A DNA stretch of 64,000 bases from an uncultured bacterium (GCA_965370415.1 CBDUTJ010000004.1:30665-94664), one strand, 5' to 3'. Positions 1-64,000 are shown, counted from the first letter of the stretch. Notes: generated by a model from the sequence alone, not told the origin. Numbers and translations: made by a program.

Positions 1-810
1 AGTGGAAAGATATAAAAGCGGGCGATTGTAAAGCGGCTGACCGAAACCTAATTTCATGATTGTAAGATACAAACCGATGAGAATACCTGCCAGGCTAAAT
101 GTTGATCCGATCCTGCCGAAAAGATACAGCGGACTGTGAATGTATCCTGTAACAAGTTTTACCGTTAACAGGTCAAGAAAACCGCGCAGATATCTTTCTG
201 CTCCGTATTTGGATTTCCCAAATTTGCGTGACCTGTGATGAACTGGAATTTCAGCTACTTTAAATCCTTTGGCGTCAGCCAAAGCAGGGATGTAACGATG
301 CATTTCTCCATAAATGTCCAGCTCTTCGATAACCTCTTTGCGGTACGCTTTGAAGCCACAATTGAAATCATGAAGTTTTAATCCGAATGATGATGATACA
401 ATAGAATTAAATAATTTAGAGGGTCCTGTTTTAGAAATCGGGTCTTTACGTTTCTTCTTCCATCCTGTTACCAGATCAAAACCCTCTTCCAGCTTCTTTA
501 TAAAGTTTGGGATTTCAGTTGCATCGTCCTGCAGGTCTGCATCCATTGTAAAAACAATATCTCCTGTAATTGCATCGAATCCCGATTGCAGTCCGGCTGC
601 TTTGCCAAAGTTTTTTCGGAAGCGGATTATCTTTACATTTTTATCTTTTTTTGCCAGTTCCTGCATGATATCCAAACTGTTGTCTGTAGAGCCGTCATCT
701 ACAAAGATAATTTCGTATTTCATGTTGCCTGTATTTTCGATTATTTCTGAATAAAGTTGTTTCAGGCTCTGGTCTTCGTTATAAACTGGAATTACAAATG
801 ATAATTTCAT
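1..810 (-). CDS. Family-2 glycosyltransferase of the polyprenyl-phosphate sugar transferase type (GtrB/ArnC/DPM1-like); C-terminus runs off the window
   Basis: Not in the ORF track because there is no stop inside the window. My translation from the ATG at 810-808 reads MKLSFVIPVYNEDQSLKQLY...IIFVDDGSTDNS...RFRKNFGKAAGLQSGF...FTMDADLQDD, followed by hydrophobic C-terminal helices. GAGG lies 6 nt upstream of the ATG. Confidence 0.8.
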   Translation of the reverse strand, partial: MKLSFVIPVYNEDQSLKQLYSEIIENTGNMKYEIIFVDDGSTDNSLDIMQELAKKDKNVKIIRFRKNFGKAAGLQSGFDAITGDIVFTMDADLQDDATEIPNFIKKLEEGFDLVTGWKKKRKDPISKTGPSKLFNSIVSSSFGLKLHDFNCGFKAYRKEVIEELDIYGEMHRYIPALADAKGFKVAEIPVHHRSRKFGKSKYGAERYLRGFLDLLTVKLVTGYIHSPLYLFGRIGSTFSLAGILIGLYLTIMKLGFGQPLYNRPLLYLST

Positions 811-834
811 ATTCTACCTCACAATAATGTTTAT

Positions 835-1425
835 CTAAAAAATCAGGTTTACTAAAGACATTACAATTCCTGCTGAAATTGGAATTTTAATGTTATCGTC
901 AACCGGCAGGGGAAAAATTTCAGCAATAGTTGCAGCTACCGCTCCTGCCAGGGCAATAAACGGGTTTAAGAAGAAAAGTGCAAAGATAAAAGTTCCAATA
1001 AAACAAGCCATACTTCCTTCCAAACTCTTATTAGTTCCCAAAAGTTTACGCTTTCCAAAAGGAATTCCCACCAGTGCAGCCAATGTATCGCCTATAGCCA
1101 GGAAAGCAATAGCTACAAAAGCAATATCAGCAGGAAAAACAGCGATGCAGATCAAAGTAGAGATCATCATGTAAGTGGCACCTGTGAAATCGTGAAATTC
1201 ATGCTCACGCAGCATAAGGCCAAAAAAATCCAGGAAAATCCTTTTAACCGTTTTATGCTCTATCCGTGCGATTTCGATTACAAGAGCTATCAATGTAAGT
1301 GGAACCAGAACAATGAAAGCCAGTTTCCTATCATTATGAAATAAATACCGATAGGAAAGCGGCAGGATCAGGGCACTCACATGAATGGTTTTGCGAAAAA
1401 ACTCTCTTTTCTGTTTATCATTCAT
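835..1425 (-). CDS. Polyprenol/phytol/dolichol-kinase-like integral membrane protein (CTP-dependent DGK1/VTE5/Sec59 family)
   Basis: 196 aa and multi-TM. Motifs are FFRKTIH near the N-terminus and IGDTLAALVGIPFGKRKL...NKSLEGSMACF, as in phytol/dolichol kinases. Its ATG overlaps the stop of the upstream reductase gene (ATGA at 1422-1425). Confidence 0.55.
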   Translation of the reverse strand: MNDKQKREFFRKTIHVSALILPLSYRYLFHNDRKLAFIVLVPLTLIALVIEIARIEHKTVKRIFLDFFGLMLREHEFHDFTGATYMMISTLICIAVFPADIAFVAIAFLAIGDTLAALVGIPFGKRKLLGTNKSLEGSMACFIGTFIFALFFLNPFIALAGAVAATIAEIFPLPVDDNIKIPISAGIVMSLVNLIF

Positions 1426-2615
1426 TTCATTTTGATCTTACTTACAATAAAAGCCTTTGCCACATCTATCATCAATTTAGGATCACCTTTCACGGCTTCG
1501 GTGAAAAGCGCTTTCAGACTGAATTTATCTCTGGGGATTTTCTGGCAGAATTCCACGATCCTGTTAAATCGCTCATCGTTCATATTCATAAATTTTTCTT
1601 TCATCAGGAACATGGTTTTCTGCGTTTTACCCAATCTTTTATCCCATTCTTTTCTATACTCTTTCAAGAATTTTTTATCGAACCGTTTTTCTTTTACGGC
1701 TTGAGCTGCCACTTTTCCGGCAATACTACCAGCGATCATTGCCTGTACAACACCACCTCCCGTGATAGGATTAACCTGGCGAGCAGCATCTCCCACCAGC
1801 ATAATGTTATCTTTCACTATTTCATCCAAGGTAGCTGCGGTTGGAACTCCGCCGTACATTGTGTAAGTTATCTTTGCATTAGGAAAGCGTCTCTGCACGA
1901 ATTCATCTAAATATTCTTTAGGTCCTTTTGGGTGGGAAAGATGTCCCGATAAGCCAATACCAACATTGGCGGTATTATCGGATTTCGGAAATATCCAGAT
2001 ATAACCGCCGGGTGAAACTTTGGTCCCAAAATAAAACTCGCAAGTGTCTTTTTCAATATTGATATCGGTGAGTGTATACTGTGCGCAGGTGTCTATGTCT
2101 TCCAGGCGGACAGCTGTTTTAATTCCTGCCCATCTTCCCACGCGGGATTCCACACCATCTGCACCGATAACAATATCACATTTAACTTTTCTTATTTCAC
2201 CTGAATATTTATATTTTACTCCGGCTATTTTCCCATCTTCCCACACCAGGTCAAGAGCATCTGCTTTGGTAATAAGATGTGCTCCATGTTTAGCAGCAAG
2301 TTCACAAAGAGCTGTATCGAAGACCCTTCGTTCCAATACGTAACCTAATCCATTATTATACATTTTGGCCATTTCTCCGTTGGGAGAATGCAATTTTGCC
2401 ACGTCAATGCGGCTTGCTATCCAGCGCTGGTCAATATCGATGAAAGGAGCTATTCCGTTATGAGAAACACCTTCGGCACAACGCACTGGAATGCCCGGTT
2501 CTCGATCACGTTCCAACATTAAAACCGATGCCCCGTTCTCTGCTGCAAACCTGGCAGCCACGCTGCCGGCAGGTCCTGCCCCGATAATAACTATATCATA
2601 TCTATCTTGTACCAT
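1422..2615 (-). CDS. Geranylgeranyl reductase family FAD-dependent oxidoreductase
   Basis: 397 aa. N-terminal dinucleotide fold YDIVIIGAGPAGSVAARFAAENGASVLMLERD, then RCAEGV and the C-terminal GDAA motif (MLVGDAARQVNPITGGG), typical of GGR/ChlP/BchP-type reductases. Confidence 0.85.
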   Translation of the reverse strand: MVQDRYDIVIIGAGPAGSVAARFAAENGASVLMLERDREPGIPVRCAEGVSHNGIAPFIDIDQRWIASRIDVAKLHSPNGEMAKMYNNGLGYVLERRVFDTALCELAAKHGAHLITKADALDLVWEDGKIAGVKYKYSGEIRKVKCDIVIGADGVESRVGRWAGIKTAVRLEDIDTCAQYTLTDINIEKDTCEFYFGTKVSPGGYIWIFPKSDNTANVGIGLSGHLSHPKGPKEYLDEFVQRRFPNAKITYTMYGGVPTAATLDEIVKDNIMLVGDAARQVNPITGGGVVQAMIAGSIAGKVAAQAVKEKRFDKKFLKEYRKEWDKRLGKTQKTMFLMKEKFMNMNDERFNRIVEFCQKIPRDKFSLKALFTEAVKGDPKLMIDVAKAFIVSKIKMK

Positions 2616-2785
2616 TACTCACCTTCCTCGATAGCTTTGATGGGACAAACCTTCAGGCAATTAAGGCAGTTAGTGCATTTTTCATTATCAATTTCAACTA
2701 TGAATTCGGATACAACTATTGCATCAGCAGGGCACACCGCTACACAAGTTCCGCAGATATCACATAGATCTCTATTAATTTTCAT
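2615..2785 (-). CDS. 2x[4Fe-4S] ferredoxin (56 aa), missing from the ORF track
   Basis: My translation is MKINRDLCDICGTCVAVCPADAIVVSEFIVEIDNEKCTNCLNCLKVCPIKAIEEGE, with two CxxCxxCxxxCP motifs. Its TAA overlaps the reductase ATG (TAATG at 2613-2617). At 171 nt it falls below the track's 60-aa cutoff. Confidence 0.75.
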   Translation of the reverse strand: MKINRDLCDICGTCVAVCPADAIVVSEFIVEIDNEKCTNCLNCLKVCPIKAIEEGE

Positions 2786-2799
2786 ATAACCTCAAAAAT

Positions 2800-4371
2800 T
2801 TATAATAAATAATTTGCTTTCCTGTGATCTACCATTTTAAATGAAGAACCCTTGAATTTGAAAACTACATTATAGCACTCATCCGGAAGAAGATTATTAT
2901 TCGATCCTTTTATCTTTACTTTCTGGTAATCCCGTCTGGGAAGGTAATTCTTCATGAGGAAATGTGGATTGGGATTTCCTTTACCGAAAGGCTGCAATAA
3001 TTGATAATCCATCTGGAGATACTCGTCAAATTTATTGAAATCATTGGAAGTAAAAACAGCATCGATGTTAATGCGTCTGTTTTCTTCAATATCTAATTTT
3101 TTTAATTTTACATATTTGCTAAACTTTTTCTGGAAAAGGTCGATGTTTTTTTCCTGCATACTAAAACCTGCCGCCTGGGTGTGTCCACCAAACTGGATCA
3201 GATGTTCCTGGCAGTAAGCAAAAGCATCTACCAGATTAAAGCCTTCCGTACAACGCCCTTCACCTATTATCTTTCCGTTTTTGTGACAAAGAAAAACTAC
3301 CGGGATCTTACAGGTCTTGGAAATTTGAGAAGTACAATAACCAAGCAATTCAACAGGTATTTCACCATTCTTATCAAAATGGATGAAATAAAGTGACGCG
3401 TTTCTGGGCGCTATTTGTTGCAGGTATTTCCGGCTTTTTTTCAATGCTTCCTCTTGCATTTGTTGCCTTTCAATCAGCTTCCTGACAATGATCTCTTTTT
3501 CTTCTGTGGGAGCAAGAAACAGATTCATGGTTAAATTCTGACCGCCTTTCATACGTCCACTTGATAGTATTTTTACAATACGGTTGATAATGAAAATACG
3601 ATTATGATAACTTAGCGCAGGTTTCAGGAATGGTTTAAGCTTTTCCAGAGTCAAATCGTCAAAAGAATGCCAGTTATCTAACACTTCTTTCATGAAGATC
3701 CTGTTCACTCCATCTAATGGCACCTTATCAGCAAAACTTCCCACTGCAACCCAGAAAAGATAGTTTTTATCGAATTCTGTTTGTAATTTTTCTGCAAGTT
3801 TTCGAATAAGAAAATAGATAACACCAACCCCTGCCAGCATGTTAAAAGGATAGTTGCAATCGCTCTGTTTGGGATTGATCACAGCAAAAGCATCGGGAAT
3901 CTTATCATCCAGTATAAGGTGATGATCTGTAATTATAACGTCAGTACCATTTTCCTGAATTTCATGGATAGCATCAAATTCAGAAATACCGCCGTCCACA
4001 GTTATCAGCAATTCTATTTTTTCCTGTTCTATTTTTTCTATAAGTTTTTTCTGAATACCATGACAATCCAACTGACGGTTAGGAATATAATAATAATGGT
4101 TTTGGGAGCCAATCTTTTCCAAGAAGTCGAAGATCAGATAGGTAGAAGTAATACCATCCATATCGTCATGACCGTAGATAATGATCTTCTCTTTTCTATG
4201 AATGGCAAAGATGATCCTTTCCGCAGCTTTATCCAGATCTTTCATCAGAGACATATCCGGAAGATCTTTCAGAGAGGAATAAAGGAAAGATTCCGAGATT
4301 TTTCTGTTCTTCAGGATCTGCTCAAAAATAGAGAGATTACGGCTTTCGTTATAGTTCCACTTGAACTTCAT
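2800..4371 (-). CDS. recJ: Single-stranded-DNA-specific exonuclease RecJ (DHH/DHHA1 phosphoesterase)
   Basis: 523 aa with the DHH-family motifs IIIYGHDDMDGITS, TVDGGIS, ITDHH and GGHTQAAGF. Confidence 0.8.
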   Translation of the reverse strand: MKFKWNYNESRNLSIFEQILKNRKISESFLYSSLKDLPDMSLMKDLDKAAERIIFAIHRKEKIIIYGHDDMDGITSTYLIFDFLEKIGSQNHYYYIPNRQLDCHGIQKKLIEKIEQEKIELLITVDGGISEFDAIHEIQENGTDVIITDHHLILDDKIPDAFAVINPKQSDCNYPFNMLAGVGVIYFLIRKLAEKLQTEFDKNYLFWVAVGSFADKVPLDGVNRIFMKEVLDNWHSFDDLTLEKLKPFLKPALSYHNRIFIINRIVKILSSGRMKGGQNLTMNLFLAPTEEKEIIVRKLIERQQMQEEALKKSRKYLQQIAPRNASLYFIHFDKNGEIPVELLGYCTSQISKTCKIPVVFLCHKNGKIIGEGRCTEGFNLVDAFAYCQEHLIQFGGHTQAAGFSMQEKNIDLFQKKFSKYVKLKKLDIEENRRINIDAVFTSNDFNKFDEYLQMDYQLLQPFGKGNPNPHFLMKNYLPRRDYQKVKIKGSNNNLLPDECYNVVFKFKGSSFKMVDHRKANYLL

Positions 4372-4379
4372 TAGGTACT

Positions 4380-5603
4380 TTACCTGCGGTCTTCCTTAGG
4401 AATATCGCGATGTTCAATCTTTTTAGGGCGTTTCTTGAAAATATCAAATCCGGTTATTCCGAAAGAAAACATCAATGATTCATCACTGAGCCCATGTTTA
4501 TCAATGTCACCACGAATTAGATATTTTATCGCAAGATCAATCTTTTTATTTGGAGATTTAAGTGGAATGGATAACCCAAACGTTAGAGCTTGTTCAGTAA
4601 TTTTTTCCTGATTCTTTTCAAAAGGAAGTTCACGATAATATCCACCAATACGAACTGGAATTCGTTCCAACCAACCACCATAACCACTCAAGGGGTCGTA
4701 AGCCAGTCCGAAACCAATCTTCAGGGAATTCTTATCGTAATATTCAGTATCTTCCCACATTGCATAATAAACATCGAAAGAAGCTTTATATTTATCTATA
4801 AATTTCCAAGTCAGTCCACCTGAAATTCTGGCAGGTATTTCAAATAAAAAATCATCTGTCAGGTCCAGTGTGTCTGCATAGGGAGTATGCCCGTATTTGT
4901 AAATAACCTCTCCTTCCAGTTTAGTATAAGTAGAATAAGTTGTACCCAATGAAAAGTTTTTCAATTTTTTACTAAGACCAACTGTAATTCCGGGATTTTT
5001 AAAGGTCTTCTCGATTTCATATTTTGCGTCTACCATTGTGTATTCATCGAAATCAAGCTTCCAATAACGAATGCGGTGACCGATATAATAATTTACCGCA
5101 ATCCCGAAATTTACATACGGGTTTTTATAAGCATATAATGCATCTGCCCGGTAAACATTTGAACTCAGTTTGTTTGTTTCGATGTAATTCAGAGTATCTC
5201 CAAAATCGCTTGTCCAGATAGTTTCTTTCTCGTTTTCCAAATTACCGCTGTACATAGAATTAAAATTAAACCCGATCCTGTGATTCTTGAGTGGAACAGC
5301 TATGGAGAAATAGGGGAAATAAATCCCGTCATCTCGATACTTGTTGTCATCTGTATCTTTATACCACATCCAGCCCAGGGAAACACCGGTGGAAAAAAGA
5401 ACCTTATTTGTAGTAGTTGCTACAGACGGATTAGTAAAATTTGGGTTAATACGGAAGAGGTCGCACGAACCAGTTTCGCCCATTCCCAGTCCATAAATGT
5501 CATTGCCGTTGTATTCCTGGGGCATACCATCAAAAGAAAAAATTGAATTTCCCATAAGCAGGGAAAATATCAACATTAAGGATATTAAAAAAATATATCG
5601 CAT
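4380..5603 (-). CDS. Outer-membrane beta-barrel protein, function unknown (possibly PorV/PorQ/FadL-like)
   Basis: 407 aa with a signal peptide, alternating aromatic/polar beta-strand pattern and a C-terminal aromatic-rich segment. The GLGMGETGS...NPNFTNPS segment resembles the N-terminal motif of the barrel at 9907-10803. Confidence 0.45.
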   Translation of the reverse strand: MRYIFLISLMLIFSLLMGNSIFSFDGMPQEYNGNDIYGLGMGETGSCDLFRINPNFTNPSVATTTNKVLFSTGVSLGWMWYKDTDDNKYRDDGIYFPYFSIAVPLKNHRIGFNFNSMYSGNLENEKETIWTSDFGDTLNYIETNKLSSNVYRADALYAYKNPYVNFGIAVNYYIGHRIRYWKLDFDEYTMVDAKYEIEKTFKNPGITVGLSKKLKNFSLGTTYSTYTKLEGEVIYKYGHTPYADTLDLTDDFLFEIPARISGGLTWKFIDKYKASFDVYYAMWEDTEYYDKNSLKIGFGLAYDPLSGYGGWLERIPVRIGGYYRELPFEKNQEKITEQALTFGLSIPLKSPNKKIDLAIKYLIRGDIDKHGLSDESLMFSFGITGFDIFKKRPKKIEHRDIPKEDRR

Positions 5604-5843
5604 CTCTTCTCCTATTAGTTATTATCTTTTAGTTATCACAAAAAAATAACATTCTTTTCTTTGTCAATTGGAAGTTAGAAAATTGTGATATCTTTATCCA
5701 AATAATTAATGAATGTTCTTATAAATCAGTTTCAGATAGATTTTCCTTGCCATAAATATGCAATATTTATTTTTAGCTCTCACGGTTGTAGTGAGTTAAA
5801 TCATCATTTACACTGGTGATATGGAAAAGGTTGAGGAGAGAAA

Positions 5844-6404
5844 ATGGCGTCGACTTCCGATATCAGGAATGGCATGATTATCAAGTTCAAGAATGATCTT
5901 TATGAAATTGTTGAATTCCAGCATGTTAAGCCAGGTAAAGGCGCCGCTTTTGTTCGTACAAAACTGAAGAACGTGAAGTCAGGTAAAGTTATCGATAACA
6001 CCTTTCGAACCAGTGAGAAACTGGAATCAGTACGAGTGGAAAAACATAAGAAAGAATATCTTTACTTCGATGGTGAATTCTACGTTTTTATGGATAGCAA
6101 TACCTATGAACAGATACAGGTTGACAAAGAAGTAATTGGTGATAACAAAAAATTCCTTGTCGAGAATATGGAAGTAGCCATGAAGCTCGATCCGGAAGGT
6201 CAAATACTTGGATTAGAACTTCCGGTAACTGTTATCCAGGAAATCACAGAATGCGAGCCCAATGTGAAAGGAAATTCCGCTTCCGTAAGCGGTAAGAAAG
6301 CTGTAACGGATAGAGGATTGAATATTACCGTTCCCTTCTTTATAGAAGTGGGCAATAAAATAAAAGTCGATACCAGAACCGGTGAATATCTGGAAAGAGT
6401 ATAA
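5844..6404 (+). CDS. efp: Translation elongation factor P
   Basis: 186 aa. N-terminus TSDIRNGMIIKFKNDLYEIVEFQHVKPGKGAAFVRTKLKN is the canonical EF-P KOW/loop region. GAGGAG lies upstream. Confidence 0.95.
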   Translation: MASTSDIRNGMIIKFKNDLYEIVEFQHVKPGKGAAFVRTKLKNVKSGKVIDNTFRTSEKLESVRVEKHKKEYLYFDGEFYVFMDSNTYEQIQVDKEVIGDNKKFLVENMEVAMKLDPEGQILGLELPVTVIQEITECEPNVKGNSASVSGKKAVTDRGLNITVPFFIEVGNKIKVDTRTGEYLERV

Positions 6405-6453
6405 ACCGGTAAATGAAAAATATGCTTTAATAAGTATAACATAGGAGAATAAA

Positions 6454-6660
6454 ATGCCAAAAGGAAGATCGTTCGCAGCAAAACTTGCTCACGATATCAG
6501 TACCGTAGGTAAAGTAATCTGTCCTACATGCAACACGGAAATGAAAAGAGTTAAGCTTGTTCGAGCTCGCAAATCCAAGGCAGATAGCTGGACGCCCAAG
6601 TATGAATTCGTTAGCATGTGTAAATGTAATGAAAAAGATATTTTAGCTGGTAAAGTTTAA
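6454..6660 (+). CDS. Small basic zinc-ribbon protein, function unknown
   Basis: 68 aa with CPTC...CKC (4 Cys). AGGAG lies 6 nt upstream, and a good terminator follows. Confidence 0.5.
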   Translation: MPKGRSFAAKLAHDISTVGKVICPTCNTEMKRVKLVRARKSKADSWTPKYEFVSMCKCNEKDILAGKV

Positions 6661-6691
6661 AAAGTCGTTTTACCCATAAACAAGTCAAAAT

Positions 6692-6732
6692 ACCCTCTTG
6701 TCCATACGATAAGAGGGTGTTTGCATATTTTT
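6692..6732 (+). terminator. Rho-independent terminator after the efp / zinc-ribbon gene pair
   Basis: 8-bp stem ACCCTCTT / AAGAGGGT (6692-6699 / 6711-6718) with an 11-nt loop, followed by GTTTGCATATTTTTT. Confidence 0.55.
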
Positions 6733-6745
6733 TCTGGGAGAGTAA

Positions 6746-9700
6746 ATGAAAAAAGTTTTTTGTCTATCTCTAATAATCGGACTAATTAACGTTTTTCTTT
6801 CTGCAGTTCCGTCTGTACCCGGAAAAACTACTGGATTACCAAATTATAAAGAGTATTCTTCTGAAATCTATTCCCGTTCAAATCCAGATAGGAACAGAGA
6901 CCTGCCCCAAAGTATTTTGGCTCTGATGGTGGAATTTAACGATATTACATTTGACCTGATTCCCGACTACCCGGATTCCCTGAAACACGATAAGGAATAT
7001 TTTGAACGACTGCTTTTTCATATGACCTCTTTGTTTGATGACGCCTCGCACGGGCAATATGTTCTTACCGAAGAAAATTACACTGTTTGGGAAAATATCA
7101 TAACTGTTTCTCAGGAAATGGGCTATTATGGTGATGATGATCTTTCTCTGGAACGAGTTTGTGAACTCGTGCAGGAAGTAGTGGAAATTGCAGATGATCA
7201 GTTGGATTTTAATGATTATGATGCAATAATAATTATTCATGCCGGTGCTGGGCAGGAAAGCGATCCCGATATGGAGGAAGAAATTTACAGCACGTTCCTT
7301 AGTCGCAGATCTCTGCAAGCAGGTATCGATCCGGAAAATGATGATTTTCCCGGTATTGAAACAGACGATGGAATTATCTTAAAAGAATTTGCGATAATGC
7401 CGGAAACGGAATGGCAGCCGGATTTTACATTGGGAGATCCCGTCTATGGTCTCCTGGGAGTTATCTGCCACCAGTTCGGCCACCAGATAGGTCTGCCCAC
7501 GCTCTTCGATAATGATAGTGATAATGGGGCTTCTGCCGGTATCGGTTCTTTCGGTTTGATGGGTACAGGAGTATGGAATGCCAATGGTTTTGTCCCTCCG
7601 CTTCCTTGTGCCTGGTCACGTTATTATTTGGGCTGGGAAGATAATAATATTATCGAACTGAATTCATCTTTTGAAAACATGCCGCTTACTTCTCCCACTG
7701 CCGATGATGACGACACACCAAAATTATATAAAATAATTATATCAGATAAAGAGTATTTTCTGCTGGAAAATCGCCAGCAGAACCCGGATGGCAGCATGTT
7801 TGGTGATGATCCTTCTTTCACTTTTGAACTTCTTCCAGAAGGTCAGCAAGATGTATATCCTCCCGGGCACCCTAACGAGGGACAGCCCAAATTCAATTTT
7901 ATGGAAAATACTTACAAAAATTGTGAATGGGACTTTTACCTGCCGGGATTGGGAGGACCGGATTCACCGGTAATAGACGGTTCCGGTATGCTTATCTGGC
8001 ACATCGATGAAAATATAATCGATGCTAATTTTGATCCTGATTTCGAGAGTAACTCTATAAATGCTGATGCTTCCCATAAAGGAATTGACCTTGAAGAAGC
8101 AGATGGTATCCAGCATTTAGACACTGCTTATCAATTCTACAGCTGGGGTTCGCCTTATGATGCTTACCGTGAAGGCAATAACACTTATTTTGGTGATCTT
8201 ACTCATAATGGTTTATACTCTTTACCAACAGCAGAAAGTTACTATGGTGGAAATCTTATCGACATCTTCAATATCGGTGAATCCGATTCTTTGATGACTT
8301 TTTCTGTTCATTATGAATGGTCGCTCAATGCAGATTATATTGGAGAAAATCCCTTTCCTGCTGCAATAATCGACTTCGATGGAGTCGGGAAAAACGAGAT
8401 TTTCTATCCAATGCCAAATGGTAAATTATATTTGTGGAAAGATGATATAGATTATCCGGGATTTCCTCTGAATCTTTCTATTGTTTCAGTACTAAGCGAT
8501 TATTATTCTTTTGATACTGTAACCGGAAGCATTTTTATTCCTGCCGAAACTACAGTAGGTGATAATGCCATGCTATTCCGTATTGATAATGACTTGGAAA
8601 ATCTGCAGGAACTGTGCCTTTTTGAAAACAATCGGGAATGGCTGGCTGCACCGGTAATTAATCCAGATACTACTTTAGCACAAAGAGTGTTTCTTCCACT
8701 TTCGGCATCTTCCGGAACTGGAAGTGAAATAATTGTACTCGATTCACTTTATCAAACCCTGACTTCCTATTCTTTTGATCTGCATATTTCATCCAATTTG
8801 ATGCTGAAAGAGCAAAAACTTTATTTCATTTCAGATGGCTGGAAGCTTGTTAAGATCGATATAATCAGCGAAGAAACTGAAATAACTGATTTGAGCATAA
8901 TTGATCCTCTACCTGTAATCCATTCCGCATTACTGGTAGATATCGACGGTGATGAAACAGACGAGATCATAGTTGTAACCGACAACTGTGCTGTTTACTG
9001 TTTTAAGCAGACAGGAGAGCTGAGAAACGGCTTTCCCGCAGAAATAGAACTAAATGCTGTTTCTATTCCTTCTATTGCAGATGTGGATAATAACGGGTTT
9101 CTTGACATCCTGATAGGTGGTGAAAATACATTTGCTGTGGTTAATAAAAATGGAGATGTTTTTCAACCGCAGGAAGTAATTTCTGATCCCGATTCCACTT
9201 TTACTACTGCTGGTGTTATTGCTTTTGATATCGATAATGATGGTGATCTGGAGATACTGGGAAATATGTCGCGCAATAGACTTTGCGTATGGGAAAACCT
9301 GAACAATTCCAACTTTGAGTTAAACAGGAATTATCCGGTTTCATTTGGTGAACGTAGTCTGAATTATCCACTCATTTCAGGCTCGGAAAACGAAAATATC
9401 TATGTATACATTCCAAGTAATAACGGTACGATTTTCCGTTCTAATCTTCTCTTTGCAGAATTTGATGATATTGTACAAACTGCCTGGAAAATTGAATATG
9501 CCAATCTGCAAAGAACCGCTTCCTACCTGGATACAACATCACTACCTTCTTATCCAGCAAAAAAAGTATTCAACAAAGCTAAAACTTATTTCTATCCCAA
9601 TCCGCTCAACAGGATATTTTCAAAGGGTATAGATTTTAATAATAATGTTCCTGAATTCACTATAATTTTAAGGATCGAAACTTACGTGGATACAGATGTG

Positions 9701-9877
9701 AAAATAAAAATATTTGACATCGCTGCGAATCTTATTTACACAAACACAGTGCATTGTGAAGCAGGTTTTTCTAATAATGTATACGTGAATGCAAAAAACC
9801 TGTCTTCGGGTGTTTACTTTGCAGTGCTAAAGGCAAAAGGGAAGGTGTTGAAACTTAAATTTGCTATAGAAAAATAA
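6746..9877 (+). CDS. M6 (immune inhibitor A)-like metalloprotease homologue with FG-GAP/VCBS-type repeats and a T9SS C-terminal sorting domain; active-site motif reads HQFGH
   Basis: 1043 aa with a signal peptide. ILALMVEFND and IIIHAGAGQES match the M6 N-terminal region. VICHQFGHQIGLP sits where HExxH is expected. DIDGDETDE and DVDNNGFLD are FG-GAP-like repeats. The C-terminus YFYPNPLN...GVYFAVLKAKGKVLKLKFAIEK is T9SS-like. Confidence 0.7.
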   Translation: MKKVFCLSLIIGLINVFLSAVPSVPGKTTGLPNYKEYSSEIYSRSNPDRNRDLPQSILALMVEFNDITFDLIPDYPDSLKHDKEYFERLLFHMTSLFDDASHGQYVLTEENYTVWENIITVSQEMGYYGDDDLSLERVCELVQEVVEIADDQLDFNDYDAIIIIHAGAGQESDPDMEEEIYSTFLSRRSLQAGIDPENDDFPGIETDDGIILKEFAIMPETEWQPDFTLGDPVYGLLGVICHQFGHQIGLPTLFDNDSDNGASAGIGSFGLMGTGVWNANGFVPPLPCAWSRYYLGWEDNNIIELNSSFENMPLTSPTADDDDTPKLYKIIISDKEYFLLENRQQNPDGSMFGDDPSFTFELLPEGQQDVYPPGHPNEGQPKFNFMENTYKNCEWDFYLPGLGGPDSPVIDGSGMLIWHIDENIIDANFDPDFESNSINADASHKGIDLEEADGIQHLDTAYQFYSWGSPYDAYREGNNTYFGDLTHNGLYSLPTAESYYGGNLIDIFNIGESDSLMTFSVHYEWSLNADYIGENPFPAAIIDFDGVGKNEIFYPMPNGKLYLWKDDIDYPGFPLNLSIVSVLSDYYSFDTVTGSIFIPAETTVGDNAMLFRIDNDLENLQELCLFENNREWLAAPVINPDTTLAQRVFLPLSASSGTGSEIIVLDSLYQTLTSYSFDLHISSNLMLKEQKLYFISDGWKLVKIDIISEETEITDLSIIDPLPVIHSALLVDIDGDETDEIIVVTDNCAVYCFKQTGELRNGFPAEIELNAVSIPSIADVDNNGFLDILIGGENTFAVVNKNGDVFQPQEVISDPDSTFTTAGVIAFDIDNDGDLEILGNMSRNRLCVWENLNNSNFELNRNYPVSFGERSLNYPLISGSENENIYVYIPSNNGTIFRSNLLFAEFDDIVQTAWKIEYANLQRTASYLDTTSLPSYPAKKVFNKAKTYFYPNPLNRIFSKGIDFNNNVPEFTIILRIETYVDTDVKIKIFDIAANLIYTNTVHCEAGFSNNVYVNAKNLSSGVYFAVLKAKGKVLKLKFAIEK

Positions 9878-9906
9878 TTCCCAATACCTTGAATTTTGGA
9901 GGATAA

Positions 9907-10803
9907 ATGAAAAAAGCAGTACTAATAATATTAATAATGGTTCTTGCTGTTTTGCTAACGGCAGAAACAAGTGGTGAATACGGATTTCAAATGCTGAAAA
10001 TAAGTGCCGGGGCAGCTCTCTCTGCTCAGGGTGGAACAGGAGCTTTCTTTTCTAATGATGCTTACGGATTTATTCAAAATCCTGCTGCCGGGCTCCTGAA
10101 AAAAAAAAGAGTAATTTCCCTTTCTCAGAATTACTGGATCTTCGATACTGTCATAAACAGCGGTGCTTATGCTTATTCAAATGGGAAAAAGACTTTTGGA
10201 TTTGGATATCGTTACCTGGATTACGGTAAATTGGAAGGCAGGAAGGATAACGGAACCTTACTCGGTGAATTCCATCCTATGGATCTGGTGCTTTCCACAA
10301 ATTTCGGTTACCGCTTAACGCCCGATCATTACGCAGGAGTTAACGTTAACCTTCTATATGAAAAGATCGATACTTCTTCCAGTTTTGGATTCACGATAGA
10401 CCTGGGTTATACTTATCTTACACCTATCAAAGATATGCTTATCTCTGCAGCTTTGAAACATCTGGGGAAAACATCAGCGATGGATAAAGACGGTATTGAT
10501 CTACCTATCACGGGTGAGCTTTCTGTGGTTAAAAATTTCCAACTGGTCAGTAAAAATTTCTCCACCGAATTTAAAGCAGTAAAACATATTGACGATGACG
10601 AATTTAAAGCAGTATGGGGAATTAAAGTCGAAATTAACCGTACTTTCAATCTGAAATTTGGATATAAATTCAACTATGATTCGGAAAATATTTCTGCTGG
10701 TTTCGGTATCAATTTAAAAAAGATCTCTCTCGATTATGCCTATATTCCCTTCGATTATGAGATCGACGATGTTCATATTATGGGGCTTACTTATAGATTC
10801 TAA
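9907..10803 (+). CDS. PorV/PorQ-family-like outer-membrane beta-barrel protein (T9SS-associated)
   Basis: 298 aa with a signal peptide. MLKISAGAALSAQGGTGAFFSNDAYGFIQNPAAG resembles the PorQ/PorV N-terminal motif. It ends in a typical barrel terminus (...GLTYRF) and sits between two T9SS cargo proteases. Confidence 0.55.
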   Translation: MKKAVLIILIMVLAVLLTAETSGEYGFQMLKISAGAALSAQGGTGAFFSNDAYGFIQNPAAGLLKKKRVISLSQNYWIFDTVINSGAYAYSNGKKTFGFGYRYLDYGKLEGRKDNGTLLGEFHPMDLVLSTNFGYRLTPDHYAGVNVNLLYEKIDTSSSFGFTIDLGYTYLTPIKDMLISAALKHLGKTSAMDKDGIDLPITGELSVVKNFQLVSKNFSTEFKAVKHIDDDEFKAVWGIKVEINRTFNLKFGYKFNYDSENISAGFGINLKKISLDYAYIPFDYEIDDVHIMGLTYRF

Positions 10804-10815
10804 TGGGAAGGTTTT

Positions 10816-13800
10816 ATGAAATTCTGGTGGCGTGTAATTATTTTACTGGCAATACCTTTTTACCTGGCAGCATTGGATTATGTTCCCAACCAGATAATTT
10901 TTAAAACCTCTGTTCCTCGGCAAATTATAGAAAAAACTACTGGTCTGGAAGAATTTGATTCTTTCCTGTCCGAAAAAGATATTAAGAAAATTAAGCCAGT
11001 TCTAAAAAAAAATCAGAACCGTTATTTTGTTGCCTCTTTCGATAGTGATATTAACTGGGATGAACTGGAAAATCTGCAGTTTGAGGGCATCGAGTACATC
11101 CAGCCTAATTATCTGAATTCTTTTTATGTGGAACCCAACGACCCTGAATATAATAACCAGCAGGTAAATTTTGAGAATTGCAATATTCCGCCAGCCTGGA
11201 ACTATACCACCGGCAACGGGGAAATAATTGTCGGGATTGTTGATTCCGGTATTCATTTTGATCACTGTGACCTGCAAAATAATATTTATATTAATACCAA
11301 CGAAATTCCTGATGATGGAATTGATAATGACGGCAACGGATATATAGATGACTGGCGAGGTTGGGATTTTGTGGATGCCCCAGAATTATATACTATGGCG
11401 CTTGGTGACTTTACAGTACAGGATAACGACCCCAGTGACGATTTGAACCATGGTACTCATATTGCAGGAATTATTGGTGCCGATACTAATAACCAGGAAG
11501 GAGTTTGTGGTATCTGTTGGAACGTGAAACTTCTTGTTATCCGCTCCGGGTTCAAAACGGTAGATGGTGGTTATCTGCAGGATGATGATGCAGCAGCTGG
11601 GGTTATCTATGCTGCCGATATGGGGGCGGATGTAATTAGCCTGAGTTGGGGAGATACCAATTTTTCACAGATCATTGCCGATGCCTGTTATTATGCCTAC
11701 GAACACGGCTGCGTCATAGTGGCAGCCGCCGGAAACGAAGGCAGTACAAGTGCTCACCTTCTTACCTATCCTGCCCGGCTTTCCACCACGCTATCCGTGG
11801 GAGCTGTAGATAATAATAAACAGCTTACTTCTTTTTCGAGTTATGGTCCGCAGCTTGATCTGGTTGCACCCGGTCAATTTATTATAAGTACCTACGATAC
11901 TCCCGACAACCTGTACCAGGAACAATCCGGAACTTCGATGTCCGCACCGTTTGTAGCTGCCGGAATAGCCTTGCTGCTTTCAGTAGAACCGGGACTGAAT
12001 TACGAAGAAATCAGGGGAAGATTGATCTCGTCTGCTTTAGACCTGGGTGATCCCGGATTTGATAATGTTTATGGAAATGGTCTGCTGAATGTGCAGGAAC
12101 TTCTTACAAACCTGAACTATCCTACCATAGCGATCAGCTTTCCACTCGATAATGCCGGACTGAATGATGACTTTGATATAATTGGGACTGTACAGTCTCC
12201 AAATTTCTGGCGGTATTCGGTGCAATATACTTCCGCTGCAATGCCCACACCTCTTGATTGGGAAGATGTTGACCCGGATATACCATATTACGATTATGAA
12301 GTTGAAAATGATATTCTCGCATCCTTTCATATAAGTGATTACTTCCCGGATAATACTTACAAGATAAAAGTGGAATTATTTACATCCACAAACGAAAGCT
12401 ACAACTATCTGCGTACTGTTAACATTGATCAATCACCACCCGAATTCCATGAACAATATGCAGCTGTAATGAAAAGATACAACGAAGAAATTTCGGAATA
12501 TTACCTGCAGGCTGTCTTCAATGAAAATGTATTTCTATCTTACCGGGAAGCAGGTTCAGGTGCTTATTCTCCTGTTAGCAATTATGCCGATTCCATCCAG
12601 ATTTTCAATCCCATGATTTTTGCAGGAACAAATCTCCTGGATATAAAAGCTGTGAATGTGTCTGGGTTGGAAACTGAAGTCTATAATGCTTATCAATATT
12701 ATCCTGAAATTGATTATATCGATCTGAATTCATTCACTCAAACTGAGCTGGGAAATGAACTGGTAGCAATACAGAAAATGCATGACTTCGATGGCAATGG
12801 AAAAAATGAATTCGTTGCCATGGAAATTGTGGATGGCGTACAGACACTGAAAATATTTGAACTAGAATATGATGAACTTATCACCAAATATACATTTGTT
12901 GAAAGTTTCTGGCCGGATGATATGGGAAACACCAACGGGCAGGGAATCGAAGTGCTGGGTCGTCTTGCTGGTAAACCAATAATTTATGAAGTAACCTCAG
13001 GTTTATATCCAGATTTTGTTATCTATCCTGCTGATGATGCATTCGGGGTAAATTTTGCTGATGTTGATGGAGACGGAATAGATGAGCTCGCACTTATTAA
13101 AAATGTGGACATCAATACTTTTTCTTTTCGGGCTCTTGTCCTCTATAGCCGCTCGGGAAATGAATTCACAGCCATCGATACAATCATAAACCAAACTGCA
13201 ACTTTCATCAAGAATGACTTTGTGAACAAAGTAGCCTGTGGTAACCTGGATGGTGACTCATATCCTGATCTATTGACAGCAGATAAAGATGGTGATGTAA
13301 TGATCTTTGAAAATGAAGGTTCAGGATTTGAAATGACCTGGAATATTCGCTTGCCCGTAGAAGAAGCTCATTATCTGGCTTTGGGTGACTTTACGGGTGA
13401 TGGAAATAACGAATTCTGCGCGGGTGGCTTTGTCTATAACGCTATTGACCCTAATAAAACGTTTTTTTATTTTGGGTTTTTCAAGAACAATGGGATGAAC
13501 AATCAATATGAACCTATCGGATATGTTAGCTTTACACAGGTAGAAATCGAGAATTCTATTGCTACTGCCGACCTGGATGGTAACGGAGATGTAGAGATCA
13601 TTCTTTCAATTCCGCCTAATACTTATATCATCGACTATATTAACGGTGAGTTTATTCCTATCTGGAAAGGTGAATCCGCAAAGACCATTCAGCATGTTAT
13701 CACTGCCTGTTCCGGAACAGTAACTGAGGACGCTTTTATAATTGTGAATTCTCTACAAAATGGAGAAATTGGAAGCTCTCTCATAAAGGTTGCCGAAGAA

Positions 13801-14988
13801 TTCACCGGACCACCTACACCCCGTGGGTTTTATGTTATTCCACAGGACTCAACTACTGTCTTTCTGAGCTGGGAAATGGATCCATCTTTTGAATACAATA
13901 TTTACCGTCAGGAAGAAGGAGTACCTGTTATAATAGCGAATACGCAGAATAACTCCTACCATGATTTCGGGCTTACACCAGGAGATACACTCTATTACAG
14001 AATTACAGCCGAAGATACATCATATTCCCCGTCGGAAAGCCTTCCTACAGCCTGGAAAAGCGCCGTTCCTTATTATAAGCCGGAATTGCAATATGTTAAG
14101 ATGATTTCTTCTTATACATTAGAAGTAAAATTTGATCAGCAGCTTGCTTTCAGTGCAACGCATATTTCCAATTATACTCTTGCGCCCATAAGCGTAAATC
14201 CCATTTCTGTTAATATGCTCGAACAAAATACATGCCTTATCATGCGTTTCCAGAAGTCTTTTGAAGATCTCGGGGAAGATTATGTTTTGCATTATGAAAA
14301 TTTAAGTGGAATAACCGGAGTTGCTGTAGCTGGAGATCATCCCTTTCCATACCAACCGGATACAATATCCCCGAAAATTGTGGATGTGAAAAATGAAAAT
14401 CTGCAGACAGTGAATATCTATTTTTCCGAACCTGTTAAAAAGCAACTGGTAGAAGATATATCCAATTATACTCTGGTCCTTCCCGCTGTAGACAAAAATA
14501 ATGAAATTGAAACTTTGGAATATAAAGAAGGATACCCCGATTCGTTTTATGTTTCAATCCGAATGAAAAAAAACCTGGAGTATACTAATCAACCCTATTT
14601 CTTGAAAATAGATAATGTGGAAGACCTGGCAGGTAACAAAATATCGGTTAGTGGAAACAAATGTCATTTCAGCTTGACAGGTATGATTGGTCTAAAAGAT
14701 TTAAAACACTTGCGGGTTTATCCGAATCCGCTTAATAAAAGCGAAAGTGAGTTTGACGTTGTGAACTTCATAAATCTTCCCCTGGAGATTTCGGGTAAAC
14801 TCCGGATCTTTAATTTAAATGGAGAATTGGTCTTTGAAAGGAAGATTGGTCCCTATAATAATCCTATCGACTTCTTTAGCTGGGAATGCAGAAATAACGG
14901 CGGTAGAGAAGTTTCATCAGGAATATATTTCTACATCCTGCAAATGGGGAAATATACCAGTAAAGGAAAAATTGTACTCATAAATTAG
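10816..14988 (+). CDS. Subtilisin-like S8 serine protease with FG-GAP repeats, Fn3/Ig-like modules and a T9SS C-terminal sorting domain
   Basis: 1390 aa. Catalytic triad motifs are VGIVDSGI (Asp), HGTHIAGII (His) and SGTSMSAPFVAAG (Ser), with an AAAGNEG oxyanion Asn. DVDGDGIDE and DLDGNGDVE are repeats. The C-terminus is VYPNPLN...GIYFYILQMGKYTSKGKIVLIN. Confidence 0.85.
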   Translation: MKFWWRVIILLAIPFYLAALDYVPNQIIFKTSVPRQIIEKTTGLEEFDSFLSEKDIKKIKPVLKKNQNRYFVASFDSDINWDELENLQFEGIEYIQPNYLNSFYVEPNDPEYNNQQVNFENCNIPPAWNYTTGNGEIIVGIVDSGIHFDHCDLQNNIYINTNEIPDDGIDNDGNGYIDDWRGWDFVDAPELYTMALGDFTVQDNDPSDDLNHGTHIAGIIGADTNNQEGVCGICWNVKLLVIRSGFKTVDGGYLQDDDAAAGVIYAADMGADVISLSWGDTNFSQIIADACYYAYEHGCVIVAAAGNEGSTSAHLLTYPARLSTTLSVGAVDNNKQLTSFSSYGPQLDLVAPGQFIISTYDTPDNLYQEQSGTSMSAPFVAAGIALLLSVEPGLNYEEIRGRLISSALDLGDPGFDNVYGNGLLNVQELLTNLNYPTIAISFPLDNAGLNDDFDIIGTVQSPNFWRYSVQYTSAAMPTPLDWEDVDPDIPYYDYEVENDILASFHISDYFPDNTYKIKVELFTSTNESYNYLRTVNIDQSPPEFHEQYAAVMKRYNEEISEYYLQAVFNENVFLSYREAGSGAYSPVSNYADSIQIFNPMIFAGTNLLDIKAVNVSGLETEVYNAYQYYPEIDYIDLNSFTQTELGNELVAIQKMHDFDGNGKNEFVAMEIVDGVQTLKIFELEYDELITKYTFVESFWPDDMGNTNGQGIEVLGRLAGKPIIYEVTSGLYPDFVIYPADDAFGVNFADVDGDGIDELALIKNVDINTFSFRALVLYSRSGNEFTAIDTIINQTATFIKNDFVNKVACGNLDGDSYPDLLTADKDGDVMIFENEGSGFEMTWNIRLPVEEAHYLALGDFTGDGNNEFCAGGFVYNAIDPNKTFFYFGFFKNNGMNNQYEPIGYVSFTQVEIENSIATADLDGNGDVEIILSIPPNTYIIDYINGEFIPIWKGESAKTIQHVITACSGTVTEDAFIIVNSLQNGEIGSSLIKVAEEFTGPPTPRGFYVIPQDSTTVFLSWEMDPSFEYNIYRQEEGVPVIIANTQNNSYHDFGLTPGDTLYYRITAEDTSYSPSESLPTAWKSAVPYYKPELQYVKMISSYTLEVKFDQQLAFSATHISNYTLAPISVNPISVNMLEQNTCLIMRFQKSFEDLGEDYVLHYENLSGITGVAVAGDHPFPYQPDTISPKIVDVKNENLQTVNIYFSEPVKKQLVEDISNYTLVLPAVDKNNEIETLEYKEGYPDSFYVSIRMKKNLEYTNQPYFLKIDNVEDLAGNKISVSGNKCHFSLTGMIGLKDLKHLRVYPNPLNKSESEFDVVNFINLPLEISGKLRIFNLNGELVFERKIGPYNNPIDFFSWECRNNGGREVSSGIYFYILQMGKYTSKGKIVLIN

Positions 14989-15010
14989 AGGCTTTGAAAA
15001 GGAGACTGAA

Positions 15011-15823
15011 ATGATCTCATTAGATTGGAAAGAAAGATTAAAAAAAGATACGATCGATTTTGCGGTGCGAAAACTTCCCGCTAACGATTTTGACATCGAT
15101 ATTATTTATAATGCCTATCCCCAGCGCATCGATAATAAGATCCCGCATGCAGTAATAACCTTAGTAGGAAAAACACTGGGTGCGCTTATCTACAAAGAAG
15201 CGGATAAATATTTTACATTTTATGATTACCTGTTGAAGGAAAAGGGTGAGAATGGCAAGATGATCTTTGCTTATGTGATAGCTCGCGCTATCAGGAAGAA
15301 CCCGGATAATTTCTTAGATTACATAGAAAATATATTACTTACCACAGAAGACCAGAAATTCTGTAATTTGCTTCTGGATAAAGCTATCTTCCCCATGATA
15401 AAAAAAGATCCCTTAAAACATCTGGATTTGCTGACGAATTGGATAAAAAAAGATAACGAACATCTTACTTTAAGCCTTCAGAAAATGATAATAAAGCTCA
15501 TCGGTTTTCAGCCAAAGTTGGTTAAACCTATCTTTCAAAAGCTGGAAACTTCCTGGCTTTATGCCACGCCAAATATGATAAAACTAAATACGAACTTTCT
15601 GAAAGCGGTCTACAAAATCAAGCCCAGATTTTATAATTCGATATATGAAAGTTACAAAACAACCCACAACCCGGTTTTTGCTGAAATTCTTTGCGGAGCT
15701 ATCTGTGGATACAATAAACTGCTTAAGGAAACGGTAGATAACTGGGCAATGAGCGGTAACATCAAGTTGAAAAAGATCGGGATACATGGGCAGAAAATTC
15801 TCAAAAAGAAAGGCAAAAATTAA
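15011..15823 (+). CDS. Hypothetical all-helical (HEAT/AlkD-like?) protein
   Basis: 270 aa with AGGAG upstream. Its stop overlaps the greA ATG (TAATG). I recognise no catalytic motif. Confidence 0.5.
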   Translation: MISLDWKERLKKDTIDFAVRKLPANDFDIDIIYNAYPQRIDNKIPHAVITLVGKTLGALIYKEADKYFTFYDYLLKEKGENGKMIFAYVIARAIRKNPDNFLDYIENILLTTEDQKFCNLLLDKAIFPMIKKDPLKHLDLLTNWIKKDNEHLTLSLQKMIIKLIGFQPKLVKPIFQKLETSWLYATPNMIKLNTNFLKAVYKIKPRFYNSIYESYKTTHNPVFAEILCGAICGYNKLLKETVDNWAMSGNIKLKKIGIHGQKILKKKGKN

Positions 15824-16293
15824 TGGCGAATTATATCACCAGAGAAGGCATGCAGCGTCTTCATAAACGTCTGAACGAGCTTATTAAGGAACGGCCTAAT
15901 ATAATTAAGCAGGTTGTTACGGCTCGTGAAATGGGTGATCTGAGCGAGAATGCAGAATATAAGGCCGCACGAGAAAGACAGCGCAACCTGGAAAATGACT
16001 ACAACTACATAAAACGCCGCATGGAAAAACTGCAGGTTATCGATTCCAGTAAAATACCCAAGGATGCTGTGCGTTTCGGTGCCAGAGTAACAATAAAAGA
16101 ACTTTCCAGCGGGAAGCTCTTGAAAATACACCTGGTAGGTGTGGACGAGATATTTGAAACAGAAAGCAAATATGAAAGAAAATCTATTGCGTCCCCTATG
16201 GGTAAACCGATGATCGGCAAAAAAGTGGGAGACTACTTCTTGGTAAAAGCTCCCATTGGAATACGGAAATTTGAAATTTTAGCAATAGAATAA
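15823..16293 (+). CDS. greA: Transcription elongation factor GreA
   Basis: 156 aa. ITREGMQRLHKRLNEL...AREMGDLSENAEYKAARERQ is the canonical GreA coiled-coil tip with acidic residues. Confidence 0.9.
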   Translation: MANYITREGMQRLHKRLNELIKERPNIIKQVVTAREMGDLSENAEYKAARERQRNLENDYNYIKRRMEKLQVIDSSKIPKDAVRFGARVTIKELSSGKLLKIHLVGVDEIFETESKYERKSIASPMGKPMIGKKVGDYFLVKAPIGIRKFEILAIE

Positions 16294-16304
16294 GGAGATA
16301 AGGA

Positions 16305-17714
16305 ATGAAGAAAGCTGAAGAGTTGAGTAAAAAATTAAGTTATAAAAGAAAAAACTTCTGGAGAGAAGCTTCTGCTAATGAAAAGAAACTTACTTTTAAA
16401 TTTGCCGAAGGCTACAAGGCTTTTCTGGATCAGTGTAAAACAGAACGTGAAACTATCGAATTTTACGCGGATATTCTGGAAAAGAAAGGGTTCGGTGAAA
16501 TTGATAAAGCCGGAAAGTCAGTTAAGGTTTACCGACTGGCACGTAAGAAAAATGCAGCTTTTGCTGTTCTTGGCAAAAAACCTGTGAGCGAAGGTGTGAA
16601 CATCATTGTTTCTCATATCGATGCACCCAGAGTAGACCTGAAGCAAAATCCTCTTTATGAAGATGTAGATACCAAGCTGGGTATGATGAGAACCCATTAT
16701 TACGGTGGCATAAAAAAATACCAGTGGATGTCTACTCCATTGGCACTTCACGGAGTATTTGTAAAAGAAAATGGAGAAGTTATAAAAGTTTCCATTGGCG
16801 AAGACGAGAACGACCCTGTATTTGTAATGCCCGACCTGCTACCGCATCTTGCCAGAAAAGAACAATATACCAAGAAAATCGGTGAAGCAGTCAGTGCTGG
16901 AAAAATGAACCTGATATTCAATTCTATTCCCTATTTGAAAGATAAAGATACAAAAGAAGCTATCAAGCTGAACGCACTTGTTCTTCTGAATGAAAAATAT
17001 AATATCGTCGAAGAGAATTTCCTGAGCGCCGAACTGGAACTTGTTCCTACAGGAAAAGCCCGTGATGCCGGTATCGATAAAAGTCTGGTTCTGGGTTATG
17101 GGCAGGACGACAGGATCTGTGCCTATACTTCTGCCGAAGCTATCTTTGCTGCCAAACCCGATAAAGCCGCAGTGGTTTATCTGGCAGATAAAGAAGAGAT
17201 CGGAAGCGAGGGAAACACCGGTGCCAGATCAATATTTATCATCGACTTTATTGCTGATCTGTTAAAACATAATGGCGAATCCTACGACAGTGCAACACTT
17301 AGAAAAACCCTGCTTAAAAGCCAGGTGCTTTCTGCCGACGTAAATGCCGGTATCAATCCCAATTTTCCTGATGTTCATGAAAAGGATAATGCCGTTCATA
17401 TTGGTTTTGGGGTTAGTATAACCAAATTCACCGGTAGTGGTGGAAAAAGTGGTTCGAACGATGCCAATGCCGAATTTAATGCCAAAATTACAGGTATCTT
17501 CAATAAGGAAAAAGTGAACTGGCAGATCGGTGAACTGGGCAAAGTGGATGAAGGCGGAGGAGGAACTATTGCCAAATTCATGGCAGAATACGGAGCAGAA
17601 GTTATAGATTGCGGACCCGGTCTGCTGGGCATGCATTCACTTTATGAACTCAGTAGCAAAGCTGATATATATTCCTGCTACAAGGCTTACAAAGCTTTCT
17701 TTGAAAAAGCATAA
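16305..17714 (+). CDS. M18-family aminopeptidase
   Basis: 469 aa with VSHIDAPRVDLKQNP, GQDDRICAY, ADKEEIGSEG and a C-terminal GPGLLGMHS, typical of M18 aminopeptidases. Confidence 0.8.
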   Translation: MKKAEELSKKLSYKRKNFWREASANEKKLTFKFAEGYKAFLDQCKTERETIEFYADILEKKGFGEIDKAGKSVKVYRLARKKNAAFAVLGKKPVSEGVNIIVSHIDAPRVDLKQNPLYEDVDTKLGMMRTHYYGGIKKYQWMSTPLALHGVFVKENGEVIKVSIGEDENDPVFVMPDLLPHLARKEQYTKKIGEAVSAGKMNLIFNSIPYLKDKDTKEAIKLNALVLLNEKYNIVEENFLSAELELVPTGKARDAGIDKSLVLGYGQDDRICAYTSAEAIFAAKPDKAAVVYLADKEEIGSEGNTGARSIFIIDFIADLLKHNGESYDSATLRKTLLKSQVLSADVNAGINPNFPDVHEKDNAVHIGFGVSITKFTGSGGKSGSNDANAEFNAKITGIFNKEKVNWQIGELGKVDEGGGGTIAKFMAEYGAEVIDCGPGLLGMHSLYELSSKADIYSCYKAYKAFFEKA

Positions 17715-17726
17715 AAAGGGGGTATT

Positions 17727-18461
17727 GTGAAAAAAATATTGATAGCCATTATTGTACTTTTAATACTATTTGGATGCAGTGAAAACAAACTTACCCGGCA
17801 AATGCCTATAGAACGCAAAATGGAAATAGGAAACGAATACATGGAGCTTGGAAAATACCACAAAGCAATTCCCTACTTTGCTGATGTGGTTTTTGAAAGG
17901 AATTCAAAGTATACTGCCGAAGCACAAATGAAACTGGGCGAGTGTTATTTTTCCCAGAATAAATTCATGGAAGCAAGGTTCGAATATGAAGAACTCATCC
18001 GTTTATTTCACGATTACAAAGATATAAATATGGCGTATTTCCAGATCGGTGTATGTCATTATAGCGAATCGCGTCCTGCTCATTATACACAGGAAGAAAC
18101 CGAAAAAGCTATCACTGCTTTCGAGACTTTTATCGAAAAATTTCCTTTCGATGAAATGAAAAAGGATGCCATCGATTATATCCAGAAGTGCCGCTATAAA
18201 TTACTGGAAAAGAAATATTACAATGGTTATGCTTACTACAAAATGTTCGATTACAGCGCAGCCTTGATGTATTTTGATGAGATCGCTGAATTGGGCAATA
18301 TAGATGAGCTGGATAAAATGTCGCTCTATTATTCTGCTAAAATATATATCACACGCAAAGATAAAGAAAATGCAGTTTCCGCGGCTGGCAGGCTTACCGA
18401 GCGTTATCCCGGCTCAGAAGAAACAGAAAAGATTAACCGTCTACTGCAGAAATTGAAATAA
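17727..18461 (+). CDS. bamD: Outer membrane protein assembly factor BamD (TPR lipoprotein)
   Basis: 244 aa with a GTG start after GGGGG, the lipobox LLILFGCS, and TPR-like repeats with the usual BamD size and layout. Confidence 0.7.
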   Translation: MKKILIAIIVLLILFGCSENKLTRQMPIERKMEIGNEYMELGKYHKAIPYFADVVFERNSKYTAEAQMKLGECYFSQNKFMEARFEYEELIRLFHDYKDINMAYFQIGVCHYSESRPAHYTQEETEKAITAFETFIEKFPFDEMKKDAIDYIQKCRYKLLEKKYYNGYAYYKMFDYSAALMYFDEIAELGNIDELDKMSLYYSAKIYITRKDKENAVSAAGRLTERYPGSEETEKINRLLQKLK

Positions 18462-19040
18462 ATGAAAATAGGACTTTTGGGTGGGTCCTTCGACCCGCTT
18501 CATGCTGGTCATATAGCTTTGGCGCAAATTGCAACTCAAGCTCTGGAATTGGACAAAGTACTTTTCCTACCTACAGGAAATCATCCTCTTAAACAAAACA
18601 TGAACCTTCTTCCTGCTGAGAAACGCTTTCAGCTTGTACAAAAAGCTCTCACGTCTTATCCTGGTTTTGAAGCCTCAAAATTAGATATGGAAGACACCGA
18701 TCTTAGTTATTCCGCCGAACTTATCAAGCGCTTGCGCAAGATCTATCCGGAAGATGAACTTTATTTTCTCACTGGAGACGACATCATTACCGAATTACCT
18801 CAATGGCATAACTGGGAATGGCTGTTGCAAAACGTGCAGTTCGTTGTGGCAAAGCGACCCGATACCAATCGTGAAAAGTGGCAGGATCTGGATTACCTGG
18901 AATATTTTTTATTCATAGATATGAAACCACAGGATGTTTCTTCTACCGAAATAAGACAAAAAATTAAGGTCAAAAAGAGCATTTCCGGATTAGTTCCAAA
19001 AATCATTGAAGAAGAGATAATATCTCTTTATTCCATTTAA
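18462..19040 (+). CDS. nadD: Nicotinate-nucleotide adenylyltransferase
   Basis: 192 aa. GLLGGSFDPLHAGHIALA is the (H/T)xGH nucleotidyltransferase motif, and there is a C-terminal ISSTEIR-like motif (VSSTEIRQKI). Confidence 0.85.
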   Translation: MKIGLLGGSFDPLHAGHIALAQIATQALELDKVLFLPTGNHPLKQNMNLLPAEKRFQLVQKALTSYPGFEASKLDMEDTDLSYSAELIKRLRKIYPEDELYFLTGDDIITELPQWHNWEWLLQNVQFVVAKRPDTNREKWQDLDYLEYFLFIDMKPQDVSSTEIRQKIKVKKSISGLVPKIIEEEIISLYSI

Positions 19041-19188
19041 AAAATAAAAATTATTGCTTCGCATTGTTGAGCGTTTCTTATATCCACACAATTAAAAAAA
19101 TTGACAGAAAGTTTGTTTAAACAATTTTCCTGAATAGGTTGGAATATTTGAACTTTTCAATAAATCTGGAAAGGTTTGTGAGGTTAAA

Positions 19189-19653
19189 ATGAAGAAGTGG
19201 ATTATTATTTATTTATTATTTATCGCTTTAGCCGCATCTGCTGAAGATTTGAGTGATTCAGTATTTATTCAATTTCATCAAGCTCTTGATTCACTAAAGC
19301 ATATTAAAAACGAGATCCTTCCAGCAACTTTTGAATTTAATGACAAAACCTACAATGGCTACGAGATAATATATGAAACAAAATGGTCGCTGCTCGATAA
19401 AGATGCGGATCCGATGGGAATGTTCTATCCTTTTGAAGATAATTATTGGTACAATGCCGGCTGGAGGGCAGACATCAGGTTCTGTGCTGATGGACCAGGT
19501 TCTACACTTTATTTAATCAGAAACGGCGAATTTTTCTGTATCATTCGCTGGGATTTTGTTTCGTATATCGATGATAATGGTGAATTTGTCACAGGTGATG
19601 AACTTTCGGGTAGAATAAAATGCACTACTGAGACTATTAAAAAGGAAAAATAA
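19189..19653 (+). CDS. Hypothetical secreted protein
   Basis: 154 aa with a signal peptide (LLFIALAASA) and GAGG upstream. No recognisable domain. Confidence 0.5.
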   Translation: MKKWIIIYLLFIALAASAEDLSDSVFIQFHQALDSLKHIKNEILPATFEFNDKTYNGYEIIYETKWSLLDKDADPMGMFYPFEDNYWYNAGWRADIRFCADGPGSTLYLIRNGEFFCIIRWDFVSYIDDNGEFVTGDELSGRIKCTTETIKKEK

Positions 19654-19668
19654 AAAAGGGAGGATAAA

Positions 19669-19854
19669 ATGAGCCAAAGTATTCCATTAGTCTGGTATAT
19701 CGCAATGGGAGTAGCTTTCGGATTGCTGCTAGGGTATGCGATTGGAATGACCATCGGTATTTCACAAGGCAAACAACAGCTTATAAAAAGAATTAAGTTA
19801 CTGGTCTCACGTAAAAAGATAGACTTTAATATTGATAAACTTCTTCGGGGATAA
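19669..19854 (+). CDS. Small single-TM membrane protein
   Basis: 61 aa with GGGAGG 6 nt upstream, one Gly-rich TM helix, then a basic amphipathic tail. Confidence 0.45.
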   Translation: MSQSIPLVWYIAMGVAFGLLLGYAIGMTIGISQGKQQLIKRIKLLVSRKKIDFNIDKLLRG

Positions 19855-19892
19855 TTTATTAAAAAATTTAAAAATACAAAAAAGGAGAAATA

Positions 19893-21149
19893 ATGAAAAA
19901 ACAAGCTAAATGGATTTTACTTATTGTAATCGTAGTAATATCATCTCAAGTATTGTCTGCTCAAACAAATGTTTCAGGTGAGGTTTCAGGAATTTGGGAG
20001 CTTGCCAACAGCCCGTACATCGTTGTAGGAGATATTTCGATTGTTGGTGATTCCATGCTGGTAATAGAAGCAGGCGTAGAAGTAAAGTTTGATGGTTTCT
20101 ATCAATTCGTTGCTTATGGAGTTTTATCTGCTATCGGAACCGAATCCGAACCGATCCTTTTTACATCCAACGCATCAACACCCAATCCCGGTGACTGGTA
20201 CAATATTGAACTTTCCGATTCATGCATAATTCAGTACAGCATTATAGAATATGCCGGACAACCGGAACCACCTACAAACAAATTCGCCATCAGGCTGAAT
20301 GGCGATTGTGAGATTTTGAATAATGTCATAAGGCACAACAATGTTTCCGGTATTGGTGCAATGTTCGAGAGCTCTGTTATCAGATACAATTCGATCTATG
20401 ATAATTCTACAGACTTCTTTGTTGGTGCCGGTATTTATTCCCAATGGTCATCTGCAAAGATTGAAAACAACACAATAGCAGATAATAACTTTGGCGGAAT
20501 GTTGCATCAGGCAAATAGTGATAGTTTAACAGTAATTAACAACATTATTGTTAATAATAGCGGTGTTGGTTTTCAATATGATCAGATTACAGGAAGCCCC
20601 TTCCCAATTGCAGATTACAATGACGTGTGGGGAAATACAACGAATTATGTTAACCTTACGCCCGGAGCACATAGCATCTCGGAAGATCCGTTATTCGTTG
20701 GAATTGATGATTATCACCTGACTGCAGATTCTCCCTGTATAGATGCCGGAGATCCGAGTTTCCCGCTCGATCCTGATGGCACAATTGCAGACATGGGAGC
20801 ATTCTATTATAACCAAACTGGAATTAATGGTAACATAATAATTTCAACCGATGTACATCTTTATCAGAATTACCCCAATCCTTTCAATCCAACCACAACT
20901 ATTTCTTTTGAATTAATCACCGAAAACACCGAAGACACTGAAATAATAATTTACAATATCAATGGGCAAAAAGTGAAAACTTTGGAGTGCAATAACCACG
21001 TTATTGCAAAAGCGACGGAGTCGCTTTACCACATTACCTGGAACGGTACTGACGAAAACAATAAAGCTGTTAGTTCGGGAGTATATTTGTACAAACTAAA
21101 TGTAAACGGAAAAACAAAAGCTGTGAGGAAGTGCTTATTGATGAAATAG
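19893..21149 (+). CDS. Right-handed beta-helix repeat protein with T9SS C-terminal sorting domain
   Basis: 418 aa with a signal peptide and PbH1-like repeats (NNVIRHNNVSGIG, IENNTIADNNFGG, INNIIVNNSGVG). The CTD is NYPNPFNPTTTISFEL...GVYLYKLNVNGKTKAVRKCLLMK. Confidence 0.7.
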   Translation: MKKQAKWILLIVIVVISSQVLSAQTNVSGEVSGIWELANSPYIVVGDISIVGDSMLVIEAGVEVKFDGFYQFVAYGVLSAIGTESEPILFTSNASTPNPGDWYNIELSDSCIIQYSIIEYAGQPEPPTNKFAIRLNGDCEILNNVIRHNNVSGIGAMFESSVIRYNSIYDNSTDFFVGAGIYSQWSSAKIENNTIADNNFGGMLHQANSDSLTVINNIIVNNSGVGFQYDQITGSPFPIADYNDVWGNTTNYVNLTPGAHSISEDPLFVGIDDYHLTADSPCIDAGDPSFPLDPDGTIADMGAFYYNQTGINGNIIISTDVHLYQNYPNPFNPTTTISFELITENTEDTEIIIYNINGQKVKTLECNNHVIAKATESLYHITWNGTDENNKAVSSGVYLYKLNVNGKTKAVRKCLLMK

Positions 21150-21206
21150 TACAGTGTAGAACTCCTAATTCATCCTTAGCTCCGTATAAAATCAAAGGGA
21201 GGTATT

Positions 21207-21542
21207 ATGCCTAAAAAAGACTGTTGGGACATAATAAAAATAACATCCACTATACTTATACCTATTGTTATAATATTTTCAGGATGTATTATTAATAAAA
21301 CACTTCAAAAAAATGAAATTAAAGTAAAATATGTTGAAATTGCAGTAAGAATACTAAGCAATGAACCAAATGAGGAAACATCAGCATTAAGAAATTGGGC
21401 AGTTGATTTACTAAACGAAAATTCCGATGTTAAGTTGGATAGTTTAGCAATTGATGAACTATTAAAATTGCCAATTTATTTAACTGATGATGCAGGAGAT
21501 TATTTAACCGATGATGCTGGCAATCCTCTTCAGGGAAATTAA
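21207..21542 (+). CDS. Hypothetical membrane-anchored protein
   Basis: 111 aa with GGGAGG upstream and one N-terminal TM. The C-terminal peptide repeats in tandem: YLTDDAGD YLTDDAGN. Confidence 0.4.
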   Translation: MPKKDCWDIIKITSTILIPIVIIFSGCIINKTLQKNEIKVKYVEIAVRILSNEPNEETSALRNWAVDLLNENSDVKLDSLAIDELLKLPIYLTDDAGDYLTDDAGNPLQGN

Positions 21543-21650
21543 ATGTAAAACTATTAATGAAGCAGAAGCTTCATATACTATTACATTCCCAACTGGAAAG
21601 TTAGGAATGAGATAAAATTTGCAATTTGTTCGTTTTGTTCGTTGCTAATC

Positions 21651-22430
21651 CTACTCCGCAACCACAATAACACCGGTTCCGGTTTTATTCTTTAGTTTCA
21701 CATCAAGCAACATAAACAGCGCTGAAAGCGGATAGAACAACAAATAATAAAATGGCAACAACAGGAAAAACAGTTTGCTTTTCCCTAACATACTCATCGG
21801 GTATTTCATAGAAAGCAGCCAGGCAAAGTGTCCCCACTTTCCATAAGAATACTCAAATGAAACAATTTTAAATCCTGCATTTTTCAGTTTGGAAATAATT
21901 TCTTCTTTTGAATATCCGGGACGCACATGCTCTTCCGTGAATTTGGCAGATTCATCAAAATTGCTGGGTGAGGAGATTATTAGTTTTCCGTTTTTTTCGA
22001 GAACCTGCCGGAAATTCTGTAAAACCTGCTCATCATTTTCGATGTGTTCCAGGATATCGATGGCAAGTATCAGATCGAACTTATCTTTTGGAACATAAGC
22101 GGTTAAATCTGCCTGCTGGGCTGTGAAATCCTGCCAGTTGTGTTTGGCTGCATATCGGGCAAAAGAATCCATGTAATCCGTTTTCAGGTCAACAGCATGC
22201 ACCTCGGCTTTTTTAAAATGTTTAAAGATAAAATTGGAATATTGTCCAAAGCCGGCACCCGCATCGTAAAAACGGATCGGTTTATCTTTCGGAAAATATT
22301 TCTTTATCTCTCTCTTTACATACCACTGCCGCAGCAACAGCATATCCAGAGATGTGTAAAACAATTTCCTGAAAAAAGGAATTTTATCAATGAGTCCTGC
22401 GAATTTATCTTTTATTTTGTCGTACTGCAT
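21651..22430 (-). CDS. Class I SAM-dependent methyltransferase with C-terminal membrane segment
   Basis: 259 aa. Motif I is FYDAGAGFGQYS and post-I is VHAVDL. The DLILAIDILEHI motif and hydrophobic tail are also present. Confidence 0.75.
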   Translation of the reverse strand: MQYDKIKDKFAGLIDKIPFFRKLFYTSLDMLLLRQWYVKREIKKYFPKDKPIRFYDAGAGFGQYSNFIFKHFKKAEVHAVDLKTDYMDSFARYAAKHNWQDFTAQQADLTAYVPKDKFDLILAIDILEHIENDEQVLQNFRQVLEKNGKLIISSPSNFDESAKFTEEHVRPGYSKEEIISKLKNAGFKIVSFEYSYGKWGHFAWLLSMKYPMSMLGKSKLFFLLLPFYYLLFYPLSALFMLLDVKLKNKTGTGVIVVAE

Positions 22431-22433
22431 AAA

Positions 22434-23465
22434 TTAACCTGTCACATTCCTGCAAGCCCACAAACCGCCCTTAATGTTTATATCTTCATCTTCAATAATA
22501 TAAACAGGAAGCAATTTAAGGATGTTTTCTCTGTTCGTGCTTTTTTGAAGTTCTTCCATAAAGCCACTTTGCTTGATTAATTCTGCATTTTTAATTGTTG
22601 AAGCTCCACAAAGGTAAATTCCATTGAATGGACGGAAAAACAGAGCAATTGCTTGCGTGAGTTTACCTGCACACCTGTAAAAAATATCGAGCGCTTCCCT
22701 GCAGATTTCATCTTTCAATGCTTTTTCTGCGATCTGTTCTGCAGATAATTCTTCCGGTTTCATTTTTGGATAATACAACTCTACCAAGCCTTTATATATT
22801 AATTCCAATCCGTTCCCTGAAACGAAATCTTCCCAACTTGGCAGGTTGGAAAGCTTCATTTTTTTCTTCATCCATTTTAACAATTCTTCATGCTTTTCGT
22901 CCAGAGCAGAAACTGTGATATGTTGAATTTCCGAAGGAATAACCTCATAATATTTTTCACCGGATTTTGTGCTTCCTTTTATCACACCGGTGGTCCCGAA
23001 ACCTGTTCCTGGAGCCAGCAGAACCGATCTTGAATGACCCGGTTCTGTTTGAGCTTTCACAGATAGTTCATACAATTTTGTGAATTTATATTCGCTTCCT
23101 TCCAAAGATAGAAAACCATAAGCCGCAAGTTCCATATCGTTCAGCATCAGGGTTTTATTTTCGGGAAGTCCGCAATCATAAAGGTCCTGTAGCGTTATTT
23201 TTGTTCTATCCTGCCACCTTGTCAGGTTTACTTCGTTCTTGTTCAGCACGATCCCTGCAAAACCGACGGTGCCTCTATCGGGAAGTTGTTTTTGCTCGTA
23301 AATTGAATTCCGGATAAAATCCTGCAGCTTCCGTTTTGAATCTATTTTTGCTTTGAATATTTCTGAAGTTTTTATCTTTTTCCCATTTTGAGTAATTTCA
23401 AATTGTATGCGAGTATTGGTTCCGCCCACATCGACAGAAATATTCATTTTCAGCTTTTTACTCAT
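22434..23465 (-). CDS. glk: Glucokinase (ROK/Glk-type sugar kinase)
   Basis: 343 aa. NISVDVGGTNTRIQ is the ASKHA phosphate-1 motif and LAPGTGFGTTG is the phosphate-2/adenosine region. The start could instead be Met7. Confidence 0.75.
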   Translation of the reverse strand: MSKKLKMNISVDVGGTNTRIQFEITQNGKKIKTSEIFKAKIDSKRKLQDFIRNSIYEQKQLPDRGTVGFAGIVLNKNEVNLTRWQDRTKITLQDLYDCGLPENKTLMLNDMELAAYGFLSLEGSEYKFTKLYELSVKAQTEPGHSRSVLLAPGTGFGTTGVIKGSTKSGEKYYEVIPSEIQHITVSALDEKHEELLKWMKKKMKLSNLPSWEDFVSGNGLELIYKGLVELYYPKMKPEELSAEQIAEKALKDEICREALDIFYRCAGKLTQAIALFFRPFNGIYLCGASTIKNAELIKQSGFMEELQKSTNRENILKLLPVYIIEDEDINIKGGLWACRNVTG

Positions 23466-24033
23466 AGATTTTAAATGCTTGAGCGGTTGTGTTTCGTCAA
23501 TGAAAATGTTAATTATTGTAACATCGATTTCCTGGCTTCCTCCAAAAACCAGTAGCAGTTCTCAAGGTATCCCATTGAAAAACAATAAAACACAGAAAAG
23601 TCGTTAAAAAGAAGTGGCAAAGGGATTAGAACTTAAAGTGCATTCTTTTTCTTAAAATCGGCATAATATAAATTGCGTTAGGAAATTGGTAATAAACAAG
23701 CGTTATGAAAAATCTTCTGTTTGAGTGATTGTCTAATTTCTTTCATAGATTCCACTCAGAAAATAACGAGTTAAGATTTTTTAGTGGTGTTTACCAATTT
23801 TAGTAATTTATATTCGCTGAGAGTTTTTCTTTGCTTCGTTTCTTTTGTCGGTACAAAAGAAATGAAGTCCAATACTTGCAAGCATCTATGTGCAAAATCT
23901 TCTTGCTATTCTTTATAAAAAAAAGAATACAATGATTTTAAATTTTTCAGGGGATGCTTGTACATCGATTTCTTTTTGACAGGATTCTCCTAATTATTTT
24001 TTTCTGTCTCGTATAGAATTTCAGAGAATTATT

Positions 24034-24786
24034 ATGAATAAAGATGAATTAATAAAAGAAGCACGAAATCCCAAATATATTTCGGGAATATTTAACTATT
24101 GCGACAGATGGTGTGAGCGCTGCCAATTTACTTCACGCTGCCTGAATTATAAGATCGGAAAGGAAAACTACAGTGATCTGGAAAAACATGATATTTCCAC
24201 TGCTGAATTCTGGGAAGGATTTACAAACTTAATGAAAGATACCTTAGAAATGCTTCAAGACAAGGCTAAAGAAATGGGTATCGATCTCGATTCTATTGAA
24301 ATCGAGGAAAAAGAAACAAGCTCAGAAAATGTTATTCACCTGACATCAGAGATGGCAAATAAATACATAACACTCGTTGATGACTGGTTTGATTCCACCA
24401 AATACGTTTATGAAGATTCGGAAGTCTGTCAAAAACTGAACCATTCAAAAGAAGCCGTTGTAAAATTTGATGACATTACCCAGATTATCAGGTGGTCTCA
24501 AATGCAGATATATGTTAAGCTTCAAAGGGCACTCGATGGCGAAGAAACAGATTTTTCTGAAGATTTTCCCAAAGATTCAGATGGTTCTGCAAAGGTTGCA
24601 TTGATCGGAATTGACCGTTCACTCGGTGCATGGACAAAAATGCTGGAATTTTTCCCGGACAGAAAGAAAACGCTTATGGAAATTATTACTTTTCTAAAAC
24701 GCCTTTGCAGTATAGTAAAAAAAAAATTCCCGCAAGCACGTGAATTCGTCCGACCCGGATTTGATAAAGTTGCTGATGCTGTTTAG
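24034..24786 (+). CDS. Hypothetical protein with N-terminal Cys4 motif
   Basis: 250 aa. CDRWCERCQFTSRC spans aa 23-36 and the rest is helical and acidic. It converges on the defence-like operon. Weak RBS. Confidence 0.5.
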   Translation: MNKDELIKEARNPKYISGIFNYCDRWCERCQFTSRCLNYKIGKENYSDLEKHDISTAEFWEGFTNLMKDTLEMLQDKAKEMGIDLDSIEIEEKETSSENVIHLTSEMANKYITLVDDWFDSTKYVYEDSEVCQKLNHSKEAVVKFDDITQIIRWSQMQIYVKLQRALDGEETDFSEDFPKDSDGSAKVALIGIDRSLGAWTKMLEFFPDRKKTLMEIITFLKRLCSIVKKKFPQAREFVRPGFDKVADAV

Positions 24787-24868
24787 ATATTAAAGAATGA
24801 ATGGAAAGACATAATTTTTCAATTTTACTTAAACTCCTTTTTTCCCTCAAAGTTGTGGCTAATGGTAA

Positions 24869-24907
24869 CTGTGCGCCAAGAGGAGCAACGCGACTGCTTG
24901 GGCACAG
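24869..24907. terminator. GC-rich hairpin between convergent genes (possible bidirectional terminator)
   Basis: CTGTGCGCCAAG / CTTGGGCACAG form an 11-bp stem with one bulged G and a 16-nt loop. There is no U-tract on either side. It stands out as GC-rich in AT-rich surroundings. Confidence 0.35.
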
Positions 24908-24959
24908 AGTTATGTCCGATTAATCATTTTTATAACTTTGATTTTATAATAATAAGGTT

Positions 24960-26225
24960 CTATTTTCTTTTTTCAAGAATAATTACACTTTCTCTCAACT
25001 TCTTAATATCGGGGCTGTATTTTGTTTTTCTCTTTCTGATTTCTCTTAATACACCAATTTCTTTAAGTTTCCAACCGTGGTTTGTTGAAATATCTGCTAA
25101 AATTAAATCTACAGGAATATGTTCATTTGCATAGGCAGAAGTTGAAACAATCATCCATAAATTTGCGTTATCATTAGCATAATTTGATAAATTACTAAAT
25201 ACTTTTCCCATATCTTCAAAATAGCCTAAAATCATAGATGGTATATAATCATTCATAAGTTGATCTTTCTTTTGAATAATCTTATTATAAATATTCTTCA
25301 ATTGGATACTATCAAATTTATTTATATCGGGTTGCTTCCATTTTACTTGAACATGAGACCTAACAGTTCTAAATCTTAAATCATAAAGCTCTTTAGAGGA
25401 ATTAACAAATCCGCCAAGAAAAAGTTCCGGTCTATAAATATCTGTATAATCAAAAGTATTTAAATATGGGGGTGATGTGATGCACAAATCAAACTTTGGA
25501 ATTTTATTAATTGATTTACGCCTTCTTGAATCGTATGTTCTTATTTCTGGTGATATAGGAATGTTCTCAGATAAATCTTCTTTGATGATTTTACACTTAC
25601 TGAGAAATGTATCTAAAAATGAATCTTTATTATATCCTATTTTCCCCCATTCCTTTTTGTATCTTAGACATTTTCCATCTTTAGAGGCATTGCAATTCTC
25701 CATAATTGAAGAAATAAGTGCAAGCTTTAGAAGATGCGAAGATTTGCTTTGTTTATTAGAAATATAATTATGTCCACCTTCAAAAGTTCGTAATACTTCT
25801 AGATTGAATAACCATTTAGAGGGGTTTTTTGCTGATTCTGTGAATGTCGAATATCCTTCTAATTTAGATCTAGCTCCTTTTTCGCAATGCGTTACAATTT
25901 CATCAACTTCAGATTGAAAGCGCTCAGGATTAACATTATGCGTTTTCGTTTTTGCCAAAAAGGAAGTGAATGGGTTTATCTCGTAGCCATAAGAATTAAT
26001 TTTTTTAATAGCTGCTGTCAATGTAACAGTACCACTACCATTAAAAGGATCGAGTATGATATTATCTTCATTTAAACCGTATTCTTTAATTGCGCTTTCT
26101 ACAAGATTTGGTGAAAAACCTTCCTTGTAATAATACCATCTATGGCGAGGTAAATTAACTGTATCCTCAGAATTTGAGTATCCATTATTTTTAAGTATGA
26201 AATTATCGTTTAACTTATCTTGCAT
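24960..26225 (-). CDS. Amino (N6-adenine or N4-cytosine) DNA methyltransferase, alpha-like motif order
   Basis: 421 aa. The AdoMet motif I ILDPFNGSGTVTLTAA (aa 57-72) precedes the catalytic motif IV CITSPPYLN (SPPY, aa 251-254) by about 190 aa. It starts 3 nt after the stop of the upstream nuclease-like gene. Confidence 0.8.
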   Translation of the reverse strand: MQDKLNDNFILKNNGYSNSEDTVNLPRHRWYYYKEGFSPNLVESAIKEYGLNEDNIILDPFNGSGTVTLTAAIKKINSYGYEINPFTSFLAKTKTHNVNPERFQSEVDEIVTHCEKGARSKLEGYSTFTESAKNPSKWLFNLEVLRTFEGGHNYISNKQSKSSHLLKLALISSIMENCNASKDGKCLRYKKEWGKIGYNKDSFLDTFLSKCKIIKEDLSENIPISPEIRTYDSRRRKSINKIPKFDLCITSPPYLNTFDYTDIYRPELFLGGFVNSSKELYDLRFRTVRSHVQVKWKQPDINKFDSIQLKNIYNKIIQKKDQLMNDYIPSMILGYFEDMGKVFSNLSNYANDNANLWMIVSTSAYANEHIPVDLILADISTNHGWKLKEIGVLREIRKRKTKYSPDIKKLRESVIILEKRK

Positions 26226-26228
26226 AGT

Positions 26229-27314
26229 TCAATTACAGATTGGTTCTGTAAACATTCTAATTGGTTTTTCAAATCCTTGAATAGTCTGATGAAAGTTTTT
26301 ATCGGCATCAATGATTAAATCAATGTCTTTAAAGTGCATTCCATCTTCAGTATTTATATCTGTTTGAGCTGCAGTAAGGTTATTTCTTCGGCCATCAATT
26401 ACAACTAGATAAGATTTAATTATTGTAGTTGGTATATCTGATGAAACTGCATCGTGATAACCTTTAAGTTGTGTTATGCCACTATTTGCCCTTGCATCTG
26501 AATACGAATAAATTTCACCATCTGATTGTTTTTTAACAGTTCCAATAAATTTTATTTCAATCAAGGCTGTTCTATTTGCTTCCCTCCAATTAATTCTGAT
26601 ATCAATAGGTTTCGGTTTCGTAAAATCTCCAATAGTGTTATATTCTCTTGATGACTCCATTGAAATTCCTCTTATGAAAAAAGATGTTAGAAACTCGTGA
26701 AGTGATAATTGCATAAATTTCTCAGGTATATTACTTCCACTTCCTCCACCTCTAAAGAAAAGTCTATTACCATCATGCCATGATTGAGAAAAGTGCTCAC
26801 AAGATGATTTTAGAATTTTCATTACCCAAAATTGGTTAAGAGCTTCAACCAATTCAATAAACTGAGTAGCAAAACGACTTCCATAATTGTATATTGTTAT
26901 GTCAATTTTTTCATCATTTGCGAAGAAATATTCCTTATTGTTACTGAAGTAGTAAACTAATGTATCTTTTTGTTTCAGAAGATCGTCTGGGTTTTGATTA
27001 TCCCAAAGTATCATTCTACTTGAATCATTAAAAACTTGTATGATAAATACCCCTGTTATTCTATTTAGTAGTATGTTTTTGTCATAAAGAAGAGTACCTC
27101 TTGATTCATCATAACAAAGCTGGTCATCAAGGTTTTTGCAAACAAAAAAATCACCTTTAAAGAAACTTGGTTCAAAATATCTGTATATTTCATTTAAAGA
27201 TTTTGCTATGACCTCTATTGCTTTACTGGCAGGGTCAATATTTCCAAAGGCGCGCATTACTTGAGATGAGTAATGGCTTGAAAGACTTCTAATAATTTCT
27301 TCTCTATCAGCCAT
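26229..27314 (-). CDS. Two-domain protein: unknown N-terminal domain plus C-terminal PD-(D/E)xK (restriction-endonuclease-fold) nuclease candidate
   Basis: 361 aa. A Gly/Ser linker RGGGSGSN (aa 188-195) separates the halves. The C-terminal half carries E207 (HEFL), PID238 and E253-I-K255 (ALIEIKF) with spacing typical of PD-(D/E)xK. It starts 3 nt after the stop of the upstream gene. Confidence 0.5.
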   Translation of the reverse strand: MADREEIIRSLSSHYSSQVMRAFGNIDPASKAIEVIAKSLNEIYRYFEPSFFKGDFFVCKNLDDQLCYDESRGTLLYDKNILLNRITGVFIIQVFNDSSRMILWDNQNPDDLLKQKDTLVYYFSNNKEYFFANDEKIDITIYNYGSRFATQFIELVEALNQFWVMKILKSSCEHFSQSWHDGNRLFFRGGGSGSNIPEKFMQLSLHEFLTSFFIRGISMESSREYNTIGDFTKPKPIDIRINWREANRTALIEIKFIGTVKKQSDGEIYSYSDARANSGITQLKGYHDAVSSDIPTTIIKSYLVVIDGRRNNLTAAQTDINTEDGMHFKDIDLIIDADKNFHQTIQGFEKPIRMFTEPICN

Positions 27315-27317
27315 AAG

Positions 27318-27899
27318 TTAATCTTCAATTTTTATTTGTTCAGTTAAATAATTCACCCAAGCAACTGCTGGTATTATCAAATCATGACTCTTAATACCAA
27401 CAGCTTCACTTATTTCCTTAAACTGAGGATAAAAACTCGTGGGATTCAACCATCCTGTTTTCAATTCCGACTGCTTTTTTAAATCAGGCTCATTGAGCAA
27501 TGCCCTGACAGTTTGAGAATAAGGAATTAGAATAGTCGTAGTGCAGGCAGCATTTAATATTTCTTCTCTTTTTTTAAAAGTTGAAAGCTCTTTGAATTTG
27601 TTAAATTCATCTGTTCCTCTACCAGTAATAGTGAAATATTCCACCTTGTTTTCAAATAGTCCATTCTGAATATGTCTGTTTATTGCTTCATCAATTGAAG
27701 ATGCAAAAGGATAACCATTTTCAACAGTGTATTTGTGTTGCCAAGTACTTATCGGATTACCTGAATAACAGTATAAAAAGGCTGAGAAATAAGAGAATAA
27801 ATGAATCTCTTCCAACTTGAAGCCATCTAAAAAGTTATCAAGTTTATGAGCCAATGATAAGCTGTCAAAAAAAGCTTCTGGTATTACTTGTTTGCTCAT
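27318..27899 (-). CDS. Small helical protein, candidate middle component of an ABC-3C/Lamassu-like system
   Basis: 193 aa. Its ATG overlaps the TGA of the ATPase gene (ATGA at 27896-27899). The central GYPFASSIDEAINRHIQNGLFENKVEYFTITGRGTDEF looks winged-helix-like. No enzymatic motif. Confidence 0.45.
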   Translation of the reverse strand: MSKQVIPEAFFDSLSLAHKLDNFLDGFKLEEIHLFSYFSAFLYCYSGNPISTWQHKYTVENGYPFASSIDEAINRHIQNGLFENKVEYFTITGRGTDEFNKFKELSTFKKREEILNAACTTTILIPYSQTVRALLNEPDLKKQSELKTGWLNPTSFYPQFKEISEAVGIKSHDLIIPAVAWVNYLTEQIKIED

Positions 27900-29899
27900 A
27901 TATTATCTTTTTTGTTTAATGCAGTTTCAATATTATTAAAAACCTTTTGAAATAACTTTTCGCCTTCTTTTTGTATCACAGACAGATCAGTCCATTCTAA
28001 CATCCTTCGAAATTTCATATTATTTTTTCCACAAATTTCAGCAAGAGAAAGTAAGAGTTGGGAAGCATTAATGTTAGCGGTCATAAAAAGGTTCTGATTA
28101 TAAGTTATGGAATATTCAGCGAACATTATACCAACTCGGTTTTCATAAGCGATATCAAGTGAACCTTCCGGTGTATCAATCATCATTGTTGCAGGATTGT
28201 TTTTATCGGATAAGTAAATAGCTAATGACATTCTTAATGCGATATCCAAAAAGAATCTTTGGCTTTCTGAAAGTTGAAATGATTCAGTTCTTGCGAGATC
28301 TTGGAGTTCCAAAACAAGCTTAATTGATTTATTAGTACGCATTGGTCTAATGTTTAAATCAAGCCCGATGAAACTTCTAGCTAACTTTTTGAAAGTAGGA
28401 ACAAAGATGGTTTCAGCTTCTTTATATGAGGCTTCTATTTTTTTTAGAAGTCTTTCATATTCAGGTTTTATCTTATCCCTTTTAATATATTCATCTTTAG
28501 CTTCCTGATCAGCTAATTCATATTGTTTCTTATATTGATTAATAAGAGCATCAACTCCTATATCTCCTGTTCCTTTAAATGAGATATCTGGATGATCTTC
28601 TAAAAACTCCTCAATATGATCTTTTATTCTAGTTAATTCAATCTCGGACTTGTCAAGTTCAACCTTTTTGCCATCAACTTCAAGAATTAAGTTGTCTAAT
28701 TCAGAATTTTTTTGTGATATTTTCTCATCATTGTTTTGAATTAACTTCAGAAGGTTATGTTGTTCTGAATTATTTGATTCATTAATGATAGTATTACACA
28801 ATGGACATTTTTCTTTATGAATATTTCTATTTATACTATCAACTATATGAGAACCCCCGGAACCACACAAACAACATTCTTTATTCTTAATTGATAATTG
28901 AACATTAGTGTTTTCCAAAAGATTAGAGCGGGGTTTAGAGTATTTGGAGAATAGTCTTGTATGCTCGATTCGAAGTTGCATTATTTCAGAATTGATATGA
29001 CTTTGCTTTTTCAGCATAGAATCATACTCAATTTTTATATTACTATAAACTTGTTCAGCTTTCTCAAGGTCTTTATTATATCTTTCAAATTCTTTTTCTA
29101 ATTTTTCTAAGTCAGGTACTTTTGCACCCTTGATTTTTTGCGTCAATTCTTCAATTTTCTTTTTCGCTTTTGTTGATTCCCATCTGAGATTTCGTGCATT
29201 TGATTCATGCTTTTCCATTTTTCGAGTCAATTCCAACACTTTATCTACATCATCAGGGTCCGAATTAAAAGCAATTGCTAATGCATGTGATGAAGCTCGA
29301 TCATCCCAGAAAATCATCCTTCTGTTTTCATCAAATGTAAAGACATACAATTGATAAAAGATAAAGTAGTCAAAACTTGTAAATCCGATCTCTGAGGATA
29401 GTGATGTTTGAAAAATTGACTTAAGTTCTTTTGGACTTTTATTAATAGTATTAATTAATGAAGTTTTCTTTTGTCCATCATTTTTATAAATTTCCAGAAG
29501 CCGTAGTTCTTCCCTTTCAAAAAAACCACGTATAATTCTAAAAATTTTATTGTTGATTGTGAATAGAATTTCTATTTCTGCTTTCTCCTCGTCCCTTTTA
29601 TCAATTCTTCCTATAAAATATCTGTCTGTGTATCGTTTATTGTTTACAACAATTTCACTTGGTGAATATACTTCTATGTTTGGTTCTAAAACAATACCTG
29701 TCAGACCGTAATTAATCGCATTCAAGAAAGTTGTTTTACCTAAACCATTAGCACCAGCAAGACAATAGACTCCATCATTAATCTCCTCGTTTACTTCATA
29801 TAATTCCCCATCTTTCTTAAATAATGAAAAATTCCGAATAATCACTTTTTCAATCTTTGGGAAATTATATATTCCTGAGTTTTTTATTTTCTCTTCCAA
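27896..29899 (-). CDS. SMC/Rad50-like ABC ATPase with a long coiled-coil insert carrying a Cys4 zinc-ribbon-like motif
   Basis: 667 aa. Walker A is GANGLGKTT (aa 49-57, DNA 29729-29755). A Lys/Glu-rich coiled coil spans about aa 215-500 and carries CCLC-x19-CPLC (aa 342-368, DNA 28796-28876). The ABC signature-like motif is QLSESQ (aa 542-547) and Walker B/D-loop is MMIDTPEGSLD (aa 572-582). TTG start with AAGAGG 5 nt upstream; the next in-frame Met is aa 195. Confidence 0.8.
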   Translation of the reverse strand: MEEKIKNSGIYNFPKIEKVIIRNFSLFKKDGELYEVNEEINDGVYCLAGANGLGKTTFLNAINYGLTGIVLEPNIEVYSPSEIVVNNKRYTDRYFIGRIDKRDEEKAEIEILFTINNKIFRIIRGFFEREELRLLEIYKNDGQKKTSLINTINKSPKELKSIFQTSLSSEIGFTSFDYFIFYQLYVFTFDENRRMIFWDDRASSHALAIAFNSDPDDVDKVLELTRKMEKHESNARNLRWESTKAKKKIEELTQKIKGAKVPDLEKLEKEFERYNKDLEKAEQVYSNIKIEYDSMLKKQSHINSEIMQLRIEHTRLFSKYSKPRSNLLENTNVQLSIKNKECCLCGSGGSHIVDSINRNIHKEKCPLCNTIINESNNSEQHNLLKLIQNNDEKISQKNSELDNLILEVDGKKVELDKSEIELTRIKDHIEEFLEDHPDISFKGTGDIGVDALINQYKKQYELADQEAKDEYIKRDKIKPEYERLLKKIEASYKEAETIFVPTFKKLARSFIGLDLNIRPMRTNKSIKLVLELQDLARTESFQLSESQRFFLDIALRMSLAIYLSDKNNPATMMIDTPEGSLDIAYENRVGIMFAEYSITYNQNLFMTANINASQLLLSLAEICGKNNMKFRRMLEWTDLSVIQKEGEKLFQKVFNNIETALNKKDNI

Positions 29900-30024
29900 A
29901 AAAACCTCTTACAAAATTTTATTATGTCTTTTTCTACTAAGAAAAAAGCCATTTAGATGTCAAGAAGGTTAGTTCTTTGACCTCATAAACGGGTATAACA
30001 TCTGCATGCCACGTCCACCTAAAT

Positions 30025-30071
30025 GGTATACATAACTAACCTATAGATATGATTAAAGGTATACATTAACT
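30025..30071 (-). promoter_or_regulatory. Two direct copies of GGTATACAT(A/T)AACT upstream of the ATPase gene (candidate operator/promoter element)
   Basis: GGTATACATAACT at 30025-30037 and GGTATACATTAACT at 30058-30071 start 33 nt apart. Each contains the palindrome GTATAC. They lie 125-170 nt upstream of the TTG start at 29899 and downstream of the glnA stop. Confidence 0.3.
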
Positions 30072-30138
30072 CTTGTAATCAAAGTTATCACCTACTATTT
30101 AAATATCGACATTTAAATTATCCAGGTGGCTATTTTTT

Positions 30139-31563
30139 TCACAAACTATAATACAAATTCATTTCATAAGGATGCGGTCTATTTCGCACAGCAACCACTT
30201 CCTTCATTTTTTCTATTATCCAGGTATCAATAAGTTCCTTGTTGAAAACATCTCCGGCAAGAAGATAATTATAATCTTTTTTTAATGCTTGTAGGGCTTC
30301 TTCCAAACTTGTGGGAATAGAATGCAGTCTTGCCTGCTTCTTTTCTGACCATTTGAATACATTACCATCAAACGGACCGTAACCATTTTCGGGAGTTGGC
30401 ATTATTTTATTTTTTATTCCGTCCAGTCCCGCCATTAGAAGAGCACTCATTGCCAGGTAATAATTACAGGTTCCGTCACCGGTACGGAACTCGATGCGCT
30501 TCATTTCTTTGCTGGTGGCATATTTGGGTATTCGGATAGCTGCACTGCGGTTGGCTAAGCCAAAAAATAATTTAACCGGAGCTTCAAAACCAGGAAGCAG
30601 CCGTTTAAACGAATTCGTGCTGGGGTTCGTGAAAGCTGTTAGTGAGCGCCCGTGCTTCAATATTCCACCAATAAAATAGAGAGCTTCTTCCGAAAGATCA
30701 GCATAATTTCCTTTTTTATAAAAAAGATTCTCTCCATTTTTTCTTAATTGAATATGGAAGTGCATGCCGTTTCCAGTTTCATCATAAATTGGTTTCGGCA
30801 TAAAGGTGGCAGTAAGTTCATTTTCCAGGGCACAATTATGAATTATATCTTTAATATACATCATCTTATCTGTAATTTCGTTAAATTCGATCAAGTCGGT
30901 TTCAATCTCCTGTTGACCGGAAAGCCCAACTTCATGATGGTGATAACGGATAGGACAGCCGATCTCTTCGATCATTTGAACCATCTCTTCACGGATATCG
31001 GCAAACTTATCGAACGGAACATCGATGTGATATCCTTTACGGTTGGCCACGGCAGTTCCATCTATATCTTCATAACTACCAGGCAGGTCGTCTTTATTTT
31101 CGGCAGAAGTAAATTTGTATCCTGCGCTGAATTTACCATTGTAGATTTCCGCTTCATTGAACAGGTAGAATTCAAATTCCGGGATCCAATAGGATTCATC
31201 GGCAATACCTGTCTTCTTCATGAATTCCTGGGCACGTTTAGCCAGGCTGCGCGGGTCTTTTTTAACTCCCTTCCTGGTATCGGCATCACAAATATAGGAA
31301 AGCATCCGCAAGGTGGGATGATATGTAAATGGATCAACAATAGCTGTGGCAATATCCGGCAGGAGTACCATATCGCCGGCTTCCACAGATTTCATGCCGG
31401 GAATGCTGGAGCCATCAAATGGAATACCGTTCTCAATAATATATTCCAGTCTGCGTGTTGGAAAAGAAATGTGATACCAGTTTCCTATCAGGTCAGAATA
31501 TTTAAGATCGATAGTTTTGATCTGGTTTTCTTCAATGATCTTTTTTACATTTTCTAAGTTCAT
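30139..31563 (-). CDS. glnA: Glutamine synthetase, type I
   Basis: GS-I N-terminal beta-grasp (DLKYSDLIGNWYHISFP) and catalytic-region motifs (KPIYDETGNGMHFHIQL, NPSTNSFKRL). I prefer the ATG at 31563 (MNLENV..., GGAG 6 nt upstream) over the ORF-track TTG at 31575. Confidence 0.9.
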   Translation of the reverse strand: MNLENVKKIIEENQIKTIDLKYSDLIGNWYHISFPTRRLEYIIENGIPFDGSSIPGMKSVEAGDMVLLPDIATAIVDPFTYHPTLRMLSYICDADTRKGVKKDPRSLAKRAQEFMKKTGIADESYWIPEFEFYLFNEAEIYNGKFSAGYKFTSAENKDDLPGSYEDIDGTAVANRKGYHIDVPFDKFADIREEMVQMIEEIGCPIRYHHHEVGLSGQQEIETDLIEFNEITDKMMYIKDIIHNCALENELTATFMPKPIYDETGNGMHFHIQLRKNGENLFYKKGNYADLSEEALYFIGGILKHGRSLTAFTNPSTNSFKRLLPGFEAPVKLFFGLANRSAAIRIPKYATSKEMKRIEFRTGDGTCNYYLAMSALLMAGLDGIKNKIMPTPENGYGPFDGNVFKWSEKKQARLHSIPTSLEEALQALKKDYNYLLAGDVFNKELIDTWIIEKMKEVVAVRNRPHPYEMNLYYSL

Positions 31564-31607
31564 AATTATCTCCAATTTTTGTTTATTATTTTTATTCTTT
31601 CGTCACT

Positions 31608-31753
31608 GTGAGAAATTACTTTCACTTTCCGAAGCTTCCTAAAAAAAGAATTCTCTCAATTAAGATTCGGAAAGTTTTCTCACGACCGGATTTTCCAATC
31701 CTTCTTCATCTCAACCTTCCGAATCTTCTGACATGAAATAAGCTTCGGAAGGT
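31608..31753 (-). promoter_or_regulatory. glnA upstream region with four TTCCGAA/TTCGGAA-core segments able to form alternative hairpins
   Basis: CTTTCCGAA (31625-31633) pairs with TTCGGAAAG (31666-31674). That helix is extended by GTGAGAAA (31608-31615) pairing with TTTCTCAC (31676-31683). ACCTTCCGAA (31714-31723) pairs with TTCGGAAGGT (31744-31753). Cross-pairings 1:4 (TTCCGAAGCTT / AAGCTTCGGAA) and 2:3 (GATTCGGAA / TTCCGAATC) are also possible. Confidence 0.3.
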
Positions 31754-31776
31754 AGTTAAGATAACTCGCAAAGACA

Positions 31777-32427
31777 TTATAGCGTTATTCCGGTTAAAAG
31801 TTTTAAGAAAAAATTCAAGGGCGGCATAATGATAGCGCCTATTATATTCAGTCTGAAAACAAACGAAACAGCTAGGATTATCATCAGGATCTGTGCTCCC
31901 TGGCGTTCTCGTGCAGTGAATTTGAAATATGCTTCATCGGAAAGAAAGCCACCCAGGATTTTCGAACCATCCATGGGTGGGATGGGAATAAGGTTAAACA
32001 GTCCTAGAGCAAGGTTTATCAGGATGGCATAAAGCAGCATTCCCAACCAGAACTGTGTGAAGTCACTGGCATAATACATAATCTCCGGATCAAATTTTTT
32101 GATAAGATTAAAAACCACTGACAGCAGTATGGCAAGCGTAAAATTAGCAGCCGGACCTGCTGCTGCTGTAAAAGCAGTATCACGCTTATAATTTTGAAAA
32201 TTATGGGGATTAATGGGAACGGGTTTTGCCCAGCCAATGCGAGCGATAAACAACATGATAAGCCCAATGGGATCGATATGTGAAATCGGGTTCAAGGTCA
32301 GCCTGCCAGCTCGTTTCGCTGTGTCGTCCCCCAGAATATATGCTACATATCCATGGCTGAACTCGTGTACGGTGAGCGAAATCAGAAGTATCGGTAACTG
32401 GATTATTAATTGAACAATAAAATTCAT
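31777..32427 (-). CDS. Site-2 protease family (M50) zinc metalloprotease, membrane-embedded
   Basis: 216 aa and multi-TM, with HEFSHGYVA (HExxH in TM1) and a downstream LFNLIPIPPMDG (NxxPxxxxDG) motif. Confidence 0.8.
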   Translation of the reverse strand: MNFIVQLIIQLPILLISLTVHEFSHGYVAYILGDDTAKRAGRLTLNPISHIDPIGLIMLFIARIGWAKPVPINPHNFQNYKRDTAFTAAAGPAANFTLAILLSVVFNLIKKFDPEIMYYASDFTQFWLGMLLYAILINLALGLFNLIPIPPMDGSKILGGFLSDEAYFKFTARERQGAQILMIILAVSFVFRLNIIGAIIMPPLNFFLKLLTGITL

Positions 32428-32487
32428 TTTGCCTCATTATTTTCTCGTATCCAAGCAATGGGCAGGACACGAGAATTAGTTATTTAA

Positions 32488-32590
32488 TTTGTCTTTCTGA
32501 GGAAATCTTTTACGGATTTTCTCACGAAGAATCTCAAATTATCAATAGATCCTGCGTCTCTTAACAAGAAGAATATCTCAGGATGACAAA
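32488..32590. repeat. About 100-bp intergenic element with imperfect terminal inverted repeats, related to the element at 52503-52771
   Basis: The left end TTTGTCTTTCTGAGG (32488-32502) matches the reverse complement of the right end CTCAGGATGACAAA (32577-32590) at 12 of 14 positions. The internal GAGGAAATCTTTTACGGATTTTCTCACGAAGAATCTC resembles 52659-52697. Confidence 0.4.
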
Positions 32591-32616
32591 TTTCACTTAT
32601 TTTTCTATATTTTCTT

Positions 32617-32640
32617 GTTTCCAAGCACCAGCTTGGAAAC
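32617..32640 (-). terminator. Perfect 10-bp hairpin 10 nt downstream of the tyrS stop (terminator candidate without U-tract)
   Basis: GTTTCCAAGC-ACCA-GCTTGGAAAC. On the tyrS sense strand it is followed by A-rich rather than U-rich sequence. Confidence 0.4.
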
Positions 32641-32649
32641 ATCGTCAAG

Positions 32650-33846
32650 TTACTTCAAAACTTTCAAAAAGCGTCTTTTTCCTACTTTTATCACAGATTC
32701 TTTATCAACTTCAAAAAAGATATCATCTATCTTTTTATCATCGATACTGACAGCGTTCTGTTTTATTAATCGTTTTACTTCGCCGTTCGATGCGCAAATT
32801 CCAGCTTTAACCAGAAGTTCAGTGATCCCCATTTTTGTGGTTTTCAGCTTGAATTCAGGCATTTCATCGGGTATTTCCTTTTTGGCAAATATCTTATTGA
32901 ATTCCTGCTCCGCTTCCAGTGCAGCATTCTCACCGTGATAAAGCGTGACTATTTCTCTCGCCAGTTGTTGTTTTATTACTTTGGGATTTACTTCATTGTT
33001 CTTTAGTTGCTCCGCAATTCTCTCAATTTCTTGCAGTGTTGCCTTTGTTGCATAATTGAAATAGTTGATGATCAATTCATCTGGGATGGACATGGTTTTG
33101 CCATATTTATCTTTAGGGGTATCGAACACGGCAATGTAATTATTTAATGATTTACTCATTTTCTCTTTGCCGTCGGTTCCCATCAAAATGGGTGAGAGGA
33201 CGGCTACCTGTTCGGGCTGGTTAAAAAACCTTTGCATATCTCTTCCTGCCAGGATATTGAATTTCTGTTCGGTGGCACCCAATTCTACATCTGCATTAAT
33301 TGCCACAGAATCGTAACTCTGCAGGATGGGATACATCATTTCATGCATGCCTAGTGGAAGACCCTTTTCGTACCTGCTTCGGAAAGTTTCGTGAGCCATA
33401 AATTGTGCTAAAGTAAATTTCCCCATTAATTTCAATACATCTTCCATGGTCATGCTGCCAAACCATTCGGTCTGCCAGCGGACTTCGGTTTTATTTTTAT
33501 CCAGAACGGTATAAAGCTGATCCATATATTTTTCAGCATTATTTTTAACCTGCTCCGCAGTAAGATGAGGACGGGTTTCATCTTTTCCTGAGGGGTCACC
33601 GATCTGTGCTGTGAAATCTCCGATGATGATGACACCGGTGTGACCCAGATCCTGGAAATCACGCATTTTACGAATGGGAACCAGGTGCCCGATATGTACA
33701 TCATAACCGGTGGGATCGATGCCGTATTTTATCCTGAGAGGTTTTCCTGTTTTTTCTGCTATTTCAAACTTCTTAGTTAATTCTTCTTCGATGATTATTT
33801 CTTCTACACCTTTCCGAATTAATTTCATTTCTTTTTCAAATTTCAT
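32650..33846 (-). CDS. tyrS: Tyrosyl-tRNA synthetase
   Basis: Class I motifs HIGHLV and KMSKS, plus a C-terminal S4-like domain (GEVKRLIKQNAVSID). The ORF-track start is a GTG at 33861. I prefer the ATG at 33846 (MKFEKEMKL..., GAGGAAG upstream). The start remains uncertain within 11 codons. Confidence 0.9.
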   Translation of the reverse strand: MKFEKEMKLIRKGVEEIIIEEELTKKFEIAEKTGKPLRIKYGIDPTGYDVHIGHLVPIRKMRDFQDLGHTGVIIIGDFTAQIGDPSGKDETRPHLTAEQVKNNAEKYMDQLYTVLDKNKTEVRWQTEWFGSMTMEDVLKLMGKFTLAQFMAHETFRSRYEKGLPLGMHEMMYPILQSYDSVAINADVELGATEQKFNILAGRDMQRFFNQPEQVAVLSPILMGTDGKEKMSKSLNNYIAVFDTPKDKYGKTMSIPDELIINYFNYATKATLQEIERIAEQLKNNEVNPKVIKQQLAREIVTLYHGENAALEAEQEFNKIFAKKEIPDEMPEFKLKTTKMGITELLVKAGICASNGEVKRLIKQNAVSIDDKKIDDIFFEVDKESVIKVGKRRFLKVLK

Positions 33847-34193
33847 ATCTTCCTCATACACTTCTCAAATCAAGTATTCCAATAGCTTTTGCAGCTCTTT
33901 TCATGTCAACCAAAAATAGAAAACCAGCAATGCGGAAAACCTGCTTTCACCCTGGAAAGATATTTCCAGCAAAACGAAAAGACTGGCTAACAGATATTGA
34001 AATCTTATTACTTTAAGTATGTATTGGAGAGGATGAGGATTTGATTAATGCCGGCGTGTGCATACTATTATATACAGTTATCTTCAAATTTTCTGTTTCA
34101 GCAAAAGCATCTTTTTAACTTTCTTGTGATCGCCTGTTTTCAACCCCTGCTATCTCCACCTATTTAGGGGGAGAATTAAAGAGGGGGTTATGA

Positions 34194-36317
34194 CTATTTC
34201 AGCAACAACATTTTTTTCATTGCTGATGATTTGCCTGTAGAAATTTTGTAGAAATAAATTCCGGAAGCAACTGATTTATTGTTGCTGTCGTTACCATCCC
34301 ATATTACACTTCTCGTTCCCAAACCCCTGTTTGGGAATGGATGAAGTGTTCTAACTTTTTGACCCTTGATGTTATAAATACTTAACTCCGTGTTCTCCGT
34401 GTGCTCTGTGGTTAATTCGAAAGATATTGTAGTAGTTGGGTTGAATGGGTTAGGATAGTTGGAAAGATTAAAGTCATTCGCTAAAGGAATTATCTCATTT
34501 TCTTCCACATCTACTATTTCAAGCATAGGAATTAGTACTTGCGTGAACTGACCATCAAACACTTCTACTTCATACTCGATCACATCTTCATAAAATACAC
34601 GCTCCGCATAAACATCGTAAATACCGGCAGGAAGTTTGTATTCAAAATTACCAATGCTATCTGAAAAAGTGAACTCTCCGGGTTCATTATTAATCTTGAT
34701 GAGAACGTAATCCACAGGTTCTCCGGTTACAGGATTGTAGGTGTAACCCTCTATACCGCCAAAAGCAGGTGAACCAAACTCATAAGGTCCGATATCGATT
34801 AATGCACTTCCGTTACCGTCTCCATCCCAGACTCTGTGATGGTAATCCATATCGAACGGGTAGTAATAACCAAGCGTATCAAACCCCGCATCTATTGCCA
34901 GGCTGCCCTCGATAAGATGAAAATCTCCGTTTTGGATATCCTCAAATATGTGTTGTGCCTGAAGTGAATCTACCCAGATATTGCCACCACCATCGATTAA
35001 TGGGTATTCTAAAGGGAAATCTATTATACAATTGCGGAAAATAGGGTTGCCATATAAAAAATTGTTATATAATTCATTAAATAAAAGAACCATATTTTGA
35101 ATAATGTGATTATCTGTTACTGATGAAAAGATATATTCATTTTCAATGAATACGTTGTTACTAAATAATTCATTTCCACAACCAGATAGTCCTATCACAC
35201 TATTCTTAATAATATTATCTGATATGACTCTTATAATACCAGAGAGAGCATTACTGGATGCATCATTAATTGAGTTCCTCATAAAAATACTATTTCCATC
35301 ACATCCCGTAATATTTGCTTTACACCCCTCAAAATAATTATCCGAAATCTCCACATAAGCATCATCGATATCAATACCTTCTCCACCATTGGTGGCAAAA
35401 AGGTTATTTTTTATATATAAAGAATCTGTTCCTGAAGAAAATGAGTTAATACCTGTTGATGTACTACCGATTATATTGTTATAGAAGTAACTCTTTCCAT
35501 GAGTTGAAGACATATATATTGCATCACGATAAAAAGTAACCGACTGAATACTGTTATCAACAAAATACATGGATTTACTAGAATTAATTGCTGTACCATG
35601 CATAAAGATATTACCGGCAATCAAAGGAGAACCAATATTCATATTAAAAATATAATGAATCCCGATAAAATCCATACCTGATACATGAATAATATTAGGA
35701 TGAGGATATTCAAAATAATCAAAATAGTTTCTTATGATCTGTATATCTGTAACATTGTTACGAATATAGATTGCGGTATCATTATCAATAAAACTACACT
35801 TCTCAATTCTGGTAGATCCATTCCGCATAGAAATGGCTCCATGTGGTTGTTCAAAAAGAGAAAATCCGGTAAAGGCAGAAAATTCAAATAAACAATGACT
35901 GAATCGACCTGGTTGTGCGTTTTCTGGTAAATACACTGTACCCCAATGAAAATACTGTTCATCTTGCAAGCGAGTGAAAATGATACTGTCCTGCTCCGTA
36001 CCTTCAGCAATTATTCTGCCATCAACCCGAATAAATTTAGCTACAGGTTCTTCACCTCCAGAGAAATAGAAATCATCATCACCAGCAGCATCAAAAAGAG
36101 CAGCATTTAATTTCACTATTGTCCCGGGAAGAATGGTTAAGGTAACACCGACATCAACATAAATACCAGCTGTAACCAGGTAAGGGTTGTTTTCAGGACC
36201 CCAGATAGTGTCCTCAGTTAGATGACCGCCTACCTCTATCGAGGAAAGACTAAAGGGAAAAAGACAAAAGATTAAAGGCAAAAGGATAACAACTAAAGAA
36301 ATAAGTATTTTTTTCAT
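34194..36317 (-). CDS. Right-handed beta-helix repeat protein with carboxypeptidase-regulatory-like module and T9SS C-terminal sorting domain
   Basis: 707 aa with a signal peptide and many PbH1-like repeats (IEKCSFIDNDTAIYI, NNIIGSTSTGIN, IKNNLFATNGGEGIDI). The CTD is NYPNPFNPTTTISFEL...GIYFYKISTGKSSAMKKMLLLK. Confidence 0.7.
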   Translation of the reverse strand: MKKILISLVVILLPLIFCLFPFSLSSIEVGGHLTEDTIWGPENNPYLVTAGIYVDVGVTLTILPGTIVKLNAALFDAAGDDDFYFSGGEEPVAKFIRVDGRIIAEGTEQDSIIFTRLQDEQYFHWGTVYLPENAQPGRFSHCLFEFSAFTGFSLFEQPHGAISMRNGSTRIEKCSFIDNDTAIYIRNNVTDIQIIRNYFDYFEYPHPNIIHVSGMDFIGIHYIFNMNIGSPLIAGNIFMHGTAINSSKSMYFVDNSIQSVTFYRDAIYMSSTHGKSYFYNNIIGSTSTGINSFSSGTDSLYIKNNLFATNGGEGIDIDDAYVEISDNYFEGCKANITGCDGNSIFMRNSINDASSNALSGIIRVISDNIIKNSVIGLSGCGNELFSNNVFIENEYIFSSVTDNHIIQNMVLLFNELYNNFLYGNPIFRNCIIDFPLEYPLIDGGGNIWVDSLQAQHIFEDIQNGDFHLIEGSLAIDAGFDTLGYYYPFDMDYHHRVWDGDGNGSALIDIGPYEFGSPAFGGIEGYTYNPVTGEPVDYVLIKINNEPGEFTFSDSIGNFEYKLPAGIYDVYAERVFYEDVIEYEVEVFDGQFTQVLIPMLEIVDVEENEIIPLANDFNLSNYPNPFNPTTTISFELTTEHTENTELSIYNIKGQKVRTLHPFPNRGLGTRSVIWDGNDSNNKSVASGIYFYKISTGKSSAMKKMLLLK
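34312..34337 (-). repeat. 26-nt palindromic block inside a T9SS CTD coding region, identical to 55165-55190
   Basis: The coding-sense sequence TTCCCAAACAGGGGTTTGGGAACGAG encodes FPNRGLGT. It forms a 9-bp stem with a 4-nt loop. Confidence 0.85.
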
Positions 36318-36348
36318 TATTACACAACCTAACCCGAACTCACCCCAA

Positions 36349-36373
36349 CCCCTCTCTTAATTAAAGAGAGGGG
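36349..36373 (-). terminator. Perfect 10-bp hairpin, probably the orphaned terminator of the truncated upstream gene
   Basis: CCCCTCTCTT-AATTA-AAGAGAGGGG lies about 30 nt downstream (minus sense) of the stop of the gene remnant at 36404-36474 and 32 nt upstream of the ATG at 36317. Only a weak U-tract follows. Confidence 0.35.
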
Positions 36374-36403
36374 CTTTGAGGATGAGACAAAGAAAGCAAA
36401 AGG

Positions 36404-36474
36404 TTATTTGAGAAGCAACATTTTTTTCATTGCTGATGATTTACCTGTAGAAATCTTGTAGAAATAAATTCCTG
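36404..36474 (-). pseudogene. Orphan 3' fragment of a T9SS-CTD gene (last 23 codons plus stop), paralogous to the 3' end of 34194-36317
   Basis: About 71 nt align with 34194-34264 with 7 mismatches. Both translate to SGIYFYKISTGKSSAMKKMLLLK*. Similarity ends abruptly at 36475, and no ORF of 60 aa or more covers it. Confidence 0.6.
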
Positions 36475-36622
36475 ATTGTAGGTTTGAAAAACGAAGTTGT
36501 AAATCTAATTGCTATTGATTCTTTGCAACCCTGAAAGAGTCAAATGTACAAAGGTCTGCAAGAGCCTTTTCATGGTTTGTTTATTTATGGATTAATGTGT
36601 TCATTTAAACGAAAAATTAAAC

Positions 36623-37007
36623 TTATCCACAAAAAAGTCTTATCTTTTTTATTTACAAACAATTAATCCACATCATGTGGATAACTTTATTTCGTCGGTA
36701 TTTATATAACCTGTTTTTTTATAAATCTTTATCGCTACTTTTATTTTTTGCAAGATTCTTTTTGACTGTTTTTCTCACCTTGACAAATCTTGTTTCATTT
36801 TCATTTTCGGTATGCTGTATTATAGTATTTAAGCAGGTTTACGATGTTTATTGATTTGTGGATAAGTTAAATCTTTAAGCTAATTTTATTCATAAGATTC
36901 ACTGTATCAGAAAGATAAACTATGTGAACAATTTTGTGGATGGATTGTGGATAAGATTTGTGATTTTGTATAAAGTCTTTATTGACAGTACAAAAGGATG
37001 TGGATAT
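36623..37007. other. oriC part 1: DnaA-box cluster upstream of dnaA with AT-rich candidate unwinding region
   Basis: Perfect boxes are TTATCCACA at 36623-36631 and TGTGGATAA at 36676-36684, 36857-36865 and 36946-36954. Near-boxes are TAATCCACA at 36664-36672, TGTGGATGG at 36935-36943 and TGTGGATAT at 36999-37007. A very AT-rich stretch at about 36685-36850 lies between them. Confidence 0.75.
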
Positions 37008-38343
37008 GAATGATTACGAAGAACTCTGGGGTGGAGTTTTAGATACGTTAAGAGAAAATATCAGTGAGCAGGGTTTTAATACCTGGTTCAATGAAACTCA
37101 TCTTATTGATATTGATAATAATCTCCTTTCGGTAAAAGTTCCAACACAGTTCATTGCAGATTATTTAAATAAAAACTACAGTGAACTTATATGTGAAATA
37201 TGTTTTAATCTTTATAAATCGAAATATCACATTAAATTCGCCAGTTCACTCCCAGTTATGAGACAAAATAATTATGATAATGTAGAGAATATCAAACCAA
37301 TCCCCAGTTATCAGACTAAATTAAATATGAATTATAATTTTAATGAATTTGTTATTGGCGCTAATAATAAATTTGCGCATTCTGCTTCCCTGGCTGTTGC
37401 TGAATCTCCCGGAACTACATATAATCCTCTTTTTCTTTATGGCGAATCCGGTATGGGAAAAACACACCTTATGCAGGCAGTGGGAAATTTTGTAGTAAAT
37501 GAACTTATCGATAAAAAAGTGATGTATATAACCACCGAAGAATTTACCAATGAAATGATAAACGCAATTAGAACCAACACCATGGCTAATTTTAGGAATA
37601 AATTCAGGAATTTTGATGTACTCTTGATAGATGATATTCATTTTCTTTCCAGGAAAGAAGGTACCCAAGAAGAGTTTTTTCATACTTTCAACTCTTTATA
37701 TGAAAAGAAAAAGCAAATCGTTCTTACCAGCGACCGCCCACCAAAGGATATTCCCGACCTTGAACAGAGACTTGTTACCAGATTTGAATGGGGTTTGCTG
37801 GCCGATATGAAAAGCCCCGATTTTGAAACCCGTGTTGCTATCCTGAAGAAAAAAGCCGATTTTGAAAATATAAAACTCAAAGGAGAAGTACTGGAATTTA
37901 TTGCTGAACATATTTACAGCAATGTAAGAGCTCTGGAAGGATCTCTTATCAGAATACTTGCCTATGCTTCTTATAATAATCTTGATACTGAAGATATTAC
38001 GGTTGATATGGTAGGTGAAATATTAATCGATATGATTTCCGATAAAATTCAGGAAGTAAACATGGAAAAAATAATGGGAAAAGTATGTGAAGCATACAAC
38101 ATAACCCAGAGTCAGATTTTTGATAAAACACGTAAAAAAAATATTGCCTTTCCGCGGCAGATAGCGATGTATCTTTCCAATTTGCTTATACCACAACTTT
38201 CTCTGAAAGATATTGCGCAATATTACAAAAGAAAAGATCATACTACTGTTCTTCATGCCAAAAAAACTATTGAAGAACAATTCAAGAACGAGCGTGATTT
38301 CAGAATCCAGATAGAACGCTTGATCAAAGAAATAAAAAAGTAG
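37006..38343 (+). CDS. dnaA: Chromosomal replication initiator protein DnaA
   Basis: AAA+ Walker A is GESGMGKTHL, Walker B is LLIDDIHF, and the C-terminal DNA-binding motif is KDHTTVLHA. I prefer the ATG at 37006 (MNDYEELWGGVL..., AGGA 7 nt upstream) over the ORF-track TTG at 36982. Confidence 0.95.
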   Translation: MNDYEELWGGVLDTLRENISEQGFNTWFNETHLIDIDNNLLSVKVPTQFIADYLNKNYSELICEICFNLYKSKYHIKFASSLPVMRQNNYDNVENIKPIPSYQTKLNMNYNFNEFVIGANNKFAHSASLAVAESPGTTYNPLFLYGESGMGKTHLMQAVGNFVVNELIDKKVMYITTEEFTNEMINAIRTNTMANFRNKFRNFDVLLIDDIHFLSRKEGTQEEFFHTFNSLYEKKKQIVLTSDRPPKDIPDLEQRLVTRFEWGLLADMKSPDFETRVAILKKKADFENIKLKGEVLEFIAEHIYSNVRALEGSLIRILAYASYNNLDTEDITVDMVGEILIDMISDKIQEVNMEKIMGKVCEAYNITQSQIFDKTRKKNIAFPRQIAMYLSNLLIPQLSLKDIAQYYKRKDHTTVLHAKKTIEEQFKNERDFRIQIERLIKEIKK

Positions 38344-38351
38344 TTATGCAC

Positions 38352-38539
38352 TTATCCACAGGTTATGAAGTTGATAAATGTTTATAAGTTTGTTGTTGAA
38401 AAATTAAAAAGGAAAAATGTGAATAAAATACGATTTACTAACAAGCAGCACACATATTATCCACTATCGGGTAATATTTGTAATTCATTAAAAATTAACA
38501 AATTACAGTTACCAAATTCAGGTTATCACCATATCCACA
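38352..38539. other. oriC part 2: DnaA-box cluster immediately downstream of dnaA
   Basis: TTATCCACA at 38352-38360 is perfect. TTATCCACT at 38457-38465 and ATATCCACA at 38531-38539 each have one mismatch. The region is AT-rich with no credible gene. Confidence 0.6.
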
Positions 38540-38586
38540 GTGACTACTAAGACTACTAATTTATAATAATAAAATAAGGAGAATTA

Positions 38587-39885
38587 ATGATAAGGAATTT
38601 AAGAATTACAGGATTTTTTCTGATAGTTATTCTCATAATTATGGGATGCACAAATAAATCCAATCTGGTTGGAACAGGAGAAAATGAAGGACCTGAACCA
38701 GAATCGGTAATAATAGGTAGTGAATACTTTTCTTCATTTCATAGCTTTGAGGACAGTTTGAAAAACTTTAATACCGATCGAACAGTAATTGGTAATTATG
38801 AAAAATACGATACTGCAAATCAGGCAGTTACTCTCATTAAATTCACTTCACTTCCGGATTCATTTTATTCTATCGAAGATGCCAGTCTCATCCTAAGTAT
38901 TAAAAATAAACATAATTTTGATATTATTAATAATACTAATTTGAAAATAGGCAAGATCATCAGTGAGAACTGGTATGAAAGTACTGCTCTCTGGAATGCA
39001 CCCACCGATTCCACCGGTTGGTTCGGAACTGAGTTTTCTTTATTCGATGGTGATGATTTTGAATTGCTTCCCGACCTGATAATGACTCTGGAAGAAGATT
39101 CGCTTGTTATCAATATTCCTGAATATCTGATAGAGAACTGGATAGATGCCGATACCTTAAATTTTGGGCTGGCTTTTTATACACCGAATATTGACTGCTT
39201 CCTGGAAATGAATTCTTCCGAAAACGGCAATGATGATCTTAAGCCATTTATAACTTATGACTACCAGGAAACAGAAACAGATACTTTCGTTACCCAAACA
39301 GTTTATGCCAGCCATGATATTACGATCTTTTACACCGATGATGAATATGCCGCTTTCCCCGATCAATTGATTCTTTCCGATATGCAACCTATCAAAATGT
39401 TCATGAAATTCGAAGTTCCTGATTCTATTTTTGCGTCTACCGTGGAACATATGGTTGAAGATACAGTATTCATGCAATTATTCATGCAGAGATTAACCAT
39501 TAATAAAGCAGAACTCATATTGCATAACAGCGGAATTAATCAATATCCTATCTACGGTACCATCTATATTGATCCGTACATTGTAATCACAGATACGGTT
39601 GATTTGAATTACACTGATCCATATTCTCCGTTCATGTCATCCGATGATTATGAGGATATTTATATAAGCAGTTCTTCAGACAGCCTGGGAACAGAAGAAT
39701 TCAAAATTGATATTACAAAAATCATTCAAAAACTTACGGCTGGAGAATATGAAAATTATGGCATTATGTTAAAATCTATTTATGAATGCAGGGATTTTAT
39801 ACATCTGGAATTTGAAACTGAGTTAGAAGATAAAAAACCTGAAATAAGAATTATATTTACACCACCATTCGATTTTGAAGAGTAA
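38587..39885 (+). CDS. Hypothetical lipoprotein
   Basis: 432 aa with AGGAG upstream and the lipobox IIMGCT. Acidic, with no recognisable catalytic motif. Confidence 0.5.
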   Translation: MIRNLRITGFFLIVILIIMGCTNKSNLVGTGENEGPEPESVIIGSEYFSSFHSFEDSLKNFNTDRTVIGNYEKYDTANQAVTLIKFTSLPDSFYSIEDASLILSIKNKHNFDIINNTNLKIGKIISENWYESTALWNAPTDSTGWFGTEFSLFDGDDFELLPDLIMTLEEDSLVINIPEYLIENWIDADTLNFGLAFYTPNIDCFLEMNSSENGNDDLKPFITYDYQETETDTFVTQTVYASHDITIFYTDDEYAAFPDQLILSDMQPIKMFMKFEVPDSIFASTVEHMVEDTVFMQLFMQRLTINKAELILHNSGINQYPIYGTIYIDPYIVITDTVDLNYTDPYSPFMSSDDYEDIYISSSSDSLGTEEFKIDITKIIQKLTAGEYENYGIMLKSIYECRDFIHLEFETELEDKKPEIRIIFTPPFDFEE

Positions 39886-39902
39886 TTAATGAGGTAATTA
39901 TA

Positions 39903-40694
39903 ATGAAAAAAATTTGGATACTATTAATTCCGGTTCTTATTCTTTCCTGTATTCAACAGGAAGAAGAAGATATTGTTGCTCAGGTGAATGATGATAAACT
40001 CACCATCGAAGAGTTAAAAGCAAATTTCAGCGGTGATGAATGGGAAATTCTTACAAAAGAAAAAAAACATGAATTTGTGCAGGATTGGATACAGTTAACT
40101 CTGTTATCACAGGAAGCCGATAAACTTGGTATTTCCGAGCTTCCACGAATAAAATCAAGAATTGAAACAGCCGAAAAATCAGTAAAATCGAATACTCTGT
40201 TAGCACAGAAATTATCTGAGATCAAAATATCGGAAGACGATCTTTTCAATTATTACAAACTTCACAAAAGTAAGTTTCGGAAGAGCCATAAAGAATATAA
40301 AGTACAGAGGATATTCATTACAGATGAATCAAAGCTTGGTGAGGTTAGAGACGAAATTAAGAGTAGTTCATTTGCAGAAGCAGCAAAAAAATATTCCGAA
40401 GAGAGTGCAGGTAAAAATGGTGGCTATTTAGGATTTATTTCCCAAAAAACAACTAATAAAGATATATGGAATGCCTTAAAATCACTTCAGAAGCATAGAT
40501 ACAAAACTATTGAAACCAGCCAGGGATATTATATCTTAAGATATTACGATACTCGCACTGTTTATGAAGAGAAAACGTTCCTTGAAGTTTCCGATTCGAT
40601 CAGAAAGGTAGTTTTGGAAAATAGAAAAGAAGAAATATTTAATAATCTTATTGAGGAACTAAAAAAGAAATCTGAAATTTCAATTTCAATTTAG
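39903..40694 (+). CDS. Parvulin-type peptidyl-prolyl cis-trans isomerase (PpiC/PrsA-like lipoprotein)
   Basis: 263 aa with the lipobox ILSCI and a parvulin core (QRIFITDE...AKKYSEESAGKNGGYLGFISQ...GYYILRY). Confidence 0.75.
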   Translation: MKKIWILLIPVLILSCIQQEEEDIVAQVNDDKLTIEELKANFSGDEWEILTKEKKHEFVQDWIQLTLLSQEADKLGISELPRIKSRIETAEKSVKSNTLLAQKLSEIKISEDDLFNYYKLHKSKFRKSHKEYKVQRIFITDESKLGEVRDEIKSSSFAEAAKKYSEESAGKNGGYLGFISQKTTNKDIWNALKSLQKHRYKTIETSQGYYILRYYDTRTVYEEKTFLEVSDSIRKVVLENRKEEIFNNLIEELKKKSEISISI

Positions 40695-40707
40695 TACAGG
40701 AGAAAAA

Positions 40708-41973
40708 ATGAGAAGGATAGTTTCAATTATAATTCTGCTAACTTGTATCTCGATACTAAGCGCAGAAATAGTGGACAAAATAATAGTAAAAGTTGGAAGA
40801 GAGATAATCCTGCAGAGTGATCTCGATAAAAGACTTCAGCAGCTGCAAGCCGCCGGTATGCTAAACCAGGAAATCACAACTTTGGATATTTTGAATGATA
40901 TGATAGAATCTGAACTGATCCTGCAAAAAGCTAAACAGGAAGAATATGAAGTGGATGAAGACAATATAAGAAATATGGCAGGAGAACAGATCAAGCAGAT
41001 TGCTTCCCAATTCCCAACTGAATTTGAATTCAAACAAGAACTAAAAAAAGCAGGTCTTACCGTTCCCGATCTGAAAGATTATTATATTGAGATGATTACA
41101 GAACAGAACCTGAAGGAATTGATAGTCCAGAATGAGATAAAGAACAAGATACATATCACCGAAGTGGAAGTAGAAGATTACTATAATGAGCACAAAGACG
41201 AAATTCCTACCCGACCGGCAATGGATCAAATCGGCATGATTGTGCGCACTATCAAAGCCGGTAAAGAGACTAATAATAAAGCTTTAGTTGAAATCAACAA
41301 ACTTCGGGATAAACTTATTGAAGGCACAGATTTTGCCGAACTGGCAAAAAAATACAGCGATTGTCCTTCCAAAACTAGTGGTGGTAACCTGGGATTCTTT
41401 GGCAGAGGTACAATGGTAAAACCTTTTGAAGATGCCGCTTTTGTACTAATGCCCGGTGAGATAAGTGAAGTGGTGGAAACACAATTCGGCTATCATATAA
41501 TTAAGGTTGAAGAAGTTAAAGAAGATGAGGTTAAAGTCAGCCATATCCTGAAAAAAATTGAACCAACAGAAGAAGATATCCAGACTGAGATTCAGTTGAT
41601 GGAAAACATCTTGGTAAAACTGAAAAATGGCGAAGATTTCAGTGAACTGGCAAAAACCTATTCTGAAGATGATTCTACAGCAGTTTTAGGTGGAATTATT
41701 GGTGAGTTTGCTAAGAAAGAGTATCCTGAACTTTTCAAAGAAAAATTAGAAAATATCGATTATGGTGGTCATACTTCATTAGTTCGGGAAGGTGATAACT
41801 TATATATTTTCTCAAAACTTAAACTGATTCCTGAAAAAGAGTACCATTATGAGGATGTCTATGATAGATTAAGAGAACTCGTAATTACTCAGAAAGAAAT
41901 GGAACTTTATGAAAAGTGGATTACAGAATTAATTCAGGAAAGTTACGTGGAAATCCTGTTGGAAGATCAGTAA
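40708..41973 (+). CDS. SurA-like periplasmic chaperone with two parvulin PPIase domains
   Basis: 421 aa with a signal peptide, a SurA-type N-terminal chaperone region, and two PPIase cores (SDCPSKTSGGNLGFFGRG...GYHIIKVEE, and YSEDDSTAVLGGIIGEF). Confidence 0.75.
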   Translation: MRRIVSIIILLTCISILSAEIVDKIIVKVGREIILQSDLDKRLQQLQAAGMLNQEITTLDILNDMIESELILQKAKQEEYEVDEDNIRNMAGEQIKQIASQFPTEFEFKQELKKAGLTVPDLKDYYIEMITEQNLKELIVQNEIKNKIHITEVEVEDYYNEHKDEIPTRPAMDQIGMIVRTIKAGKETNNKALVEINKLRDKLIEGTDFAELAKKYSDCPSKTSGGNLGFFGRGTMVKPFEDAAFVLMPGEISEVVETQFGYHIIKVEEVKEDEVKVSHILKKIEPTEEDIQTEIQLMENILVKLKNGEDFSELAKTYSEDDSTAVLGGIIGEFAKKEYPELFKEKLENIDYGGHTSLVREGDNLYIFSKLKLIPEKEYHYEDVYDRLRELVITQKEMELYEKWITELIQESYVEILLEDQ

Positions 41974-41976
41974 TTA

Positions 41977-42450
41977 ATGAATTTACCTGTTATAGTTTCC
42001 ACGCTTTTAGGAACAGGGTATTTTCCTAAAATGCCAGGCACAGCCGGTACAATGATCGCAACTTTAATTTATTTGCTATTACCGGTAAAACTTTTTAGCA
42101 GCATAAAAAATGAGGTTATTTTTTTGGTCTGTATTTTAACTTTAAGTTTGATCTCGGTTATTTTTATCTCAAAAGCAGAAAAAAAACTCGGACATGACAG
42201 CAATAAAATTGTTTTGGATGAATTTATGGGTTATTTTATCGCCGTAGTTTTTCTGCCCAAAACTGTGTTAATAGCAGTCTTCGCTTTTATATTGTTTCGT
42301 TTTTTTGATATATTCAAACCGGAACCGGTTAATATTTTGCAGAAACTTCCTGCTGGTTGGGGAGTGATGGCAGACGACTTGATGGCTGGTGTTTACACAA
42401 ATATCAGCTTACAGATATTTATAAGATTTTTTCCGAAAATAATAAAATAA
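41977..42450 (+). CDS. pgpA: Phosphatidylglycerophosphatase A
   Basis: 157 aa. LLGTGYFPKMPGTAGT and FDIFKP...GVMADDLMAGVY are PgpA signatures. Confidence 0.8.
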   Translation: MNLPVIVSTLLGTGYFPKMPGTAGTMIATLIYLLLPVKLFSSIKNEVIFLVCILTLSLISVIFISKAEKKLGHDSNKIVLDEFMGYFIAVVFLPKTVLIAVFAFILFRFFDIFKPEPVNILQKLPAGWGVMADDLMAGVYTNISLQIFIRFFPKIIK

Positions 42451-42463
42451 TAAGGAGATATTT

Positions 42464-42805
42464 ATGTTTAATGTTTTAATGGAAGCAGGTACACAAACTG
42501 CGGCTGGGAATCCGCAATCGAATGTTTTTGCACAGTTGTTCCCGTTTATTCTTATGTTCGGTATTCTTTATCTACTTATCATCCGTCCCCAGCGAAAACG
42601 CCAGAGAGAAACACAGAACATGCTTACAAACCTGAAAGTAAGCGATGTAGTGGTAACGAATGGTGGTATCATCGGTAAGATCACAAACATTAAAAAAGAG
42701 AAAAATATCGTGGTTTTGAGAGTAGATGAAGCAAGTAAAACAAAAATTGAATTCCAGAAAACCGCTATTGTAGGAATTATCAAGAATGAAGAGAAAAAAG
42801 CCTGA
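42464..42805 (+). CDS. yajC: Preprotein translocase subunit YajC
   Basis: 113 aa with a single TM followed by IIRPQRKRQRE and the motif GDxVxTxGGIxGxI (SDVVVTNGGIIGKI). Confidence 0.85.
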   Translation: MFNVLMEAGTQTAAGNPQSNVFAQLFPFILMFGILYLLIIRPQRKRQRETQNMLTNLKVSDVVVTNGGIIGKITNIKKEKNIVVLRVDEASKTKIEFQKTAIVGIIKNEEKKA

Positions 42806-43349
42806 TCTTCTTCCCATCAGGATATACGGCGATAAAACACTACGGAAGACAGCTGAACCTGTTGCAGAGATCACGCCGGAAATAAGGGAATTTATTGATG
42901 ACCTGGTCTACACAATGTATGAAAAAGATGGTGTAGGCCTGGCAGCACCGCAGGTAGGAAGATCACTTCGTATCTTTGTGGTCGATCCTTTCTGGTTCAG
43001 AGAAGGTGGAGAAAAGAATCCGATAATACTCATTAATCCCAGGTTTCTTGAATTCGAAGGGCAAATCGAATTGGAAGAAGGCTGCTTAAGTTTGCCGGAA
43101 ATTTATGAAAAGGTAATGCGTGCTAAAAAGGCAATTATTGAGGGGATGAATGAGAATGGTGAGAAAATTCATTATGAAGCTGAAGGTCTTTTCGCTCGGG
43201 CATTGCAGCACGAAAACGATCACCTGGATGGAATTCTATTCACTGATAAAGCTTCCAAATTGAAAAAAATTCTATTAAGAAAGAAACTTAATGAATTAAA
43301 AAGCACTACTGATGAAAATGGGATAAATGTAGGAAAAATTAAGTTGTAA
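42786..43349 (+). CDS. def: Peptide deformylase
   Basis: 187 aa with the three PDF motifs GVGLAAPQVG, EGCLS and HENDH. Confidence 0.9.
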   Translation: MKRKKPDLLPIRIYGDKTLRKTAEPVAEITPEIREFIDDLVYTMYEKDGVGLAAPQVGRSLRIFVVDPFWFREGGEKNPIILINPRFLEFEGQIELEEGCLSLPEIYEKVMRAKKAIIEGMNENGEKIHYEAEGLFARALQHENDHLDGILFTDKASKLKKILLRKKLNELKSTTDENGINVGKIKL

Positions 43350-43405
43350 AATATATTTAGCAGGAGAGGAAACTGGAAAGTAAAAACATAAAAAACATTG
43401 TATTT

Positions 43406-44332
43406 ATGGGAACTCCACAATTTGCTGTTCCCACCTTGGAATTGCTTTCCAAAACACAATACTATCCAGTTATCTGTATTACCCAACCAGATAAACCCAA
43501 AGGGCGAAAGCAAAAATTATTACCTCCCGAAGTAAAAATAAAAGCCATGGAGCTGGGAATTCCTGTAATCCAACCGCAAGATGTAAATGAACCAGACATT
43601 ATCTCTAAACTGGTAAGGCTGAAGCCTGACATTGTCATAACTGTAGCTTATGGTGGTTATCTTAAAAAAGCTATTCGTAAACTTCCTGTTTCTGGCTGCA
43701 TAAATCTACACCCATCACTGTTACCCAAATACAGGGGAGCAGCTCCTATAAACTATGCTTTATTTAATGGTGATACTCGAACGGGAGTAACTGTCTTTAA
43801 AATAATAGCCAAAATGGATGCAGGACCTGTAATTTCTCAAAAAGAAACCGAAATCCTCAAGGATGAATGTTTTACTGAATTATCTACACGGTTGGCTAAA
43901 ATGGGCGCTGAAGAAATACTAAAAGCACTGAAAAAAATTGAGAAAAACGAATTGCTTACAACTCCGCAAGACCACGAGAATGCCACATTCACCTATAAGT
44001 TGAAGAAAGAAGACCTGATAATCGATTGGAAACAACCAGCAGAGAGAATCCGTAATAAAGTTCGGGGATTAGCAGAAATACCCGGAGCCGTTGCTTCCTT
44101 TAGAAAATCCCGGATTAAGATCATCGAGCTGGAAATACTAAAAACAAATTCAGGATTGATTCCAGGTACAATAAGAGACATAATAAAAAATAAGGGCATT
44201 GTAATTGCATCGGGTGATTATGATGTGCTTCTGAAACGTGTGCAACCTGCCGGAAAAAAGATTATGACTTCTCATGCATTCAGTCTGGGAGCCAGGATCA
44301 AACATGAAGAGAAATTCGAGAATGGATTTTGA
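43406..44332 (+). CDS. fmt: Methionyl-tRNA formyltransferase
   Basis: Motifs MGTPQFAVPTLE, INLHPSLLPKYRGAAPI and a C-terminal OB-like domain. The true start may be upstream: an in-frame CTG at 43373 follows AGGAGAGGA, and the conserved IVFMGTP strand begins before the first ATG. Confidence 0.9.
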   Translation: MGTPQFAVPTLELLSKTQYYPVICITQPDKPKGRKQKLLPPEVKIKAMELGIPVIQPQDVNEPDIISKLVRLKPDIVITVAYGGYLKKAIRKLPVSGCINLHPSLLPKYRGAAPINYALFNGDTRTGVTVFKIIAKMDAGPVISQKETEILKDECFTELSTRLAKMGAEEILKALKKIEKNELLTTPQDHENATFTYKLKKEDLIIDWKQPAERIRNKVRGLAEIPGAVASFRKSRIKIIELEILKTNSGLIPGTIRDIIKNKGIVIASGDYDVLLKRVQPAGKKIMTSHAFSLGARIKHEEKFENGF

Positions 44333-45083
44333 AATAAATACAAGAGGTAAAGGACTCTTTCTTACATTATCCACAATAACCCTTCTTCTGATGATGGCTG
44401 TCACAACGCTTCTGTGGTGGTTTGTCTCTCCTCGCCTGCACGAGATAAGCAAACTATTGGCAAATCTGTCTCTCACAGCTCTTCGAGTGTTTTATTTCGT
44501 TCTTCTTTTGGGGGTAATACTGGTTTATCTTACGATATTTCTTGAACGTAATTTCCTGATCGCACGTTTTGCGATAAGAGCTTTTATCAGAATCCTTTTT
44601 CCTGTAACTATTTTCTTGGGAAAAATATTTAGGTTTTCCGAAGAAAAAATGCGTGAGTCTTTTGTGCATTTAAATAATTCTTTTCTCAAGGCAATAAAAA
44701 AGAAGTTTGATCCTTCACAGATATTGGTTCTATTACCGCATTGCCTGCAAAATACCGATTGTGGAATTAGAATTACAGTTGATATCCACAAATGCGAGAA
44801 ATGCGGCAAATGCGATATTGGAAGATTAACAGCGTTATCCGAAAAGTATAGAATTCCTATTGCCATTGCTACAGGCGGAACTCTGGCGCGTAAAATAATC
44901 GTGGAAAACAAACCAAAGTTTATAATTGCCATTGCCTGTCAACGCGACCTGGTAGAGGGTTTAAGAGAAGTATTTCCAATTCCTGTTTATGGTGTTCTTA
45001 ATGATAGACCAGAAGGTCCATGTATTAATACAAGGGTAATGGTGGAAAAAATCGACCTGGCCCTCCGAAAGGTCTTAAATTAA
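44274..45083 (+). CDS. DUF116-family membrane protein with Cys-rich domain
   Basis: 269 aa with N-terminal TM helices and CLQNTDCGIRITVDIHKCEKCGKCDIG. Alternative in-frame starts are at 44304 and 44322. It overlaps the fmt 3' end. Confidence 0.6.
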   Translation: MHSVWEPGSNMKRNSRMDFEINTRGKGLFLTLSTITLLLMMAVTTLLWWFVSPRLHEISKLLANLSLTALRVFYFVLLLGVILVYLTIFLERNFLIARFAIRAFIRILFPVTIFLGKIFRFSEEKMRESFVHLNNSFLKAIKKKFDPSQILVLLPHCLQNTDCGIRITVDIHKCEKCGKCDIGRLTALSEKYRIPIAIATGGTLARKIIVENKPKFIIAIACQRDLVEGLREVFPIPVYGVLNDRPEGPCINTRVMVEKIDLALRKVLN

Positions 45084-45084
45084 T

Positions 45085-46149
45085 ATGATCAAGAAAAAAG
45101 AAAAAAAGAAATTTAAGCGAAAGAACATAAAACTGCAAAATATCGGAATAGAAAATTTAGAGAAATTTGAAGCTGAAGACCTGATAGAAGAAAAACGGGC
45201 TGAGAAAAAGATAGTTGAGAAAAGTAAAATAAGCCGCAAGTCGAATTTAAATTTAAAAGAGGGTCGGATTCTTCAGGTTGAATCAAATTACAAATGTCGG
45301 GTCAAAGTTGCCGGATCGGAACTAATATGTACGCTCAGCGGTAGACTGAAACAAGTAAATTATGAAACACGCACACTGGTGGCAGTTGGTGATTTTGTAA
45401 ATGTGAATATATCTGAGAATCCCCGTATCGAAGAGATTCTGCCAAGAAAAAATACACTTTCCAGATTTTCGGAAGAAAGCTTTCAAAAAGAAATTATTAT
45501 CGCTTCCAATATAGACCAGGTAATAATTACAGTATCTTATTGCGAACCGAAGATCAGTCCGGGTCTCATCGACCGCTATATTTGTGCTGCTCAGCTAAGT
45601 AATATACTACCGGTTATTTGTGTTAATAAGATCGATCTGGCAGAGTGCATAGAAGATGTGAAAAACAAAATGAAGTTTTACGAAGATACTAATTTCATGG
45701 TAATTTACACATCAGCAGAAACCAGCATCGGAATCGATAATTTGAGGGAAGTATTAAAAAGCAAGGAAACTGTTTTCTCGGGTCATTCGGGGGCAGGAAA
45801 ATCCACCCTCATCAACCTTCTGCAGCCAAACATCGATCTGGAAGTAGCAGAAATAAGTAGTTATACTGGAAAAGGAATTCATACAACTACCAGTTCCCAA
45901 CTAATTGAATGGTCTTTTGGTGGATATTTAGTTGACACACCTGGCATAAAAACTTTTGGTTTGCATCGAGAAGATAAGTATGATCTTCCGTTGGTTTTTC
46001 CGGGATTTTCGCAGTATGCAGATGAGTGTAAATTCAATAACTGCACACATTCTCACGAAGTTGGATGTGCGGTAAAAAATGCTGTGAACAATGGTGAGTT
46101 CCCGACAGAAAGGTATGAATCTTATCTGCGGATATTTGAATCTTTATAG
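45085..46149 (+). CDS. rsgA: Ribosome small-subunit-dependent GTPase A
   Basis: 354 aa with circularly permuted GTPase motifs (NKIDL before GHSGAGKSTLIN) and the C-terminal zinc motif CKFNNCTHSHEVGCAV. Confidence 0.85.
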   Translation: MIKKKEKKKFKRKNIKLQNIGIENLEKFEAEDLIEEKRAEKKIVEKSKISRKSNLNLKEGRILQVESNYKCRVKVAGSELICTLSGRLKQVNYETRTLVAVGDFVNVNISENPRIEEILPRKNTLSRFSEESFQKEIIIASNIDQVIITVSYCEPKISPGLIDRYICAAQLSNILPVICVNKIDLAECIEDVKNKMKFYEDTNFMVIYTSAETSIGIDNLREVLKSKETVFSGHSGAGKSTLINLLQPNIDLEVAEISSYTGKGIHTTTSSQLIEWSFGGYLVDTPGIKTFGLHREDKYDLPLVFPGFSQYADECKFNNCTHSHEVGCAVKNAVNNGEFPTERYESYLRIFESL

Positions 46150-46162
46150 CAAAGGATGAAAT

Positions 46163-47017
46163 ATGCAGAATTTTGGAATATTTTTCAATCCGGATTTTCT
46201 TGATAAACAGTCGATTTTTAAATTACTGAAAAAACTGCACAAAACAAAAAAATTAAATTTGTTCAAATTTCCAGAGCAAAAAGACCTTTTACCAGACTTC
46301 ATTGATTTATTAGAAGAACCATCAAGATCAAAACTGGATTGTATTCTTTCTTTTGGTGGTGACGGCACATTATTAAGAGCAAGTCAATATTCATTAGTAG
46401 CCAATGCACCGCTTTTAGGCATTAATCTGGGAAAATTAGGATTTCTTTCTGAAAGCAGTATCACTGAACTGGAGAAGTCAATTGACGATTTGAAAAAAAA
46501 TAGGTTCAAAGTTCAAAAGAGAATGCTGCTGAAGGCAATGCTTAAAAGAAAAAATAAAATTATTTTTTCCAATCTTGCTTTGAATGATGCAGTCATCTAT
46601 AAGGGAGAAACTCCAAAGTTGATCGATATCCGTTTTTACAGCAACCGAAGGTTTGTTGTAGAAACCAGATGCGACGGCATTATTGTTTCTACTCCTACAG
46701 GTTCTACTGCATATTCTCTTTCTGCTGGCGGTCCCATTCTCTCACCCGTTATGGAAGCCATTATTGTGTCACCGCTTAATCCACATATTCTCAGTGTGCG
46801 CCCTATGGTATTTTCTCCTAAAGATAAATTGAGCTTTAAGATAAAAACATCGAACGGGGAAAGCATTCTTCAGTTAGATGGTCGTAACATTCACATGTTG
46901 CATGCGGAAGATGAAATAATTGTTACCGGCGCTTCCCAAAAAGTCAGTTTTATAAAATTGACCAATAAAACCTTTTATCAGATTTTAAGAAAAAAACTTC
47001 ATATGGGAAAGAAATGA
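46163..47017 (+). CDS. nadK: NAD(+) kinase
   Basis: 284 aa with GGDGTLLRA and the NE/D motif (LNDAVI), plus STPTGSTAYSLSAGGPI. Confidence 0.85.
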   Translation: MQNFGIFFNPDFLDKQSIFKLLKKLHKTKKLNLFKFPEQKDLLPDFIDLLEEPSRSKLDCILSFGGDGTLLRASQYSLVANAPLLGINLGKLGFLSESSITELEKSIDDLKKNRFKVQKRMLLKAMLKRKNKIIFSNLALNDAVIYKGETPKLIDIRFYSNRRFVVETRCDGIIVSTPTGSTAYSLSAGGPILSPVMEAIIVSPLNPHILSVRPMVFSPKDKLSFKIKTSNGESILQLDGRNIHMLHAEDEIIVTGASQKVSFIKLTNKTFYQILRKKLHMGKK

Positions 47018-48717
47018 TAAAAAGCCTGAGAATAGATAATTTCATCATTGTAGAAAAGCTTCTATTAAATTTTGAAAAAGGACTCCAGGTTCTCACAGGG
47101 GAGACCGGAGCAGGCAAATCAATCATAGTGGGTGCAATCGATGTGATATTAGGTGGAGCAGTCCGCCCGGGAATGGTTTATGATGAATCTAAACCTGCAT
47201 ACCTGGAAACTGTTTTTGATATTGATAGAGAGAATAAACTACTAATAAGCTTTTTAGAAAAATATGATATCGATCTCTCGGAAAATGAAATCTTCTTGGC
47301 GAAAGAAATAGCTTCCAACCTACGCGGGAAAAGTTTTATAAATAGTCGCCGCATATCTAATTCAATTGTAAAAGAGTTCCGAGAAATATTGCTCGATTTC
47401 CATAGCCAGCGAGATCAGCAGCGACTTTTTGACACCGAATATCAATTGGAAGTGCTCGATAAGTTTGGTAATCTAATGCCGCAAAGAGAAAAATTCGGTA
47501 ATAAATTCAGAGAAACAGAACAGAAAATCAAAGACCTGATAAAACTTGAATTTAAAGAAAAAGAACTTTCTGAAAAGATTAACCTTTACCACTACCAGGT
47601 AGATGAAATTGATAAAATGCAATTGGAAAATGGAGAAGACATCAAGCTGCAAACAGAATTGAATCTTCTGACAAATGCAGAAGACATTTTAAACCAGGCA
47701 GCAGAGATGGAGCAAATTATTTATGAACAGGAAAACTCAGTGTATGATACCATAAACAGCTTCATTTCGCAATTCTCCCGTTTTGAAGAAGATAATCCTC
47801 ATTTAAAAAAAGCAGTTTCGTCGCTGCACGAATCACTGGCAAACCTGGATGAATCAATTTCACAGATCAGGGAAGTGCAGAACATCATAGCTGTAGATAG
47901 TTCGCGATTGGAGGAAGTACAGGAACGCTTGAACAGCATTAATTCAGTTTGTCTAAAGTATAAGCGTAACATTCCTCAAATCCTGGAATATATCCAATTT
48001 ATTAAAACCGAACTTGCTTCTTATTCTTCTAACCAGGATAAAATAAAGCAATTTCAAGCTGATATTGAAAAGGATCTTTCCAGCTTGAGAAATATGGCGA
48101 ATAAACTTACCGAATCCCGCAGGAAAGTAGCTGCCAGATTTGAAAAAGAGATTGAATCTAATATAAAAAAACTGGCTATCCCGGATGCCCGCATCGAAAT
48201 AAAATTTGACAGTGATAACGGGAACAAAGAACTTACTAACAGACTGGATGGTCTTAATGTTTCCGGGCAGGATGAGATAGATATTTATTTCTCAGCTAAT
48301 AAGGGAGTGAAACTGCAATCTCTGCGGTTCGCAGCTTCTGGTGGAGAACTTTCCAGATTCCTGCTTACAGTAAAGAAAATTTTATCGGATAAGCTGGATA
48401 GAAGAACGATAATTTTTGATGAGATCGATGCAGGAATTGGCGGCAGAACTGCCGATCTTCTGGCAGATTTTATTCACAACATTGGCAGGTACCATCAGGT
48501 GCTCTGCATCAGCCATTTGCCGCAGATCGCTTCTTATGCGGACAGGCATTTTGCTATTGTGAAAAAGAGCGGTACAAAGACTTCCCAGGTGGAAGTTAGT
48601 GTTTTAGATAAAAATGAAAAGCGTGAAGAAATTGCCAGGATGTTGTCCGGCTCAACTTCAGAACTAGCAATAAAGCACGCTGAAGAATTAATAAATAAAG
48701 TAAGAGGAGTTAATTAA
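47014..48717 (+). CDS. recN: DNA repair protein RecN
   Basis: 567 aa. Walker A is GETGAGKSII, followed by a long coiled coil, the signature ASGGELSRFLL and Walker B IIFDEIDAGIGG. ATGA overlaps nadK. Confidence 0.9.
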   Translation: MIKSLRIDNFIIVEKLLLNFEKGLQVLTGETGAGKSIIVGAIDVILGGAVRPGMVYDESKPAYLETVFDIDRENKLLISFLEKYDIDLSENEIFLAKEIASNLRGKSFINSRRISNSIVKEFREILLDFHSQRDQQRLFDTEYQLEVLDKFGNLMPQREKFGNKFRETEQKIKDLIKLEFKEKELSEKINLYHYQVDEIDKMQLENGEDIKLQTELNLLTNAEDILNQAAEMEQIIYEQENSVYDTINSFISQFSRFEEDNPHLKKAVSSLHESLANLDESISQIREVQNIIAVDSSRLEEVQERLNSINSVCLKYKRNIPQILEYIQFIKTELASYSSNQDKIKQFQADIEKDLSSLRNMANKLTESRRKVAARFEKEIESNIKKLAIPDARIEIKFDSDNGNKELTNRLDGLNVSGQDEIDIYFSANKGVKLQSLRFAASGGELSRFLLTVKKILSDKLDRRTIIFDEIDAGIGGRTADLLADFIHNIGRYHQVLCISHLPQIASYADRHFAIVKKSGTKTSQVEVSVLDKNEKREEIARMLSGSTSELAIKHAEELINKVRGVN

Positions 48718-49589
48718 TGTTCAGATTGAGACGCGATACAAAGTATGTGATTATTTTTCTGGTAATTCTTATTTCCGTGTATCTGGGAATGAAGAGATCA
48801 AATTTGAATAATGCATTTACCAGGAAACAAGTTAGGATAGATACATCAAGTGCAGAAAAGATCTTTGGGAATTCTACTACTATTATGAAAATACAGATGA
48901 AATTCAATATAAATGATTTGGAAACGATAAACACCGTCCTTTCCGAGGTATTTACCAAGGAAGACGTTTCCATTAAACTTTCCGAAACAAAGGGAAACCA
49001 CCAGATGATCATTTTTGAATATCCAAACACTCTCCGAGAAACAGTTTTATTACAGCTCAGGAATGTTGAAGGCTTTGCTTCAGAAAATATCAGATCTATA
49101 CCTTCTTCATCTTTCAATGCCAATATCAAAGAAAACCTGAAAAACAATCAATTAGCAAAAACACGCATCCAGGAACTGATAAACAAAAGTACTTCTCCAG
49201 ACAGGCTAGCAGAATTTCGTATTCAGTTGGATAGAGTACAAGCTACCATCGACAGCTTAATGAACCAGAATATAATCCAAAAACATAACGAAAAATATGA
49301 TGTAATAATGATAACATCTATTAAACAAACAGATGGTGATGTTAATCTTAAACAAAGTATTAAAACTTTTGTTTTAACAACGTTTGTAGTACTAGTAATA
49401 CTCATCATCGGGCTTATATTTGTCTATTATGTTACTATTCTATTAATAAAACTGATGACTGCAATGGGCATTAAAACCACTAGATCTTCTTCCGGAAGTT
49501 ATAGCTATAATTACAAACGTAAGGGTTATGGAAGAAGAATAAAACGTATTTATAAAGATGAAGATGATAAAACAATAAAAAAAGAATAA
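48717..49589 (+). CDS. Hypothetical bitopic membrane protein (DUF4349-like layout)
   Basis: 290 aa with an N-terminal TM, a coiled-coil middle, a C-terminal TM and a basic tail. TAATG overlaps recN. Confidence 0.45.
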   Translation: MFRLRRDTKYVIIFLVILISVYLGMKRSNLNNAFTRKQVRIDTSSAEKIFGNSTTIMKIQMKFNINDLETINTVLSEVFTKEDVSIKLSETKGNHQMIIFEYPNTLRETVLLQLRNVEGFASENIRSIPSSSFNANIKENLKNNQLAKTRIQELINKSTSPDRLAEFRIQLDRVQATIDSLMNQNIIQKHNEKYDVIMITSIKQTDGDVNLKQSIKTFVLTTFVVLVILIIGLIFVYYVTILLIKLMTAMGIKTTRSSSGSYSYNYKRKGYGRRIKRIYKDEDDKTIKKE

Positions 49590-49604
49590 AATTGGGAGGT
49601 TATT

Positions 49605-50051
49605 ATGGAGGGATGGATGGTTTGGATAGCAATCGGCATTATCTGCCTAATCATCGAGATATTCACTCCTGGTTTTCTTTTCATGAGTTTTGGGATCGGG
49701 GCGATCCTTACAGGTGTAGTCGAATCGATCTTTACATTAGAAGTACCTTACCAGATATTGATCTTTGCTGTGATTACTTTCCTGGTATTTATCAGCATGA
49801 GAAAGCTGGGTAAGAAACTTATCTCAAAATCTGCAGAGGAAACGAATATCTATGCCCTGAAAGGAAAAGGCGGGAAAGTGGTGAAGGAAATTCCTGCCGA
49901 TGGCAAAGGTTATGTAAAGATTGGCGGTGAAGAATGGTCTGCTGTTTCTGTAGATGGCATGAATATAGCTGAAGAAGAGAAAGTGGTGATCGAAAAAGTG
50001 GAAGGCAATAAATTAATAGTTAAGAAAAAAGAAGAAAATAAGGAGGAATGA
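49605..50051 (+). CDS. NfeD-family membrane protein
   Basis: 148 aa with GGGAGG upstream, three N-terminal TM helices plus a C-terminal OB-like soluble domain (GKGYVKIGGEEWSA). It is translationally coupled to the SPFH gene, the classic NfeD-stomatin pair. Confidence 0.7.
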   Translation: MEGWMVWIAIGIICLIIEIFTPGFLFMSFGIGAILTGVVESIFTLEVPYQILIFAVITFLVFISMRKLGKKLISKSAEETNIYALKGKGGKVVKEIPADGKGYVKIGGEEWSAVSVDGMNIAEEEKVVIEKVEGNKLIVKKKEENKEE

Positions 50052-50986
50052 TGACTGTAGTATTTATTATTCTGGCTGTCTTTGTATTAATCCTGATATC
50101 AAAAGGTCTTGTTGTCGTAAAACAGGCACAGGTTATCATTATCGAAAGACTGGGAAAATATAATAGAACACTCAGCAGCGGACTTCACATAATCTGGCCG
50201 GTGATAGATAAAGCGCGCCAGATTAACTGGCGATATGTAAAAACAGATTTCAAAGGTAATAAATTTGTTCAAATAAAAAATGAGACAAAAATCGACTTAA
50301 GGGAAACGGTTTATGATTTTCCACGACAGAACGTGATCACTGCAGATAACGTATCCATAGAAATAGATGCACTGCTCTATTTTCAGATAACCGACCCGAC
50401 CAAAGCAGTGTATGAAATAGCCAACCTGCCACAAGCGATTGAAAAACTCACCCAGACCACATTGCGTAACGTCATTGGTGAACTCGATCTTGATAAGACC
50501 CTCACCTCTCGTGATACCATCAATTCCAAGCTGCGTGATATCCTGGATGAAGCTACCGATAAATGGGGTGTAAAAGTTAACCGCGTTGAATTGCAGGATA
50601 TTAATCCTCCGGCAGAAATTAAAACAGCTATGGAAAAACAAATGCGTGCCGAGCGTGACCGTCGTGCAAAAATATTGGAAGCAGAAGGAGAAAAACGATC
50701 AGCGATTTTAATAGCAGAAGGCGATAAAGAAGCAAAGATCACTAGGGCAGAAGGTGAAGCAAAAGCAAAGTACCTGGTTGCAGAAGCAGAATCAAGAGCA
50801 ATTAAAAAGATTGCCGAAGCTGTGGAAAAAACAGGAACAGACCCCGCACAATATCTGCTGGCAGTTAAATATATAAAAGCATTCAATGAGATAGTTCAAA
50901 AAGAAGATAAAACGGTTGTCATTCCTTACGAAGCCTCTGCCATGTTAGGCTCTATAAAAGCATTGGAAAAGGTTTTTAAAAGCTAA
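50048..50986 (+). CDS. SPFH/band-7 (stomatin-like, slipin) protein
   Basis: 312 aa with an N-terminal TM, an SPFH core (VITADNVSIEIDALLYFQITDP...LRNVIGELDLDKTL) and an Ala/Glu-rich coiled coil. Confidence 0.85.
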   Translation: MMTVVFIILAVFVLILISKGLVVVKQAQVIIIERLGKYNRTLSSGLHIIWPVIDKARQINWRYVKTDFKGNKFVQIKNETKIDLRETVYDFPRQNVITADNVSIEIDALLYFQITDPTKAVYEIANLPQAIEKLTQTTLRNVIGELDLDKTLTSRDTINSKLRDILDEATDKWGVKVNRVELQDINPPAEIKTAMEKQMRAERDRRAKILEAEGEKRSAILIAEGDKEAKITRAEGEAKAKYLVAEAESRAIKKIAEAVEKTGTDPAQYLLAVKYIKAFNEIVQKEDKTVVIPYEASAMLGSIKALEKVFKS

Positions 50987-51180
50987 ACTCAAAAATTAAA
51001 GTCATCTTAATTGACAAAATGTAGGGAACAGGCGGAATGGAGGAGTGGAAATTCTGAATATAATAAAAGAAAGAATTTTAAATAAAGGATTGGAAATAAA
51101 AGAAGAAATCAATAAAAAAAAATTGAAATAATTAAAGCTGTAGCTAAAACTAAAAAAACATGAATTGTGAAAAATATTAG

Positions 51181-52488
<1,308 letters not shown>

Positions 52489-52502
52489 GGTTAAATAAGA
52501 AA

Positions 52503-52771
52503 CCTGTCTTTCTGAGGTATCTTATAGCTTTACACACGCTGTGTCCGGCTTAGACGGAAAGAATCTCATGGGTGAACATTTAGCTTTGCCTTGAAGATGA
52601 GTTTTGCAAAATAAAGTGTTTTTGTCATCCTGCTTGTCAAGCCGAAGCTGACGAAGGCTGGAGGAATTCGGTCCATTTTTCTTACGAAGTATCTTTGCTT
52701 ATAATAAGACTTGTACGCTGTGGTGGATTCTTCGTCGAATGCCTTTGTAAGTTCATCCTCAGAAAGACAGG
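52503..52771. repeat. 269-bp intergenic element bounded by a perfect 15-bp inverted repeat (MITE-like or structured RNA locus)
   Basis: CCTGTCTTTCTGAGG (52503-52517) is the exact reverse complement of CCTCAGAAAGACAGG (52757-52771). The inside contains TTTGTCATCCTG (52621-52632) and GGAGGAATTCGGTCCATTTTTCTTACGAAGTATCTT, both related to 32488-32590. Confidence 0.45.
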
Positions 52772-52801
52772 AATGTTCCTACTTTGTTTTGTGGAGGTAG
52801 C

Positions 52802-53425
52802 ATGAAAAAAATATTTCTTTTTATCCTTCCAGTTCTCATACTTGCCGGCTGTTCTACGGAAGGAGACATTAAAATAATCAATCGAACAGACCATTATCTT
52901 TATTTTACTATCAAGGGTAGCGATTATATTCTGGAAGGTTCACCTGATTCTGATCCAAGTAAAACCATAACCGTAGATACAGGCAGCCAATTCCTTTTCT
53001 GGGGTGGTGATGCGACCAAAGTGGACATGACACTCGAAGGTGAGACCTTTATGATGCAGTGGGCAAACGATGATGGCTCCCCCAGCGGAGATTATTATAC
53101 CGAAACCACGCTCAATGTGCCTGCCAACGAAACGTTAAAGATCTATTGTGAGCCTACACACGCTGGTGTAAAACTGGTCAATAACTCTGAAGTGGATATT
53201 GTTGATTTCTCTTATTATACTGATGATAACGGCACACTTTTTGCTTTAATAGATTATCCAATTCTTTCCGGAGATTCCATCTGGAGCAGGTTGAAAGCAA
53301 CTACAACCTACGATTCTATTGTTTATTCATTTGTAATTAAATATGCGAACGGTTTGTTTGATAGTAGTTATGTTAATTATGACAATTTGATCGTGGATGA
53401 ACAGTTGAGGATAGAGTTGGAATAA
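52802..53425 (+). CDS. Hypothetical lipoprotein
   Basis: I prefer the ATG at 52802 (MKKIFLFILPVLILAGCS, GGAGG 5 nt upstream) over the ORF-track start at 52784. Confidence 0.5.
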   Translation: MKKIFLFILPVLILAGCSTEGDIKIINRTDHYLYFTIKGSDYILEGSPDSDPSKTITVDTGSQFLFWGGDATKVDMTLEGETFMMQWANDDGSPSGDYYTETTLNVPANETLKIYCEPTHAGVKLVNNSEVDIVDFSYYTDDNGTLFALIDYPILSGDSIWSRLKATTTYDSIVYSFVIKYANGLFDSSYVNYDNLIVDEQLRIELE

Positions 53426-53751
53426 CCGCAAAAAAAGCACAAAATTTTTTTAAGTTGGTGTAACTATGGTTGGTTAGAAACTATATTTCCTGATAGAGAT
53501 TCGGGATATAGAGCCAGTGGGATTTTTCTCGCTATCCAGAAAAGGTTTGTTTCCTTTTTTTAGAGATTTAGTAAAGATATTTTCATATAAAAAAACATTT
53601 GACAAAATTTGATAATTGAAGTTACTTAGTAATTGTCTTAATTAAAATTGAATTCATTATAGGAATTATAATACTGAATACGAAATTCGTTTGATATTTA
53701 TGTTAGTTGAGGAAAACTAAAAAGACAACATTGCTGAAATAGGAGAAAACA

Positions 53752-55320
53752 ATGAAAAATAAAAAAATATTAGTTTTAATCTTTTGCCTTTTACCTTTTT
53801 CCTTTCTTATTGCCGATAACTACATGGACCAACTTGCTTACTTAGAAGGTGAGCACCCGCGTTCTTGGTTCGGAAACACTTTAGCGGCACTCGATTTTAA
53901 CGGAGACGGCTACGATGATCTGGTTGTATCTTCACCAGCAATAAATTACACTGGCAGATTATATTTCTACCTAGGAGCAGAAGAATTCGATGATCAGGTT
54001 GATTTCACATTATCAGGTGTACTTGGAAATTATTTAGCTTCCTACCTCACTAACCTTGGCGACATAAACGGAGATGGTTGCGAAGATCTGGGGTATTCCT
54101 GCCAGGATGCAGACAGCTTGTATTTAAATATACTTCTTGGTAATACCGAACAGGATACAATACCGGATTTTGTGATGAGTAGATACGAATATGATTATAA
54201 CGCATCATCAATCCGTACACTTGGTGACATTAACAATGATGGATTTGATGATGTGGGAATTACATGGCGTCGTCATTTTATGTTCGATCCTGATGAGTTA
54301 ATAGAGTTCTTTATAATATTGGGAAGTCCTGAAATTAGTGAGCCACAGTTACTATTCGTAAAAGGTAGTGTTAATTATGGATTTAGTGGTGTTGGAGATG
54401 TGAACAACGACGGCTTTGATGACTTTTGTGTTGGTTATTGTGATGACTATTATACTAATAATCTATATTATGGTAGCACGGTAATCGATACAACAAACTT
54501 TGTTTGCCTTTGGGAAGCAGAATCTACTAATATGACACTCGGTTTACCGGCGGGAGATTTGAATAATGACGGTTTTGCAGACTTTGGAGGACATTTCTCC
54601 TGGGATGTAGATATTTGGTTTGGGAGTGACAACATTACGCAAAGTTATGATTTAACTTTGATTTATGGCAATGGAGGTGGTGGTCAGGATTTTGGCTTCG
54701 ATCACGGAGATTTGAATAATGACGGTTTTAGTGATATGGTTCTCGGTTCGCCAAATTGGGGATTGAATGGAGCCGCTTTTCTCTATTTGGGTAATGAAAC
54801 ACCTAATAATTCTGTCGATATTGAATTTGAAGAACCACCGGGTGTGCACCATCGTTTTGGGAAAGCGGTAGCTATTGGAAGATTTGACGGTGATGAATAC
54901 GAAGACCTCGCAATCGCAGGCCCTGAGGAAACATCAACCGGACCAAATCCCGGTTATGTTTATGTTCTTGCCGGCAATTGCGATTTGGAAGATTTAGTAG
55001 ATGTGGAAGAAAATGTAATTCCAGCAGTAAAGGAAATAACATTTAATGCTTATCCGAATCCTTTTAATCCAATTGTTACTTTCGAAATAAAAGCAGATGG
55101 TTATGAAAAACTTCAAATTGAAATCTTTAATGTAAAAGGACAGATTGTTGAGAGGATTGATGCGTTCCCAAACAGGGGTTTGGGAACGAGTAATGTCGGA
55201 CGAGGTGAAACAATAACTTGGAATGCAGAGAAACAAGCTTCCGGTGTCTATTTTTGTAAACTCGTTAACGTCGGGACAGGGAAAATCCTGTCTGTAAAAA
55301 AAGTAACATTGTTGAAGTAA
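53752..55320 (+). CDS. FG-GAP repeat protein with T9SS C-terminal sorting domain
   Basis: 522 aa with a signal peptide and repeated DxNxDGxxD calcium-type motifs (DFNGDGYDD, DINGDGCED, DINNDGFDD, DVNNDGFDD, DLNNDGFAD, DLNNDGFSD). The CTD is AYPNPFNPIVTFEI...GVYFCKLVNVGTGKILSVKKVTLLK. Confidence 0.7.
   Translation: MKNKKILVLIFCLLPFSFLIADNYMDQLAYLEGEHPRSWFGNTLAALDFNGDGYDDLVVSSPAINYTGRLYFYLGAEEFDDQVDFTLSGVLGNYLASYLTNLGDINGDGCEDLGYSCQDADSLYLNILLGNTEQDTIPDFVMSRYEYDYNASSIRTLGDINNDGFDDVGITWRRHFMFDPDELIEFFIILGSPEISEPQLLFVKGSVNYGFSGVGDVNNDGFDDFCVGYCDDYYTNNLYYGSTVIDTTNFVCLWEAESTNMTLGLPAGDLNNDGFADFGGHFSWDVDIWFGSDNITQSYDLTLIYGNGGGGQDFGFDHGDLNNDGFSDMVLGSPNWGLNGAAFLYLGNETPNNSVDIEFEEPPGVHHRFGKAVAIGRFDGDEYEDLAIAGPEETSTGPNPGYVYVLAGNCDLEDLVDVEENVIPAVKEITFNAYPNPFNPIVTFEIKADGYEKLQIEIFNVKGQIVERIDAFPNRGLGTSNVGRGETITWNAEKQASGVYFCKLVNVGTGKILSVKKVTLLK
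55165..55190 (+). repeat. 26-nt palindromic block inside a T9SS CTD coding region, identical to 34312-34337
   Basis: TTCCCAAACAGGGGTTTGGGAACGAG. With G55164 it forms the perfect 10-bp hairpin GTTCCCAAAC-AGGG-GTTTGGGAAC (55164-55187) and encodes FPNRGLGT. Confidence 0.85.
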
Positions 55321-55433
55321 TGCTCCCCTTTGTACCGTGTCTGACTTTTTAATCGCCTTTGGTGATTTGACGGAAGGGGAGACAAACGAACAGAGTTCGC
55401 TTAGAGGGGTTTTAAACCAAAACAAAGGAGGAA

Positions 55434-58400
55434 ATGATGTTTTGTAAAAAAGTAGTTGTTAGTGCAATTCTAACATTATTGATCGTAAGTGGTCTTTTCG
55501 GATTATATTCCGATGATTTTATCCTGGGTTCATATACCTATTTACGAGGTTATTCTGATGAAACTTATTTTCAATACCTATCTGAAGCCAATTATAATTG
55601 CCTTAATGCCAGTATAATTGATGAGAGCATACAATCATTGTACCAGAAATCAGATGATTATAACCTGGATATAATTCTTCATGACCATATCTGGCAGCCC
55701 GGGAATGGAGCAGTAGGTGTTTATTATCTTACAAGTTCAAATAACTATTACTATGAAGCAGAATATTCGGAAATTGGAGAAACATTTCCGGGAGAAGATT
55801 TAGCTGATAAATTCTATTATCGAATTCATAGAGAAGAAGGTTTGGGTGATAGTTTTCAGGACATAGAAAATGGAGCATCAAATGACTGGGTCTGGCAATG
55901 CTTAGAAGGAACCCACGATCCCGGAGTGGTATGCGACACACTTTTCTGGAAATGGCAGAAACTTGAAGACGATGAATGGGTGGATAAACATGTGGAAAAA
56001 GAAATACTTCTACCCAAACAAAATTCTCTATTTATTATGGACACATTATATTTTGAGTTCCAATTGAAAATTGATGATCTTTCCCATCCTGATGATACAC
56101 CGATCTGCGACTTTGATTTTTATATTTCAACTAAAGAGGGAAATCATTATATACAAAACAATTTAACACTAAATAGTTGCAGTCCATTTGTGTATGATAA
56201 CGAACTTAGCGTAGGTGAATATAATAATCATGACCCATATAACCCGAATTACAAAACTTTTTCATTTTATGCACTTGTAGATGAAATAGACGAGAATTTG
56301 ATATTCGATTACGATTCATATCATCCTTTGCTTAGGAACATTAATTTCAAAGTTTACTGGCATGGAAACGGTAACCTTTACCTTGATCGTTTCAGGATCT
56401 ATGATGATATCTACAGGAAATTAGAGGAAGGGATTTATGATAATATGCTTATCACTCGTGTTGCATCATTAAAAACAGGTGCACCAAACCTGAAGTTCTT
56501 ATACAGTAAAGATGAACCAGCTCAGCCGCAATTCGATTCATACAGGTTAGTTGAGGATATACTCGATGGCAGCCAATGTGACAGCTTAATAACCGCTGTG
56601 AATAAAAAAGGTTGTTGGTATGGTGTTGATAATTATTTTCATCATGAGTTATTTGAATACATATCGGAACCGGAGCAGATAATGTTCGATATGTATCCAT
56701 GTGCCAGTGATACAAAATGGAATTGTTCACCTAATATAACGGTTTATCATATTCAAGATCGTATTCAAAACATGATGTTTTGGTATAAAGATATAAAGGA
56801 GGAGATATGTGAAACCGAAAACATAGATTTTTTTTGTATTCCTCAAACTCAAGGTGTATATTATGTAGAGCCGGGGCATTTTAATAATCCTGACCGACAT
56901 TGGGGAAGCATGCGACCTCCGTCTAATATGCAAAAGTGTCTTCAGTTTCTTCCTTTATGCTATGGAGCAGACGGTATAGTTGATTACAAACTTATTTCAC
57001 ATTACAATTATGGTTCAAGAAGCGAGGAAAATAATGAACCCGTAGAAGGAGATATTGACTTTATGTTTGAAGATTCTTCTCGTGATGTTTATCACAGGCT
57101 AGCATTAATTGATAAATATGGTGATGTAAACAGTGGTACTCCTATACGCACTCCACAGTATTATGCAATTCAGGAAGCAAATCATGAAATAAGCTATCTT
57201 GGTCCAATTGTAAAATCATTGGAATGGGTTGATGCAGGAACAATCGATACAAATGGAAATTATCTCAACTCTGAATTTGAACCATATTATCAAAATCTTG
57301 AATATATAAGTGTTTCAGGGGATGGCTTCTATTCAGGTTTTATGGAATGTGGTGAGTTTGTAGATACTGAAGGTGACCCTTATTTTATGTTCGTTAATAG
57401 AAGAACAGATTACAGTCATGAAGACTATATGAGTCCCGGTGGATATGCTGTAGGAATTCCAAAAAATACAGATATTGCTTTTTATGATGCAGAACCCCAA
57501 GAAATAGCATTCCACTTCACAGATCCAATGGAAAACTACTACCTGATTAATCAATATACCGGTGGTATTTACGACATTACGAACAGTGTTTCCGAAGCAA
57601 TTTCAATAGAACCCGGAGATGGCATGCTGTTGAAACTTTGCCAGATGCCGGTTCCACAAGAGATAACGGGGACGACTTCAGTTACCAATGCTTATATTCC
57701 CTATAGTGTAACTATTACTTCTACAGGCACACTACTTATCTATGATAATGTAGAATTTGGTCCGCATGCTACTCTAACAATCGAAGATGGCGGTCTCGTT
57801 ATTGTCTGGGGAAATGTACTTTTTGGTGCTAATTCTAAGATAATTGTTGAAGGTGAATTGCAAATAAATCCACAGAATTTGTTAAATACAGTACTCACTT
57901 CAAAAATTAATACTTGGCAAGGTATTGAATGTTATGAAGGTGGGGAAATCTGGGTTCAAAATGAATCGATCATCGAAGATGCTGAAACGGGAATTTTTAG
58001 TGACGGTGGAGAATTGCATATAATCGAAAGCACAATTAGTAATTGTGATTACGCTATTGTTCTATACGATAATTCATCTCTTGAGTTTGATACCAGTACT
58101 ATTAATGTACCTGATAATGAAATAGCAGTCGGTATTTCCATAGTAAATAATTATAATGAATGTGATATTCAAATAACCGGTGGTCCTACACTAGCTAATT
58201 CTAAAATCCAAGGCAATGGAGGAGGAACGGGTATTTTTATTGCTTCAATGATTAATGAAACAGAGAAGAAATTTGCAATAGAAAATACTACATTTAACAA
58301 TTTGGAAGAAGGTATTCATATTGAAGGATCAGAAAAAACTGATGATGAGATATTAGAATGTACATTTAATAATTGTGATACAGGGATATATCTTAATGGT

Positions 58401-59870
58401 TTAGGTAGTATGAAGTATATTCGGAAATGCGGATTTGTTTCCGACTCAATCGGAATCCAACTGAACACTTTTAAAGTTCCTATTATTCACTGTGGTTTTA
58501 TAAGTAATGTGCCTACGGGTTGCGGAATAGAATTCGATTATGTTTCTGGAGTTCCTATAGATTGGCCAGATCCAGGGAAAGCTTCCGTTGATAGTTGTTC
58601 TTTCTATGGTGATATAACCGGAATTAGATGTGTAAATGCTACACCACGGGTTACAAATTGTGCTTTTACTGGAACTGGAATTGGGATTGAAATTTTCAAT
58701 CAGTCATTGATTGATATGTCTAGAAATTCTAATAATTTGTTTGAAAAACCAATACATATTATGTTTAGAGATTCCGGATTGATCAATATCCTAAACGGTC
58801 ATAATGATTTCTGGGATGTTTTGTTTGATTTCATATTCCTTGGCACCTATTACCCATTAAATAGTACACTCAATTGTAATGGTAATTATTGGTCAGATAG
58901 ACCGTTAGACGAATGGTGGCCTTATGATCAATACATAAATATGTTGATCGAACCGGAGAATTTAATAATTGCTGATTATTATAGAATGGATGATTATCCA
59001 AATGTTCCACCGGGTTGGGATGCAGATAATCGTTATGAAGAAGCAGGGATATTAGAAGCAGACGGAAATCCGATAGAAGCATTGGCATTATACACAACAA
59101 TTCTATCTGAACAACTGGAAGAGGAGAAAGGTTTCTGGATGAATTGTATTGATAGAACATTCAATCTTTCGTTACAGTTGAATGAAAATCTATATAGCCT
59201 GGTGCAGTTCTACGATACTTTCATTCTCAATATTCCCGATTTTGTCCCAATCGAAGAAAGGGAAGAACTAATATGCTTTGTAAAGAACTATCAGAAGAAA
59301 GTTTACATAGAAATGGAGAGTTTTCAGGAAGCAGCAGATATTGTTATTATACGTATAGAAGATCCAATTACTCCTGTTGACTCACTATTTGCAGTAATGG
59401 AACTGGAAAGTATCTATTATCTCAGCTCATCTGGTGGCGGAAGATCGAATGTAATGACATCATATCCACAACATGAACCGGAGGATTGCAAACAACTTCA
59501 GAAATGGCATGAAGATCACTGGAATGAGATATCCGCTCTTTTAGGTATTGGGGAAAAAATTGAAAATGAAATTAATCAAAATATTCCACTTGTTCCAGTT
59601 CTTAATGGTAATTACCCTAACCCGTTCAATCCTGAAACAAAAATTGCATTTTCAATTCCTGAAGACAGTAAAGTAAATCTTACAATTTATAACATTAAAG
59701 GACAGAAAGTAAAAACACTTGTAAATGATCAACTGGAAAAGGGATTTCATGAGATTATCTGGAATAGTAAAGACAACAATGGTAAGTCTGTAGCATCCGG
59801 TGTTTATTTCTACAAATTCGATGTTAACAGTAAGACAAAGGGTGTTAAGAAAATGCTGTTGTTGAAATAG
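55434..59870 (+). CDS. Very large secreted protein with unknown N-terminal region, parallel beta-helix repeats and T9SS C-terminal sorting domain
   Basis: 1478 aa with a signal peptide and central PbH1-like repeats (ISNCDYAIVLYDNSSL, FNNLEEGIHIEGS, FNNCDTGIYLNG, CSFYGDITGIRC). The CTD is NYPNPFNPETKIAFSI...GVYFYKFDVNSKTKGVKKMLLLK. Confidence 0.7.
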   Translation: MMFCKKVVVSAILTLLIVSGLFGLYSDDFILGSYTYLRGYSDETYFQYLSEANYNCLNASIIDESIQSLYQKSDDYNLDIILHDHIWQPGNGAVGVYYLTSSNNYYYEAEYSEIGETFPGEDLADKFYYRIHREEGLGDSFQDIENGASNDWVWQCLEGTHDPGVVCDTLFWKWQKLEDDEWVDKHVEKEILLPKQNSLFIMDTLYFEFQLKIDDLSHPDDTPICDFDFYISTKEGNHYIQNNLTLNSCSPFVYDNELSVGEYNNHDPYNPNYKTFSFYALVDEIDENLIFDYDSYHPLLRNINFKVYWHGNGNLYLDRFRIYDDIYRKLEEGIYDNMLITRVASLKTGAPNLKFLYSKDEPAQPQFDSYRLVEDILDGSQCDSLITAVNKKGCWYGVDNYFHHELFEYISEPEQIMFDMYPCASDTKWNCSPNITVYHIQDRIQNMMFWYKDIKEEICETENIDFFCIPQTQGVYYVEPGHFNNPDRHWGSMRPPSNMQKCLQFLPLCYGADGIVDYKLISHYNYGSRSEENNEPVEGDIDFMFEDSSRDVYHRLALIDKYGDVNSGTPIRTPQYYAIQEANHEISYLGPIVKSLEWVDAGTIDTNGNYLNSEFEPYYQNLEYISVSGDGFYSGFMECGEFVDTEGDPYFMFVNRRTDYSHEDYMSPGGYAVGIPKNTDIAFYDAEPQEIAFHFTDPMENYYLINQYTGGIYDITNSVSEAISIEPGDGMLLKLCQMPVPQEITGTTSVTNAYIPYSVTITSTGTLLIYDNVEFGPHATLTIEDGGLVIVWGNVLFGANSKIIVEGELQINPQNLLNTVLTSKINTWQGIECYEGGEIWVQNESIIEDAETGIFSDGGELHIIESTISNCDYAIVLYDNSSLEFDTSTINVPDNEIAVGISIVNNYNECDIQITGGPTLANSKIQGNGGGTGIFIASMINETEKKFAIENTTFNNLEEGIHIEGSEKTDDEILECTFNNCDTGIYLNGLGSMKYIRKCGFVSDSIGIQLNTFKVPIIHCGFISNVPTGCGIEFDYVSGVPIDWPDPGKASVDSCSFYGDITGIRCVNATPRVTNCAFTGTGIGIEIFNQSLIDMSRNSNNLFEKPIHIMFRDSGLINILNGHNDFWDVLFDFIFLGTYYPLNSTLNCNGNYWSDRPLDEWWPYDQYINMLIEPENLIIADYYRMDDYPNVPPGWDADNRYEEAGILEADGNPIEALALYTTILSEQLEEEKGFWMNCIDRTFNLSLQLNENLYSLVQFYDTFILNIPDFVPIEEREELICFVKNYQKKVYIEMESFQEAADIVIIRIEDPITPVDSLFAVMELESIYYLSSSGGGRSNVMTSYPQHEPEDCKQLQKWHEDHWNEISALLGIGEKIENEINQNIPLVPVLNGNYPNPFNPETKIAFSIPEDSKVNLTIYNIKGQKVKTLVNDQLEKGFHEIIWNSKDNNGKSVASGVYFYKFDVNSKTKGVKKMLLLK

Positions 59871-59891
59871 TGGTAATCATAAGAAATATAA

Positions 59892-59922
59892 ACGGGGCTA
59901 TGATTTCAAAGCCTCGTTTTTT
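59892..59922. terminator. Bidirectional rho-independent terminator between convergent genes
   Basis: ACGGGGCT / AGCCTCGT form an 8-bp stem (one G-U) with a 10-nt loop. It is followed by TTTTTT on the plus strand and preceded by an A/T-rich run that serves the minus strand. Confidence 0.6.
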
Positions 59923-59937
59923 ATATCTAATATTAGA

Positions 59938-61062
59938 TTAATCTTCTATTACTTCCACATTGGCACGCGGGATAGTGACTTTTTCACCATTTTCCAGTTC
60001 GGCTTCCAAAATACGGACCATTGTTTCACTTTCTACTTTCGTAAGCTGTTCCGGTAAACCTGTAACTTTGCCGATAACACCAAAATTAGGCTGACGGATA
60101 ACGCGGATGGTGGTTCCTATTTCCAGCGTGGACATCCTGGTTTTAGGTTCTGTGAGCTCTTCTTCCTTGAATTCGATGGGAATAATGATCTCGGGTCGCA
60201 TTACGCCGGCACGGATCTGGGTGATACCGTGAATAGATGCTTTGTGGCCATCGAATTGTTTGAGAAGCCCATAAGTCTTTTTTGCCATATCGATCTTACC
60301 GAAACCTTCGGTAACCACAATGGTGAGCCCCACTTCTTCATGACCGGTAATTGCAACGCCAATATTATAACCGAGAAGTTGTTTCAGATCACGATCATCG
60401 ATGCCACCTGTAATGATACCTGAAACACCAACTTCCTGAGCTTTTTTTATAACTGCATAAGAGACCATTGTACCGCAGACGATTATCTTGTCTTTGCATG
60501 AATCATCGATCATTTTTGCATCTATCAGTTGTTCGGGTGAATCTACCAGCATCTTGATATCGCCGAATCTTTCACCGCCGATGCCGAAAATCCCTTGGAT
60601 ATAAGCAGATTTATTTTCTACTATCACGCCTTCTTCCGGTATAACCTCCACCACAATACCGTCGATAAAAGCTTTTACCTGAACGGGAATACGTGGCTCA
60701 CGCAGTAGCATTTGTCCGGTGATCTTGGAGATATTTTCCACTTCACCATCGATAGGAGCTTTAACAACTGTTTTAAAAAGACCGAAAAAGCCCTTTGTTT
60801 CTGCAATTACGTCACCTTTTGTTATCTTATCTCCAGCTTTGATCTTAAGGAATTGACTAACCAGGTTGGGGGTGGTTCCCAATTTATTGGCAATATTAAA
60901 AGGAACAACTTTGCCCGGCAGAAGTGTTTTTGCCACCATGTCTTCTGCTTTTACCTTATCACCTTTTTTCACCAGAACTTTTCCTTTCAGGGGAAGAATT
61001 CTTTCTTTTTTCAGAACTATACTATCTGTTACGGATAAACCCGGGGAATATGCTTGTGCCAT
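59938..61062 (-). CDS. Conserved hypothetical protein with N-terminal barrel-sandwich (lipoyl/biotinyl-like) fold signature and C-terminal alpha/beta domain
   Basis: 374 aa with AGGAGG upstream. KGKVLVKKGDKVKAEDMVA and ITKGDVIAE look like hybrid-barrel hairpins. No cofactor-binding motif recognised. Confidence 0.5.
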   Translation of the reverse strand: MAQAYSPGLSVTDSIVLKKERILPLKGKVLVKKGDKVKAEDMVAKTLLPGKVVPFNIANKLGTTPNLVSQFLKIKAGDKITKGDVIAETKGFFGLFKTVVKAPIDGEVENISKITGQMLLREPRIPVQVKAFIDGIVVEVIPEEGVIVENKSAYIQGIFGIGGERFGDIKMLVDSPEQLIDAKMIDDSCKDKIIVCGTMVSYAVIKKAQEVGVSGIITGGIDDRDLKQLLGYNIGVAITGHEEVGLTIVVTEGFGKIDMAKKTYGLLKQFDGHKASIHGITQIRAGVMRPEIIIPIEFKEEELTEPKTRMSTLEIGTTIRVIRQPNFGVIGKVTGLPEQLTKVESETMVRILEAELENGEKVTIPRANVEVIED

Positions 61063-61106
61063 TTATTTCCTCCTACTTTTTTGCCACAAAAATGCGCAAA
61101 ATAAAA

Positions 61107-61502
61107 TTATTCATCGTTTTCTTTTGTATTATTGCTGAGAATATATTTTTTTATCTGTAATTTTGGATTCCCAAAATTTATTAAAAGCCCATGCTCGATT
61201 CCGGTAGCACGTAAATATCCTAACAGTTGAGCAATGTGTTCATTTACTAAAGTTGAACATGCTTTTAATTCTACAATTAATTTATTTTCAACGAAAAGGT
61301 CTGCAAAGAAATCTCCTAAAACAGTTCCGTCTTTATCACGGACTTCTATGGGATATTGTTGTTCCACATTCAAACTTTTATTTTTCAACCGGTGACAAAG
61401 AGCATTTTCATAGACTTTTTCCAAATGTCCATGTTTCAGGTAGGAATGAATATCAAAACTTTCTTTCCTGATTGTATCACAGAGTTTAAATATATCTGTC
61501 AC
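61107..61502 (-). CDS. GxxExxY-family protein (PD-(D/E)xK nuclease superfamily)
   Basis: 131 aa with a GTG start. GHLEKVYENAL is the name-giving GxxExxY motif, and DFFADLFVENKLIVELKA supplies D...ExK. The size is typical of the family. Confidence 0.8.
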   Translation of the reverse strand: MTDIFKLCDTIRKESFDIHSYLKHGHLEKVYENALCHRLKNKSLNVEQQYPIEVRDKDGTVLGDFFADLFVENKLIVELKACSTLVNEHIAQLLGYLRATGIEHGLLINFGNPKLQIKKYILSNNTKENDE

Positions 61503-61531
61503 CTTACATACCCTTTTGTGCCTTTTAGCGG

Positions 61532-63400
61532 CTATTTTAATATCTCTTCGGGATAGGCTTTAAATTCTTTCATCCACTTCTTAAGAAGAGGAACACGCTC
61601 GGATGCTTCCAAAGGAAGAGTGAATGGTCTGCGACCGCGAGTATCGAGAACTATTCCAACCACACCACCATGCAGTTCAGTTTTAATTTCCTGTCCTTTC
61701 CCTGCCCCGATATCTAAACCTCTTCCAGGTTTAAGAGTAGCTTTAGCTGTTTCTCCCACGCCGCAGGGCAGCAATCTTATTTCACCGGATTTAATATCTT
61801 CCTGGAATACTTCACCATTTGGAAGCTCGATTTTTACTGTAAGTGCAGTTTTATCTGGTTTAATTTTGCCAACAGGAGCTACGCAACAGCCGAGATAAAT
61901 AAGACAGTCTTTTTCAAAAACTTCGGTTGCAGCTTTTTCACTGATCTCTGCCAGCACGCCAAGTTGGGGCATCATGAAGATACTATCTACAGCCAGCCTG
62001 GTAATGCCTTCCGGCAGGAACGCATCTACCATCATCATTGCAGCCTGGTTTCTACGTGGAGCATGAGAAAGAACACCTCCCGAACCAACCAGCAGATCAA
62101 GCGTCATCATATTCACAATAGATTCACCGGAAGTAGATTGTGAGAATGCTTCCGATATCTCACGCTGTTGCTGGGCCCCTTTCAGTCCCACAGCAAACTC
62201 TTTGTGCTGGATAAAAGCATACTTCAAAGCTTCCTTGGCAATAGCCTGTTCCAGAACAAGTTCTTCCAACTGCTGCGGAATAGTCGTGGGACGGATCATT
62301 TTATTTTTTATCATGTTTCTCAAACCGGATTCATCAATATCGAATGGTACCCAGCGTAAGATCTCTTTCAATCCTGCAGTTGCCAGAACATTGGAAATGC
62401 TGTAACTCAATCCCAGGTTAGCACTCACGGTTCTATTGAAAACTTTGTTTTTAGTAAAAACGGAAAAGATATCTGTAGTAGCTCCACCGATATCCACACC
62501 CAGAACTTCGATATCATGCACTTTGGCAATCGTTTGCATAATGTTTCCTACGGCTGCCGGTGTAGGCATGATGGGGATGTTCACCAGTTTACCATTTTTG
62601 GGACCCTTTACCCAGCTCATCAGTTTATTATAGCCCGGGGCTTGTGCCATAACGTGTTCCATAAAAAGGTCATGGATTTTATCACGGGCAGGACCAAGGT
62701 TTTCATATTCCAGTTTGGGTCGAAGATTATCTGTAATAATAAGGTCTGTTTTCTCTCCCAGAGCATCCTTGATAATATCACGGGCTTTGTTGTTTCCGGC
62801 ATAAATTACGGGAAGTTTATAGCTGGAACCTAAACGTGGTCTAGGGTCGGCAGCGGCTACCAGTTCACCCATTTCCGCAACATGTTTGGTGGTTCCACCA
62901 TCCACACCGCCTGCCATCAATATCATATCTGGGCGCATCTGACGGATACGTTCGATCTTCTCATAATTTGCTCGTTTATCGTTACTGGCGATCAGATCCA
63001 TTACAATTGCTCCAGCACCCAGGGCTGCACGTTCGGCACTCTCGCCGGTCATTTTTGCAACCACACCGGTTACCATCATTTGCAAACCACCACCAGCACT
63101 GCTAGTGGATACGTATGCATCTACACCTTCATTTTCTTTTTCGGATATCCAGACCGTATCGTCTTTAATGAATTTGATACTATCGTCCTTGTATTTCAAA
63201 CGAGCCAATTCTTCCAATTCGGTAACAGCATTTATAACGCCCTTGGTAACGTCGTTCAGCGGTTTTTCCACGGTAGTGGGTGCCTCGCCGCGAACTGTCT
63301 GGCGATATTCACCATCGATGTATTCTATCAGGATCGATTTGGTGGTTGTACTTCCGCAATCTGTAGCAATGATTCTTTTCAGGAGTCGAGCATCTGCCAT
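61532..63400 (-). CDS. GlmL/MutL-family (glutamate mutase L-like) ASKHA ATPase, long form
   Basis: IATDCGSTTTKSILIE, STSSAGGGLQM, MAGGVDGGT and GVDIGGATTDIF are duplicated actin-like ATPase phosphate motifs, as in GlmL-type proteins. I prefer the ATG at 63400 (MADARLL..., GGAGG 5 nt upstream) over the ORF-track TTG at 63412. Confidence 0.75.
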   Translation of the reverse strand: MADARLLKRIIATDCGSTTTKSILIEYIDGEYRQTVRGEAPTTVEKPLNDVTKGVINAVTELEELARLKYKDDSIKFIKDDTVWISEKENEGVDAYVSTSSAGGGLQMMVTGVVAKMTGESAERAALGAGAIVMDLIASNDKRANYEKIERIRQMRPDMILMAGGVDGGTTKHVAEMGELVAAADPRPRLGSSYKLPVIYAGNNKARDIIKDALGEKTDLIITDNLRPKLEYENLGPARDKIHDLFMEHVMAQAPGYNKLMSWVKGPKNGKLVNIPIMPTPAAVGNIMQTIAKVHDIEVLGVDIGGATTDIFSVFTKNKVFNRTVSANLGLSYSISNVLATAGLKEILRWVPFDIDESGLRNMIKNKMIRPTTIPQQLEELVLEQAIAKEALKYAFIQHKEFAVGLKGAQQQREISEAFSQSTSGESIVNMMTLDLLVGSGGVLSHAPRRNQAAMMMVDAFLPEGITRLAVDSIFMMPQLGVLAEISEKAATEVFEKDCLIYLGCCVAPVGKIKPDKTALTVKIELPNGEVFQEDIKSGEIRLLPCGVGETAKATLKPGRGLDIGAGKGQEIKTELHGGVVGIVLDTRGRRPFTLPLEASERVPLLKKWMKEFKAYPEEILK

Positions 63401-63414
63401 TCTTTCCTCCAATT

Positions 63415-63798
63415 CTATTTCTTTATATCTTCTTTTTTGGATTTAATTCCTAATACTCTTTTGAATTTATTTATTCTTCTTTTCTTAAGAATTTTTTTCT
63501 GAGCACGTTCATCTTTGTACATTTCAACATCTAGTTCATCGATTCTTTTTAAAAGAAGCTTTATATATTTGTCTTTTTCCAGGATAACGGCGAATTCCTG
63601 GTACTCTTTGGAATTGAAAATAATCTCTGCAAAAGGTGCCATAAAATACATTAACTGGCTGCCGATACGAGCAAGAGGGCGCAACGATTCGATCGTCATG
63701 ATAGCAGGAGCTGCCATGCGACGCTTAACGATAAATTGAGAAATCTTCTCAATTAATTCCAGTGCTCTTTCCTGGCTTATTTCTACTATTATATCCAT
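63415..63798 (-). CDS. Hypothetical small protein with basic C-terminal tail
   Basis: 127 aa. It ends 14 nt upstream of the GlmL-like gene start. No recognisable motif. Confidence 0.45.
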   Translation of the reverse strand: MDIIVEISQERALELIEKISQFIVKRRMAAPAIMTIESLRPLARIGSQLMYFMAPFAEIIFNSKEYQEFAVILEKDKYIKLLLKRIDELDVEMYKDERAQKKILKKRRINKFKRVLGIKSKKEDIKK

Positions 63799-63874
63799 AA
63801 TTATTACTATAATTTAATTAATCTGGTAAAAAATCTTTTTGCTCTCTCTATTGTCAAGTCATTGATTCCGTGCT

Positions 63875-64000
63875 TTATAGTGCTCTGGCAATAGTTAATA
63901 CATAAATTTTTCCGGCATGGTTTTTCTTTAGGAGCTTACAAATAGAATTAGCAGTGGCACCAGTAGTGAATACATCATCTACGATGAGAATATTTTTATT
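63875..64000 (-). CDS. Phosphoribosyltransferase-fold protein, ComF-family-like; only the C-terminal 41 codons lie in the window
   Basis: Not in the ORF track. My translation is NKNILIVDDVFTTGATANSICKLLKKNHAGKIYVLTIARAL*, which carries the PRPP-binding motif (VDDVxTTGAT). Confidence 0.65.
   Translation of the reverse strand, partial: NKNILIVDDVFTTGATANSICKLLKKNHAGKIYVLTIARAL

Follow-up and report, generated by a model that had tools for sequence, protein, structure and literature searches.

The geranylgeranyl reductase (GGR) of Methanosarcina acetivorans reportedly needs a ferredoxin encoded at its own locus for the reduction of DGGGP (Isobe et al. 2014 and Ogawa et al. 2014, according to PMC10821996 and PMC7852524, ref. 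83 of the latter). In Haloferax volcanii, a single GGR, HVO_1799, is credited with saturating dolichol phosphate as well as the diether lipids (Naparstek et al. 2012, as described in PMC10821996). Archaeal-style ether-lipid genes are already published for the bacterial phylum considered here: for Ca. Cloacimonetes, Villanueva et al. (ISME J 2020/21, PMC7852524) report GGGPS, a DGGGPS active in E. coli, and GGRs “closely related to Euryarchaeota,” and remark that G1PDH and CarS are missing.

The window analyzed here is a stretch of 64,000 nucleotides from an uncultured bacterium (GCA_965370415.1 CBDUTJ010000004.1:30665-94664), and its source genome is a member of the Cloacimonadota. ORF calls and sequence place on its minus strand, in this order, a ferredoxin (Fd), a GGR, a 196-aa membrane protein predicted to have a CdsA-like fold (KIN), and a polyprenyl-phosphate glycosyltransferase (GT2).

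Gene order and junctions

Fd, a 2x[4Fe-4S] ferredoxin of 56 aa, lies at positions 2615-2785 and is followed by the 397-aa GGR flavoprotein of archaeal lipid-GGR type at 1422-2615. KIN, a polytopic membrane protein of the CTP_transf_1 (CdsA/CarS/SEC59-VTE5) superfamily and a putative CTP-dependent prenol or polyprenol kinase, occupies 835-1425. The ArnC/GtrB/DPM1-like GT2 occupies 1-810, where the window edge cuts its 3′ end, so that the window holds the first 270 of its 310 aa (whole gene, L010:11878-12810). The TAA stop of Fd and the ATG of GGR have one base in common (TAATG), the GGR stop and KIN start overlap as ATGA at 1422-1425, and 24 nt (811-834) separate KIN from GT2. The four chained minus-strand genes of the initial annotation are thus borne out at each junction by the ORFs and the sequence.

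The co-directional string is longer than these four genes. It begins with a BamG-like outer-membrane protein gene (4380-5603, minus strand; NF053685 BamG, 102 bits vs a cut-off of 250), which is divergent from efp at 5844-6404, and continues with a recJ-like DHH/DHHA1 exonuclease gene (2800-4371, minus strand; Pfam DHH and DHHA1 matches; TIGR00644, 335 bits vs a cut-off of 396.9); the successive gaps in this part of the string are 8 and 14 nt. The next gene downstream of GT2, 21 nt on and beyond the window, belongs to the UDPGP family. In the Cloacimonadota loci inspected, the recJ-like gene holds its place ahead of the locus with or without Fd-GGR, and no functional link of the recJ-like and BamG-like genes to Fd-GGR-KIN-GT2 is evident. 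The same gene order recurs in other Cloacimonadota with protein identities of 53-82% and is therefore not a chance feature of one genome; linkage of the four genes is conserved across most of the phylum.

The reductase, its adjoining ferredoxin, and the ether-lipid genes

The GGR exceeds the family cut-off of TIGR02032 (245.6 bits vs 158.8) and that of PF22578 GGR_cat (99.7 bits vs 27), and it matches the Thermoplasma acidophilum DGGGPL reductase structure 3OZ2 over residues 4-376 (258 bits, E 1.4e-75). Hallmark motifs of the family are GxGxxG, a catalytic Cys (Cys47 in SaGGR), PxxYxWxFP, LxGD, RxxxD, and GGG (PMC10821996). The window protein carries GAGPAG at residue 12, RCAEG at 45, RRVFD at 96, PGGYIWIFP at 202, LVGD at 273, and TGGG at 285, and these motifs are invariant in eight diverse Cloacimonadota GGRs. 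The best NCBIfam models are those of archaeal DGGGPL reductases, with scores below all of their equivalog cut-offs (NF041160, 271 vs 780; NF041080, 199.9 vs 580; NF041385, 117.5 vs 700).

Trees built with FastTree and with IQ-TREE under a mixture model place the window GGR in a clade of FCB bacteria that is sister to the euryarchaeal lipid GGRs, with SH-aLRT values of 91-92 for the two main clades, under the star threshold. The Methanosarcina GGRs, 42-44% identical to the window protein, fall within the sister clade. Together with the 3OZ2 match, the trees thus group this reductase with archaeal lipid GGRs and not with non-isoprenoid flavoproteins. The longest branches belong to GGRs from lineages without GGGPS, which suggests a changed constraint on the protein in those lineages. 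Identification as BchP/ChlP was rejected, both models scoring below cut-off (TIGR02023, 154.3 vs 343.3; TIGR02028, 92.7 vs 505.3), as was that as a MenJ-type quinone side-chain reductase (NF045655, 65.8 vs 700). The genome has no second GGR-family gene, and its sole UbiA-family gene is DGGGPS-like, which makes a quinone side-chain role unlikely.

Fd contains two complete CxxCxxCxxxCP motifs, at residues 8 and 37, and matches Pfam Fer4 and Fer4_10. A homologous ferredoxin lies directly upstream of GGR in all 18 Cloacimonadota loci, in 19 of 21 loci from other bacteria (37 of 39 bacterial loci overall), and in 35 of 40 archaeal loci, those of Methanosarcina spp. among them. With an adjoining di-cluster ferredoxin and a Methanosarcina-related GGR, the locus has the features of the ferredoxin-coupled M. 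acetivorans type, and Fd is the probable electron donor of GGR. The earlier description of an archaeal-style GGR with a dedicated ferredoxin therefore stands on the TIGR02032 score, the motifs, and the adjoining Fd gene.

A candidate route to a substrate is encoded elsewhere in the genome. Contig C28 holds a cluster of a prenyl synthase, a DGGGPS-like UbiA protein, and GGGPS. GGGPS scores above two cut-offs (TIGR01769, 219.6 vs 161.55; NF003198, 280 vs 247), and the DGGGPS-like protein scores 194.1 against an equivalog cut-off of 296 on its best model, NF009521; relatives of this gene from the same phylum are reported to be active as DGGGPS in E. coli (PMC7852524). Profile searches of the genome found no G1PDH and no CarS (PF01864), so that the ether-lipid pathway is incomplete on paper. 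A canonical CdsA is present (203 bits), and such enzymes are reportedly able to make CDP-archaeol (PMC7852524). The initial annotation had proposed either a dolichol-like sugar carrier or other saturated isoprenoid lipids as the product, and the presence of GGGPS and the DGGGPS-like gene favors the latter.

Two gene pairs across the phylum

KIN has a single Pfam match, PF01148, which covers profile positions 55-195 of 264 and scores 21.0 bits as protein (cut-off 24) and 24.1 bits in a six-frame search; precomputed tables assign PF01148 to several close homologues. Its AlphaFold2 model (pLDDT 92) is predicted to adopt a CdsA-like polytopic membrane fold, with TmCdsA as the top match both in Foldseek (probability 1.0, E 0.012) and in VIA-align (Z 9.1, rmsd 5.3, 164 residues aligned). 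CarS 5GUF comes second in VIA-align (Z 7.5, rmsd 2.8, 94 residues aligned), a likeness confined to the C-terminal half of the model. Homologues bear the public names SEC59/DGK1/VTE5 family, dolichol kinase, polyprenol kinase, phytol kinase, and phosphatidate cytidylyltransferase. KIN has conserved polar residues, and its chemistry is probably that of a kinase rather than a cytidylyltransferase.

GT2 matches PF00535 (127 bits), aligns over residues 2-289 with ArnC 9-295 (186 bits), and aligns over nearly its full length with GtrB sll0501 (105 bits) and P. furiosus DPMS (83 bits). With a catalytic domain, hydrophobic C-terminal segments at 234-252 and 272-290 predicted to be membrane helices, and these alignments, it answers the ArnC/GtrB/DPM1-type description, with scores below all named equivalog cut-offs (ArnC, PgfS, AglJ, and Dol-P hexose transferase; best ArnC NF007986, 182.6 vs 529).

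GGGPS, DGGGPS, GGR, and KIN were tallied in the same 151 Cloacimonadota genomes. GGGPS and the DGGGPS orthologue co-occur exactly, in the same 65 genomes, and GGR is found in 63 of these, counts that are not phylogenetically independent and may reflect just two to four loss events. In the two exceptions, the KIN match is missing as well, which probably means that the locus did not assemble. Of the 86 genomes without GGGPS, 68 have no GGR match, and in 7 others the sole match is a distant paralogue or a copy lying elsewhere, GGR being present at a window-type locus in only about 11. KIN occurs in 140 of the 151 genomes, including all 69 of family f3 and all 6 of family f12, where a GGR match is absent from 60 and 6, respectively, and these 75 genomes have neither GGGPS nor the DGGGPS orthologue.

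Locus structure follows the same division. In all three GGR-less loci inspected (f3 G003, f6 g26 G025, and f12 G002), KIN is paired with GT2 and Fd-GGR is missing, and such loci read RecJ-KIN-GT2 (L048, L060) or KIN-GT2 (L049). GT2 directly follows KIN in every KIN-bearing Cloacimonadota locus inspected except L070, where a 576-aa ORF intervenes. Fd-GGR persists without KIN in family f6; in KIN-less loci (L052, L065, L073), GT2 comes after GGR. In one order of the phylum, as seen in f13, thiE, thi4, thiC, and thiD lie between Fd-GGR and KIN-GT2. Beyond the Cloacimonadota, a KIN/GT2 pair follows Fd-GGR in none of the 61 loci examined, and GGGPS is strong in five of five other FCB genomes with Fd-GGR.

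The single four-gene pathway to a dolichol-like carrier that was first proposed finds no support as such in these observations, as KIN-GT2 is found without Fd-GGR and Fd-GGR without KIN, thiamine genes come between the pairs in f13, and the pairing is absent from the 61 loci outside the phylum. Because KIN-GT2 is near-universal and stands without GGR, the thiamine genes split the pairs, and GGR tracks GGGPS/DGGGPS, we favor, with moderate confidence, a reading of these comparative data in which the locus consists of two neighboring functional pairs within a string of assorted housekeeping genes, Fd-GGR serving ether-lipid saturation and KIN-GT2 serving polyprenyl-P-hexose formation. Fd would pass electrons to the FAD-dependent GGR, which in this genome would most likely saturate the geranylgeranyl chains of isoprenoid glycerol-ether lipids, or their GGPP, GGGP, or DGGGP precursors, as supplied by the cluster on C28. 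KIN would phosphorylate a prenol or polyprenol with CTP, and GT2 would load a hexose, probably derived from the product of the downstream UDPGP gene, onto the resulting polyprenyl phosphate. The carrier-lipid function predicted for KIN-GT2 would then be core to the phylum, without need of a reductase. Against this reading stand the ATGA overlap of GGR and KIN and the fact that, across most of the phylum, Fd-GGR adjoins KIN, GT2, or both. The missing G1PDH and CarS, the DGGGPL reductase scores below every equivalog cut-off, and the four genomes described below also count against it.

That overlap and the gene order kept in most families would fit a real, although optional, coupling, with a single Fd-GGR saturating ether-lipid chains and also some isoprenes of a carrier on which KIN and then GT2 act, so that a partly saturated, dolichol-like polyprenyl-P-hexose results. 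Deletion of the H. volcanii GGR reportedly abolishes both dolichol phosphate and diether saturation (PMC10821996), and Fd-GGR with intact catalytic motifs lies beside GT2 or KIN in genomes without GGGPS and UbiA. We nevertheless consider a dual role rather unlikely, given that KIN is retained throughout two families mostly or wholly without GGR, KIN-GT2 occurs without Fd-GGR in the inspected f3, f12, and f6 g26 loci, and the pairing is absent from all 61 Fd-GGR loci examined outside the phylum. Because recJ, a BamG-like gene, and, in f13, a thiamine operon are part of this string too, adjacency is weak evidence of common function. The same tight coupling and conserved order, the similarity of GT2 to polyprenyl-phosphate glycosyltransferases including archaeal Dol-P-Man synthase, and the retention of Fd-GGR where GGGPS and UbiA are lost would fit a pathway for the saturated carrier alone, with GGR unconnected with ether lipids. 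This is improbable in view of the co-occurrence of GGR with GGGPS/DGGGPS, the independence of the KIN-GT2 pair, and the long branches of GGRs from GGGPS-less lineages. Least probable, and very much so, is that KIN is a cytidylyltransferase replacing the missing CarS and forms an ether-lipid maturation unit with Fd-GGR. Its CdsA/CarS-like fold, its only Pfam match, the lack of CarS in the genome, and the many public records naming homologues phosphatidate cytidylyltransferase speak for this; the 75 KIN-bearing genomes without GGGPS or a DGGGPS orthologue, the canonical CdsA, the partial cover of PF01148, the absence of any PF01864 match to KIN even at E 10, and the kinase names given by other sources speak against it.

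Four genomes (G019, G045, G085, and G064), of which three are assembled as one contig, retain Fd-GGR at the locus but have neither GGGPS nor any UbiA-family gene, so that GGR must have another substrate there and may have a dolichol-like role. It is conceivable, if doubtful, that the ferredoxin-driven GGR of Cloacimonadota also reduces carrier isoprenes, as its sole role in lineages without GGGPS and UbiA, and that Fd-GGR-KIN-GT2(-UDPGP) yields a partly saturated dolichol-like polyprenyl-phosphate hexose. If true, Cloacimonadota would have a bacterial equivalent of the dolichol chemistry of archaea and eukaryotes, with a non-homologous reductase; to our knowledge, the eukaryotic polyprenol reductase (SRD5A3/DFG10) is not related to the GGR family.

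Comparison with known systems

As in M. acetivorans, the gene of a GGR of about 390-400 aa is immediately preceded by that of a small 2x[4Fe-4S] ferredoxin, and the window GGR has GxGxxG, the catalytic Cys, PxxYxWxFP, LxGD, and RxxxD. The Methanosarcina loci (L110 and L116-L118) have the same two-gene Fd-GGR unit, with the GGR identities given above and 45% identity for Fd (L116). Unlike M. acetivorans, the window host is a bacterium whose genome is without G1PDH or CarS, and its GGR belongs to a separate FCB clade of bacterial GGRs, sister to the archaeal one. The T. acidophilum protein 3OZ2 is the closest solved structure, both proteins having 397 aa and matching over nearly their full length; unlike that type, the window GGR falls far short of the cut-off of NF041160, the Thermoplasmatales equivalog. 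H. volcanii HVO_1799 offers a reported precedent for a dual-substrate GGR; unlike the window host, H. volcanii is an archaeon, and its archaeal lipid pathway is complete.

The KIN-GT2 pair resembles the supply of Dol-P-hexose by SEC59/DOLK and a DPM1/ALG5-type GT2, in that a small CTP_transf_1-superfamily membrane protein adjoins GT2 and a UDPGP-family gene lies just downstream. It equally resembles the bacterial GtrB/ArnC systems acting on undecaprenyl phosphate, as the alignments of GT2 with ArnC, GtrB, and archaeal DPMS are full-length. Unlike in dolichol kinase/DPM1 systems, the pair occurs in Cloacimonadota with or without a reductase, and KIN is a putative kinase.

A further likeness is to the Ca. 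Cloacimonetes set of PMC7852524, as far as its account has been considered here. The phylum is the same, as are the cluster of prenyl synthase, UbiA, and GGGPS, the one GGR, and the lack of CarS and G1PDH. To that account, the present locus appears to add a dedicated ferredoxin, a position of Fd-GGR fixed between recJ and the KIN-GT2 pair, and a phylum-wide pattern in which the 65 genomes with GGGPS are also those with DGGGPS, and a few lineages that have lost both retain Fd-GGR.

Gene order and its conservation in Cloacimonadota

The cluster of ferredoxin, geranylgeranyl reductase (GGR), kinase-like, and glycosyltransferase genes is a real feature. The four minus-strand ORFs are arranged as in the initial annotation, with TAATG and ATGA overlaps and a 24-nt gap, and encode a 56-aa ferredoxin with two complete CxxCxxCxxxCP motifs (2615-2785), a 397-aa GGR-family flavoprotein with the TIGR02032 and GGR catalytic domains (1422-2615), a 196-aa kinase-like membrane protein (835-1425), and a GT2 glycosyltransferase (1-810) which runs past the window edge and measures 310 aa when read whole on the contig. 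A UDPGP-family gene lies 21 nt beyond the GT2 gene on the contig, outside the window. On the same strand upstream of the ferredoxin are recJ and then a BamG-like gene (gaps of 14 and 8 nt), and a divergent efp bounds the string. As recJ, the BamG-like gene, and the UDPGP gene are co-directional with them, the four genes belong to a longer run of genes with mixed functions. A promoter and terminator scan found 27 promoter-like sites versus 28 expected and no convincing terminator within the string. Further along the window, the plus strand (6746-9877) encodes a T9SS-sorted protein of 1043 aa that combines an M6-like metalloprotease domain with FG-GAP repeats; its best NCBIfam model, at 301 bits against a cut-off of 600, describes an “inactivated” M6-like protease.

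The linkage is conserved, as the order BamG-like gene, recJ, ferredoxin, GGR, kinase-like gene, and GT2 recurs in other Cloacimonadota. Tallies were made at family level in one fixed sample of 151 Cloacimonadota genomes, which are not phylogenetically independent and in which absence from a draft means “not found”. The kinase-like gene was matched in 140 of these genomes, the GGR in 81, and the archaeal-type ether-lipid synthases GGGPS and DGGGPS (as orthologue) in the same 65. The GGR was present in 63 of these 65, and the two exceptions also had no kinase match, so a locus missing from the assembly is the probable cause.

Breaks in the locus occur on either side. In family f3 (69 genomes), the kinase-like gene is always present, GGGPS is never found and the GGR mostly is not, leaving a locus of recJ, kinase, and GT2 (L048); the GGR matches in its genera g19, g18, and g21 belong to a distant paralogue. 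Family f12 retains the kinase and GT2 alone (L049), and part of f6 (L052 and L065, the two inspected of its seven GGR loci) has recJ, ferredoxin, GGR, and GT2 with the kinase deleted. Family f13, which belongs to a different taxonomic order, has thiE, thi4, thiC, and thiD between the GGR and the kinase-GT2 pair in L056, fewer thiamine genes inserted in L057, a 23S rRNA intervening-sequence protein also inserted in one genome (among L055-L057), and glycine-cleavage P-protein genes upstream in the place of recJ. These patterns identify ferredoxin plus GGR and kinase plus GT2 as the stable units, and their adjacency is therefore an old synteny of the phylum, breakable on either side. A Cloacimonadaceae MAG (L073) carries recJ, ferredoxin, GGR (about 70% identical to that of the window), GT2, and UDPGP with the kinase-like gene absent, and thus the kinase may have been lost more than once.

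An archaeal-type reductase and the ether-lipid genes

The GGR passes TIGR02032 (245.6 bits, cut-off 158.8) and carries every archaeal-GGR motif listed in PMC10821996. Its top named models are archaeal digeranylgeranylglycerophospholipid reductases, all below equivalog cut-offs, and among solved structures the lipid reductase 3OZ2 of Thermoplasma acidophilum is nearest, matched over nearly the full length (258 bits, E 1.4e-75). A role as a quinone side-chain or chlorophyll reductase was rejected, as the MenJ and BchP/ChlP models scored far below their cut-offs and, for the quinone role, as the only UbiA-family gene of the genome is DGGGPS-like.

Phylogeny placed the GGR beside euryarchaeal lipid GGRs: in FastTree and in IQ-TREE with a mixture model, which agreed, Cloacimonadota fall inside a bacterial FCB clade that is sister to a euryarchaeal clade (support for these two main clades 90-92, not starred). 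The latter includes the GGR of M. acetivorans, which is reported to reduce DGGGP only with the ferredoxin encoded at its own locus (PMC10821996). The ferredoxin-GGR unit is most likely a bacterial equivalent of the lipid reductase that ferredoxin drives in archaea.

Some Cloacimonadota have a second, distant GGR-family paralogue with 26-28% identity to the window GGR and no ferredoxin, located elsewhere in the genome beside large proteins of unknown role (L051:7133-8413, L053:8012-9244, L059:7646-8851, L061:7843-8982, and L064:6203-7372).

Scanning species-representative genomes with the GGR alignment returned 80 loci. Among 40 archaeal loci (Methanosarcinales, Methanocellales, Archaeoglobi, Thermoplasmatota, and Methanoperedens), 35 have a homologous ferredoxin gene immediately before that of the GGR, and it is also upstream in 19 of 21 from bacteria other than Cloacimonadota (Ignavibacteriota, Fidelibacterota, KSB1, Calditrichota, Bacteroidota, and Latescibacterota). 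The kinase/GT2 pair follows the unit in none of the 61 loci; in one from archaea, a distant kinase-like gene was seen on the opposite strand. A strong GGGPS was found in all five of the other bacterial ferredoxin-GGR genomes checked.

Other neighbors of the unit were also seen. An unclassified UbiA prenyltransferase gene lies directly upstream in Neomarinimicrobiota, Cytophagia, Calditrichaceae, and an unclassified bacterium (L091:256-1290, L093:3791-4795, L099:4003-4968, and L086:965-2152); assignment of these FCB genes as DGGGPS was rejected at a BLAST identity of only 24-26% and NCBIfam scores of 40-57 bits. In Thermoplasmatota, a 190-aa gene regularly precedes the unit (L113, L120, L128, L132, L135, L137, L140, and L142), and in L145 (4249-4821) it matches endonuclease dU/PRK00766 at 225 bits, below the cut-off of 235.

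The genome studied (2.8 Mb assembly, 96.6% complete), assigned to Cloacimonadota by the names of its homologues, has a single GGR and a single UbiA-family gene. Another of its contigs, C28, encodes in a row a prenyl synthase, the UbiA gene, with DGGGP synthases as best models, and a GGGPS passing TIGR01769, so that a GGGPS and a DGGGPS-like gene, both looked for, are present. The archaeal-lipid enzymes CDP-archaeol synthase (CarS) and G1PDH were not found in the genome, and a canonical uppS-cdsA pair is present. This gene set and these gaps match those given for Cloacimonadota by Villanueva et al. (PMC7852524), who describe GGGPS/DGGGPS active in E. coli, GGRs “closely related to Euryarchaeota”, and absent CarS and G1PDH.

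Straight after the GGGPS on C28 is a CpsB/CapC-family (PHP-type) phosphatase gene (L011:8789-9562), which overlaps the GGGPS gene by one base, the final one of its stop codon, and is followed by genes for an epimerase, a methyltransferase, and an LPG-synthase-TM-like membrane protein. Together they may serve ether-lipid head-group chemistry.

The glycosyltransferase and the kinase-like protein

The GT2 can be aligned nearly end to end, through its membrane helices, with ArnC and GtrB and more weakly with an archaeal Dol-P-Man synthase, which makes it a polyprenyl-phosphate glycosyltransferase. The 196-aa protein scored 21 bits against PF01148 (cut-off 24), and a sequence search against the PDB gave no match. 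Its predicted model (pLDDT 92) has CdsA as best fold (Z 9.1), followed by CarS (Z 7.5). Public names of its homologues are SEC59/DGK1/VTE5 family, dolichol kinase, phytol kinase, or phosphatidate cytidylyltransferase, and a putative kinase chemistry is more likely. That it instead stands in for the missing CarS is very improbable, given that neither the protein nor the genome matches PF01864 and that it is kept in 75 f3 and f12 genomes without a GGGPS or DGGGPS orthologue. Phytol-type salvage to the diphosphate by a VTE6/DUF92 kinase was also rejected, as a search of the genome gave no DUF92 gene.

With 9232 representative clusters at E up to 0.001, the kinase-like family is a large one. Three distant homologues outside Cloacimonadota are set among housekeeping genes and have no GT2 or GGR neighbor. 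Fusions were seen as single cases, P0253 (590 aa) and P0186 (402 aa), with a Glyco_transf_21/GT2-like lipid glycosyltransferase domain and with dephospho-CoA kinase (CoaE); the former would connect the kinase-like protein to a membrane glycosyltransferase in the Rosetta-stone sense.

Two probable modules and their relation to known systems

We lean, with some reserve, toward two modules. The ferredoxin would pass electrons to the GGR, as in the archaeal ferredoxin-driven lipid reductase, and the GGR would saturate the chains of the GGGPS/DGGGPS products of this genome, while the kinase-like protein and GT2 would act separately as a phylum-core pair making a polyprenyl-phosphate hexose; we infer the substrates, the electron transfer, the kinase chemistry, and the sugar. 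The archaeal-style GGR with its dedicated ferredoxin stands from the initial annotation; the single four-gene pathway to a dolichol-like carrier is not supported in that form, as the two pairs are separable in f3, f6, f12, and f13.

Four genomes bear on a role in carrier-lipid saturation. G019, G045, and G085 (one-contig assemblies) and G064 keep the ferredoxin-GGR with intact motifs at the same locus without GGGPS or any UbiA-family gene, so the reductase there must act on something else, for which the carrier lipid of the GT2 is an obvious candidate. Their GGRs have the longest branches of the tree, which fits a changed role. One GGR serving both ether lipids and carrier lipid is made plausible by Haloferax, where a single GGR is reported to saturate both dolichol phosphate and diether lipids (PMC10821996); we regard it as rather unlikely. 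Both a pure dolichol pathway, which is improbable given the separable pairs, and the CarS substitute are less likely than this dual role.

The main test case that nature offers for “mixed” archaeal/bacterial membranes is Cloacimonadota together with other FCB bacteria, to which the locus contributes a likely donor of electrons for saturating the chains. Families that have or lack GGGPS/DGGGPS, ferredoxin-GGR, or kinase at one syntenic locus represent a clean natural experiment, and the presence/absence pattern can help in selecting strains or enrichments for lipidomics. The tight operon should not be taken for one “bacterial dolichol” pathway. Should the GGR act on the carrier lipid in GGGPS-less lineages, bacteria would have a new type of modification of this lipid. 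The GGR of Cloacimonadota is already known from published work, as is the ferredoxin-GGR unit from archaea; relative to the account in the available text of PMC7852524, the additions are the ferredoxin, the constancy of the locus, and the pattern of presence and absence, in which some lineages keep ferredoxin-GGR with neither GGGPS nor UbiA.
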